Assembly (NCBI GenBank): GCA_964016885.1 | Contig: OZ024742.1 | Span: forward strand, 132,804,001 to 132,868,000 | Source: Eledone cirrhosa | Lineage: Eukaryota | DNA: 64,000 nt | Reading direction: 5' to 3' | Shown: positions 1 through 64,000 of the stretch, piece by piece | Layout: the number at the start of each line of letters is the position of its first letter | Position numbering within the stretch: position 1 is the first letter of the stretch | The notes under the pieces: generated by a model | Told to the model about the DNA's origin: nothing | The model's database searches: none | The model's input: the letters and a program-made list of their open reading frames with translations, nothing else | Program-made: the position numbers and the translations under genes

Positions 1-230
1 AACGTAACTATATGCAACAAAGAAATATTAGAATTGACATATTTTTAATCCAGTATGTACCTATGAGACATAATTTGCTCATGCATTTCTGATACAATAC
101 TGATACAATATACTCAAAGCACATCTTTCATTATAACAACTATTTAAAAAACATGTTAATACATATTTCTTATTCAAAGATCAAATTTACATGATTATGT
201 GTATTATATATATATATATATATATATCAC

Positions 231-473
231 CTTGACCGACCAGTAAATCGGGCGCCAATCGGCACTGCTGGTCACAGCACGTCGTGCTGTTTTAGCCATA
301 AGACAACGCCATCCCACTGCCTGGGCGGGCAGACTGGTACTCATTTCTACAGCTGAGTAAACTGGAGCAACGTGAAATAAAGTGTCTTGCTCAATGAAAC
401 AACACATCACCCGGTCCGAGAATTGAACTCACAACCTTTCGATTTCAAGCCCAATGCTCTAACCACTAAGCAC
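231..473 (-). mobile_element. tRNA-derived SINE with CORE-like body
   Basis: Minus strand has an A-box-like TAGTGGTTAGAGC and B-box-like GAGTTCAATTC, followed by TTGAGCAAGACACTTTATTTCACGTTGCTCCAGT, which resembles a CORE-type SINE domain. Confidence 0.75.
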
Positions 474-639
474 TCTGTGTGTGTGTGAGTGTGTGTGTGT
501 ACATGTGTGTTTGTGGTGGGTATGTGTGTGTGGGTATGTGAGTGTGTGTGAGTCTCTGTATTTGTTGTACTAATATCTTCATATAAATAAAGAAGGATTT
601 AGAATACTCAGTCCGTGGGACGCGTTATGTATAATCAGT

Positions 640-2150
640 TACATGAGTGGTATATGCAGATAGTTATGTTTCGTTGGGTTATTACCCCAATTCATTCTGT
701 TAACCATGTTATGATGGAATACTTCCAAGGAGCTTCTTGATATTATAAGAGATCTCTAAGGGCAAGAATTCTAGAAAATTACAATTTAGAGAAGGAACAA
801 GAGTTCATTTAACAATTTGAACATTCTAGTCTGGCTAAAACCATCCCTTTACAAAGAATTTCGATTCATGGAGGAACCGACTGAAAAATTACAGTCGTTT
901 ATGTAGGCAGTGTTTTTTGGTAGTCAGTTATCACACTATATTACATACATCTGAGCTGCATAACTGACGAGATGTTTAGGGATTAGATTTGTCTATAAAA
1001 TGCATGGCCATTTTCTTTGAGGTTCCACATGTAATTTGCAAGCTGATTGCTATGTGTTTTTGTTAGAATGTATGGATCTAGTTTCGTTGTTAACGAAAAA
1101 AGCTTTTGAATCTGACATGCCTACATAAGTCCAGGCTACTGGTCGAGGTAAGATACCCTCCATAAAATCCCACTGGAGTGTTGCACTGTTGGTCGAGGGG
1201 GGCATGCTTCTGGACTTCGCCATGAACATCTGGACGGTAGAAAGTTCTTGCGTCTATTCCTTATCTGTTTTGTGGTTTAGTTCTGGCTTTTGGGATCGTA
1301 TGTTTCCCAATGTTTCTTTTTCTTCTGTTGAGAGCAATAATTCTTCTCCTCTGGTTCTTGTCACCTCCTGGAGAGTATTTCTTTTTTTCTAGGACAATGC
1401 AGGCCAATATCCACCTAAATAGGATGGGAAGAGCATTTGCTTCTTGCTCCGACTGGGTGGCAGGGAGTGTTTAGCGACCAAACCTTCAGTTTAAAAGAGC
1501 ATTCAGGTTATCACATATTGCCTGGTTCACGCAATAAGCTCAATATCGGGCATTAGATTATTCAGCTCCCTTTCATAGTCTCTCTGATATGAAGGCTCCT
1601 GTTGTTTCATGTTTGAGGTCACGCATTTGTAGATAACAGTTTTTTTTCCATGGGCATGTCTACGTCAACCGATGATTATTCTACTAGGCAGATTGAGTGA
1701 AATATTTCTCCTTTTCTATAATGTTAATAAGGAACAGTTCAGTTGATTTGGCAGTCGTTGCTTCAGATGTATTGTTGTTGTTTATTATAATTAGTTGTTC
1801 ATGTGAATGTTTTGTTAAAGTATTTAAAGGCGGGAAATTCGTCCACTAATTTTCTCATGCAGTCTTTGAACTTTGGCTGTTCAATATAGTAGACGATCCA
1901 CTGTGTTTTGTTGGTACTGTTACTGGTGTTGTTATTGCTGCTCTTAGTGGTGGCTGTAGTTGTGGTGGGGAAAGTGGTAAGGTTGGCGGACTGTCGTATG
2001 TTCTATCTTGCGGAAAGATCAATTTTGAATACGGCGGAGGAATGTTTGATTTCATTATCCTATTTTGAAAGCATAGAGTGGAGAAATGTTGTTTGGCAAA
2101 CAAATACAAGCTAGTTCCAAAAGGCTACACGTAGAGAAAACCTAACCAGC
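640..2150 (-). mobile_element. Decayed Penelope-like element, GIY-YIG region
   Basis: Frameshifted minus-strand translation near 1110-1235 gives CSWRSPEACP/LDQQCNTP..FY..WTYVGMS, like the PLE Cys-rich linker plus YIG motif; an upstream NIPPPYSK resembles WFNPPYS. Boundaries are approximate. Confidence 0.5.
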
Positions 2151-2157
2151 TTTAGAA

Positions 2158-2433
2158 GATACTGTTTAGTTAAACTATAACACAATATAAAATGTTGAAC
2201 AAAATAGATAGAAGAAGAAGAAGAAGAAGAAGAAGAAGAAGAAGAAGAAGAAGAAGAAGAAGAAGAAGAAGAAGATACAGTTTAGTTAAACTATAACACA
2301 ATATAAAATGTTGAAGAAGAAGAAGAAGAAGAAAAGAAGAAGAAGAAGAAGAAGAAGAAGAAGAAGAAGAAGAAGAAGAAGAAGAAGAAGAAGAAGAAGA
2401 AGAAGAAGAAGAAGAAGAAGAAGAAGAAGAAGA
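2158..2433. repeat. (GAA)n tracts with a duplicated ~42-bp unique segment
   Basis: GATAC[T/A]GTTTAGTTAAACTATAACACAATATAAAATGTTGAA occurs at ~2158 and ~2275, each followed by (GAA)n. Confidence 0.9.
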
Positions 2434-2870
2434 ATGTATGAGGAGGAGAAAATGGAAATCAGAAGTCGGGAAGATACAAGTTAAAGAAAATGGAGAAAAG
2501 TAAATATACTGAAGACAAAAATAAGAAGTTGCTCATATAAAAGAATGTTGAAAATCAAAAGAGATAATGAATGAATATATACACGACAGAAATAAAATAC
2601 AAGTTGACAAAAAGACGTATTTAAGAATAGCAGAATGGTACTGCTCTACACTTGTGTTTGTTCCTGTTGCGTTTAATGATAGGCACACGCACGTCAGCGA
2701 TATTTTCATTCTCAGCACGTCGACTCAAATTATGTGACTACGCCATTGATATGGGATTCCGCTGGGACCAGCCCGTTTCTCTGCTTGTTACAATGTACTG
2801 TTAGATGCCAGCATTAAATTACTAGAGACAGAAGTCTACAGTACTGTCTTCACTTTCGCAATTATTCAAG

Positions 2871-2873
<3 letters not shown>

Positions 2874-2937
<64 letters not shown>

Positions 2938-2966
2938 CATATATATATATACATATATATATATAC

Positions 2967-3043
<77 letters not shown>

Positions 3044-3049
3044 TATATA

Positions 3050-3095
<46 letters not shown>

Positions 3096-3101
3096 TATAT
3101 A

Positions 3102-3163
<62 letters not shown>

Positions 3164-3296
3164 TAGATACATACACACATATTTACATATATATGTAAAT
3201 ACATGTATATATATATACATACACACACATATATATATATATAAGTATATATATATATATATACATACATATATAAGTATATATATATATATATAT
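2874..3296. repeat. (TA)n microsatellite, one of many in the window
   Basis: Direct reading; similar tracts at ~10.8, 11.9-12.3, 14.2, 15.2-16.4, 36.7, 57.8 and 60.2 kb. Confidence 0.99.
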
Positions 3297-3359
3297 TAAC
3301 ATAAATGTAAGTATGTATGTATACGTACATACATATATGTATACAGACGTACAGTAGCA

Positions 3360-3397
<38 letters not shown>

Positions 3398-3548
3398 CAG
3401 GTACACATACATATATGTACGTATCAGTTTAGCGGACGCTTATTATAGCGCCCGCTTTGTTCGTTTGTAAACAAACTGAACAGCCTGAATTTATGCCGTA
3501 CGGTGTTAAGGCAACCACGTCACCTTTTTGTTCAACACTGACACAGGA

Positions 3549-3591
3549 ACGATGTACTAGTTTCAAGCTTGTTAGCTATCATCAGCATCGT
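3549..3591 (-). ncRNA. Minimal type I hammerhead ribozyme
   Basis: ACGATG-CTGATGA-tAGCTaacaAGCTt-GAAA-CTAG-TA-CATCGT: 6-bp stem I, intact core, palindromic ACTAGT stem III, GUA triplet. Confidence 0.9.
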
Positions 3592-3823
3592 ATACCCTTC
3601 TGCCAGATGGTTGAACGTTCGATAGTATATACTTTCCTTATGAAAATTAACGGCTGAGCAGCCTAATTTGCATATCGAGTGAGTCCGGCCAGGCGTACCG
3701 AGAACGACAAGTTGTAATAAAATGAAAACGAAATGTCATTTCTCACTCTTAGTACGGCACTTACTTAAATGTAAGTATGTATGTATACGTACATACATAT
3801 ATGTATACAGACGTACAGTAGCA

Positions 3824-3893
<70 letters not shown>

Positions 3894-4122
3894 CAGGTAC
3901 ACATACATATATGTACGTATCAGTTTAGCGGACGCTTATTATAGCGCCCGCTTTGTTCGTTTGTAGAGTGAGAAATGAAATTTCGTTTTCATTTTATTAC
4001 AACTTGTCGTTCTCTGTACGCCTGGCCGGACTCACTCGATATGCAAATTAGGCTGCTCAGCCGTTAATTTTCATAAGGAAAGTATATACTTTCGAACGTT
4101 CAACCATCTGGCAGAAGGGTAT

Positions 4123-4165
4123 ACGATGCTGATGATAGCTAACAAGCTTGAAACTAGTACACCGT
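4123..4165 (+). ncRNA. Minimal type I hammerhead ribozyme, inverted copy
   Basis: ACGATG-CTGATGA-TAGCTAACAAGCTT-GAAACTAGTA-CACCGT; one stem I mismatch. Confidence 0.85.
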
Positions 4166-4316
4166 TCCTGTGTCAGTGTTGAACAAAAAGGTGACGTGGT
4201 TGCCTTAACACCGTACGGCATAAATTCAGGCTGTTCAGTTCGTTTACAAACGAACAAAGCGGGCGCTATAATAAGCGTCCGCTAAACTGATACGTACATA
4301 TATGTATGTGTACCTG

Positions 4317-4380
<64 letters not shown>

Positions 4381-4578
4381 TGCTACTGTACGTCTGTATA
4401 CATATATGTATGTACGTATACATACATACTTACATTTAAGTAAGTGCCGTACTAAGAGTGAGAAATGAAATTTCGTTTTCATTTTATTACAACTTATATT
4501 AACATACATATATGTATATATATATGTATATAAATACATATATGTATATTTACATATATATATAAATACATATATGTA

Positions 4579-4675
<97 letters not shown>

Positions 4676-5807
4676 CATTTGGTAAAGATCTGTATATTAA
4701 GGTGCATGCCTGCCAACATCAAATATACTATTACTATTGTTGTTAATTTTATTATTGTTACAGATGATGCTTCTGCATCTACTGATGATGGCGAATGTGA
4801 TGTTGAATCAAATTCTGCTGCTTTCGTTTTCGGATCTATTTTTTAAAAAAGATTAGATAATTATAGGTTGGTGGAAATTCACTCTGTATAATGATTAAAT
4901 GTATGAAGAAAATAAGCAGCATTATGCGAGATCCGAGCAAAATGTGTTAGCTGGACATTTTCGGAAGCCATCGCGTATGACTGTGTGATTATTTATGTAT
5001 TTATGACTGTGTATTTATTCATTTATTTATGTATTATGTATGTATATATGTTTGTATGTATGTATGATGTATGGATGAATGTACATATGTATGAATATAT
5101 GTGTCCGGGTATATGATATATGTGTGTATGTGTGTACACTTGTATATTTTAACGCCTGCACAAATAGTGATGGATGAATCAAGGACAATGCTTTAAAATA
5201 ATTACTGGGGTAGATAAAACCTTGGAGGCAACGCCCCGGCTTTTCTGCATATCAAACATTGACTACCTAACATAAGTTATTTTCTTTATAGTAATACTTT
5301 TCCTATAATATCATGATATAAGCTTATACTAATGTTCGCATGAATTTAGAAATACACATTTAAAATCACATATTAAATTCTATTAAGAATAGAAATAACC
5401 TGAATGTTGTAGTATTATATTTCCAGGAAGATTTATGTCAATATACATCTTTCAGCAACGTGTGGCATGTGACAACAACTACCAAACACCATTATTAGAC
5501 ATACGGTCATTAAACATAGTGTATATAATTTCCTTTTATATACTTATCCATAAGAGAATATTGTCGTTATTATACTTATCAATTTCTGGTTGTCAACCAA
5601 GCAATATTCTATACTAAGTAAATTATTCCTGGCAGTTTCTTTAAATTTTTTACAAGAATCTGTAAACATTGAAATATCAACAGATGGAAATCGTGCTATC
5701 CGATTCCTGTCGAAGATTTATGTCGTGACAAAACAGTTAATCCGATCATTCTACATTTTTATCAACCATAGGGTGTAAGGTTTGACGTTACGAAATATAT
5801 GTTAATT

Positions 5808-5851
<44 letters not shown>

Positions 5852-6026
5852 AAAACTTTCGCTCTACATGGCTGAATACATCGCTGTTTACATGCCAACA
5901 CAAGACCAAGAATGAAGAGTTCATTCTACTGACATGGCTATAAAAATGAGGCTTATTTGCAAAATTGCAAACGAAACGAATGTTATTATTAATATTCAAA
6001 AAACTCATATTACATTTATATATATA

Positions 6027-6094
<68 letters not shown>

Positions 6095-6099
6095 AACGG

Positions 6100-6591
6100 T
6101 AAAAATGAAACGAAATATAAGTATGTATACGTACATATATATATGTATACAGACGTACAGTAGTATGTATATATATACATACATGCACACATATATATAT
6201 ATATGTACGTATGGATTCACGGAACATTTATTATAATGCTCTGTGTGTTTGTAAACAAACATCCCGAATTAAGCCGTACAGTGTCTAGCAACCATCGTTG
6301 CTCATTTGTTCAACACTGACAAAGGAGCGCTGTACTAGTTTCAAGCTTATTAACTATCGTCAGCAACGTATACCTTCCTGCCAGATGGTTGAACGTCTGA
6401 AAGTATATACTTTCCTTATGCATAGTAACGGCTGAGCAGCCCAATTTGCATATCGAGTGAGTTAATCGGCCGGGGTACCGAAAAATATAAAGGGAAAAAA
6501 TGAAACGAAATTTCATTTCTCACTCTTAGTACGGCTGTTACTTAAATATAAGTATGTATACGTACATACATATATGTATACAGACGTACAG
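6100..6591 (-). mobile_element. Diverged copy of the ~465-bp HHR unit with terminal redundancy
   Basis: Colinear with 3303-3766; AAATATAAGTATGTATACGTACAT..CAGACGTACAG appears at both ends. Confidence 0.85.
6328..6368 (-). ncRNA. Minimal type I hammerhead ribozyme, covarying homologue
   Basis: CGTTG-CTGACGA-tAGTTaataAGCTt-GAAACTAGTA-CAGCG; changes keep the pairing and the core changes only at variable position N7. Confidence 0.88.
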
Positions 6592-6603
6592 AGAGAGAGA
6601 TAG

Positions 6604-7136
6604 TGTGTGTGTTTATCAATGTACATGGACAGCCAGCAGTGTATGGAATCTATAAACTACGAAAGGTGAGGTAGACGCATAATAAGTAAAAATATAAATC
6701 AGAATGAATTTACACACCTTTATAAATATATATCACACACGTACAAACCCAAAGAGATTTGTTTCGCCAAAAGATTAGTGAATGGAATGAAACACCCAGG
6801 TTCATCAGCGTGTGGTAAGTGGATACATTCCAGACAACTCTAAGAAATACCTAGGATAACGGCCTTGAAACACGTGGCAGAGGGACGTTTTGTGCGCGAG
6901 GGACAGTAAACTAGACAGTAAACTAGCCTGGGTGGAATGAGCGTCTATAAATCGCAGCCTGAACCACTCGTATAGGGGTGTTCTGCTAGACAAATAGAGA
7001 GAAGACTGTTATTAGGAGCAATATATCAAAATAAATTAACTGAGTCATAGACTCGCGTTAGTCCCTGTAAATTCTGAGCTCAAAGGAAATAGAGTCCTGT
7101 GCTCTCCAAATATGATATGTAGAAAAGATAACACAC

Positions 7137-7195
<59 letters not shown>

Positions 7196-7318
7196 TGTGT
7201 GTGTGTGTATTTATAAATGTACAGGGAAAACCACCACTGTATGGAATCTATAAACTACGAAAGGTGAGGCAGACGCATAATAACTAGAAATATAAATCAG
7301 AATGAATTTACCCACCTG
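6604..7318. repeat. ~115-bp diverged direct repeats flanking a ~480-bp segment
   Basis: GTATGGAATCTATAAACTACGAAAGGTGAGG..ACGCATAATAA..ATATAAATCAGAATGAATTTAC at ~6604-6719 and ~7198-7318. Confidence 0.8.
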
Positions 7319-7502
7319 TATAACTATATATATATCTCACCAGGAAAATTGAATTAAACAGGTCTAGTCCCGTAGAAGCCATTTCTATATCAAATATTGT
7401 ATATACTTTTTGAGTACCTTACTTACTGTTGTTACCTCCGATTGAACCCGGGATACACACACGCGCTCTCACACACACACACACACACACTCACACATAC
7501 AT

Positions 7503-7571
<69 letters not shown>

Positions 7572-7675
7572 TATTGAAGTTTCCGTTGAAAATTGAAAAA
7601 GTCATAGAAGTGAAGAGTGCTCTATGTAAGTTACAGAGCTAAATTTAGTGTATAATAAACAATACAATATAATTA

Positions 7676-7743
7676 CCTCTTTACCAGAGGTTTCCCGAAT
7701 AAGACGAATACAAGAAACGTCCGCATTCGTTCGTCAGACAAGG
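7676..7743 (-). ncRNA. Type I hammerhead motif
   Basis: CCTTGT-CTGACGA-aCGAAT..ATTCGg-GAAA-CCtctGG-TA-AAGAGG; core intact, one stem I mismatch. Confidence 0.7.
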
Positions 7744-10700
7744 CAATTTAAAACATAATGAAATATTTGAAAAATCTCCTCAAGAAAGGCAAACGTTTAA
7801 CGGGCCAAACAAAATATAACTATGAGTAAAAATACAAGAGATATATAAAAATAAAATAAAGAAATATAGTAAGGGGATATGTATAAATGTGTGTATATGC
7901 ACCTACAAATGTACATATGTGTGTATGTACAAATGCATGTGTATAGTGAAAAAATGTGTGCGTAACTACATACATGAGGGCAAACATATTAGTGTATGTG
8001 TGACCACAAATACGTATATAATATATGTTGAAAAAAGAATTGTAAGATAATAGAGTTAGCGTATATACAGACCCAGGGACAAAGGATGAAAGGACGCACG
8101 CGTATAAATATTCACACACGCGCAACCACATACATGTATGTGATATATACAGGGAAGGGAGTGTATCAGTCAAAGCAGTGACAGACTGAAGGTCGATACA
8201 GATATAAAAATATAAAATATGAAATATTATTGAAATAATATATAAGATAAAAATTAAGGCAAAGAGAAAGTAAGAGGGAGGGGTTATCAATTATAAAGTA
8301 ACACTAGAAAAAATAAATAAAAAATAGAAAACATGCAGTGCTTCGTACGCACATATATATAAATATATATATACGTACAGACAAAAACACAAGCACAAAG
8401 GATACATACATGCGTACATACATACAAAAACACGCATACATACACACGATACACATATGTATACATACATGTACATCTAATCACACGCACGCACGCAACC
8501 ACACAAACACACACACATATATATATATATAAGTATGTAAAAAACATAGACGTAAAAACACACATACACACACACATATACATACACGCACACATACGTA
8601 TGCATTCGTATACATATACAAACACGTATACACATATATGCACACATACACGCATACATACATATATGAAAACCACCCGTATGAATAAATGGGTACAAGA
8701 TATACGCAAGTAAACATACCTAAAAGCGGCTTAGGGACAACAGAATATATCTGCAGTTAAAAACACATGTGACTGTGTTATCAGGTAATGAAAGAAAAGG
8801 GGGAAGTAAATATGTAAAATTGTAAAGATATAAAGTAAGTGAATCAAAAAGCAGGGAGGGGGGTTCACTAGTGGATGTGAAGTAAAAATAAAAATAGATA
8901 ATTCGAGCGAAATCCCAATTAAAATAACATAGATAAATAAACATGTTTAATTTCTAGAATATATGAATTAATCAGTTTTTAGTTTATAGGGAATGAATAC
9001 TAAAATAACGTAAAAGGATCTGTAATCAGTATTATTTTCCAAAATGAATGGTGATGTCATGAAACATGGCTATTGAAAGTACAACTAACATCTTCTCTTA
9101 AGATAAGTCACTTCGCATTGTGTATAAGAAGCAGTTGAGACAGTGCAATTCAAAACCGAAAACTCGACCCAGATTAAACAATAATCCAGAAAATATTAGA
9201 CGATAATCATAATATTACTACTAAAATCGGTCTAGCTATAGTAAAGGTTTCTAACACGAAACTTATAAACAGATGCTCGAACACAAGTATCATGTTATAT
9301 ATGAATTAATAATAATTAAACCGAGGGAAACAGACACAAAATTTTGAAATATATATAAGAGTGAAAAACCAATTATAGGAAATGCAATATTCCTGTGTTT
9401 GCCAGCTAAACCTAAAAATAATAATACAAACATTTGCTGTCTACGTTTAATTAAAGTTAAGATAAAAGGAAAACTATCTTGAGATTCACCATGGGGAATT
9501 GACTTTACAAATAAACTATAAATCATTAATAATAAGCTTCGAAAACTCTCATCAATAATACAATAAAGAGTAGCAAGATTTGTGTCATCTGCAAAGTATA
9601 TAGAAATAAATCAAGTTAATAACCCATCATATTACACAATCCTTTGTCTCTCCGCCGGTCCAATGAGAGGAACTCTCTTTTTTTAGGTTTACAGACACCC
9701 CAGACTTGACTTGCCCAGAAGAGTGCATCGAATGTCCCCAAATCACCTACCTCACAAAGTAAATTTGTGGATGAAGGAAGTTAGTCATAACATTGCGAGT
9801 TTGTAGTGAACTCAGAATGTGGAAAGTAACTGTCGTGTTGTAACGAGAAGAGGATTTTTTATGTTCGATCAGGATAAAAATATTTTGATTTAATTAGTTT
9901 TAAAGTCTTCAAACAATTTATCAAATATGGGTGGCAAATTGGCATATTTATTAGAATGACGGATGGAATGCTTTGGGTTATTCGTTTCAGTTCTCCGCCG
10001 GCGTCAATTTTTCCTTTCAATTACTGGGGTTGAATCGTCTTTTATAGTTCTTTCACTCTGTCTTTCGTCTGCACTCAATCCTTCTCTTGAAGAAATCAGC
10101 TGTATTCAGAGAGAAAGAAGAGATGGATTCAGCCAGGATTTAAAATGCCGTCAAAGTGCCATATGGAATACGGCACCCCAACGGCGTCATTGGGTGTTAC
10201 GGGACAACAGGTGCACAAACCATCCTCTGAAATAGAGGTTTCTTATTTTCTGTGAAGATGCAATCATTCTTTCTTACATTGGGACATGTAAATAGCTATA
10301 ATAATACTTTGTCAATATAATAGTTGAGAGAATCATGTATAACAGAACATTGACAAAGACAACGGGGAGGAACGAAAACCCGCATCCATTGGTTGATGGA
10401 TAAGAACATTAACAATTACAACAGGGTTAGAATCTTCACCAGAACATCCTTCTAGCAATTCTGTCTACAGTGACCAATGTACCCGAGTTATTAAAATGAT
10501 ATAGTTATATCTATTGACCCTCTACCTTTCACATTCCCAATTTCCTCAATATTTCTTAAGTCACGTGAATAATAACACCCATACACAAATACACACATAC
10601 ACGCACACACACATACACACATAAAAATATATACACACACACACGCATACGCATACTCACGGACACACAGACATACACACACGTAAACACAGATGCACAT

Positions 10701-10858
10701 ACACGGAGACAGTCAGTTTGAAATTTCTCAGGTAGGTATATATAAATAATCGTTTCAACATTTTCTACTGAAAGAATCATTTTCCTTTCTACTATTTGTT
10801 TTATATATATCAACTCGTGTGTTGCTTTTATACATTCAATATATATATATATATATAA

Positions 10859-10894
<36 letters not shown>

Positions 10895-10915
10895 GTATAT
10901 ATATATATATAAATG

Positions 10916-10997
<82 letters not shown>

Positions 10998-11412
10998 ACA
11001 TTTGGTACAGCATCAACGAAGCCATAGTTGCTGCCAAGCTAACGAATGCAGTTTCTGTGAACAGGATATATAACCCTAGAGTTATAACATTACGTTTAGA
11101 CAGCTTTGCTAAATGAATACAGCGACCGATAGAAGAGTCGCAGTGACCATAGCCACAAAAATGACTGAACTCAGTAAAAATGTGACTAACCTGTATTGTA
11201 CCGTCGGCATCATACATAACACATAATACATATAATATATACCATATAACATACATCACACGTAATCCACAATATCTCCGCTAGGTTTCCGTAAATCCGA
11301 AATCAACAAAATCCACTTGCAGGGGTCTGCAAGTTAATGGTTTTTGAAGTTAGAACAATGGAGTTTTACTTCGTCAGCAGGTTTTTCGTTCTGATCCGCT
11401 ATATATATAGGA

Positions 11413-11637
11413 ATATGTTGAAAACCCCGATGGCAGAGCTCAAGCCGTTTCGACGACTATTTCTGGACGAAGTATCCAGAAATACCTGTCGAAAGTATCC
11501 AGAAATACCTGTCGAAATACCTGCTTGAGCTCTGCCGTCGGTGTCTTGAACATTTTCCTATTACCCACTCCACTACCCCAAGTATTGCGTACTCTGGTGC
11601 GTTATGGTCGACCTGGTTCCTTACCACACTTCCTTCG

Positions 11638-11640
<3 letters not shown>
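11413..11640. mobile_element. Palindromic repeat family carrying the 3' half of a hammerhead
   Basis: CCCCGAYGGCAGAGCTCAAGCCGTTTCGACGRCTATTTCTGG and its reverse complement; homologues at ~22795-22850, 44596-44990 and 63621-63680. Confidence 0.75.
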
Positions 11641-11687
<47 letters not shown>

Positions 11688-11689
<2 letters not shown>

Positions 11690-11898
11690 GTAGAACACTA
11701 ATGGGTTATATCCGTAGTAGAAAAGCACTCAATCCATGGGACAAGTCTAGTAGAGGTAGTTCCAGTACAGTTAGTTCACCATACTGAGAACACATGTTTA
11801 ACCTTAATCGGATCCTCAGCTCGGTCTACAACTTCATTTAGACAGAGATGAGGATCCGAATAAGGTGAAGCACTTGTTCTCTGTATTGTGAACTAACT
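11688..11898. mobile_element. Fold-back element with two divergent degenerate HHRs
   Basis: Inverted arms 11769-11898; HHR-like motifs at 11783-11825 (-) and 11842-11884 (+), each with core substitutions; the left arm has an extra tail homologous to 14465-14553. Confidence 0.7.
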
Positions 11899-11917
11899 CT
11901 CTCTCTCTCTCTCTCTC

Positions 11918-11997
<80 letters not shown>

Positions 11998-12061
11998 ATG
12001 TGCGTGTGGGAGTGAATATGTGTGTCTGGGCGTGGGTGTGTACGTGTCTGTGTATATATGT

Positions 12062-12284
<223 letters not shown>

Positions 12285-12339
12285 AATATATATATATAAA
12301 CTATAATAAAGGAAGGGCTGCGGGACTGCATACGGTTTA

Positions 12340-12463
12340 TTGCCATTCTGAGTTCAAATCCCGCCGAGGTTAACTTTGCCTTTCATCCTTACGGGGTCGA
12401 TAAAATAAAGTACCAGTAATGTACTGGGTAATTGCTGGCCTTGTGCCAAAGTAGAAACAATTA
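12340..12463 (+). mobile_element. tRNA-derived SINE, 5'-truncated
   Basis: B-box GAGTTCAAATCC then CCGAGGTTAACTTTGCCTTTCATCCTTACGGGGTCGATAAAATAAAGTACC, matching the 45323 copy. Confidence 0.85.
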
Positions 12464-12512
12464 TTTTTTTATCCAGTTAGTAAAATAAGTTGGATTACTT
12501 TGAAAAAAAATA

Positions 12513-12702
12513 ATTGATTCTACTTTTGGCACAAGGCCAGCAATTTTTCCAGTGTATTACTGGTACATTATTTTATCGACCCCGTAAGGATGAAAGGCAA
12601 AGTTAACCTCGGCAGGATTTGAACTCAGAATGGCAAGGGCCTAACTCTATGCTGCAAAGCATAGCGTCCGGCTCTCTACCGCTACTGCCAATCCACCGCC
12701 CT
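12513..12702 (-). mobile_element. tRNA-derived SINE
   Basis: Reverse complement of the 45323-45506 family. Confidence 0.85.
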
Positions 12703-12714
12703 TTTAATAAATAA

Positions 12715-12817
12715 GTGTTTCTACTTTTGGCACAAGGCCAGCAACTACAGTGCATTACTGGTACTTTATTTTATCGACCCCGTAAGGATGAAAGGCAAAG
12801 TTAACCTCGGCGGGAAT
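12715..12817 (-). mobile_element. tRNA-derived SINE, partial
   Basis: 3' half of the same family. Confidence 0.8.
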
Positions 12818-13920
12818 GAATGAATATTACATAATGTATGTACTAAATTTCGTAAACAAAAATAATTTCGTAAAAATAAATAATTTAAAATTGACTTCTT
12901 TTCAAAGTTGCACTTCCGGTATATCGTTGCCACCACTACCACCACTTCAACTACCATATATATAGAAAGAGAGAGTGTGATGTCAACACTTCCGGTGGCG
13001 ATCCCTTAAATAAACATACTAATTTTCTGTCACTAATTTTCTCCTAATGCAGTTTATATATAATATCGTATTTTTTTAATGTATCATGGATTACGTTACT
13101 GATTACATAAGACAGTGTAACAAAGTATTCCTTCAATTTCTGTTTATATTGTCAATTACGATTTTATTTGATGTATCATATCTACTTGTATATTACTTGC
13201 GTATAATATCAATATACACACTACACATGCTAGCAGAAAACCACCCGATGTGGTGGTTTTTCTGCTAGTATATATAAAATTATAAGTTTAAAGACCTGTC
13301 CGACAAAATATATCGAATTTTTCTTCTCCTTAGTCCGTAGAAGTCAATTAGATAAATAATCATTTAAACGGAGCTAAGTTTAAAATGTAACTTTGAAGAA
13401 ATAACAGTTAAATGTCACATACTATCCTCTGTGTAAAACAGTCAGATATAATTTACCTAGTCTTTCCTCTTAGGTCGTAAAAATTAACTAGACAAATAAT
13501 CAATAAAACGGAGCCAAGTTTAAAATGCAAGTTTGAAGAATCTTCTATTCTCGATTATCGATAGTTTCGCTCGTATTTTGTGGATATGTCCAACCCTGGT
13601 ATTATCTACGAGGCTTCGAGCATCAAAGAGACTCCATTAGAACTAACATTTAAAAAGTGATCGCCGACAGAAATGAATTCAAAAAGGGTGATAATCATCA
13701 CGTGTCTAGCGGTCAAAGTAGAAGGGTGTGAAAGTTAGGCCGGATGGCAGGTAGGTTCACTGCTAGAAGGAGCAGTTAGTTACCGGCTAAGGTTTTCTCA
13801 ACTGAAAGGGAGTAGAGAATAAATTCATAAGGATATATATGTATATATTTAGACATAGTCACAGATACATATATGAGTGTGTCTACCTTCCAAGTTGTGG
13901 CTCTATGAAAAAGTTAATCA

Positions 13921-13963
<43 letters not shown>

Positions 13964-14216
13964 GGTATGCCCTCACACTGTGGGAAGTCACGTAACAATG
14001 ATGGATCATCCTCATCTGCCTCAGAATCAACATCAATCACAACAATGTTACTCAATAGCTCTTGTTGTTGTTGTCGATGTCGATGGTGATAATGAGGAAA
14101 GAGCTGGAACTAGGGTTGATGATGATGATGTTAATGAAGTCGACACAACTGATTAGATCCTTTTCATATAAATCTTTAACCAGTTTATATAAGCTTCAAA
14201 TCAATGTATATATATG

Positions 14217-14266
<50 letters not shown>

Positions 14267-14303
14267 TACATATATACTTGTGTATATATATACGTGTATA
14301 TAT

Positions 14304-14338
<35 letters not shown>

Positions 14339-14340
14339 CT

Positions 14341-14381
<41 letters not shown>

Positions 14382-14415
14382 GTGTGTATATATATATATA
14401 TGTAGTTGATACATC

Positions 14416-14455
14416 CCAAGCTGAAGATCCGCGAAGGTGAAACAATTGTTCTCGG
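14416..14455 (+). ncRNA. Minimal type I hammerhead in a solo copy (14405-14553) of the 11.7-kb family
   Basis: CCAAG-CTGAAGA-tCCgcgaaGGt-GAAA-CAATTG-TT-CTCGG; palindromic ACAATTGT, short stem II. Confidence 0.7.
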
Positions 14456-14549
14456 TATGGTGAACTACCTCTTGTGTAACCACTTCTATCTAAGTCGTCG
14501 CTTGGATTGAGTGCTCTACCACTACGGATATTACCTTTCAGTGTTCCAC

Positions 14550-14606
<57 letters not shown>

Positions 14607-14609
14607 GAG

Positions 14610-15192
14610 GTATATGATCTTTAAAGAAATACCAATGAAGTCTGGAAGATCACTGATGAAGGACTAATTTTATTCATACGTAACACATTTGAAACAACGC
14701 AGCACGCCATTTTTTCATATATTTATATATTTGCCTCCGCTGTGACCCGTCTGTTTCTTTCTTACTGCTTCCCCTTTCTCTATATCTCTCACATTATTTT
14801 TAACCCCTCTGCCAGTCACTCTCTCAGTTAGCCTCTTCTTCACACTTTCACTCACTCACTCTCTGCTACTCCCTCTCCATCACTTCCTCCCGTTTGACCT
14901 GTGTGAAACCCTTTTCTCGCTCACATTTCACCCAGGCTGGATGGTCTTTATCTCTCGTCTACGATTTAACAGAACTTATGTTCATCCTCGATTTCACAGA
15001 ACTTATGCTCGTCCTCACTTTTTGTTGCATTACCATCTTTGTTTGTTTAAATATCTCACTCGTTTCACCCTATTTTACGTGTCCCAACGACTTTCTTTAG
15101 CCGTTGCTCACACCAACCAGATGTATATGATCTTTAAAGCGATAAAATAGCAATGAGGGCTGGAAGATCACTGATGAAGGACTAATTTTATT
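14610..15192 (+). mobile_element. Non-coding element with ~65-bp terminal direct repeats, between (TA)n tracts
   Basis: GTATATGATCTTTAAAG..CAATGA.G.CTGGAAGATCACTGATGAAGGACTAATTTTATT at 14610-14674 and 15123-15192. Confidence 0.65.
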
Positions 15193-15193
15193 T

Positions 15194-15228
<35 letters not shown>

Positions 15229-15248
15229 CATGTTCATATATATATAAG

Positions 15249-15308
<60 letters not shown>

Positions 15309-15317
15309 TATACATAA

Positions 15318-15409
<92 letters not shown>

Positions 15410-15521
15410 CATATATATATGTATATATAACCAAAAGGTAAACAAGGTTCATTGATTAATCAATGAATATAGTTTTACAATAGATTAGAAGCACACAACC
15501 GTGGAATTTTCTGGAGTTATT

Positions 15522-15868
15522 AATATTAATACAAAATATTAATAAATATAGACATTCATGTAATCAAATATATTTTATTATATATATTTCGTATGTACTG
15601 TGCTGTTTCCTCAGTACATCCTCATCAGATAAACTATATAAATTGATGTATAACATACCTCACCTGTGCTGATGCTTCAATTCCAGTCTTGGCAGATTGC
15701 TAGGACTGGAATTGAACCATCAGCACAATTGAGGTATGTCATACATCAATTTATATATTTTATCTGATGAGGACGTACTGAGGAAACAGCACACTACCTC
15801 AGAAATATATATAATAAAATATATTTGATGACATGAATGTCTATATTTATTAATAATTTTAATTAATA
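15522..15868. mobile_element. Fold-back element with two divergent HHRs
   Basis: ~170-bp inverted arms centred near 15696; HHRs at 15568-15639 (-) and 15753-15824 (+) with CTGATGA, GAAA-TATATA-TA and a long AT-rich stem I. Confidence 0.85.
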
Positions 15869-15872
15869 TGTA

Positions 15873-15922
<50 letters not shown>

Positions 15923-15973
15923 CATATATATAAATAAATATGTATATGTATATATATATATATATATAAATAA

Positions 15974-16028
<55 letters not shown>

Positions 16029-16091
16029 CATATATATATATATATAAATATATATATATGTTTATATACATATAAATATATATATATGTTC

Positions 16092-16128
<37 letters not shown>

Positions 16129-16240
16129 TATATAAATATATATATATGTTCCTATATATATATATAAATATATATATATGTTCATATATATATATATAAA
16201 TATATATATATGTTCATATATATATAAATATATATATATG

Positions 16241-16365
<125 letters not shown>

Positions 16366-16741
16366 GTTCATATATATATATGTATCTATATATATATATC
16401 ATCCACAATATTGCCGTAATCATCGGCAAATTCGTCTCGGTTGTTGCCGTATTTATAATCACCATCAAGCTTTTGCTTCGTAGGTTTTCTGTGAATGACT
16501 ACTCCTTGTGCAATAATACACTTGAGAAAGGCATGAGCCGAAAAGCCTCCCCGCTGGGATCTCTCTTCATATCTCCGGGGCTTTCTGCCTTGTGAAGCAC
16601 ACGTTACTGACACCTCCATTAATTTGATGCCATAGCACCTCAATGATCTGTTTGAAATGAGACAGCTTGCATTCATCATCATACTTAAACTCAAGCCCAA
16701 ACCCTTCTTTATCAGTTTAATGAACGTGGTAATGACACGTG

Positions 16742-16844
<103 letters not shown>

Positions 16845-16911
16845 ATGTTTGTGTGTGTCTGTGTGTAAAGAATACGGTGGAGAATGTGTGTGTGTTTATA
16901 TATATATCTCG

Positions 16912-16942
<31 letters not shown>

Positions 16943-17605
16943 TTATATATATATATGCATTTAGACCCACGTATACACACTTATACACAATCACAGGAAG
17001 AGAAAAAGACAGAGAGTAAGAAGGATAGAGTATGTTTATGTGAGAGAAAGACACTAGAATGCAAAGTAGCATACATAGAGAAATGTCAAGAATTATTAAT
17101 CACCTCAAATAAACTCTGCCATTTCATCGAAAAGGCCACTATACAATCTTGCAAACTTATACAACTAATATGTTAATACACCACCACCCTTGATTAACTT
17201 CTTTATCAACGTATTTATAATCATGCGATTTAGTTTACTTGAATTATGGCCATTTGGTCATAATAGGTTTTATACAGTTGTACTTTTTGAAATATGACTT
17301 AGTCTGTATAATTACGTTCATACGGAAAAACACATATTATACACGTACAAGCGCACTATATCACTCACAGAAACATCTACCTATCTATCTATCTATCTCC
17401 GGATGGTATAGACGTTCTTCACATCGGCTCCTCGATTATTGGATATATTACGTGTTAACAGTAAATGTTTGTCTGTATTCTTGCGTTATTGTGTTAATTA
17501 ACCCCCTTGCCTGGGTCTTCGGACATTAGGGTTAATTTATTTCACCCCTTTTGGGGTGAAATTTTTCATCTTAAAAATCTTGTGATTGTCTCTACGCTAG
17601 TGGTA

Positions 17606-18640
17606 ATGGAAGCCATTACCACAGGTAACGATGACACTCCCACTCAACAAACTGAAGGAGAGCGGGTAGCGGAGGCAACAATCCTCCCTATTGAAAAAAT
17701 AATGATTATTAGAAACATTGAAAAAATGGAGCCTAACACTAATGAAAAAAATGTGAAAAGGATTGTCTCAGAGAAATTGCCAAAATTAATGGATGCCGTT
17801 TCGACTTTTCACGGTGCCACGCCCACCAGCAAAGGTGATAGAGAGGTGGCAGCTGTGACTACAAGTCTCTCGTATACTGAAAATATAAGTGAACATTTTG
17901 AAAAAATGGAGTCTAACCCCAACAGGGAAAAAAATGTGAACGCATACACCAACATAAATAACACAAACACAACAAAAAAATGAAAATTGTAACAACAAAA
18001 AACAAGAAAACCACATTTCGACAAATGTAAACAAAGAGGGGCGAACAAAATGACGTTCGCTCATACTACCAAACAAAACATTGTGTATGAACCTATTGAC
18101 ATTTCGAACATGGCCCAGCAAATGGAAAATGCACGGAAGTATATAACTTTGGAGGAGAATGGTCTATTTTCTTTAAATTCTCTTCGGTAGGTAAGTTTTC
18201 CAGCAACGTGTTTGGTGGAACTAGCCTGTAAGTTCTGATGCAAATGCAGCCAGAATGAATTGCTAGGATCCCCGACCGCATATTGCTGGATGGGCTTGCC
18301 TACTTACACATCACAGTGGAGGTTAGACGACCGGCTTGTTACCTCTGTGGTGACAGAGGTCACCTGAGGGCTGCCTGTTCCCAAGCAAACAAAAAAAAAC
18401 ACGATTTTGCCTCCACCAACAACTACAACACTACCAACACAACCTCCACCACCACCACCACCACCACCACCACCACAAAAACAATTAACACCACAAGTTA
18501 AAACACAACTGAAAACAATCCCACCCATCTCCCCCACACAGAAAACAAATACAATAACACCCACACCACAAACACGAGCCGAAAATGTACCCCTCCCCTC
18601 GATCACGGAAGAAGACCCCTTTACGTCGTCAGACGAGTGA
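17606..18640 (+). pseudogene. LINE ORF1 with CCHC zinc knuckle, disrupted
   Basis: CYLCGDRGHLRAAC (CX2CX4HX4C) followed by a Pro/Thr-rich tail; stops and frameshifts. Confidence 0.8.
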
Positions 18641-19133
18641 GGGGGGGGGGGGACACTTTCATAAAGTTAAAAGAAAAAAAAGAAAACATACCCCAGGAAA
18701 ACAAATACAAACAAACCCTCCCCAATACATAACACAGACATCAACAGAAAAAAACACACAACAGCAAACAAAAAAACATCACACAAAAACAAAAATATGC
18801 ATACACTTACATAAAAACAATAAACAAAAAACTGCTAAACGTTATTTATAATAACAACTTAATAAAAACCGAAGGTTCTAATTTCGCACAAGCAACGGGG
18901 CTACCGCATTTAAAAATGAAAAAAAACCTCAATGGACATTTACAAAACGTTAAGAGACACTTTTAAAGAGGACGTGTAGACCTCTGCGGCAAACCCATTA
19001 ACCGTGTCCTCCTAAATACCCCCCCCCTCCCCCGACACCCACGCAACTCCAAACGCCCCAACCCCACCACACACTGATGCCTCTACACTTCAACAAACCA
19101 CCATGGTAAGTGCTTTATCTCTTTACCACCAAC

Positions 19134-22100
19134 ATGGCTGTGTTGAGAGTAGGTTGTCTAAATGCGCGTGGCCTGGGCTCACCTTGGAAGCAAGCAATGT
19201 TTCTAAATGACCGCAGGTCACGATGTATAAATGTGATGGTTGTTTGCGAGGGCCGGATCAGCAGCGTGCGACAGCTGGTCCCCACCTTTGATGACTTTGA
19301 GATGCACCCATCTCTGTCAGCCCGGAGGTGGGGGTGGGATTGTCGTTCTCCTGCAAAAACATTTGTGTCTCGCTACACAGACGGTACACTTGGACCAGGA
19401 GGGTCGACTAGTGATTCTGGACCTTGGCAGTGTTGAAGGGGGAGCTTTTATTTTAGGCTGATCGCCGTCTAAGGCCCTTTTGGGTCAATGCGCCCGGACA
19501 TCTTCCATCGTCTGGAGACTTATCTAGGGATGTCCTGCTCCTTGCTTTTAGTGGGGGACTGGAATGGTATCCTAGATGCACATTGTGACTATGTAGGGGA
19601 ATGTCCTTATAGAGGGGGTTGTAACAACCTCAAGGGGTTAATCGACTAGATTTTCCATCTGTGCCAACCTGCACTTGGACAAACCATAGCGGTCAATTTA
19701 TATCGTACCTAGATAGATCCTTTTTTAGAATTAAGGATAGGGACTTTTTAAGTTGTCCAGAAATGCTCATGGTTGGCTATTCAGACCACAATTTAGTGAC
19801 CTCCATGGTCAACCTTGATATAACGCATAGGCAGGGACCCGGTTACTGGAATCTCAACTTGTCCTTACCGGCAAGTAAAGCTTACAGGGACCGGATTTGT
19901 ACTTTAATTAAGGAGCGTTTGACGAGCGCCATCGTCAACGAGCAGGTGGTGGGGATCTCTCAAAAGAGAGATTAAAGTAGCTTCAATAGGAGATAGTAAG
20001 GAGTCAGCCTTATATAGAAATAGAAAGGAAAGAGAGTTGATAGATAGTGTAGAAGAGGCAATTAGAAACGGCGACGTAGCCAGAGTGCTAGCGTCGAGAA
20101 TGGCCTTGGGCCGACGCGAAACACGAAGGGTGCGTTGTCCGAAGCAAAATACGTGCTCTGGGAAACGAGGGTACCAAGGTTGTTAGCTGGGCCCGCGTGA
20201 CAGAAGCCAAAAGTGGGATTAGATCCACTATCCGGTCTTTGCGAGACCAAGATGGACGGGTGATCCTTGAACCTAAGCAGATGTGCGAGGCCTTTCAAAG
20301 GCACTTTGCCCGATTGTTCGGAAGAGGCGAGGGGCCGGATGGGGATGTGGACTTCGGTCCATACCTCGACGGCCTGCCGCGTCTTTCGGACGAGGAGACG
20401 AAGTCCTGCGAGAGGCCGATGTCAGCTGCTGAAATATGGGACGTGCTGAGCCAATGCGGCAGACGCAAATCTCCGGGCCTCGATTGTCTTCCATACGAAC
20501 TGTATTTAAGTATGCCGCACTTGTTCTTCGATCTCCACGAGGTGGTCTACTAAAACTGGCAACAGAACGAGTGAATTCCCTGTTCTGTCACCAAGGGCGT
20601 AGTCTCGCTAGTGAGGAAGGACGAGAACAAGGGGGATGAAATAAGTAATTTCAGGCCCATAATTCTGCTAAATGCAGAGTTAAAGAATTTGGCCAAGGTG
20701 TTAGTAAATAGGTTGGCGCTTGTCGTGAGCAACCTGTGGGAAATGCGCAGACACGCGCCATCCCGTCCAGGTCCATTCACGACAACCTCCACCTCATGCG
20801 ATACATCATAGAGAAGCTTGGAAATGAACACGGTTTGGTGGGGTGAGCAACTTGGATCAATCTAGGCGTTCGATAGGGTCGACCATCGTTACCTGGATGC
20901 GGCGCTAGTGGCCGCATGTTTCGGACCCGTTTTCAGGGGCTGGATCACTGCCATGCACAGCAGCTACATCTGCTCTAGAGTCAAGGGAACGGCTACATCC
21001 CGGAGCCGTTCGAAATCACGAGGTCCATCCGACAGGGATGCCCTTTCTCCTCCATTCTGTATGTATTGGCCCTAGAGCCACTGCTGCAGAAGTTGGAGTT
21101 GTTACAGGGCATCCCTTTGGAACCGGGATTGCGGAAAACGATGTCGGCCTACGCCGATGACGTGTCAACCGCCTCGGAAATCGGGGTGATCGGCACCTTA
21201 CTGGAGGAATACGAAAGGTTTACAGGGGCTAAGCTGAACCGGGACAAGTCAGTCGGTTTGCAACTCGGCGAGTGGAGGGGCAAACCGATGGCCTCCAACG
21301 GCGTCGTCGGACGTTAGACGGAGGGCCCGGTGAAGTTGCTCGGGGTCTGTTTCGGGCCAGACCTCCAGGTCGAGAAGAACTGGGGTGAGGTATCGAACAG
21401 GGTGTTTTCGCTGACGTAGAAGTGGGCTGGTTGCAAACTATCCCTGAAAGGTCGGGCCGAGGTGGCGAACGCTTATATAGCGTCCGTCATCTATTACTGC
21501 CTGACCATCGTGCCTTGCCCAAGGGAAACGCTCACCAAAATGGAGCGCGCGCTCTTCCAATTCCTTTGGAAGAAGCGGGCTTCTTTGGTGAGGAGATCCA
21601 TCTGCTGTCATCACCCTTCGAAAGGAGGGCTGGGGTGCCGTGGCTGCTGATGCGTAAACACGCATTAAGGCTACGGCACCTCTAGGCATTCCTCACCGGT
21701 CAGCAGATGTGGACGCCGTTTGTGAGGCGAGCCTTTCCGACACTCGTCTCGCTCACCGAGCTGCAGTTCTCGGTCAAGAAAAGATCGAGAAAACTGGGCG
21801 CACGGCACACCGAGTGTGCCCAGGCGCTCACGGCTCTCTGGCAGGCGGACCTGTCTATCGGTGGAGTCTCCACCTCGTCATTCTATACAAGGCTGGTGGT
21901 TAGTAGGTGCGAGGACGCCTTCGGAGAAGCCCTAGGCATGGAAGAAGACGAACTGGCCAGCCTATTCGGGAGGACATTTGGCCCGGGATCTATGGACAAC
22001 TTCCAGAGGTCCCTGACCTGTCAGTGCTACCAAGGGGAGCTCCCCGTTCGAGAAAACCTCTACAGACACAGGCGCCCAGGTAGGGACTCCTCGAAAAAGA

Positions 22101-22518
22101 TCTGTCCCAAATGCGATCGCGACGAGAAAACCGTTGCGCACGCATTGGTACACTGCTCGGACGTTGCCGATATGTGGGGCTATGTCGAACGACTGCTGTC
22201 ACGGGTGGGACAAATCCGGTTGAGCACCTAGTCCATTGTAACGATCAAGCCGCCTTCCTCCTTCAAAACTGAAGGAGAAGCGGTTTTCCTCTGTGTAATA
22301 GCCATGGTGAAAGAGGTGGTATGGTGGACACGTTTGAAAGGGCTGAGGTCGGACACCTTTCTCTCCGGCCAACAACTGATCCTTTTCTTTAAATACCATT
22401 TTAAGAGAAGGATCAGAATGGAGAAGAGGTGCTCTACCACAGCAAGTTTTATGAAAGGTGGGTGAAAGTAGCGAGAATGGCCCGTCTGAATGGGCCTACT
22501 CTCTTTATCAGCCTGTAG
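19134..22518 (+). pseudogene. LINE ORF2 (AP endonuclease, reverse transcriptase, C-terminal Cys/His), disrupted
   Basis: Motifs in order: LNARGL, GDWN, SYLDR, SDH, GPGYW, KSPGLD, FRPIILLN, AFDRVDH, IRQGCP, YADD, CPKC..HALVHC. Confidence 0.95.
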
Positions 22519-22871
22519 GTGGAAAGGTGGAAGTTCAAAGGAGCACCCCCTCTCTATACTCCTAAGGAAAAGGGTTGCACACTTTTTCGGGGGGGGGGGG
22601 TAACCCCTAAAACGCCTCCTCCCTCTTGAGGACTGTATTGTTAATTTTATATTTGCTATTTGTTTTTTACTCCTTCCTTTATGTAAAGAGACCCCCCTTT
22701 TATTTGTCCTCTTCTGTTGTGCCCTCGTGGCGAATAAATAGAAACTTATCTATCTATCTATCTATCTATATCTATATATATATATACGAAAATCTTTAAC
22801 CCCGACGGCAGAGTTCAAGCCGTTTCGACGGCTATTTCTGGTCCAGAATATATATATATATATATATATGT

Positions 22872-23248
22872 GTCTAATGGTAGCTAAGATGCTTCCATGG
22901 GCGGTATGGCGGTTGAGCACTGTATGCTCCTACGGAACAGAGTATTATTGAATGGAAAACGAAAATCAGTGATGCATCGAACTCAATTTATTGTGTGTTA
23001 CAATTGTTTCTCCGGTGAACAGCCCGAGTTGCGATCTGTGTGTGGATCGACCTGACTCTAAACCCGCAGTTTCCTCGGACACATCTATTAAAAGAAGACA
23101 TGCTCCGAAATCAATACAGAAGTCCGAGGAACCTGCGGGTTTACACTCAGGTCGATCCACACACAGATCGCACCTCGAGCAGTTCACCGGGGAAACAATT
23201 ATAACACAATAAATTGAGTTCCGATACATCACTGATTTTTCGTTTTCC

Positions 23249-23250
<2 letters not shown>
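22872..23250. mobile_element. Fold-back element with two divergent HHR-like motifs, extended stem II
   Basis: ~130-bp inverted arms 22951-23250; minus motif 22994-23083 TGTGT-CCGAGGA..GAAA-CAATTG-TA-ACACA; homologue at 59585-60175. Confidence 0.8.
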
Positions 23251-23327
<77 letters not shown>

Positions 23328-25244
23328 GCCTATTGCTCTGTATGCGTATGTGTATATAATATAAAATAAACTGGAGCGAAGAGTGCGTAAAACAATGTCA
23401 TAAAGTTGTAGGAATCTCAAAGGTGGAAATTGCTGTGGAATAGCCACCTGCTATGATGAATAGCAAAGAGTCAGGTTCAAATATAACATTTTATGAACGG
23501 AAGAATGATCAGAAGTGGCGAGGGAGAAACACAGAATAAAAGGAATAGAGCGTTCAGCATATGATGAGTGATTGGAGAGAAATAAAAAGAGAAAAGAAAA
23601 GAGTGAATGTTGGTGATGAAAATTTGACCTGGAGAATTAAGAATGATAAAACAGTTAAGAAATATTGAGAAACGTAAAATAGTTAATGAAATACAGCGCC
23701 GTAAACATCTTTTCAAGTTCCTTCTAGCTAAGTGATATTTTGCTAAGTCGCAGCTCAGTAAGGATGTTTATACTGCTCTCTTGTCTTGTTTTGTTTTATA
23801 TATCTACCAGCGACATGCCAACAGAAATTTTGATTCTGATGAGTGGGCATTTACCTATCGACTTATTTTTCGAAAATGGAACGATGTGGGGTGGGGGATG
23901 GTCAATTTGGGGGAGAATTTACTGCTCTTTCTATCATCCATTTACTGTCCGTTCGTTATGCTATCGATATATAGACTGTGAAACACTTCTTCAGGTTTCA
24001 CTCACTCCACTCCCCTCTCTCTTTTACTAACTAAATCGTAATGTGTTTTTTTACATTTGTCTGAGTGTGGCTTATCTTTCTCTCTCTGTTTCTGTATTTC
24101 AGTGTATGCGTGTGTTACAGTATGGCCAACAACGCAACACAGACTGACATGTGATTGTTATTGTTATTATTATTCTGACTCACTCACCAACAACTCCTTT
24201 TCCTAAAAATGGAGGCGAGGAGGGAGGGACACCTTGGAGTTACAGATAAGCAGATCTCTAGGGTTCGCGTTAGAAAATTGTTTCCTATGAATTATTGTGT
24301 GCTTTAAAGTCATGTGACCGCCAGCATGGTCGAAATCACCCGTTTTCCCGAAAACCGAATCGGAGGTGAGGGGGAATCCTATAAATATGTGTGCAAATAC
24401 GACCACGCTGTCATGATTGCGCTACAAAAATCAAGTATGTCCCATGAGGTGTCCAACTTCGAACACAGCTGATAGATCATTAGTAGAGACGGCGGGGAAA
24501 GTGGTTGAACTTAAGATTTTCTCAGCCTCGGAGATTATTTCTATGAAATTTATCTTTTCTCGGATTTGTTATTTGTTTTCAACCGATTTGATGTCCGAAT
24601 CACTCGTCAACGACTCCTTTATATCTAATCGGTGGCGGGAAATGAGGGGGGGGGGGGGGGCTGGAGGTACACTTAAGCAGCTCTCATCCGTTGAAATTTA
24701 TAGAAAAGTCCCCGCTCATGATTGCAAATAAAATGTTTTTCCTGTGATTTTTCCTGTGTTTTCAACTAATTAGGCCTCCGACATGCTTGAAATCGCCTTC
24801 TTTTTCGTAAACTGAATGGGGCGGCAGCTGAGTATATGTACGATGTTTATTGCTTCGAACTCTGATCTGTCTGCTGATCTATCTGTTCTGTTTGATTTAT
24901 CACAAACACGTCATACCAACAGAAAGCTAAATTAAATTGTTCGAAACGTGAGAGTTGTTCAAGTGGAGGATGTGTGTGTGTGAACTTGTCTTGTATATCA
25001 GCTTTCATTAATTCCTTCTTCCAAACACTTCTATGCGCTTTTCCTTGATCTGATCCTCTCTCAATCATTTCTTTTCGTGCCTGCATCTTATCTAGTGGAT
25101 TGACTATCGCCTGACCGCCGGGCGCTGGTCTTTGGCCTGAGGTACACTTGGCCATCGCTGTCTTTGTCAACCTTTTGGCTGTTTTAACAGATGCTCTCTA
25201 GCATTGAGTTTCTCATGTTTCTGAGAATAAATAGATATATATAT

Positions 25245-25682
25245 ATAAATTAATAAAAATAATGAATAAAAACAAAGAAACACTTCCTTATATTAAAAAA
25301 TTCATCATTTTACGATCGTTTCTAGGATATATATGTGTGTGTTGGTATGTATATCATATAGATCTATGTAAAATGTTTACAAACTATCAGAGGGAATATA
25401 CATACCTACACATATATATGCTGTCTTCAGAAATAATGATATTTGTTTATTTCCATAAACAAATATCATTATTTCAATAAACAAATATCATTAATTCTGA
25501 AGACAGCATATATATGTGTAGGTATGTATATTCCCTCTGATAGTTTGTAAACATTTTACATAGATCTATATGATATACATACCAACACTAACATATATAT
25601 CCTAGAAACGATCGTAAAATGATGAATTTTTTAATATAAGGAACTGTTTCTTTGTTTTTATTCATTATTTTTATTAATTTAT
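25245..25682. mobile_element. Young fold-back element with two intact-core divergent HHRs
   Basis: ~205-bp nearly perfect inverted arms; TCATTA[T/A]TT-CTGAAGA..GAAA-CGATCG-TA-AAATGATGA at 25302-25439 (-) and 25488-25625 (+). Confidence 0.88.
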
Positions 25683-26048
25683 CTTGACTCTGTTTTCCTG
25701 TGTTTTTCATCGAAAACATTTTGAATACATCTTCTCTTTTCATGATATTTGGATTACATTGAGTTCTTCATACGCATTGGACACTACCGTATATTTTGGT
25801 AGATTTATCTATCTCTCTCTCTATATATATACAGTGCCCCGCAAAAGTTTACAACACATTAGGAAAAATGCGGTTTTAGGTATTTTTAATAAAGTTAGGG
25901 TAATGAAAATTTAACTACCGATAGAACATACAATGAGGCATTTAATGATACAATCATAGTTTTAAAAAAATAACAAGGAAATAACTCATGAAGAAAAATC
26001 AATATTTTTATAACGCAAAAGTTTACAACACATTTATTAAATCATCTC

Positions 26049-27055
26049 TTAATATTTCGTAGCGTAACCTTTGTTGCTAATTATAGCCTGCAGGGCGTTT
26101 GGAGTAGCCTCCTACAAACTTCTTGCATGTTTATTGGCTAATATTTATCCATTCTTCACAACAAATTTTCTTTAGTTCAGGGATATTTTGGGGTTTCTTT
26201 TTTTGAATTCTCTCCACAAATTTTCGATCGGGTTAAGATCTGGAGACTGACTTGGCCATTTTAGAACATTTATTCCATTCGTACTCAACCAAGATTGTGT
26301 TAGCTTTGCAGTATGCTTTGGATTGTTATCTTCTTGACAAAACCAACCTGGCTTTAAGCTGAGAGAATGTGCACTTTGATGTAAATTCCTTTGGAAAATA
26401 CCTCTATAATAAGTGCCACCCATTCTTCCTTCTATTATTTCAATATTTCCTACTCCTGTGGCACTAAAGCAACCCCAGACCATAATTGATCCACCTCCAA
26501 ATTTTACAGTTGGAATATTATTCTTCAGCGAATATTCAGTATCTTTCTTTCCCAGACTTTTGCCACAGCATTTCGACCAAAAATTCAATTTTTGTTTCGT
26601 CCGACTAAAGTACATCTTCCCAAAATGACGCAGGTTTGATGAGATGCTCATTTGCAAAGTTTAATCGACCAAGAACGTTGTTTCCTCGTAAGAAGTGATG
26701 TTTTCCTTGGAGACCTCGAGAAGATATTATATCGACGAAGTGAACGACTAATTGTATCTGTGCTCACTTTTACTCCACTTTCTTCTAGGTCATCCTGAAG
26801 ATTTTTAAGAGTACACCGGGGTTCGTTGCCAATCTTTCTCGTCAATAACCGAGCTGCACGTTCCGTTATCTTTCTAGGACAACAAGGACTAATTAGAGGA
26901 CAGATGGAATGATGAGATTTCCAGTGACGAATTGTACCAACTGAACTCAATGGCACATTTAACTGACAAGATATCTTTCTATAACCAACACCATTTGTAT
27001 GAAGGTCTACAATGCGTTTACAGAGGTCTTGATCAATCAGTTTATTTTTCCCCAT
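26049..27055 (-). pseudogene. Tc1 DD34E transposase, frameshifted
   Basis: MGKNK.. start, SDETK, PTVKFGGGSIMVWGCF, EDNNPKH to WPSQSPDLNPIE with 34 residues between D and E, ending GYATKY*. Confidence 0.95.
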
Positions 27056-27262
27056 ATTGTCCATGTTTACAGGACGGTTGTCAATGTTTACAGGATGGTT
27101 GTCAGACAAATAATGATGTAATGTTTTTAATAGTCCTTAGAAGTTACCTTAAACCTAATCTAGAACATTCTACTGAATATTAAATCTGAAAATTTAAGAA
27201 TTTTCTTGAAAAAAAGCGATAAATATAAAATGTGTTGTAAACTTTTGCGTTATAAACATATT

Positions 27263-27442
27263 TGTTTCTACTTTATGCACAAGTCCAGCAATTACCCAAT
27301 TCATTACTGGTACTTTATTTTATCGACCCCGTAAGGATGAAAGGCAAAGTCAACCTCGGCGGGATTTGAACTCAGATCGTAAAGGGACGTAACTATCCTG
27401 GAAAGCATGGCGTCCGACCCTCTACCGATACTGCCAATCCAC
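27263..27442 (-). mobile_element. SINE inserted in the Tc1 right TIR
   Basis: Full SINE flanked by imperfect TSD TAAACATATT/TAAAAATATT; the left TIR lacks it. Confidence 0.9.
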
Positions 27443-27625
27443 TAAAAATATTGATTTTTCTTCATGTGTTATTTCCTTGTTACTTTTTTAAAAATATGAT
27501 TGTATCATTAAATGCCTCACTATATGTTCTATCAGTAGTTAAATTTTCATTACCCTAACTTTATTAAAAATACCTAAAACTGCATTTTTCCTAATGTGTT
27601 GTAAACTTTTGCGGGGCACTGTATA

Positions 27626-27752
27626 TATTAAAATAACAGATGAAAGTTTAAGCAAATAATCGCTGCTTTAACCCTTAACGCGATCTCCTGAACGTGCCAT
27701 TAAGGGTGACAACAGCGATTCTTTGCTTACACTTTAATATGTTATTTTAATA
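27626..27752. repeat. ~125-bp imperfect hairpin, MITE-like
   Basis: TATTAAAATAACA..TAAGCAAATAATCGCTG..ACCCTTAA pairs with TTAAGGGT..CAGCGATTCTTTGCTTA..TGTTATTTTAATA. Confidence 0.75.
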
Positions 27753-28067
27753 AATATTTGCTCTAGTGTCTTTATATATTTGATATATATTTATCCTTAT
27801 CGAGCCCTCTTTGGATTTTTGTCTTCACATTTATTAATATTACTATATATATTTTTTTTTAATATGGAAAGGCTTCTACAGGACAAGAACTGTTTCATTC
27901 AGGAGAAATCATCAGCTTTCCTGTTGATTTCTCTGCTTTGTTTTGAGTACCTTATATATATATACATATATATATCACGATATAGATTCCATACACTGGT
28001 GGTTTTTCCCTGTTTGATTGATGGAGCACTGTCTCTCTCTCTGGTCCGTTATCTTTTCAACATATTG

Positions 28068-28111
<44 letters not shown>

Positions 28112-28112
<1 letters not shown>

Positions 28113-31100
28113 TAGCAGTTTAGCCCGGTGTTGCTCGGGTTTATTCATTTGTTATGGAAAGTTACATACAGTTAAACGTGGCTTGAAAGCGAATAAGCTT
28201 ATCAATTAAGTGCATAAAGCAGTTGAACCGGATATTAAAAGTTACGAACCAATTAGCATTTTGGACAATCAATGATTGGTTAATTATCTTCCAATAGCGA
28301 ATTTAGCACACCAAAGTTGCAAGATGGTGGCCCTGATGCCGCTGGGTGACACATCTGTCCGCCATGGTTGACGCTACCAGGAATTAGTTTTCCAGACGGC
28401 ATAGCTCCAACAACTCCAACACCTGCACCAACATCTATAGCACCTCTTTGTAGACGATATTGCGTGTAATCCCTTGAGGAGTGTAAGCGCAAAGTGCATT
28501 CCTGCTCCCTACCTGGGAACAGGCAACATACAGTTGACCATGGGAGAGGTATGTCTCCCCCAAATGGATGCCCGCTACCTACAATGTTTGCCCTTGTGAC
28601 CTGTTAATGGACCTGTCAAAACATCGTCTCATCGGGAAAATCGGATCGACGGAAATCGAACGGGATATCTGAGACCGAGGGGAAAAGGTTCATCCTTGGA
28701 ATGAAAATAGTCTCCCGTCTCCCGCTCCCCGTTACAATGGTGGCCTCAATCAAGTGGGGCGTCATTGACTTGACGACCATGCGAGTACCGTTGCACTGCT
28801 TTGGTGGGCGCATGTCCCTTATTAGCTTAATGAGACAGCCAACCCTAAGCTTAGAGAATGGGAGGTGGGAGCCCTGAGGCTCAAGGGAATTTAATAACTC
28901 AACAGGATAATTAAAGATATCGTCGGGGTCTGACGTCCGGTCGATAGATTTGAAGATGTGCTCTTTACCGGGAATTTTCTCAATCAGTTGCTCGTTAATA
29001 AAATTAATCATGGCATCTTTCGGAGCAATGATGGCCCTTTCGCTGAGCCAATCGAACGTTTTAAAGTTAGATGAGACATTTGGAAAAACTGCCTCCCAAA
29101 GGTCAGAAGGGCTGCTCACAATGTTGCACAGGGAGTGGATTGTTATGCCGCCCTTGTAATCCGCAGGGACCTTGCCCTCACCAAGTTCTAAAATGTTCTC
29201 AGCAAATGCTGCAAACATGTTGTTACCATGCAAATGAGCACGCATATTTGTACAAAGTCTTCACCTGGGGCCACAACGTGGACGACTTAAGGCAGGCACG
29301 CACTTCATCAGCTCTTGTCCCTTTGGGTATGACAGGCAGCGTTTGCAGAAAATCCCCTGATAGCAGAAGGGTTACGCCACCTATAGGAGCCGTAGAATCC
29401 CTAATCTCTTTCAGGGTCCCGTCCAATGCCTCAAGGGCACCCTTTTGTGCCATTAGGCACTAATCCAAAACAATGAGGCAACATTTTTTGAGAACCAGAA
29501 CTTCGTGTGAGCTCTTGCCGATATTGCATGTTGGTGTCGCAGTTTTTACTAAATCCAAGGGGAGTTTAAAGGTTGAATGTGCTGTCCTGCCTCTCAGCAG
29601 CAAAGTAGCAGCGATCCCTGACGATGCAACGGCCAACGCAATTTTTTTCTTCTGACAAATCTTAGCCGGAATCAATTTTGTTACAAAAGTTTTTCCGGTA
29701 CCCCCAGGAGCATCGAGAAAGTAAATACCCCCAGTCTGATTTTGAACCGCGTCAATGATAGTTAAATAGGCCAACCTTTGGTCCGACAGACGTTTGGGCT
29801 CATTTTCCTCTAAGTATTGGGAAAGAGATTCGATGTCATATGCTGTTTCCTGCAATAAATCTGGGGCCAACGTGTTAACTTCATTTGTAACGGTTGACGG
29901 CAAGCCATACGTCGCCAACTTACTCCCACTCATGTCGAGGAAGGCGTCCTCGATATCAATGAGTACCCTGTTGTAGATAATGCCGCTGTAAGCAACGTCC
30001 ACTGAAGGATACTGCAGATGAGCCAGGCGCAGGAAATCCTCAGACATGATGTCTCTGTACTTGACCCATAAAGATTTGGATTCACACTTTTGAAGCAAAA
30101 TGGCAAATAGTTCCTGTAGACCTTTAGGTGATTTCAACAAAGCACCCTCTGCTAAAGTGGAATCCCATTGCGAATTATCGTCCAAAAAACCACGCTTAAA
30201 GCAGGCTTCCCGGTACGTATCACATATTTCTCCATTAACAGTTTTGAGGTCCTGAACACTTTGTGGGTCTACAACTTCATGCAGAAGAAGGCGGAGATGA
30301 AAGCACTCATGCTGACTTGGGGGCACAGTTTAAAACCTTCCAAGACAGCTGTCAAATTTTACACCAGGATGTCTTTCAACAGCCTGACCTGACATTCTTC
30401 GCACCCATGTGTTATTCGACCATATAAAGTTGGATGGAACCTGGGGGTACACAATTGTTTGCGCAAATGTATCGAACTGGCAAAGTTTGAAGAAACCTGT
30501 TAGAGTGGTCTCTTTCGGATCGGCGGCCAGCTTGGCGGCGGTTTGGTCCGTAAAGTAAACCCTTTGCCCATTTTCCAAATGTTCCGCATGCTGTACGATG
30601 GCGGGGTGCCGTTGGTGTAGGGGGAAATCAAATAGGCGCCAAAAAGCTTCATTGCTACTGATGTACCGCCCCGCCAGGTATTCTGTGAACTCATCAGAGC
30701 CCTTATTTACATATTTGCATATGTATATTGACGGAGTTGCCAAACTCAACGTTGATGTGGGCGTTGAACATCTTCAAGAGAAGCGGGCAGTAAGGGACCA
30801 CACATCTATTGTCGATTGACCTCCCGTTACTGCTGTGGTGAAGCCACTGTTCTCGGGCCGTCTCCGCCTGTACAGGGGGTACCCATCGTCACCAGTCTGA
30901 GTCTCGTCAACAATTTTTGGGGGGTATCCCTTACTGCACGACGCCCTTTCAGACACGTGTGATGCCCATTAGGACTCGACGCACACGGACCATGTTAGCT
31001 TTGACGATGTCATGTAATTCCTGGTCAGTTGCTGGGTTAGGGATTTCAGCCGAAATGAAGCTTCTATGGCATTTGAATTGATTTTATCAGCTAACCAAAT

Positions 31101-31959
31101 CAAAATGTGAGCATGTGGCAGCCCTCGTTTTTGCCATTCGGCGGTGGACATGTCACATTTTACAGCCCCAAATACCTGACCTTTTTTGATTAAAGCCATG
31201 AGTTTAGCCAGTTTCAGTCTGAACACTCTGGCAATGAGATCATGTCTGTTCGAATAATTTTGCCCAGGAAAAAGTTCACGGGTTACATTCCGATTCATAT
31301 GTCTATAGCATTAATCTGTTATATGATGTGTTATTTTGCGGGTTGTTATTTGCAATAAGCCGATTGAAAATGCCCCAGATAAGCCGTATAGCAATACGGA
31401 ACGCTCCGCTGCAGTGTTGTCATATAGGGAGTGAAGAGCGTCAGAAAGAGTAAAGCTATGGTGGTTGTGTTGCTTAGGTTTCAAAGTTTGTGTTGCGTTC
31501 CTTCAAAAGAAGTTTTGTCGTTCTAAATTGTAATGTTGATAGGGTAGTAGACGGAGGCAGTAACCTTTTAAAGAGAGTTGCAGAGGAGATTGAGGAAGGG
31601 GGGGAGTAGAGAGAGTGATGAACCGTTTAAAGAGAGTTGCAGAGGAGATTGAGAGTGGAGTAGAGGGAAATATGAACTTTTTAAAGAGAGTTGCAACATG
31701 TATGTAGTTTCATATATTTTTGATAGTAGTAGTGAGAGGAATGAAGCATGTAAGATAGAGGGTTACAGCATATATTTAGTTTTATCGATTTTTTTTCATA
31801 GAAGCAGGACATGTTTGGCAAAAATAATTACGTGTTGACCTGCCCTGGTAAATTTGGAGGACATTGGAAAAAAAATCATCAAAATCGGTAGAGAAATGTG
31901 GAAATACATAAAAATCATACACACACAGAGACAGACATCTACCGTTTTATATATATAGA
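28112..31959 (-). mobile_element. Helitron, decayed autonomous type with internal deletions
   Basis: Minus strand begins A|TCTATATATATAAAACG and ends CCCGAGCAACACCGGG hairpin..CTAG|T; contains RepHel remnants. Confidence 0.93.
28500..31298 (-). pseudogene. Helitron RepHel (HUH endonuclease plus PIF1-like SF1 helicase), disrupted
   Basis: EWQKRGLPHAHIL, KYVNKG, RYISSNEA, DAPGGTGKT, GRTAHS, SGDFLQTLPVI, CNGTR, QGQTL, QLYVACS. Confidence 0.95.
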
Positions 31960-31983
31960 TATATATATAAACAGGTCTCGGAT

Positions 31984-32016
<33 letters not shown>

Positions 32017-32392
32017 AATCAGTAGAGCAAATATTTAAAAGTTTAAAAGTTTAAGAAATGAATTTCTGCTTTCACCCAAAAATGGATGATGTGAAACTGA
32101 GAAAAATGAATCTGCAGAAACTGTTTGAGTAGTCTTCGAAAACATTATAACCAAATATTGTCTTTCGAAAAAAAGGAAGATATAACGGTACTGTATGGCG
32201 ACGTTGTCTTGAGGTGAGTGAAATATATGCAAAGAATATAACATCAATATGTGGGACGGAAAGAACAAATTCGTGCTTTAAAAAATCATATATATATATA
32301 TATATATATTCACATACACACACACACAGACACACACACATATATATATACGTATGTGTGTGTGTGTGTGTGTGTGTGTAAATATATACATA

Positions 32393-34139
32393 CTAGCAGC
32401 AGTACCCTGCGTTGGCCGCGGTAGGAAACGCGAATAGAACAGGCATATGCAAAGATTGAGGAATGTAGCTCTGTAGTTTTTTAATACCCTTATTCTCAGG
32501 AAATGATTGTTCATCTATTGGAAACGTAGAACACCAGCAAGCCCGAATCGTGAAACATATGCATGCATGTTCAACATATGGAGAAAATCAGCTGGATACT
32601 CTTTAAGTGTACTAAATCTTAGTGTATGATTTTTCTTCCATTTGGAGAAAATCGTTTAGGTAATTTTTCGAGCTATATAGATTCACACCCAGTCATCCGG
32701 ACAGACATCATCAGTTATGTCTATTGCACCTGCATGCATACTCTACAGAGTAAAATCTGCAATGCGTGAGTAAGACATGTCCTGCAACCGCACAGCATAT
32801 TACGCCTTCCCCACAGAAGACCATAGCCTCTTCGTAAATCAGCCCAATCAGATATAGACCTTTGGTTTAAGGTGTTCACCTTAAACCAAAGGAAACAGAC
32901 ATTTTTGTTAAGAAACAAAAGTAAAAGTAAACCAGGCTTGTTAAAGAAATGGCGATAATGTACCTACCTTCTCGCTCTTGCACTTAAAACACTGTTATAT
33001 CTGATGCTGAATGCTTTGGAGTTAACATTGTGTCGCCATCAACAATTTCAAGTGGAGGCCCTAAAAAGGGCCGTGTGCGCGTTCACTGGTAGCACTTAAA
33101 AGGACTTTGCATGCGTTCAATGACATCCCTTAAAGTGACTCTGTTTGCCTTCTCTGGTAGCCCTAAAAAGGAGGGGTCACCATTAACAATGTCATGTGGG
33201 GGACCCTAAAAAGGGCCGTGTAAGCGTTCACCTGTAGCGCTTAAAAGGACTGTGTATGCGTTCACTGACAGCCCTAAAAAGGACTTTGTGTGCGTTCATT
33301 GGCAGCCCTTAGAATGACTCTGTATACGTTCACGATTTGTTCAAACACCTTAAATTGTCACGGAGATTGTCATGGGAGAGGGGGGTCTTCTCTGGAGGCG
33401 TTCACCTTGAACCAAGGGAAATAGACGTTTTAGATAAGAAACAAAATAAAAGCGTGACAAAAGGAGTCACCGTGGAATTAGCACACCCGCTGTTGGGCGT
33501 ACTGCGGTGTAGGTGCAACAAAAGGGGCGTTAGTAGTAGTAACACAGACCTGAGTGTGATAGTGTCAATAACACGGCAACGTACAAAAGGCCCAAATTTG
33601 CGCGTGACGAAACACGAAACATCAACAAAGCGCCGACAAACATTTTAAGGTCCATCTCCTTTCCTCAATCCGCCAAAAATGGTCCTGCTTAAAAGTAAGT
33701 GTTGTATCCTATGTTAAATAAACCAAATGTTTAACGAAATATTATACGCTACTTAAGATGTTTAAGTAGCGCTTATATTGAAAATGAAAATGGCATGTAA
33801 TCCCCAATGCTATTTCTTAAATTTCCTAGAAACTATTAAGGAAATCGGAAATCTTTTGTCTGCAGCAATGCGAGGGGACTAACTAATGTGTGCTGCAAAT
33901 TTCAAGGAAATCGGCTGGATTATCTTTAAGTTACGCCTCAAAAAAGCCTAAAAATGCCTTTAAAATGTAGTTGTTCGCCCAATGCAAGTTCTAGGGCAGA
34001 AAATTTTGTTTTAATTTTAAGTTTGAAAAAAAGTGGTCGGGTACTTCTCGAGTTTTAGGGATTTACACAGACTGACAGACACAGACAGAGAGACAAACAC
34101 ACACCGACAGACAGACATTCTACGTTTTATATATATAGA
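32393..34139 (-). mobile_element. Non-autonomous Helitron with internal ~33-bp minisatellite (33040-33330)
   Basis: 5' A|TCTATATATATAAAACG shared with the 28-32 kb element; 3' CCGCGGCCAACGCAGGG..CTAG|T; repeats of CCCTAAAAAGG..GCGTTCA. Confidence 0.8.
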
Positions 34140-34152
34140 TATGTACATATCC

Positions 34153-34190
<38 letters not shown>

Positions 34191-34321
34191 GCAAAAGTTC
34201 TATTTAAAATTGTTGGGATACAACAAGTAAATATTTTTATAACTGATATAAAGCACTCGACAAGTATTTGGAGTAGATATACGATATTAATAAATGGAAA
34301 CTATATTTATAAAACCATATT

Positions 34322-34386
34322 TATTTCATTATACATATTTCAGGGATACCAAATTAAATTATGGTATGCCTTCATCAGACAAAATA
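34322..34386 (-). ncRNA. Type I hammerhead ribozyme
   Basis: TATTTTGT-CTGATGA-AGGcATACCA..TGGTATcCCT-GAAA-TATGTA-TA-ATGAAATA; 8-bp stem I including G-U pairs. Confidence 0.85.
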
Positions 34387-34694
34387 CAATATATAACAGT
34401 TTTACAAATAAGCTTTGAAGTACCCTTTTAAAATGCAACCATTATTTTTGGAAGCCATCTGGATAGTGAATTGTTTATATTATTTTAATAAGTCTTAGTG
34501 TTAAGGACAATTAGAAATGGAAAAAGATGAGTATTGACATACGTCAATACTCATCTTTTTCCATTTCTCCGAGGGTTCTTCACCCCACTATCAGGCTAAA
34601 TAATTTCTTTAATTTCTTTAGTCAAAATACGGCGATAGCTGACATTTCTAATAATTTCAAATCCACTCGCTGTTTCGAAAATATTCTTACATGC

Positions 34695-34727
<33 letters not shown>

Positions 34728-35758
34728 CTACACCATATTTCGATAAGGCATGCATCCACACCGGTCAGCGCATACTTACCTATGAGCCTAAATCTGAAAT
34801 CATTAATATGACTATTTTCATTATTATTATTAGTTTTACTGTTATTAATATCTTAGAGTAATTTTACGACTATCAATATAATTTTCCATATATTGTAGCT
34901 GGACATTTTTCGACTAATATAAAACGAATATTAATCTTCTGATTTTTTCATAGCAACATTTGTTCTCTCCACTCCATATAATGACTTAATTCTCCTGACA
35001 TTTCACACATCTAAAGAGAACGTCCTCATGTACTACTGTTGTCTTCCTGTTTTCTGAAAGCAATATTTAGTCGTAATGGTTTTGAAACTTTGCTCATGCG
35101 TATACAAATTGTTTTTTCTCAGTTTCTCATGATCTTCTTAGGGCAAAAGCAGAAATCTATTGCTTAACATTTAAATTTGTATTAATAATATGACATGTAT
35201 TAATAATATGACTTCAATATATATATGATGGCTGGAACTCGATTTCGAGTTATGCCATTGCTTGATAGTTAAGCATGATCATCACAGACGTTGTGTTTTA
35301 GTCCTGTTAGGAACTTGCATATGGCCAGCAATACCATGCATCGCCAAAAATGTCACATGTCAAGCGATGTCTGTGCTTCAATCTTTTTTAAGTGAGGAAA
35401 GGCTTTGTACGGAGCCAGGTCCACTCTCTAAACATTGGATGTATTTGCCCCAAAAGAACAGGTCTACATCATTGGAGGCAAACGTAGTCGCAGGTTAATA
35501 TCAGAGTGACAGTCTTCTAGAGATATGTCTTAATGAAGACTAGGAGTCACTCGCTCCACAAAAAAAAAAAAAAATTATCAACTGCCCATTGATTCTCCCG
35601 AGTTTCTCCGCCATTTGACGGGTTTTGCTTTTCATTGCGGAAGATGTCCAAATTCAAGCTTGGTGGGGTTGCCGGTTTAGTCGCCGACAACCCGACCATG
35701 CACAGGTTGTACTGGGCTACATGTTACTGGTGGCAATGAAGAGTGACATCACATACAT

Positions 35759-35849
<91 letters not shown>

Positions 35850-35956
35850 ATTTACGTAGACAACGGAGCATATGTGCATAAACACACCTGCACAGTGTCG
35901 TATTTGTGACAGTATTGTATTAGCTCAATGTACAATAACAGAGAGAGAGAGAGAAT

Positions 35957-36659
35957 AAATCGAAGAACGCCTATTTACTGAAACAATTTTTATTCGCCGA
36001 CAATGTTTCATCCATACCGTGGTGAACATTCTAATATTGACTATTGTGATGTTCGTAGAACCTGTGATTTACCTATGAACCCATAGTTAGGGCAGATAAG
36101 ATCTATGACTCTAAGACATGTGAGATTAATTTGCCTTACCTGCCTCATATGGTGCATTATGCATGTATCATTTAATTACTTCTGTGTACATTCACTTGCC
36201 TCTGTTTCTCGTTTGATACTCTATGACTCTAAGTCATGGAAAACTAACTCACCTGTCTTCTATAGTGACCAATGCATACCTTCTTTTGTTGATTTTGTGT
36301 GCCTTCACATGCCTCAATTTCTTTTTCTCTCTTTTTTAATTATCTTTAATTGCTTTTAATTGCTTTTGTGTACCTTCACATGCGTCAGTTTATTGTGAGA
36401 ATATTCTACTTGTATTCTCATATTTTGCTATAATGTTGACTAACAACCCCATTACGCATTTTCTCCATCCTTCTCATCTCCAGTCTCCCTCTTATTATCC
36501 TGTAAGGTATCTCTACTGTTCTGGTGACTAAGCTTGGTAGAGCTTATATTCAACACTATTTTTTTTGTTTATAACGCTCTGATGATCCTTGCCCCACGGT
36601 ATGGATGAAACATTGTCAGCGAATAAAATTTGTTTCAGTATATAGGCGTTCTTTGATTT
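35957..36659 (+). mobile_element. Non-coding element with ~65-bp inverted termini; complete HHR at the 3' end, inverted half-HHR at the 5' end
   Basis: 35957-36022 is the reverse complement of 36594-36659. Confidence 0.75.
36575..36621 (+). ncRNA. Minimal type I hammerhead ribozyme
   Basis: CGCT-CTGATGA-TCC..GGAt-GAAA-CattG-TC-AGCG; GUC triplet. Confidence 0.8.
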
Positions 36660-36671
36660 CTTTTATCTCTC

Positions 36672-36820
<149 letters not shown>

Positions 36821-39030
36821 TCACGGTGTACATCTTCATTCTATGAAAAATAGAATTTCTATATCTATGGTTAGAATTGTGGTGTTTGAGAATGGTAGAG
36901 AACTCTATATTAGATCTTATGACATACTCTCAATATGTCAGTAATTCTCATCGGCATTGAAGATTTATACCTTGAATTGTCAGTCTGCTTCTTCTTTATT
37001 ATTTCACATCGAGTTTATTCCCCTTTGTCGTATCGATCTATTTTTCGCTTTGTCATTTTTAGTATCCTGTTTTTAATTATTTTCTAGAAATATTTCTGTG
37101 GTTTTTTTCACGTGAGTTCCCAAGATACTAGTCTGTTTCACATATTCATTCATATACACTGTTCCCTCTCTTGTTGTCTCGCAACTTCTCCCTATTTAAT
37201 TTTCCTATCTCTCAGTTGTCGTCTTTTATGTCCCTTCCTATTTGTATATTTATCTTCCTTAGACTCTTTTTCATTTTTTTTTTATTGTTATTATTTTGTC
37301 AATAACTTATTCACAACTCTCTACTTTTGCTTTTCTCTTTCAAACACATTAGCAATTATTTAATTAGTCAGTTTTCAATCTATTTCTTCCACTTTCTCTG
37401 CAATTCCTTACCTTCCATCCGTCTAGATTACTTGATATTACTTGATAACTATCTTCACACCCTCCTTTCTACAATCACTCAATCTATATCTATTTATTAT
37501 CCGACTTACTCATTGCCTTCAAGCTATTCTAATTCACCGTTTCATCTAATAGTATGAGATAAGCTCTTGATAATGTCCACTAAATTAAAACTAGGTGAGA
37601 AAGACGTGAAGTAAAATGAACAATTGTGAAAGTGAAGAGGCGCAGTGGCGTAGGACGTTCTGGTGTGTTAACGTAGAATGGGTATAAGAATGGAATCTGG
37701 CCTGGTGATGAATGCGACCGTATTGTAGTGTATGAACGTAGTTGGGGAGTAGAAATGAAGCAAGCTTGCATCCACTTGGAAACCTGCCCAAGGTATTAAT
37801 GTAGAAGATGGAAAGAAAGGAGAGTAGAGAGAAACTTATCAAACTAATGACAGGTAAATTCTTGCGGGGAGAATATATGAAGAGAAAGCACTCTATTCAA
37901 CCAGTGGTGGCAAGAACATTATTGCGAAGACAAGTGGCAGGAAACTAAATGAGAGAGAGAGAGAAAAAGAGAGATAAAGGAAGACAGAGAAAACGAATGA
38001 AAGAGAACATGAATAGACCGATATATACAAACAGAAATACAAACAAATATACACACAATCGCACACAAACTCAAACACACAAATGCACGCAGACACAAAC
38101 ACTGACAAACGCAATTATATGGTTGTGTATATACATTTGTGAATGCTATGTTTTCTCCAACGTAGATTTTTGTTAATTAAAATGCCTGTGATATGTTGTT
38201 GACGGTCCTATAAATAGAGGTAATCGATATTTGAATAAATGCGTATATATATAATTATATATATATATGTGTGCGTATGTGCGTATGGTTGAGTGTTTGT
38301 GTATGTGTATTTATATGTATTCATGTATATATATATATATACATATATACAACTACATATATGTTCAGGTGAATATATCAGTTTGTACATTCCCACAGGC
38401 ACACAAGTCCACACACATGCACATAGACCCACATATAGACACACACAAACATCACTCACACACACATACATACACACTTTCATATATATCTATATATATA
38501 TATAAATTATCACGAGATAAACAATTTGTGATATATTTGTTTGAGAATTGGGAATTTTTGGAATATAAGTATTGTTATATCTTCCTCCATACTCCTCCTC
38601 TCACAGACAGTATTGACAAGACATATCTACCGTCTGCTCACTACTATGGCAACAGCTATTTGTAGTCATCTACCTATGTTTGTTTTTCTGTGGATGTGTA
38701 TGTCGGTGTAAGTACGTGTTTGAACACAGAACGTCATATCTCTCTCTTTGTATGTCTAACTGACTCTCTATGTGTTCATTTGTCTATTTCGCTATCTACC
38801 ACCCTTGTTACCCACCTATCAACCTACCTCTCTTTCTGTCCTTATGTATAGAGCTATCTGTATAACTATGTATTTACTAAGGATGAGTGATCGACGCTTT
38901 AGTTCAACTTATTTTATTCCTCATCATGCGTAACTCCTGTTTAGCAAATGACCAGCTCGGTGTTTCAATCGCTTAAAACTAGCTCAACTACAGTATATAT
39001 GACCGTAAGGTGCAACAGAGGTTAACATCG

Positions 39031-39074
<44 letters not shown>

Positions 39075-39511
39075 CCCTTATGATTTCCACACGTGGTTTA
39101 ACTTACCACCGTGTCATTCACTTATTTGGTACAGAGCGAAACACCTGTTGATAACGTGATATTCCTTATTCGATAGTTATACACAAAGCTTATATTTTTA
39201 AGCAGACTGTATCTTGATTTAGGTGTCACAGAAAATCTACATCGGATTTTAACAGCAATTCCGGGAGTCCAGGTCTGGTTGTCATTTATTTTTTACCATT
39301 TATTTTGTTTTGACCTGTTTAGCTTGATTTGGTTTTTGGCTTGGGTGGTCAATGCCTTCTTGACCATCTTTTCAGTTGTGTATGGCTTCTTAACATATTG
39401 TTTAGCTCTGGTTTTTAACTATTGAGCACTTTGCCAGTATCATTTCTGATTTTTGCGTTTCGCTTCGCTTTTCCTGCCCGTCGAAAGTACGATTCTCGCT
39501 GAATCTTTATT

Positions 39512-39551
<40 letters not shown>

Positions 39552-39658
39552 ATTTACATCTACACAAACTAAATAAAGTCACTTATATATATATATATTT
39601 TGGCAACCATTCACGATGTGGCTCAATGATGAATTAATAAATTAAATAATCAGAGCAA

Positions 39659-39770
39659 TATACTATAAAGTATGTCCATAGAATTATTTGATATTATATA
39701 TACATCATTTCCTCTCCAAAATGGTGTGTATATATTATCAAATGATTCTATGGACATACTTTATAGTATA
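39659..39770. repeat. ~110-bp palindrome within a dispersed repeat, homologous to 58345-58515 and 58707-58770
   Basis: TACTATAAAGTATGTCCATAGAAT..ATTCTATGGACATACTTTATAGTA. Confidence 0.8.
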
Positions 39771-39967
39771 TGTATATATATGTATATATACGATTTTAAT
39801 CTCGATTACGTAGAACACGAACTCCTCAAAAGTGTTGACCAATTCAGGAGTAGCAGAATATCCGGTGTCATTAACTGCTGTAACATTTGCAGTTGATGAC
39901 TCCTTGTCGAGTGAGGTAGATGCTTCCAGAACGACCCCAAGCCTTTTGCTTTTATACACCTTTTGCA

Positions 39968-40615
39968 TGCACTCATCCAGTGCCCGTGTATTGCTGACTT
40001 ATAGATTTATGTCGAACAACTATTGTCGTGTGTGGGGCGGATCCGGCTATCGACCGAGTCCATACTGAATATCGCCCCACCGCCTTATTTTGACCGGGAA
40101 GAGCAGGCAGTTTCCCTCTGTCTGATAGCTGTAGCGAATGAGGTGAGTGTAGTGGACGTGACTGAAAGGTCTGAAGACCGACACTTTCCTCTTCAGTCAA
40201 GCCCGCGTCAGCTTTTTCAAGCTCCATTTGAAGAGAAAGACAAGGGTGGAGAGAGAAAAGCTGCCCCCCCCCCCCCCCCCCCCCCCCCCGAACATTTAAA
40301 AAAAAGGTGGGTGACTGTTGCGAGAATGGCCCGCGTGAATAGGCCCACTCTAAACATGTGCCTGTAGGCTGGAATGATGGAGGGAGAGAGGAGTGCCCTC
40401 CTAGGGTGCTCTTGGAGATGAGGGTGAGTTGGGATTTTTTGGATTCCTAACGTCACCCCTGGGTGGTACTCCTCCCACTATGGGGGAACTCTGTTGTTTA
40501 TATTTTTTTATTTATTTGTTTTGTGAATTATTTTTACTTGATTTCATGTAAACCCCACTGTCCCGTCTTTGTATTGTCCTCTATGTCCGGCCCTTGAGGC
40601 CAATAATAAAGAAAT
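39968..40615 (+). mobile_element. L1/Tx1-type LINE 3' fragment
   Basis: Colinear with 22140-22745 (VGRIRLST, RWV.VARMAR), same 3' UTR end. Confidence 0.9.
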
Positions 40616-41146
40616 CATTCTTATTGCTGTTGTTGCTTTTGTTTTTATTGTTGTTGTTGTTGTTATTCATATTTGAAGGAAATTGAACCAGAATTAGGAT
40701 TAAGACGAACATTGTGATGATGAAACAATATGAATAATATTGAAAATAAGTTCAAAAATAAAATAAAATAATCCTTGTAACCGATCTATAGAATGTCAGT
40801 AACAGCAATTAGGGTACATATATAACAGTAACAATAAGAGCAAGCATTGTTGTAAGTGCATAATACACAACGAATTATGTTATAATTATAAAATGAATTG
40901 AAGTGCCATAAGCGAAGGAAATTGCCTTAGCTGGAATCAATTTTGTATTGACATTTATGTAGATTGCGTGAAATATGGAGTTGAATAGAAATATTTGCAA
41001 ACGATAACAGCTGAACTCCTTACCTCAATCTGAATTTCTGAAGAGTCGGGTATTAATTGATTTATTTATTTGAATTATTTCTTTCTTTTGTTATTAATGT
41101 ACTTTCATCATAAAAAAAGAAGGCATTCGAATTAATACGTCATAAT

Positions 41147-41247
41147 TCTTCTTCTTCTTCTTCTTCTTCTTCTTCTTCTTCTTCTTCTTCTTCTTCTTCT
41201 TCTTCTTCTTCTTCTTCTTCTTCTTCTTCTTCTTCTTCTCCTTCTTC
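41147..41247. repeat. (TTC)n microsatellite
   Basis: Direct reading. Confidence 0.98.
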
Positions 41248-41313
41248 AGACGAGCTTATGGATGTTATCCAAACATTTTTCTGGAGGTCTACCCCTGGAT
41301 CTGTGGCAGGCTG

Positions 41314-41378
<65 letters not shown>

Positions 41379-42309
41379 CAGAGATATGTTTTGTATATAT
41401 ATATTATAAAATGCATCTATATATGGTATAGCAGTACCAGAACAAATTATATATATATGTTATTTGTTCCGGTTCACTGCACTCTCAGTTCAAATATTAC
41501 TCATGTCATCTTTGCATTTCATTCTTATATACTTTCAAGGTCGTTGAAAATGTACCAATCTCGCACTGAGGTCGATTATTCCTCTATAATTCCTTGCTCG
41601 GCCAGAATATGTTTTAAAACAATAATTCTATGAAAGATAAATGTGAATATAAAGAATTAGAAGGGAGCCATACGTCTAGTATTTTGTTTGATGCATTTCC
41701 AATATATTCAAACACTTATTTCCCCGTGTATTAATGTGAATGTGACATGGGTACCTATTGCCGGACTAGGAAGTGCATAATATAGATGCTCCCATTCCCA
41801 GACAAGCAGCTCCATAATGTAAATCTAACCGTAGATAATATGACCTATTGACATGCCGTTGTACTACACATGCATTTTAATACGATTATCCGATTTTCGG
41901 TTTTCCTCGAAATCCATACTGATAAATACAAAGAAATATTTGATGATTGTTATTGTTTTTCCCTCCAAATCAGAAATGTGAATCATATCAGCAATGTAAA
42001 CGTTTCTAGCCAAGACCACGGATTTTTTGTTGAGATTGTGAAGCTAAAATGCCTCCTAGTACTCATTTGAAAACGTGATTGTATGTCTTGAATGAATTAT
42101 ATTTGTCTAGCTGACCACTGGCCACTGGCCATTGTGGGACATGTTATCAGCTAATAATATTTCATTGATTGGTACTGCTAATCTGTTCTAATGTGTCACT
42201 TCATTTCGAATTCATAACAAAACTGAAGACCATTTTCCATGGAGCAATGTGATAATCATGAGAACATACTGCTTCCTATTAGCATTTGAGGCGTATTCAA
42301 GTCCTCTAA

Positions 42310-42796
42310 TCTAAACTATAATAAGGAAAGGAGTGCGGTACTGCGTCCAGAATATATTTTGTTATCCCGTTTGTAAAATAAGTTGGATTACCTTAAATAA
42401 ATAATAAATGAATATTACATAATGCATATACTAATTTTGTTATTCTTGATTAAATATGAATAATTGTTTTGCTTATTTTAAGATTCACTTCTTAAAAATG
42501 TTCAAATGTCAACACTTCCGGTTAGCGATCGCTTAAATCAAAATTCATATATTTCCGTCACTAATTTTCTCCTAATGTTGTTTATATATAATATCGTCTT
42601 TTTTTAATGTATCATGGATTACGTTACTAATTACATAAGACAGTGTAACGCAGTCTTCGTTCAATTTCTGTGGATATTGTCAATTACTATTTTATTTGAT
42701 GTATCAGATCTACATGCAGATATACTTGCGTATAATATCAATATGCACACTACACATGCTAGAAGAAAACCATAAGAAGGGTAATTTTGCTGCTAG
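42310..42796 (+). mobile_element. Non-autonomous Helitron
   Basis: A|TCTAAACTATAATAA..CTAG|T termini; homologous to 12295-13268. Confidence 0.82.
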
Positions 42797-42979
42797 TTTC
42801 TATAAAGCCTAATCCCTGAAAACCAACGTTGAAGTACGTTATTGATTGCGAGAGATAACGAGATGAGAGAGATAATATTGAAGGCTACCTGAAAATTATA
42901 GCAACCAGCATGCAAAAAACACACAAAGGACAATTTGGAGGATACAATTTTCAATGCTTGAAATCTGAAGAAATATAAT

Positions 42980-43163
42980 AGTTTCTATTTTAGCCACATG
43001 GCCTGCAATTACCCCAATCCATTAACGGTACCTTATTTTAAGACTCCGTAAGGATGAACGGCAAAGCTAACCTTGGCGGGATTTTTACTCAGAACGTAAA
43101 GGGCCATACCCCTATGCTGCAAAGCATGGTGTCTGATGCTCTACCGATACTGCCAATCCATCC
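42980..43163 (-). mobile_element. tRNA-derived SINE, diverged
   Basis: CCGTAAGGATGAACGGCAAAGCTAACC..CTCTACCGATACTGCCAATCCA. Confidence 0.8.
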
Positions 43164-43970
43164 CAATCTGATGAAATATAATATAGGTGGATATTACCAA
43201 CAACATCACCTTTATAACTGTAATATCATTACCAATAATAATTATGGACAAAAGGATCAACCTAGATAAAAGATCAATATATATCACTCCGTCTACTCTG
43301 GTAGGTTCTACGACTTTTTCAAATATTAATTATAGTGATGGACTATTATAATAATCATTTATGTTGTAATTACTTCATTTCATATTCTTCAAGAAATTTA
43401 GATAGAGTTGGCATCTTCGAAAGAGTAGCTGGATGTGAGGGAAGTAATATACAAATTACCCTCAAATCAGAATATACGGTATTGTGTATAATATGACATG
43501 TACAATAGCATATAGCTAGACACAGTATGACAACTTTAATGGTCATGACATGGGCATATATTATAATAGGACAGCTCGATCAGGGTAGAATTGGATTTAA
43601 ATAACACCCACCAGAATATCCATGGATATACCACGAAATCACTACTTAGGGTTGTCATATAAAGTTGTGAATTTACTGCAGTAATAGCAACATTATATAC
43701 CTTTATATTTTCGATTACTGTGTGCGACAGAATGAGAAACCAAACTGTAGCCAAGTTAATTATCAGAATGAAAAGATGTGCACACTCAATGCTATTTACT
43801 TTATAAGACCTATAATTTGGAAATGTCATTCACAGATACAAGATTGAGAAGCAAATAACATTACAATAAAGACAGTGAGATGGTTCACAAAAGTTTAAGG
43901 CAATCTTCTTGGTATTCGTGCCAAAATGTTTCACTCTAAACCTCGGTGCATATATTTATCATTATACGGG

Positions 43971-44010
<40 letters not shown>

Positions 44011-44049
44011 GCACTCTCTCCTTCTCTATCTCTCCCTCTCTCTCTCATG

Positions 44050-44080
<31 letters not shown>

Positions 44081-44541
44081 GTATTATATTAAGTTGTATT
44101 ATATTATCTACATGTATGTATATAAATCTGAATTTTTATGTGATATAAATTTAGGAATGTATACTCACAGATGAATTCGTGATTATATATATATATATAT
44201 ATATAAATATAATTATATATTTATGTGCGTGTGTGTGTGTTCATGTGGTCAGAATGAAGTAAGAAGTTTTTCGCTTGAATGTACAACATATTCAAGGAAT
44301 TTAATTGTTAGGTGGCTGAGTGTTGCAAATACATATGTGCACCTACAGCGCCGTCCCATACTGTGATAAACCCTTAATATTGATTTTATAACTAAAGGCT
44401 CTAATCCAAATAGGGGTTTGATACATTCGCCATTTGAAACATGTCACCTTCAAGGAATTGAAACTGTCTCTCTCTCACTCAAACACACAAACAATCACAA
44501 ACAGGTACACATATGAATCTCAATCTCTCTCTCCTTCTCGG

Positions 44542-44576
<35 letters not shown>

Positions 44577-44595
44577 ATATATATATATGAAATGA

Positions 44596-44990
44596 TTCAG
44601 GACCCCGACGGTAGAGCTCAAGCCGTCTCGACGGCTATTTCTGGACATATTTATATATATATATAACGAATTCAGTGTGGTAAGAAACCAGGTGGACCAT
44701 AACGCGCCAGAGTACTCGATACTTTGGGTAGTAGAGTGGGTAATAGGAAAAGAGTCATAACCCTGAGGCAGAGCTCGAGCCGTTTCGACAGCTATTTTAC
44801 GACTAAAATTTTAGTCCAGAAATAGCCGTCAAAACAGCTTGAGCACTGCCGTCGGGATCCTGTACCTTTTCCTATATATATATATATAACAAAGAAAATG
44901 TGGTAATAAACCAGATGGACCATAACACACCAGAGTACTCGATACTTAGGGTAGTAGGGTGGGTAATAGGTTAAGAGTAAGGACCACTGA
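44596..44990. mobile_element. Cluster of the palindromic half-HHR family
   Basis: Three segments homologous to 11413-11640; palindrome centre GACTAAAATTTTAGTC. Confidence 0.75.
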
Positions 44991-45322
44991 CTCTTTTCCT
45001 ATATATATTTTTTTTCCACTCGTTAATTTGTATTTGATTTGAAATTGAGTAGGAAATTTCTATTATGAGTTGAGTGCCTATGGAAGGGTCAGAGCATAGA
45101 ATCTCGACTCCTAACCATAACAAATTGTTGAACCAGTAGCCAGTCTGTTGGCGATATTTTGATACGCAGAGGTATTCCAGTTACTAATGTTCTAACGTGT
45201 CACCCATCGCATTTAATGCCATAGCCAGCGCAGATTTGGAATCGAATCCTTTCGATCGAATGTTTATTTATTAGGCGAGACCCGCTGAAGAAGCCAAATG
45301 CGCCGGTTGTGTATTACTGCAT

Positions 45323-45506
45323 GTGGATTGGCAGTATTGGTAGAGAGTCGGACACCATGCTTTCCAGCGTAGTTACGTCCCTTTACGGTCTGAGTTCAAA
45401 TCCCGCCGAGGTAGACTTTACCTTTCATCCTTACGGGGTCGATAAAATAAAGTACCAGTAATGCACTGGGTAATTGCTGGCCTTGTGCCTAAAGTAGAAA
45501 CAATTA
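45323..45506 (+). mobile_element. tRNA-derived SINE, reference copy, octopus-type
   Basis: A-box-like TGGCAGTATTGGTAGAG and B-box GAGTTCAAATCC; about nine copies or fragments in the window. Confidence 0.88.
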
Positions 45507-46169
45507 TTGCATTATAAATGCAGACAATGGATACTCTACGCCCTCTTACGGCATTAAGTGTGGCAGAAACTCGAGTACGGGTATACATTTATGGTACCTA
45601 TTTACGTGAGTTGTAGCGAGGCAAATAACTTTGTGCCCACTCTGAGATGTATACATAACCTTACCCATGTGTACACCGAGGTGTAATCGGTACTAGCAGA
45701 GAAACATTCATTTTATTAAGGCTATACTTTTAGTTATGTTACTCTGATGTTTCGCCTGATTATCAGAGGGTCATCAGCCCCGTCGTCAACTACATAAATA
45801 GAAGTATGATTCTACTTATGTAAACTCCAGCTGTTAATAAGTGGTGATATATATGTAGATAAATTCCATTTGAAATTGGAAAGTTTGAAAAGTCTTTTTG
45901 AATATATTTCCATCGGACTGGAAATGAAAGTACTAAAATCGTCAATATATCTCAAACAAAATAAACGAATGTACTAGCATCTGTTATTTCATAAGCGAGG
46001 AATGTCCATAGATATTCCACAGACACGTGTAGATAAAACGTAGTTCTGTTGTGAGATCAACACGATGTACTATGACAAGATTATAAATTTGCACACTGTA
46101 AAGTTTATCGAACAGACTTCCATAATCTTGCTTCCATAAAGAAACTGTAAACAAATAATATATATATAA

Positions 46170-47820
46170 GTTAAAAACAAAAAACAAAACAATAACGAAG
46201 AGTGCAGTACAAACAGTGTTGGTATTAAGTTCACGCTTGAGAGTGGGGGTGGGGGAACGACGTTTCGGGCATAAGCCCTTCATCAGGAGATAGTGGGAAG
46301 GAAAAGAGTTCCGAGGGTGGAGGGGGAGAGGTGGAAAGATATTATAATGGAGGAAAAATTAAAGGAAAGGAAAAAAAATTAAAATGAAAACAAGTGGTGA
46401 AAGGATGTGAGAGGTGTAGAGGTGGTGGTGGTGGATGGAGGCGGGAGAGGGGAAAAAGAAACAGGGGGTCCGAGCGGGGAGGGTGGAAGGTGATGTGTGT
46501 GTATGTGTGTAGGTGTGCGTATGTGCGTATGTGTGTTCGTGTACGTGTGTGTATGTGTGTATGTAAGTGTGAGAGTTTAGGGAAGAAGGATGTTCCATGT
46601 TCAGATAATAGGAAAACTAGAGTGTACATGATTGGGGTGTAAGTCAGTGTGTGTTTGTGTGTGGATGAGGAGGGCTCGGGGTGAGATGGTGGTGGGGTGC
46701 GGAGTCCGGAGGCCGACTAGGTGTATGTGAGGATACGCACGTGTATGTGTATGTTTTTGTGTGGTGTGGATACGTGGGAATGTATGGTTGCGTATGTGTG
46801 AAAATAGTGTCCGGTGACTTTATGGACAGATGGTGGACAAATCAAAGTATAAAAAATGGATGTCCAGAACGTGTGACCAGTGGTGTAGGTTCCGTGGGAT
46901 GGTGCGGAGGAAGTAGAGAGTTGTGGGGCGCGCGCGCAACAGGAAAGTGTCAAGAAGGTCAAGGCAGGCGTGGAGAAGGCAGGGCGTAGGATGCGAGAGA
47001 GAGAGGAGATAGCAGCTAGGAGGATGACAGACAAGTGACTGGTTGTTGGCAGGGATGGTCTGTATGTGTGTGTGGAATGTGTGTATGTGTGAACAGAGGT
47101 GCGGTGGACAGGAGAGGAGGTGGGTTAGTGTGAAAAGATGAGTGATAGGGTGGCGGTGTGTGTGGGTGTCCTGTGTGTTTATTAGTGAAGGAGTTAGTAG
47201 GATGTTTGTGTGGGGGATGTTGGTAGTACGGGGCGAGAGAGAGAAGGGCAGGGTACAGTATGAGTGAGTGTAATATACTGGTGTGTGTGTGTCCGTGTTT
47301 GGGTAAGAGTGTGTATGTGTGGTAAGGTGGTTATTAGTATTATTACTGGTTGGGGTCGATTTCAGGAATGTGGGTGGGGGTTAGTGGTGATAGTGCGGGT
47401 GTGGAGTGGGTTGTGTATCGATGTGTACATGGGTGAGGGTGAATGTATGCATGCTGCTGTGTGTTCGTGTGTGGGTGCTGAGTGGGAGGTGGGTTGGGGT
47501 TAGTGGTAGTAGTAGGGTGTGTGAATAGTGTGAGTGAGTGTATATATGTACTGGTGTGTGTGTGCGTGTTGAGGGTGTGGGTGCGCATATGATAGGGGAG
47601 GGGTTGGGGGTTGTTACTATTATTAGTTGTGGGGTTGAGCAAGGGGAAGGGGTGGCTGGAAGTGAAGGGGACGGTGAATCTTGGGCATGTTTTAGTGGTG
47701 TTAGTAGGACGGTCGTAGACTAAAGGAAGAGTGGTGGGGAGTTCAGGCCGGATGGGGGGGGGCGGTATGTAGGGTGAAGATGGTGTGTTGTTCGGTCCTA
47801 AGGCAGATTGCAGGGCTCCC
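46170..47820 (-). mobile_element. Probable Penelope-like relic with terminal HHR motif
   Basis: Minus 46257-46288 reads TCCTGATGAAGGGCTTATGCCCGAAACGTC (core and stem II perfect, stem I weak); the rest is strongly strand-biased G/T-rich sequence. Confidence 0.6.
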
Positions 47821-50800
47821 ATTTCATTCGATCAGGCCACAGACGGTGAGATTGTTCTCACACCCAGTCTGATAGTCTATCGATGCAGATATCAGCCGTA
47901 ATATTGCACGTTTATATCTGTTTTGTATTCTGGCCCGGTGCTTATGTTCATGTTAATAAACATGTCATCAACCATATATATTTCGTATAATTCTGTATTT
48001 TCTTTCTTAAGCATACGAGAGCCTCTACGGAATCGCTCGTTTTTCAAGCAATAACCCTCTTCTCCTTCCAATATGAAGGAGCTATACTAAATAACGGAGT
48101 ATATATTTGGGAATGTTGTCTCTGTTATTAAATTTGTTTTTCTATATTTATGTATAGATGTAAAATGTAAGGAAAATATTCTAATTTAGCGCTTGGTTAT
48201 TTGCGATAAAATGTGGTTTTAAATTTAATCGTGACTTAACTATAAGATTGCCCTCCTGAGATACAAACAAACCATTTACACAAACTCACAATGCATCTCT
48301 TAATAGGCTTAATTTACCTTACTTCATCAATATTCGATTATATCAAGCCTATATCAAGCCAAATATCAATTGTGACCACACACACTCGATATGCATAGTT
48401 TCAGTTTTATCGTGTGTAATAGACTATATGCTACATTCTGTTATAATTCTTTCTGGGGAACTCCAGACTCTATTCGTATTTAAAGGATGGAAGGTATGGA
48501 AAATACATCTAGATTCTCATGGGTAGTTACTACTGCGACTTCACATGGGAATTATACTTTTAGTTACTCAAGTAAATTACTTACATTTTGCTGTCTTATA
48601 CATTGCTTACTTGAAAAAACGGATCCTACTATATCTGCTGTTAACTTAAATCCAAAGTGATAATGCTCTTTTTTATTTGGTTTCTATGAAATTATAATAC
48701 GTTAAAATGTCATCCAACTACTTTAGCGATCAATTTAATACAACTGTTAATTTGTTATTGATTCGTAACGAATAATCTCCTTCTAGCATCTAATATAACT
48801 GAATAGAAAGGAGAAACAAATCTATTTTTGTGACAACACTGATTTAACTATTGGATATTCAACGCAAATATTTGAAATAATGTAGGATACTGAATGCCAT
48901 GCTCTTTTAACAGAATTGCCTGCAAATGTCAAATATATATTTTGCTCTTATCTTCCCGTCATTCAGATTGTTAGATATTTTGCTTTTACCTGTAGCTAAA
49001 TATCACGACTGGATTTGAAAACATATCAGGAAATAAAATCGTATTGCCTGCAAATATCGTTGCAAATCTTGACGTGACATGTCTTGCTTTAAACTCTCTT
49101 CCGCTAATTTGGCTACAAGTACCAATTCTGTCTACACTTTTGAAAAGTAGAAAATGAATTCCGGAAACGTTGAATGTTTGTTCCTTCTATCGAGAATGCT
49201 GTATGGAAAAGGTTATTGAGTTGAATTGATCTACGTCAATAATGCTATATTCTTTGTCAAGCACGTATTATTCAAACGAAATTTAAAAAGAAAAAGAAAA
49301 AACATATTTTGTGTTATATAAATTTCATTAGAGTTAAATTTGTATTTAAAGGAAAAATATATTTAAAAAATAATCAAAATGATCAGCTTGCTTCAATTTT
49401 CATTTAACAAAAGAATCACAGTTTAAAGTACACGAAGATACGGAGAATTGTGACGATAAAGCTTCTCTTAAGTTATCAGAGGGCGTACATAAAATATTTT
49501 CTTTGAAGATTTCCTAATAGGAAAATGTGTTATAGAAATAACTCAATGAGTGTTCATCATTGCTTCACAGTATGTACTTGTGAAGCAATGTAAACGCACT
49601 CAGACAAAAATACAGACGTACATCCATCTATCTGTCTATCTATCTATTTATATATTTATTTATATATTTAACTATCTATCTATCTATCTCACTTTCTCCC
49701 CCTCACGCTCTCTCTTTCTCTCTCTCTGTATATATATATATATATATATATGCTAGACATATTCTTTGAAAATATCATTCCTATATTTACTTCATTACAC
49801 GTGTCAGTAATCAACATAAACCATAGAGTTTCACTTATACAAATAATTAATAAATCAAAACACAATTTGTATAGTTCGTATGAAAGTCCATATATCCGGT
49901 CATGTTTTTTTTTAAAATATGGCGGTGAGTTCCAGGATTCCAAAAATAATACGAAATTTATTGCCGTTTTATATTACGTCAAGGTTATACTAGTTTATTA
50001 CGAAAATGTTTATTGTATCAACATCTTTAACGTATCGACCATATAATAAATTATTCTGAATCCATTAATTATGTAGACCTATATAATCATTAGTACTGTA
50101 TACGATATAAATCATTAGTACAGTGTATACACTTATAGATGCGATAATTTGCTTGATTAGGAATATAGAAAGGATTGAATCTGCTGTTTGTGTTGGATAA
50201 CATAGTACCAGTGAGGTATTGCTGTTCGTTTCCCTTTGTGTGCATACGAGTCAAAATCAGACATGTTTATTACAATTAATTTGTGCAAACTATTCGATGT
50301 TCAAAAAATATATTTCTTAGCCTATTGAATATAAACAGCGTCTATTCCAGTGCAACTGACCAGTAGACCTTAGACAAAATTTCTTCAACCATAACTCTAT
50401 AATTGAATGGGTATGTGGAAACTTTCCGTTTAATATATCTTCAAACTTTTTCTCAGCGGGTAATTTTGTTTGTCTTGCTTAACATCCTGCAAGAGAGGGC
50501 AAAATAATAACGAATATAAAAGTAAAACAGAGAAAGAAATGTAGTTATTGAAATGACTTTTGATGTTTGTAATAATATAAAAAAGTCACTTATGTGTAAT
50601 GATGTTTCAAGAACGACCAGTATTTAATGTTTTAATTGCGTCTTCTGCGCTTTGTTGATTTCTAACAATTTATTGAAGTTTCATGTCTGCTGATATTTTA
50701 TAGCTTTAATGTGTACAATTTTCATGCATGATCTAATAGTAATAGTATGTCATATTTTATCAATTTCGCGTGATTAAATGGGGAAGAAAATAATGAGGGA

Positions 50801-51699
50801 ATAAAATGAAAAATGTATGTTTAAAAAAATAACGAAAACACTGGATTAAAGGTACAGTGTTATAGCTCTTTACTCTACATTTAGGCACTATACAAGTGAG
50901 TATATTTCGCTCCGTCGATAGAGACATATAACATATATTAACACCTGATCCTCCAGGTGACTTTCGCGGACTTCATGCTGTAGTAATTATTTATCCCAAT
51001 TGATCAATCCCAGCGTTATGTCCTTCCTTAATCGCCCTCGTGTCTCAGAAACTAAGAGATGAACTGAATACGCAATTTTTGCTCGCCAAGAGAACAATAA
51101 TATTACGTATAATTATTTGCAGAGAAATTTATGTAAAACTATTGACATTTGCAGATTTCACATCATAATATAGTCAAAGCTACATTGAATGTAGACTACT
51201 AATGAGACAGAAAAACCGATATAATACTTTTCGTTCCTGCTCTCTCCATTAAACATTAATTTCTTCAAAAATGCTATTTTAAAATTATATAAATTCTTGG
51301 TACATGATGAACTTATCTCAGCAAAATTGCATTAAACAAATGATTCAGAAAAAGAGAGGGGTCCTTATTTCCATAATTATTCCTGATACGGAATACACCA
51401 GCATTTTATGATTGCCTGCTTAGTTTTACTAAGTTTCGATATACACAACGATATACCTTCTTGCATATAAGTAAATATAAATTTTAAAGATATCATTGTA
51501 GGCATTGTTCAGAAAAAAACATTATATTACTATGTATTACATATATCTTTTGTTATATATAATATAGGTAAGTCATACGAGTGAATTATCATAATATTTC
51601 ATCTCATGCACTGCTCTAGATATTTGCAATATTTATATAACATATCCGATATATCTAAGAGCCAACTGGTTAATTCAATTTTTTATAAACGTGCTACCC

Positions 51700-52442
51700 C
51701 GAAACTGACGTAGGAAGATTTTGAGATCTACTCATCACTTAGTCGGCCTGGAATGGAAGGTGGAATGCTGGTGCTGTTTAAGTAAGGCCTGGATCTCGAT
51801 GTACGGATGATTTACCTGGACACAGACGGTAATTTGATGGTCCTGGATATGCGCAATAGCGAAGTTTATCCTCTTAAACTGATGGCAGTCTACAGATTGG
51901 AGCATGACAGCTGGATTTCTTCAGGCGTCTAGACAAATTTCGAGGAATGTCGTGCCCTTTACTGTTGGCAGGGAATTGCGACGGCATTCTTCGACGCAGG
52001 CTGGGACTGTAGGCGAGCAGCTGATATAAGCGAGGAGGCCCAATACCTCAAGAACCTGATCAGGCAATTGAATCAGTAAGTCGAAGCCTAGTAACGCTGA
52101 TGAGGCGAGACAATAAAAAGAGATTCGTTATGAATAGTTTCCGGCCAATAATACTGCTTAACACAGAGTGTAAGATCTTGGTTAAGGTGCTAGCAATGAG
52201 ACTGATACTCGACGTCAAAAGTCTAGTGGGGAGGCACAAGCATGCGCAATTCCAACTAGGTCCAAAAATGACAAAACTCACCTCATCATACAGAGTGGAG
52301 GGAGTACAGTTGGCTTTGATGGAGTTCTCATCAATTTTGATCAATCAAAAGCTCTCGAGAGGGTCAACTTGGAGGGTGTTTTCTACAGCCGGTTACCATA
52401 CAATCTTAAATAGCTGATCATTGAAATGCACAGCGGCATCTG
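51700..52442 (+). mobile_element. Internally deleted L1/Tx1 ORF2 fragment
   Basis: Endonuclease segment homologous to 19290-19640 joined to RT motif SFRPIILLNTECKILVKVLAMRL. Confidence 0.85.
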
Positions 52443-52444
52443 AA

Positions 52445-64000: not shown

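Follow-up and report, generated by a model that had tools for sequence, protein, structure and literature searches.

The insertion at positions 3302–4495 of the window, the 64,000-nt stretch of Eledone cirrhosa DNA that we analysed, consists of two arms in inverted orientation, a left arm of 664 nt (3302–3965) and a right arm of 531 nt (3965–4495). Both are built from a repeat unit of 464 nt, which reaches 490–496 nt where the TA tracts are longer (Table 1). A preliminary description of this DNA had proposed a unit of about 465 bp, present as about 1.4 direct and about 1.15 inverted units; measurement gives ~1.4 and 1.1 units. The partial unit of the left arm spans 200 nt for 168 aligned sites owing to a longer TA tract, and the first 41 nt of the right arm are repeated from 4455. 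Given that the hammerhead ribozyme lies on the minus strand in the left arm and on the plus strand in the right arm, the arms meet head to head, with an RNA 3′ end at either outer border. The abrupt junction previously placed at 3964/3965 is this head-to-head join, with one base common to both arms. The near identity noted earlier is also borne out: five substitutions separate the arms over 448 aligned sites, and the repeats within each arm do not differ at all (0 of 168 sites on the left, 0 of 41 on the right). At two of the five sites, 3623 and 3735, the left-arm letter is private, because nearly all of the family depth in the public run X1 carries the right-arm letter; we infer that the other three are right-arm changes, based on the older copy described below and on their absence from the 40 of 106 variants listed. 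On the assumptions that the two arms started out identical and that the Octopus rate applies (a distance of 0.09 taken as 25 My, as implied in the available text of PMC13282606), the insertion would be 1.6 My old (0.5–3.6). A read-through transcript of 3302–4495 would contain an inverted repeat of ~450 bp, a long double-stranded RNA that could be a substrate for A-to-I editing or small-RNA production.

Table 1 Positions of the insertion, its target, the hammerhead ribozymes and the older copy in the window
Feature	Position	Strand	Remark
(TA)n-rich target, left flank	2874–3291		Sequence
12-bp target-site duplication, left copy	3292–3303	+	TATATTAACATA; last 2 nt common to element
Left arm, complete 464-nt unit	3302–3765	−	Hammerhead (RNA sense) on minus strand; RNA 3′ end at 3302–3304
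Internal (TA)n tract of unit	3361–3394		Other copies at 3827–3893 and 4317–4377; lengths differ
Extended helix I domain, left arm	3530–3616	−	UAU loop 1 and distal stems; kept in diverged copy
Type I hammerhead core, left arm	3549–3591	−	Intact; predicted cut (GUA) between 3555 and 3554
Octamer-like ATGCAAAT	3666–3673	−	Sense strand; also 4041–4048 (+) and 6444–6451 (−)
Left arm, 5′-truncated partial unit	3766–3965	−	Equivalent to unit positions 3302–3469; head to tail with full unit
Head-to-head (5′–5′) inversion junction	3965		1 nt of microhomology; 3469 and 3749 in unit coordinates
Right arm, complete 490-nt unit, circularly permuted	3965–4454	+	RNA sense on plus strand; starts at unit equivalent 3749
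Extended helix I domain, right arm	4098–4184	+	Counterpart of 3530–3616
Type I hammerhead core, right arm	4123–4165	+	Predicted cut after 4159; A–C mismatch in helix I (4162)
One-sided tail, 57 nt	4439–4495	+	Beyond left-arm end position; contains 41-nt terminal repeat (4455–4495)
12-bp target-site duplication, right copy	4495–4506	+	TATATTAACATA; first nt common to element
Right-flank target, (TA)n followed by (AG)n	4507–4675		Sequence
Older insertion of same family, ~79–80% identical	6094–6591	−	Partial unit, full unit and shortened tail
Hammerhead core of older copy	6327–6369	−	Catalytic core preserved; predicted cut 6333/6332

The catalytic core of the hammerhead (CUGANGA, GAAA and NUH, in type I helix order) is kept in all three copies, with U or C at N7, and a scan for the compact hammerhead motif returned three occurrences in the window, whereas 100 shuffled versions averaged 0.0. 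A search of the whole window against Rfam had no match of any kind at the gathering score, and none of the 119 matches at E ≤ 10 over 3300–6700 was a hammerhead, most being miRNA models on (TA)n. Helix I has 6 bp followed by a UAU loop and further stems; helix II has 4 bp, with U–U at its base in all three copies instead of the G10.1–C11.1 pair; and helix III is 1 bp closing a palindromic CUAG tetraloop. These dimensions are those given for canonical metazoan type I hammerheads in the available text of PMC4209133 (helix I of 6 bp plus loop 1, helix II of 4 bp, helix III of 1–2 bp with a palindromic loop), and they differ from the minimal form, which has a helix II of 7–8 bp, a short helix I without a defined loop 1, and G10.1–C11.1. 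Our core scan placed a compact 43-nt hammerhead in each complete unit, and its cut sites, at the positions predicted earlier, and there is one hammerhead per arm, so that the array indeed holds no two on the same strand one unit apart. The earlier label ‘minimal’ does not stand, as helix I extends the domain to ~87 nt (3530–3616), and the ACUAGU described as stem III is a self-complementary palindrome but most plausibly forms 1 bp and a palindromic tetraloop. Five variants of the 43-nt core, at N7, in loop 2 and at one helix I pair, appear among the 40 of 106 variants listed. Apparent covariation at the helix I pair was discounted, because the match was not repeated between runs (51/49% and 5/5% in X21, 7/38% in X1).

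By computation, closing helix III within a monomer costs 5.4 kcal mol−1, whereas the intermolecular ACUAGU duplex yields −4.8 kcal mol−1. Given these energies, and the newt and axolotl ribozymes that show the same pattern (PMC7229834, in the text available), cleavage is probably dimer-dependent, as had been proposed. With a 1-bp helix III and U–U in helix II, the predicted ribozyme looks weak. According to the same source, the axolotl ribozyme HHR_Amex1 shares the 1-bp helix III and palindromic tetraloop, HHR_Amex2 shares the U–U at the base of helix II and is an active ribozyme, both are more active as dimers, and the newt satellite 2 ribozyme shares dimer-dependent cleavage. The two weakening features, which are separate in the axolotl ribozymes, are here combined in one ribozyme, in a mollusc host.

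A multi-unit RNA is predicted to adopt a cloverleaf fold in which every unit has its own extended type I hammerhead. For the 341-nt non-microsatellite part, fold z scores relative to shuffled sequences are −5.3 and −4.6 in sense and −2.7 and −2.8 in antisense orientation, with +1.2 and +0.9 for two controls. Changes on both sides of a pair occur in 6 of the 78 consensus pairs between two copies, four of them in one hairpin, in a comparison of two sequences to which the structure was itself fitted. The unit has a GC content of 37.5%, and no open reading frame was found in it or between repeats; the longest ATG frame, of 70 codons, runs through the microsatellite. The period closes on itself without an ORF in both the focal and the older insertion, and the reverse transcriptase (RT) plus GIY-YIG endonuclease frame that characterizes an autonomous Penelope-like element (PLE) is absent. 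We found no tRNA-like part in the unit, and no LTR, PBS or PPT (the last two sought by eye). The octamer-like ATGCAAAT has a post hoc chance expectation of 0.017 in the unit and lies inside one of its best-conserved blocks (3646–3684), which is unchanged in a contig from organism B; it is a possible candidate promoter element. It resembles the octamer of newt satellite 2, which has a promoter of the snRNA type.

The insertion left a clear footprint. It is bracketed by a 12-bp direct repeat that is a target-site duplication (TSD), 9 bp of it unambiguous. On the plus strand of the window TATATTAACATA occurs only twice, at the two borders of the element; TTAAC occurs once in each TA-rich flank, at the border, and only 0.16% of pairs of non-alternating 11-mers match between the flanks. 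The right arm overshoots the end point of the left arm by 57–59 nt, forming a tail that has no counterpart on the left. The 12-bp TSD, the one-sided tail, the (TA)n target and the third, older copy all go beyond the preliminary description. Two conserved 7-bp arms, CTCACTC and GAGTGAG (3675–3681 and 3742–3748), flank a hypervariable stretch that includes the tail end, and the outer end of the helix they form coincides with the 5′ truncation point of the right arm.

The older copy repeats parts of this geometry. At its 3′ end it runs into (TA)n no more than a few nucleotides from the unit position at which the right-arm tail ends. Its tail connects to the left-arm end position across a gap of 36 nt, so that this copy has a break there. 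The recurrent 3′ end position rests on these two insertions. A TSD was looked for at the borders of the older copy (6094–6591) and none was found. The hammerheads of the older copy and of the left arm share the minus strand and lie 2.78 kb apart (6333 to 3554), and a read-through RNA cut at both sites would free a 2.78-kb piece that includes the inverted repeat. The 5′ end of the older copy is abutted by one member (6590–6733) of a 144-bp direct repeat, 88% identical to its partner at 7188–7331; each member begins after (AG)n.

In unit coordinates the left-arm 3′ end lies 16–18 nt upstream of the right-arm 5′ end, a gap that fits twin priming, in which the second primer sits just upstream of the stop of the first cDNA. 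A LINE RT (L1-Tx1 or RTE) acting on multimeric RNA, with its first primer at the tail end, could account for the inverted arms, and a Tx1-like RT fragment is present in the window; both L1-Tx1 and RTE elements were recently active in Octopus vulgaris (PMC13282606, available text). We nevertheless consider this origin unlikely. There is no poly(A) or LINE-like 3′ tail; the hammerhead, the tail and the microsatellite target are indicative of PLEs; at a single locus a gap of at most 20 nt has a chance probability of about 1 in 6; and the older copy, too, breaks at the left-arm end point, as would be more likely with a fixed start site than with a chance second primer.

A connection to PLEs could also mean that the copies are debris, the truncated terminal repeats of an autonomous element, and do not form an independent non-autonomous family. 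Pairs of hammerheads on opposite strands 100–700 bp apart in Schistosoma were read in this way in the available text of PMC4209133. Here, in each of two independent insertions 20% apart in sequence, one unit directly follows another and no ORF is present, and the ribozyme is of the canonical extended type instead of the minimal PLE type, which makes debris a slightly poorer explanation still than the LINE origin.

Twenty public sequencing runs from 16 studies contain parts of the stretch, none of them recorded as RNA. In the read survey, 4 of the 23 listed runs were aligned to 3395–3826, and the unit-to-unit junction (3759–3826) was skipped as repeat. The family is very abundant in organism A, where 4,231 contigs of run X1 and 78,497 of the 12.47 million RAD reads of run X21 (0.63%) match; the summed depth is ~10^6 against 5–7 for the longest listed contigs, depth not being equivalent to copy number. 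It is also present in organism B, with related pieces in run X4. Around 3685–3725 most family copies resemble the older copy, which places the focal locus in a minor subfamily. No family member turned up in pattern scans of viral contigs, metagenomes and prokaryote genomes.

Changes of strand recur in the family. Among the 15 joints listed of a total of 121, 11 change strand, all of them in X21, with 0–4 nt shared at the join and breakpoints at 3433–3489 and 3550–3637; fragment geometry suggests that their direction is head to head. X21 is one reduced-representation run in which read ends on AATT words, which we take to be the enzyme cut site of the library judging from enzyme pairs used in ddRAD, limit the visible range. 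Three of the 11 strand-change joints adjoin an AATT site and may be chimeras; the other eight do not. A pile of loose ends at 3491–3493 in the same run was rejected as an element terminus: each of the six peaks of molecule ends falls on AATT (3488, 3645 and 3665; 3732 in a family variant), which makes them products of enzyme cutting and chimeric ligation. The 5′ breakpoints show no enrichment within 5 nt of the hammerhead cut (1 of 11, with 1.0 expected); 3 of 11 lie 8–12 nt upstream of the core, where 0.45 would be expected, and two of these three adjoin an AATT site.

These joints bear on whether the focal structure is real. Inverted repeats of this length between microsatellites are difficult for assemblers, and the focal junction (3469/3749) is absent among the 15 of 121 joints listed; both points would fit an assembly or fold-back artefact, or an inverted duplication at the locus at the DNA level. 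Yet the arms differ at five sites and in TA length and so are not one molecule read twice, the TSD brackets the whole structure between flanks that are not mirrored, and breakpoints of the same kind occur at other positions in independent reads. An artefact or a local duplication is accordingly very improbable.

We propose that the locus records a single retrotransposition event in which a non-coding, retrozyme-like element was moved in trans by the RT/GIY-YIG endonuclease of an autonomous PLE, a reading to which we assign a probability of about 0.78. Published PLE insertions, as described in the available text of PMC8557442 and PMC3846280, comprise partial tandems, an adjacent inverted and 5′-truncated copy, a tail of 30–40 bp (in one case 31 bp) at one end, 8–10-bp TSDs and a preference for (TA)n, with head-to-head joins the most frequent. 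The combination of TSD, partial tandem, inverted 5′-truncated copy, one-sided tail and (TA)n target at our locus matches this pattern. PLE mobilization is further supported by the older copy, which ends near the right-arm tail end and breaks at the left-arm end point, by the recurrence of inversions in the family, and by signs of PLE activity, namely a relic of a minimal PLE hammerhead at 46286 in the window and the 31 recently active families among the 190 PLE families that make up 6.83% of the O. vulgaris genome (PMC13282606, available text). In biochemical work on PAc, an anole PLE protein, both target strands were cut and extended, and cDNA synthesis began at two internal positions of the RNA that mark the limits of the tail (PMC11167929, available text).

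From the observed duplication, ends, junction and lack of an ORF we infer the enzyme, the two start sites and the source locus in the following scheme. A tandem source locus elsewhere would be transcribed into a multi-unit RNA with the computed fold. The PLE protein would nick both strands of the TA-rich target 9–12 nt apart, as the TSD suggests, and each nicked strand would prime one arm, its 3′-OH starting cDNA at an internal RNA site; start sites 57–59 nt apart, one for each arm, would leave the tail on one arm. For this two-start-site step the ends are seen and the mechanism is modelled on PAc. Both cDNAs would then pass one unit through an intact hammerhead site and join at their 5′-truncated ends, through the single nucleotide of microhomology seen at the junction. 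Five point changes and TA slippage would have followed. The hammerhead itself probably cuts only as a dimer, in multimeric transcripts of other loci and may release monomers that circularize.

Several observations count against mobilization by a PLE. An autonomous partner with a homologous terminal repeat was not found in five scans of viral, metagenome and prokaryote collections. The tail of 57–59 nt is longer than the published 30–40 bp. The preferences of PAc, for cutting at ATT and for an AC-rich start loop (PMC11167929, available text), are not clearly matched, the end of the older copy being U-rich. The older copy shows no TSD, and the common 3′ end comes from two insertions. An AUG at the hammerhead, as in PAc, was rejected as a shared feature because it is absent from the older copy.

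Within PLE mobilization, the nature of the template can be weighed separately. Simple end-to-end copying of a cleaved linear monomer can be discounted, since both 3′ ends lie away from the hammerhead cut and the listed 5′ breakpoints do not concentrate at it. The preliminary description had held that copies longer than one unit fit reverse transcription of a circular or multimeric RNA. Of the two, an uncleaved multimer would explain the arms as well as a circle would. A monomeric circular RNA of ~464–490 nt, formed by hammerhead cleavage and ligation and reverse-transcribed in rolling fashion from both target strands, would be compatible with a PLE enzyme and differs from our scheme in the template alone. 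It would account for the fact that all three copies exceed one unit and cross the cut site intact, for arms that start at different permutation points, and for within-arm repeats that are identical when at least two of the five differences between arms are private to the left arm, as from one template. Helices I and II are present in the minimum-free-energy fold of the circle, and in coral, mussel and axolotl, retrozymes with the canonical type I ribozyme yield circles according to published accounts. A homogeneous multimer predicts the same sequence pattern, and an arm length above one unit is no proof of a circle, given that a PLE RT initiates internally, extends both strands and takes uncleaved RNA; in vitro, uncleaved RNA was the main substrate of PAc and no reads ended at the hammerhead cut site (PMC11167929, available text). 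The two weakening features of the ribozyme also speak against the circle, as do published Xenopus dimers, eight of nine of which showed no cleavage in vitro in the account available. On balance we lean slightly towards an uncleaved multimer, regard the circle as a serious but lesser candidate, and leave a small remainder for template jumping.

Non-LTR retrozymes of metazoans, in the available text of PMC7229834 and bioRxiv 10.64898/2026.07.22.740005, are the closest relatives in form. Like the element described here, they are ORF-less and a few hundred base pairs long, with GC below 50%, a canonical type I hammerhead, head-to-tail repeats, a TSD of more than 4 bp and a highly paired predicted circle in which the hammerhead is free to fold, and PLEs have been proposed there too as helpers. 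Invertebrate units measure 150–450 nt, against 464–496 nt here, and inverted head-to-head arms with a tail are not described in the available parts of the retrozyme sources. The candidate retrozyme of the preliminary description is thus upheld as a hammerhead-bearing, ORF-less, retro-mobile unit of retrozyme type. An ‘active’ retrozyme has at least two consecutive units on the same strand, each with a complete hammerhead; both the focal locus and the older copy have one hammerhead per strand or arm, and for this reason the element is best filed as retrozyme-like and PLE-mobilized, and not as a demonstrated retrozyme.

Endonuclease-positive PLEs (Penelope/Poseidon, Neptune and Naiad; PMC3846280, PMC8557442 and PMC11167929, available text) share the partial tandem, the inverted 5′-truncated head-to-head copy, the one-sided tail, a TSD of 8–12 bp, the AT-rich microsatellite target and a hammerhead in the repeat. 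They differ in having an RT/endonuclease ORF, a tail of 30–40 bp and a minimal hammerhead, in place of no ORF, 57–59 nt and an extended hammerhead here. Chlamys PLEs such as MRC1 (PMC8557442, available text) likewise are non-coding, carry pseudo-LTRs, insert head to tail and are mobilized by a PLE, but they come from green algae, mostly lack canonical hammerheads, and have a demonstrated homology to an autonomous 3′ end. A link between PLEs and retrozymes has been proposed before, from shared hammerheads, co-occurrence and similarity of terminal repeats in frogs, and a circular template has been suggested for PLE tandems since 2014, as far as the available sources go. All of the building blocks are therefore known already, and what is added is the insertion footprint (TSD, one-sided tail and head-to-head inversion) on an element with a canonical retrozyme-type hammerhead. 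Within a literature search that had most subscription papers, Repbase/Dfam and the PMC7229834 supplement outside its range, no published report of cephalopod retrozymes was found, and the files searched of the PMC4209133 supplement contained no match for Octopus; literature linking retrozyme, head-to-head insertion and Penelope was not found either, again with most subscription papers outside the search.

The abundance of the family in organism A means that circular and linear templates can be compared over thousands of events. More speculatively, and rather doubtfully at present, the family may be a very high-copy octopod retrozyme family with an internal octamer promoter and a circular RNA of 460–490 nt made by dimeric hammerheads, copied around the circle by a PLE enzyme from two fixed start sites on both strands. 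If so, thousands of inverted insertions across the genome would document a mechanistic tie between PLEs and retrozymes with canonical hammerheads, and they would decide whether PLE machinery takes circular templates.

The remainder of the window contains further mobile-element remains. On the minus strand at 28616–30773 are Helitron-like PIF1 helicase fragments. Helitron-derived non-autonomous elements (HINEs) carry an internal microsatellite, hairpins and tandem duplications, and the unit, with its internal (TA)n, several hairpins and partial tandems, could in principle be such a HINE/DINE-like element duplicated in tandem by rolling-circle DNA replication. The 12-bp TSD, the 5′-truncated inverted arms, the conserved hammerhead and a strand-biased structure that keeps G–U pairs all indicate an RNA intermediate instead, which makes a Helitron origin the most improbable of the explanations considered here.

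The PLE relic on the minus strand (46250–46300, core at 46286) is a typical minimal PLE-type hammerhead, with an extra A after the core, a 6-bp helix II and a palindromic ACGU; its helix I is decayed, it adjoins no ORF and it belongs to a different family. At 45777, also on the minus strand, lies a weak hammerhead-like core (CUGAUGA … CGAAAC) with unconvincing helices I and III. A family of ~185 bp, 75–96% identical and presumably an octopus SINE, occurs at 12347–12818, where three pieces of mixed orientation cluster, and at 27254–27442, 42969–43160, 45322–45508, 55449–55605 and 59655–59851. Two palindromic elements of ~300 bp, 71% alike (22952–23250 and 59855–60172), each end in a long (TA)n and are either MITE-like or hairpin retro-insertions. 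A Tc1/Sleeping Beauty-like transposon at 25825–27628 has terminal inverted repeats of ~186 bp, 96% identical, around a broken transposase (DDE_3, HTH_SB). Pieces of a Tx1-like non-LTR retrotransposon lie at 20092–22749, 40005–40381 and 52025–52417, with a weak zf-RVT match; the best named match of the RT-element fragment at 20092–20550, which makes an octopod host likely, is from Argonauta hians, at 59% (two matches among 264 candidates).

What the first reader, a model, noticed from the sequence alone, without database searches (positions are those of the whole stretch)
22872..23250. Twin-HHR family with ~60-nt stem II insert and covarying stem I
Seen: left-arm stem I is UGUGU/ACACA here and ACGUAU/AUAGGU at 59.9 kb, with a G-C to A-U swap at the second pair. 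Both arms here carry CCGAGGA (U4C), whereas both arms at 59.9 kb carry CUGAGGA. Arms therefore resemble their partner more than the other locus, which implies arm-to-arm copying at or before insertion, or later conversion.
Basis: partly seen in the sequence, partly recalled or inferred. Interest (0 to 1): 0.7.

Follow-up and report, generated by a model that had tools for sequence, protein, structure and literature searches.

The report
Penelope-like fold-back with long-armed hammerhead
This is an old, dead insertion of a Penelope-like jumping gene, two shortened head-to-head copies of its end segment, each with a self-cutting RNA motif; the layout is well known, and only the unusually long stem and an altered core letter of the motif are small novelties.

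Summary
Both loci are inverted pairs of type I hammerhead-like motifs with a 61–62-nt helix II region. Stem I has the stated G-C/A-U swap, and the four arms group by locus at 15 of 15 informative sites. The inference is weaker. Layout, (TA)n target, one-sided tail and fixed tail-less end match the published inverted 5'-truncated insertions of Penelope-like elements (PLEs), and unrelated families in this window show the same layout. Contigs of one related sample show C4 in other copies (87–99% of depth there), so U4C is a subfamily trait, not a sign of arm-to-arm copying. Each arm holds sequence the other lacks (an ~80-nt tail on the left, ~22 nt extra 5' on the right). Joints vary between copies, and there is no conversion tract. 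Best model: both arms were reverse-transcribed at insertion from one source RNA, from two start sites, then joined. Being on opposite strands, the motifs cannot act as a cis dimer, and both right arms are decayed. No reverse-transcriptase ORF was found, so the clade is unassigned. Worth following: a subfamily that spread with a weakened core, and a tail hairpin motif shared across families.

The parts
22849..22869 (.). (TA)n target remnant on the left of element A, shared with a neighbouring stub of another hammerhead family (22786-22849)
22872..22950 (-). One-sided 3' extension ('tail', ~79 nt) of the left arm; holds a hairpin and the octamer GAGYRCUC with 1 mismatch (22915-22922)
   Evidence: 80% alike to B tail over 84 nt; outside the inverted repeat; motif; other copies carry the exact octamer (22922 G>C in 96% of depth)
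22951..23089 (-). Left arm: 5'-truncated pseudo-LTR-like segment, truncated ~11 nt upstream of the core
   Evidence: 3 of the 24 listed contig pieces end at 23089 (table 8)
22993..23084 (-). Type I hammerhead-like motif: stem I 5' strand 23084-23079, CCGAGGA 23078-23072 (U4C), 61-nt helix II region 23071-23011, GAAA 23010-23007, palindromic helix III CAAUUG, predicted cut after GUA at 22999, stem I 3' strand 22998-22993
   Evidence: cleavage not tested
23090..23112 (+). Centre: family sequence upstream of the right arm's core, present only in + orientation
   Evidence: 18 of 22 nt identical to the same place in B; 3 listed contig pieces run from 23089-23091 into the right arm
23113..23251 (+). 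Right arm, tail-less; core CCGAGGA 23124-23130, GAAA 23192-23195; stem I (23119, 23121) and helix III (23201) broken by letters that other copies mostly lack
   Evidence: (other letter in 94-99% of depth in X1)
23251..23327 (.). (TA)n on the right of element A
59580..59660 (-). Tail of sister element B
59661..59851 (+). Later insertion of a SINE-like repeat (six further matches in the window) at the tail-arm border of B
   Evidence: no clear target duplication seen
59862..60172 (.). Inverted arms of B: left core CUGAGGA at 59978 (minus), right core at 60043 (plus, U16.1>C); ends at the same tail-less boundary as A, then (TA)n 60171-60275

Best explanation
A and B are dead, doubly 5'-truncated, head-to-head insertions of a Penelope-like element (PLE) family, from two different subfamilies. 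Shown by sequence: the layout, the (TA)n site, the one-sided tail, fixed outer ends, variable inner ends and independent decay of each arm (about 5% per arm). Inferred from the in vitro behaviour of the anole element PAc: the element's protein nicks both strands of an AT-rich site and primes reverse transcription from each nick on the element's RNA. One cDNA starts at the far start site (with tail), the other at the near site (without tail). Both stop early near the structured hammerhead, and their 5'-truncated ends are joined by end-joining. The arms are alike because both were read from the same or a sister RNA, and U4C was inherited from the source subfamily. The 'twin' hammerheads are a by-product with no joint function.
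For: Head-to-head inverted 5'-truncated copy with a one-sided tail and microsatellite bias is the described PLE layout (PMC8557442; PMC3846280). Dual minimal hammerheads 100-700 bp apart on opposite strands are described (PMC4209133). PAc nicks and extends both strands, and its tail is the stretch between two RT start sites (PMC11167929). A and B right arms end at the same base, and tails are ~79-81 nt in both. The same layout is seen in unrelated families C (2 loci), D (2) and E (1) of the window. The tail-less arm reaches further 5' in A and B, the tailed arm in C2. In one search the 15 listed joints (of 17) all differ, 6 of them join tail-only pieces to the other arm, none of the 24 listed pieces bridges A's joint at 23089/23090, and 8 and 17 contigs (X2, X3) leave the element at 23246 into AT-rich letters. 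Summed depth falls from ~2e5 near the 3' end to ~2e2 at the centre. A transcript of A folds into one hairpin of -213 to -228 kcal/mol that buries the motif.
Against: No RT or GIY-YIG ORF is linked: none among the 15 ORFs scanned of 87 listed (one search found only LINE-type RT, Tc1 and Helitron domains), and the peptide search gave 0 hits among 14 candidates. Tails here are 78-110 nt, not the published 30-40 bp. The base of helix II is A.A or A.G, not the conserved G10.1-C11.1. The joints rest on one contig per run from one sample, and 9 of the 10 same-strand joints are marked 'between: not known'. Palindromes lose their centres after insertion, which could mimic independent truncation. The depth fall also reflects sister families with a different helix II and the 80% cut-off. 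Some states shared by both A arms are rare among laid contigs (23016/23186 ~5%, 23138 13%, 23141 9%), which fits one RNA molecule but fits self-priming equally.
Confidence: 0.68

Rival explanations
1. Same PLE origin, but the palindrome arises by self-priming (fold-back copying) on a longer precursor before or during integration, so that one arm is a copy of the other's precursor. This is the published model for head-to-head pLTRs and the closest to the first reader's idea.
For: PMC3846280 interprets palindromes at inverted junctions as self-priming on an antisense template. Both A arms share states rare in other copies; both B arms share a G.G mismatch in stem I and a 1-nt insertion relative to A. 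C1 and D2 are nearly symmetric, and C2 has a short perfect hairpin at its joint.
Against: The tail and the extra 5' sequence lie on different arms in A and B, and the 5' asymmetry is reversed in C2. Six of 15 listed joints have no overlap between the arms. The fixed tail-less end still needs a second start site.
Confidence: 0.2
2. Arms were homogenised after insertion by gene conversion or cruciform repair.
For: Grouping by locus at 15 of 15 sites; inverted repeats can convert (established knowledge).
Against: Arms differ by ~11%, with 3, 8, 6 and 5 private changes. Differences are spread as by chance (P 0.42 and 0.81 for the longest identical run). Family D shows no partner effect. U4C is shared with other copies. 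Very old conversion cannot be excluded.
Confidence: 0.05
3. A functional twin-ribozyme cassette or retrozyme-like unit that excises or circularises the RNA between two hammerheads and spreads as a unit.
For: Two loci with similar layout; stem I pair 2 is compensated; palindromic helix III suits dimeric cleavage (PMC4209133).
Against: The motifs lie on opposite strands, so one transcript holds one motif and its antisense. Non-LTR retrozymes are direct tandem repeats. Both right arms are broken, and the joints differ between A, B and other copies.
Confidence: 0.04
4. A MITE or fold-back DNA transposon with long terminal inverted repeats at a TA target, the hammerhead pattern being chance.
For: Long inverted repeats flanked by TA; no Rfam hammerhead hit; a Tc1-type transposase relic is in the window.
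Against: One end carries a 79-nt extension outside the repeat; depth falls inward from both ends; solo arms occur in other families; the hammerhead pattern is enriched about 30-fold.
Confidence: 0.03

Closest known systems
Inverted 5'-truncated pLTR insertions with a one-sided tail of endonuclease-bearing Penelope-like elements (PMC8557442; PMC3846280; PMC11167929)
   Same: Head-to-head arms, both 5'-truncated, tail on one arm only, fixed outer ends, AT-rich or (TA)n target, hammerhead motif in the repeated segment.
   Different: No ORF remnant (both arms are cut within ~10-50 nt upstream of the core); tail ~80 nt rather than 30-40 bp; parent element and clade not found.
Minimal type I hammerheads of metazoan PLEs (Cervera and De la Pena 2014, PMC4209133)
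   Same: CUGANGA-N core with an unpaired base after A9, GAAA, very short palindromic helix III, short stem I, opposite-strand pairs 100-700 bp apart.
   Different: The helix II region is 61-62 nt, more than twice the longest in the printed alignment of 56 representatives (their descriptor limits helix size). No G10.1-C11.1 pair. The A subfamily has C4, while every row read there has U4.
Non-LTR retrozymes (PMC7229834; bioRxiv 10.64898/2026.07.22.740005)
   Same: Non-coding, type I hammerhead, linked to PLE pLTRs.
   Different: Retrozymes are direct tandem repeats of ~300-nt units; this is a single inverted pair.
Natural U4C hammerhead variant of a viroid (as cited in PMC3088659)
   Same: Same core change.
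   Different: There it lowers activity in vitro but permits infectivity; here activity is untested, in a different scaffold.

Membership tests
Penelope-like element (EN+) | ORF with telomerase-like RT and GIY-YIG endonuclease | tested here: inconclusive
   None in the element (too truncated) or among 15 window ORFs scanned; peptide search empty; no genome held.
Penelope-like element (EN+) | 5'-truncated copies arranged as direct or inverted pLTRs | tested here: met
   variable inner joints and inward depth fall.
Penelope-like element (EN+) | Optional tail on one end | tested here: met
   Present on one arm in A and B, but ~80 nt against 30-40 bp published.
Penelope-like element (EN+) | Type I hammerhead motif within the pLTR | tested here: met
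   Pattern met in both left arms; cleavage untested.
Penelope-like element (EN+) | Bias for AT-rich or microsatellite targets | tested here: met
   (TA)n on both sides of A; short TA left and long (TA)n right of B.
Type I minimal hammerhead of metazoan PLEs | Core C3 U4 G5 A6 N7 G8 A9 and G12 A13 A14 A15.1 | tested here: inconclusive
   Met in B; A differs at U4C, a variant reported as weakly active elsewhere.
Type I minimal hammerhead of metazoan PLEs | G10.1-C11.1 pair closing helix II | tested here: not met
   A.A or A.G at the base, C-G one step out in 3 of 4 arms. Other contigs sharing the 3' half mostly have C before GAAA (70% of depth at 23011).
Type I minimal hammerhead of metazoan PLEs | Short palindromic helix III, U16.1 and H17 | tested here: met
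   CAAUUG-UA in both left arms; broken in both right arms.
Type I minimal hammerhead of metazoan PLEs | Stem I closing the core | tested here: met
   5 pairs in each left arm; 2 of 6 pairs change on both sides; weak statistics.
Hammerhead ribozyme | Self-cleavage after NUH | not testable with these tools
   Needs an in vitro assay.
Non-LTR retrozyme | Direct tandem repeats each with a type I hammerhead | tested here: not met
   No tandem array at A or B; arms are inverted.
MITE / fold-back DNA transposon | Both termini are the two ends of one inverted repeat, with a constant interior | tested here: not met
   Tail outside the repeat on one side; joints differ among copies.

The most novel reading that the evidence does not exclude
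A PLE subfamily multiplied while carrying a hammerhead with a weakened core (U4C, no G10.1-C11.1) and a 61-nt helix II. That would be a natural experiment showing that the motif is kept as a structural or protein-binding element, not for cleavage. In addition, at least five otherwise unalignable hammerhead families in this genome share a hairpin closed by RCUC/GAGY and followed by RCUC, 6-8 nt past the tail-less end and 44-68 nt before the tailed end. It is a candidate docking site that sets the two reverse-transcription start points.
Probability: 0.25. Interest if true: 0.55.

Novelty: new variant of a known kind. Interest (0 to 1): 0.27.

Why it matters
The palindrome itself is ordinary debris, and arm-by-locus similarity is what any single-source insertion gives. 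The family is useful as material. The role of PLE hammerheads is open: core mutants did not stop insertion of PAc in vitro (PMC11167929), and a subfamily that spread with U4C would be the in vivo counterpart. A genome with very many short inverted pairs also allows a direct count of twin priming against self-priming, and a test of whether a conserved tail hairpin fixes the two start sites.

Tried and rejected
Rfam: 0 hits at gathering threshold in the window; only hairpin-type chance hits up to E=10 at the locus. No whole genome is held. Pattern scans found 0 loci in viral contigs and 0 in metagenome contigs, so the multi-locus arm phylogeny could not be built; only quartets inside the window were possible. 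Sequencing runs: 3 listed, one sample, no RNA holder listed; this says nothing on expression. Protein-coding reading of the helix II region: frames are open for ~40-60 codons, but by my reading most A/B differences in that frame change the residue, and the search with the A-left peptide found nothing; rejected as unsupported. A tRNA B-box-like word in B's helix II is absent from A; not pursued. Assembly fold-back artefact: rejected, arms differ at ~11% of sites. Recent conversion: no tract. The stem I pair-5 swap (C-G against U-A) was discounted because two CpG deaminations would give it; CpG is not depleted in the arms (o/e 1.07 and 1.2), so this is only a caution. Helix II rod: z = -2.9 and -2.7 for the right arms but -0.6 and -1.1 for the left arms (the B-right stretch was cut one base off), and whole-motif folds do not give the hammerhead as minimum. 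Earlier scan notes by sequence and place: nothing. Paper searches for a prior description of this family or of the tail octamer found none; Repbase/Dfam and subscription papers were not searchable.

Full report
Setting. The window is eukaryotic, AT-rich and crowded with (TA)n, (CA)n and (GA)n tracts. It holds relics of a LINE-type RT, a Tc1-type transposase and a Helitron (15 of the 87 ORFs were scanned). From memory, the multi-copy SINE-like repeat resembles octopus repeats; this is recalled and comes from no call. No whole genome is held.

Observation. Element A reads (TA)n, a ~79-nt single-copy segment (22872-22950), a left arm on the minus strand (22951-23089), a centre (23090-23112), a right arm on the plus strand (to 23251), then (TA)n. 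Element B (~59580-60172) has the same parts, with a SINE-like repeat inserted at 59661-59851. A pattern scan for type I hammerheads finds 11 cores in the window, both left arms among them, against a mean of 0.35 in 40 shuffles. The stretch between core and GAAA is 61 nt in A and 62 nt in B. Both A arms have C at position 4, both B arms U. Stem I pair 2 is G-C in A and A-U in B. The arms group by locus at 15 informative sites, by side at 0.

Quality of the motif. Helix III is the palindrome CAAUUG followed by UA, as in metazoan PLE hammerheads that are thought to need dimers (PMC4209133, parts 1-2 of 4 of the text read). Helix II can be drawn as an imperfect rod with 85.7% of cells paired, but none of its 21 pairs changes on both sides, and the covariation score of the whole structure is reached by 33 of 500 shuffles. 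The folding z-score of the insert is -2.9 and -2.7 in the right arms and -0.6 and -1.1 in the left arms. The base of helix II is A.A or A.G instead of the conserved G10.1-C11.1. Both right arms are damaged: A-right has 2 stem I pairs and a broken helix III, B-right has U16.1>C. Rfam gives no hammerhead hit. In the printed alignment of 56 PLE-type motifs (supplement parts 1-2 of 3) helix II regions are less than half as long and every row read has U4, but that survey's descriptor limits helix size. Other families in this window have helix II regions of 14 to 36 nt, so long helix II is a local trend and 'insert' is not shown to be the direction of change. U4C is cited as lowering activity considerably in vitro while allowing viroid infectivity (PMC3088659, passages; the only paper found with that term).

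What it is. An inverted 5'-truncated copy, a tail at one end and a bias for microsatellites are the described features of PLE insertions (PMC8557442, 12 of 21 passages; PMC3846280, 9 passages; PMC8969392, passages). Opposite-strand hammerhead pairs 100-700 bp apart were already noted. For the anole element PAc, the protein nicks AT-rich DNA on both strands, extends both, and starts reverse transcription at two internal sites whose spacing is the tail; hammerhead core mutants did not affect insertion (PMC11167929, parts 1-2 of 4). The same layout recurs in unrelated families of the window: C (15430-15870; 63250-63552), D (11406-11640; 44665-44876) and E (39550-39771), with tails of about 78-110 nt. 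Non-LTR retrozymes are direct tandems and do not fit (bioRxiv 10.64898/2026.07.22.740005, part 1 of 5; PMC7229834, passages). No linked RT was found, so the verdict is 'works like, and very probably is, a PLE relic'; the clade is open.

Other copies. Three runs of one sample hold the family (best share of words 0.29, so probably a relative and not the source). At 80% likeness 1569, 1433 and 1395 contigs were laid. Summed depth is ~2e5 at the 3' part of each arm, ~1e3 at the left core and ~2e2 at the centre, while the listed single pieces have depth 3-28. The tool warns that this is no copy number. It indicates a very abundant 3' segment, shared with sister families whose sequence differs 5' of GAAA (loose ends, table 7). 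At 23125 (position 4) T accounts for 10%, 13% and 1% of depth. The roughly 11-15 contigs per run that cover this region differ from A-right at 23119, 23121, 23138, 23141, 23144 and 23146, so they are other copies that also carry C4. The 80% filter favours A-like copies, so this shows that a C4 subfamily exists, not that it dominates. Only 40 of 61 variant rows were shown; the matching left-arm position 23077 is not among them.

Arm-to-arm copying? Grouping by locus does not decide this. In-window quartets give locus/side/crossed counts of 15/0/0 (A,B), 6/1/0 (C), 1/1/2 (D) and 2/0/0 (E; second locus in direct orientation): the partner effect follows the distance between loci. Arm differences are spread as by chance, so there is no recent conversion. 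The left arm alone has the tail. The centre is family sequence in the right arm's orientation: 18 of 22 nt match B, and listed contig pieces end at 23089 or start at 23089-23091, none of 24 bridging A's joint. So both arms derive from a longer precursor. The right arms of A and B stop at the same base, and contigs leave the element there into AT-rich letters. The 15 listed joints of 17 all differ, and 6 join a tail-only piece to the other arm, which fold-back copying cannot make directly. Against over-reading: each joint rests on one contig per run, 9 of 10 same-strand joints may hide letters between, and palindromes can lose their centres later. In favour of a single RNA molecule, both A arms share states that are rare among laid contigs (23016/23186, 23138, 23141), and both B arms share a G.G mismatch and a 1-nt insertion. 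That fits twin priming on one RNA and also self-priming on an antisense template, the model of PMC3846280. I put twin priming from two start sites first (0.68 for the whole explanation), self-priming second (0.2), conversion at 0.05.

Function now. None expected. A transcript across A carries one motif and its antisense and folds into a hairpin of -213 or -228 kcal/mol, so the two motifs cannot form a cis dimer. No RNA run was listed, which is no evidence either way.

By-product. The octamer GAGYRCUC lies 44-68 nt before the tailed end in 5 of 13 element ends exactly and in 3 more with one mismatch; it has 2 or more mismatches in 5 (C1, E1, I57667, J4129, J6363). Background is 0.8% and 6.4% per 80-mer. 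Of the 7 exact sites in the window, 6 are in such tails. In 5 of the 9 ends examined an RCUC 16-21 nt upstream pairs fully with its first half, once through a G-C for A-U swap; individual P values are weak (0.01-0.28), and the other 4 ends pair 3 of 4. The motif was chosen after seeing the data, so this is a lead. One text search found no mention.

Novelty. The architecture is known. A 61-nt helix II, a C4 subfamily and ~80-nt tails were not found in the papers seen (searches); repeat databases, subscription journals and the supplements of PMC8557442 and PMC11167929, which list PLE families and tails, were not examined and may already hold this family. Earlier notes of this scan on shark genomes reach the same general reading; they are unchecked and are not counted as support. 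Verdict: new variant of a known kind, interest 0.27.

Noticed in passing
window 7570-7660, 14470-14552, 34191-34280, 44665-44745, 59580-59660, 63250-63345, 22872-22950, 11562-11640: Tails of otherwise unalignable hammerhead families share the near-palindromic octamer GAGYRCTC, often as the 3' side of a hairpin opened by RCTC 16-21 nt upstream.
   Followed up: partly
window 15430-15870 and 63250-63552: A second fold-back hammerhead family with ~93-nt tails; the 63.5-kb joint has a short perfect hairpin (63485-63518) and apparent microhomology, like a templated insertion at end-joining.
   Followed up: partly
window 11406-11640, 44665-44980, 22786-22849, 44588-44646, 63622-63682: A third family holding only the GAAAC/helix III half of a hammerhead with a longer helix III; two inverted pairs and three solo stubs, all next to TA; 23-nt tandem duplication at the 11470-11517 joint.
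   Followed up: partly
window 3106-4638 and 6011-6591: Complex fold-back with internal duplications and compact hammerhead cores (3585 minus, 4129 plus, 6363 minus); a long block is 95% complementary, so it may be young.
   Followed up: no
window 7737 (-), 14421 (+), 34378 (-), 57667 (+): Solo type I hammerhead-like motifs upstream of (TA)n with helix II regions of about 11-36 nt.
   Followed up: partly
window 12340-12815, 27263-27440, 42969-43159, 45325-45507, 55456-55604, 59661-59851: SINE-like repeat of ~190 nt; the copy at 12340-12636 is itself a fold-back. One copy interrupts element B, another sits in the end of the Tc1-like element.
   Followed up: no
window 25245-25682, 27622-27756, 34513-34568, 39550-39771: Further palindromes without a detected hammerhead core; 25245-25682 is 95-97% complementary.
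   Followed up: no
window 19110-22231 (+), 25825-27628, 28616-31310 (-): Decayed LINE-type element (RVT_1, zf-RVT) ending just left of the finding, a Tc1-type transposon with ~186-nt inverted repeats, and a Helitron relic.
   Followed up: partly
window 58801-58944 and 59425-59571: 147-nt direct duplication at 96% identity immediately left of element B, bracketing a 480-nt stretch that holds the seventh exact GAGTGCTC site (59318).
   Followed up: no

Follow-up and report, generated by a model that had tools for sequence, protein, structure and literature searches.

Among Penelope-like elements (PLEs), those of the Hydra clade carry a DKT motif, a CxCX5C linker and CxxC/CxH motifs around E and N, and are targeted to (TA)n (Craig et al. 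2021, PMC8557442). EN+ PLEs have been described with an inverted 5'-truncated copy and a tail on one end (PMC8557442; Arkhipova et al. 2013, PMC3846280), and self-priming has been proposed for Penelope palindromes (PMC3846280). Dual hammerheads on opposite strands, 100–700 bp apart, and solo motifs from truncated PLEs have also been reported (Cervera and de la Pena 2014, PMC4209133), the PLE hammerheads being of a minimal type I with weak cleavage, as dimers (PMC4209133; PMC6765202). Opposite-strand hammerhead pairs and one-sided tails are already published in this sense. For the Poseidon PAc protein, both strands were cut and extended in vitro, two internal start sites of the reverse transcriptase (RT) bounded the tail and uncleaved RNA was the main template (Frangieh et al. 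2024, PMC11167929). How the inverted ends and the tail of PLEs form, and what role the hammerhead plays, are named as open questions (PMC8557442).

We analysed a window of 64,000 nucleotides from the Eledone cirrhosa genome of about 3 Gb (contig OZ024742.1, positions 132,804,001 to 132,868,000). An inverted-repeat search of the window returned a palindrome at 25245–25682 with inverted arms of 214 nt (25245–25458 and 25469–25682) that were 97% identical, and in-register alignment of 25245–25451 with 25476–25682 left 4 of 207 positions unlike. The palindrome with nearly identical arms proposed by an earlier sequence-only reading is thus real, while its boundaries were drawn too narrowly: the element continues to 25811 through a 129-nt tail that had been missed. 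The parent PLE had likewise been overlooked, of which the palindrome is a stub and not a stand-alone unit. With family positions counted from the short 3' end as 0, the left arm terminates at 0 and it is the right arm that bears the tail (Table 1). Contigs showed loose (TA)n ends at 25682 and 25811 and raw reads showed loose ends at 25811 (two other samples); with the tail on the right arm, these ends delimit the insertion as 25245–25811 in a (TA)n/(TC)n tract. We put a probability of about 0.8 on the reading that this locus is a 567-bp, non-coding, head-to-head pair of pLTRs in (TA)n, for which an RT-endonuclease likely primed both ends of the break.

An assembly or polishing artefact was given the lowest credence of the explanations considered and is extremely unlikely. 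The centre was bridged by no contig or read of the runs covered and the left junction lies inside a skipped repeat, as such an artefact would allow; against this, the arms are not identical (4 positions and the ends differ), the flanks are unique sequence, hundreds of sister loci have varied centres, and both 3' ends, along with some opposite-strand joints, recur in raw reads from two other samples. A DNA transposon adjoins the tail (window 25832–27621), with 186-bp inverted ends at 96%, TA on each side and broken transposase-like frames on the minus strand; from its motifs we take it to be Tc1/mariner-like.

Table 1. Features of the palindrome locus (window positions; family positions counted from the short 3' end)
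Feature	Position	Strand	Remarks
Left-end target microsatellite, (AT)n	25235..25247	.	Overlaps arm end by microhomology; read from sequence
Left arm, pLTR segment	25245..25451	-	Family positions -208 to 0; short end = 25245
Left type I hammerhead motif	25302..25439	-	Stem I 5' strand 25439-25431; CUGAAGA 25430-25424; GAAACGAUCGUA 25322-25311; predicted cut after 25311; 9-bp stem I, family majority form
Fold-back axis	25451..25454	.	4-nt loop TTCC within innermost perfect 21-bp inverted repeat
22-bp tandem duplication	25454..25497	+	Units 25454-25475 and 25476-25497; TTTC microhomology
Right arm, pLTR segment	25476..25682	+	As far as short-end position
Right type I hammerhead motif	25488..25625	+	Stem I 25488-25496/25617-25625, private A-A mismatch at 25494; CUGAAGA 25497-25503; stem II region 25504-25604 (101 nt); GAAACGAUCGUA 25605-25616; predicted cut after 25616
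Family position -194, A of TC^ATTA	25490; 25437	+; -	Putative main capped RNA start; SINE target site
One-sided tail	25683..25811	+	129 nt; element's 5' leader, ahead of ATG
Small hairpin	25784..25802	+	Fold of tail, shortly before its end
Right (tail) end target microsatellite, (TC)n(TA)n	25812..25831	.	

The right arm had 1,021 candidate matches in the genome, the best 40 of which were scored and were 97–100% identical, and an exact 25-nt core pattern had 3,811 genome matches (control, 0). Upstream, most copies extend into UTR and ORF sequence. Full copies are arranged as pLTR, tail, ATG, an 817-aa ORF, a microsatellite-rich UTR and pLTR, with a unit of 4,581 bp in L066, and the pLTRs come from partial tandems in which the arm flanks the ORF on both sides (L066, L067, L068, L069, L070 and L072). 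Intact 817-aa ORFs are present in the genome. As read from the sequence, the ORF has RT-like motifs and C-terminal GIY-YIG-like motifs, and the L066 protein contains SDKTG, CNCRNKANC and CRLC..E..N..CNH. Searches of Pfam and PDB with the ORF gave no hit; its Atlas look-alikes scored 0.96–0.99, with GIY-YIG on 26–50% of members, RVT_1 on 18% in one cluster and an HTH_animal domain on part of the members. On these sequence features, the palindrome locus is classed as a non-coding, head-to-head stub of a high-copy Penelope-like retroelement with Hydra-clade motifs, and in itself it is ordinary, one of thousands of stubs.

The parent family shares with the Hydra clade the C-terminal GIY-YIG-type domain, DKT, CxCX5C, CxxC/CxH, the (TA)n target and the presence of a hammerhead, whereas it has RWR in place of RWK and a unit of 4.6 kb against generally under 3 kb (PMC8557442); a search of one supplementary file of that study for the core motif and the N-terminal peptide gave no match. 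With EN+ PLEs it has in common partial-tandem pLTRs, a head-to-head inverted copy, a tail on one end, a microsatellite target and a pLTR hammerhead, but the tail of the palindrome locus is about 129 nt long compared with 30–40 nt, and both of its arms are stubs without coding sequence, unlike the elements described (PMC8557442, PMC3846280). Two putative start sites around the tail are shared with Poseidon PAc, and the family fits the extension of both strands and the uncleaved template reported for that protein; Poseidon belongs to another clade, and the available text of PMC11167929 holds no analysis of the end pairing of inverted insertions or of a cap signature. Neither a cap signature nor end pairing in PLEs was reported in the titles and abstract openings of the openly accessible papers covered, which makes for a weak negative. 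Animal non-LTR retrozymes (bioRxiv 10.64898/2026.07.22.740005) resemble the locus in having a type I hammerhead, PLE derivation and no coding capacity. We rejected this identity for the locus, which has one motif per strand, no same-strand tandem array of monomers, and a parent that is an autonomous element encoding its own protein.

To describe the ends of sister copies we used every locus (78 in all) in which the first 100 of 3,811 listed matches lie, a sample from one contig (C1) limited to copies with the exact core. The copies stop at 0 or at about +137, with microsatellite next in each case, and the (TA)n junction at the short end of the palindrome locus recurs among them. Tails stop at +137 in microsatellite in 44 of 48 cases and run on into the ORF leader in the other 4; an apparent third 3' end at +207 to +245 was discarded, being produced by misalignment of (TA)n. 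Both ends could be assigned by automatic chaining in 31 inverted loci, 29 of which pair one short end with one tail, one two short ends and one two tails. Beyond these 31, L048, L057 and L087 were assigned to short plus tail by eye and L050 ends at +35. The two same-end loci duplicate host flank as well, as a fold-back at the DNA level would; L045 and L129 are such inverted duplications, with equal ends and host flank included. A few loci have an inverted piece from inside the ORF (L077, L097 and L099), as in L1-type twin priming, and not from the pLTR end.

These pairings bear on the explanation implied by the sequence-only reading, in which one cDNA folds back, primes itself, copies itself into the second arm and re-primes at the centre. 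A snap-back of this kind is favoured by the axis, where 21 bp of perfect inverted repeat enclose a 4-nt loop, by short tandem re-priming repeats at several other palindrome centres and by the variants shared, often to identity, by the arms of a locus; at the palindrome locus only, the left arm is also almost wholly contained in the right arm plus the duplication. However, bases missing from the template cannot appear in a snap-back copy, and among the 29 short-plus-tail loci the tail-less arm extends more than 16 nt further 5' in 9 although the other arm has the tail, the tailed arm does so in 11 and the two are about equal in 9, so both arms were likely copied from RNA. The true inverted duplications of DNA, L045 and L129, share host flank and have equal ends, unlike the locus. 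The subfamily variants common to the arms within one locus point to one source per locus. Homogenisation of arms by gene conversion was considered and none was seen, with 1 shared private variant in 28 symmetric loci. At the family level snap-back is largely refuted, and for the palindrome locus we hold it to be unlikely.

The tandem duplication at the centre does exist and spans 22 bp. Its use as a marker of snap-back failed, because the sequence occurs at exactly two places in the genome, the other being the non-inverted copy L073, and it is better read as a slip than as proof of snap-back. The expectation of re-priming scars held to the extent that such repeats occur at other centres, but simple snap-back did not follow since the arms are not nested. 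The locus has the closest arms among the two-core palindromes listed in the window, yet it cannot be called the youngest: 12 of 20 sister palindromes have no arm substitutions, compared with 4 of 207 positions here. Two of the four differences (25589–25590) correspond to variants in other copies and could reflect two templates.

Priming of both break ends, the reading that we prefer, builds on the assignment to the family, on 3' ends fixed at 0 and about +137 and paired one of each, on arms that are not nested and on the (TA)n target. One break end would be primed at the short site and the other at the tail end, both cDNAs would be extended towards the 5' end of the RNA, and microhomology would then join them, one arm undergoing a 22-nt slip. 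For the family at large, the template would likely be an RNA with a capped, uncut start, copied onto both sides of one DNA break.

Evidence on the start of that RNA comes from family position -194, the 5' edge of stem I, which reads TC^ATTATTTCTG. Fold-backs exactly at this edge were found at 301 loci, compared with 7 at the cleavage site, 4 genome-wide at -208 (the axis of the palindrome locus), none at the control position -235 and none at another C^ATTATT site, where fewer loci were eligible. Twenty of the -194 fold-backs were fetched, and 18 were short-plus-tail palindromes of the parent family, one had a broken arm and one an unrelated arm. Seventy-four -194 ends were joined to AT-rich sequence, and the base preceding them was G in 29, the native C in 21, A in 14 and T in 10; non-native G at -1 thus compares with a background of 6–8% in AT-rich context. 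Among the native-C ends, 13 of 21 read TATATTTC, and five such loci that were fetched comprised four members of a subfamily not truncated there and one fold-back. The 8 G loci among 20 fetched had unrelated host flanks (6 solo copies, 1 truncated piece and 1 fold-back), and, in the first 50 listed fold-backs, 18 had a multi-base centre, with G on 18 of their 36 arm ends.

These counts suggest that -194 is likely the capped RNA start of the parent family, marked by a non-native G. Most stubs end at this first base of stem I, which makes uncleaved RNA the likely template, and a start here would make the hammerhead the first 130 nt of the mRNA. Counting against it, the central junction of the palindrome locus shows no clean single G. 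Both arms of this locus extend 14–18 nt beyond -194, which suggests a template from a minor start or a read-through RNA. Inverted arms starting a few bases from the hammerhead cut site (-62 to -67) were observed in L133–L136 and at L066 6887–7001, a hint that cleaved RNA is sometimes a template.

The same position is a frequent target of a very abundant tRNA-like SINE (131,597 exact 3' ends), which inserts at (C/T)^ATTATT with duplications. It was seen at -194 in L047, L063, L068, L076, L078, L080, L081, L097, L099 and L130, and in the window at 12378 (+), 45420 (+) and other places. The SINE splits stem I of the hammerhead in about 10% of copies, at some loci in one arm only, with 397 junctions at -194. 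What looked like a subfamily with an insertion at -194 turned out to consist of independent SINE insertions, and special targeting of the hammerhead was set aside as well, since an occupancy of about 10% fits the general preference; CATTATT sites number roughly 1–2 million genome-wide by extrapolation. With 397 junctions at this target, later nicking may inflate the -194 count and could create some of the fold-backs.

Carried further, such nicking becomes an explanation of its own, in which the centres of longer head-to-head insertions were deleted later, for example after LINE-endonuclease nicks at C^ATTATT in both arms. Two points would favour it: the instability of long inverted repeats, and the entry of the SINE into C^ATTATT in about 10% of copies with varied duplications, matching the genome-wide (C/T)^ATTATT preference. 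Centre deletion nevertheless leaves unexplained the non-native G at -1 in solo copies and the G-terminated repeats of the first 13 nt; the element's other C^ATTATT site has no fold-backs, with the smaller number of eligible loci noted above, the -194 palindromes have the most similar arms, and the axis of the palindrome locus is not at a C^ATTATT site. We regard it as very improbable, more so than snap-back.

Returning to priming at both break ends, we lean slightly towards a broader reading in which the junctions of the family record the insertion itself, with a capped start at base 1 of stem I, priming from uncleaved RNA, the cap copied as G and the hammerhead as a decapping switch. A single RNP would prime both ends of the (TA)n break from uncleaved RNA, at two fixed RNA positions separated by about 130 nt, copy the cap as an extra G and link the two cDNAs head to head. 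On this view the decapping switch would act at the 5' terminus, removing the first ~128 nt, probably only as a dimer, and would separate template RNA from cleaved RNA. The interest lies in this family-level evidence on priming and start site and not in the single locus: end pairing, non-nesting and the G signature yield concrete predictions of a start site to the base, two priming sites and an uncleaved template.

The hammerhead motifs were located by a descriptor scan, which found CUGAAGA and GAAACGAUCGUA on each strand with 101 nt between them; the sequence at the predicted GUA cleavage site is AAAUGAUG. Both arms contain the core CUGANGA / GAAA / NUH with stems I–III. The claim of intact cores therefore stands for the core motifs on both strands but not for a fully canonical core, the pair next to it at 10.1/11.1, canonically G-C, being C-A in almost every one of 34 aligned copies. 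Minimal type I metazoan PLE hammerheads are alike in type, in their short palindromic helix III and in predicted use as dimers, and differ in having G10.1-C11.1 and helices of 6–8 bp where the locus has a stem II region of ~101 nt (PMC4209133). The long stem II put forward earlier was borne out, its hairpin folding well (z -2.7 in the right arm and -4.5 in the left), and the region measured 81–133 nt over 129 motifs, two of them from other families. That short-range hammerhead searches miss the motifs was also correct: Rfam gave 0 hits at the gathering threshold and no hammerhead family among 36 weak hits, and the weak miRNA hits merely reflect the stem II hairpin. Covariation was limited in a family too young for it, with 95% of cells paired, 3 pairs with two-sided change and 24 of 500 shuffles equally high.

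The left arm forms 9 stem I pairs (one U-G), as the sequence-only reading had it, and the right arm, in which the A at 25494 disrupts a pair, only 8. This A was found in 0 of 98 other arms, and the position was T in 427/430 and 301/302 reads of one run. Stem III is the palindrome ACGAUCGU, which as a monomer forms 2 bp; by energy evaluation the monomer hairpin (2 bp with a 4-nt loop) comes to +2.4 kcal/mol compared with -10.0 kcal/mol for an 8-bp intermolecular duplex, and the monomer helix assumed earlier had to be given up. Stem III is predicted to need a second copy of the same strand (dimer type), and the two motifs of the locus cannot pair in cis. A read-through transcript of either strand is predicted to fold into a duplex of about 200 bp (-323 and -325 kcal/mol), which would bury the hammerhead motif. 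With its motifs on opposite strands, the predicted need of stem III for a second same-strand copy and the ~200 bp of dsRNA expected from read-through, the locus is probably inert as a ribozyme.

For the same locus as bench material, the proposal that it was the best candidate does not survive: the suggested transcript is from the right arm, whose private A at 25494 breaks stem I, and a monomer cleavage assay of this defective arm could fail without refuting the motif. The left-arm motif (minus strand) has the form of the family majority. In view of the private stem I mismatch, the dimer-type stem III and the predicted dsRNA fold of read-through RNA, the palindrome locus is a poor candidate. 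A young subfamily (L173–L190), marked by a GUU triplet and changed stems I and II, accounts for 12 of the 20 fetched -194 palindromes; its arms are mostly identical and two of its loci repeat the first 13 nt ending in G. This subfamily is better bench material.

Hammerhead-like motifs or palindromes of unrelated sequence also occur in the window at 15523–15869, 34330–34378 (-), 57667–57721 (+), 7682–7737 (-), 63319–63435 (-), 59862–60159 and 3106–4638, most of the whole set having stem II regions of 30–36 nt. Two further unrelated hammerhead-like motifs, L135:500–661 (-) and L096:4869–5009 (-), have long stem II regions and a similar GAAACGAU(C/U)GU stem III, so a long stem II is not confined to the Penelope-like family of the palindrome.
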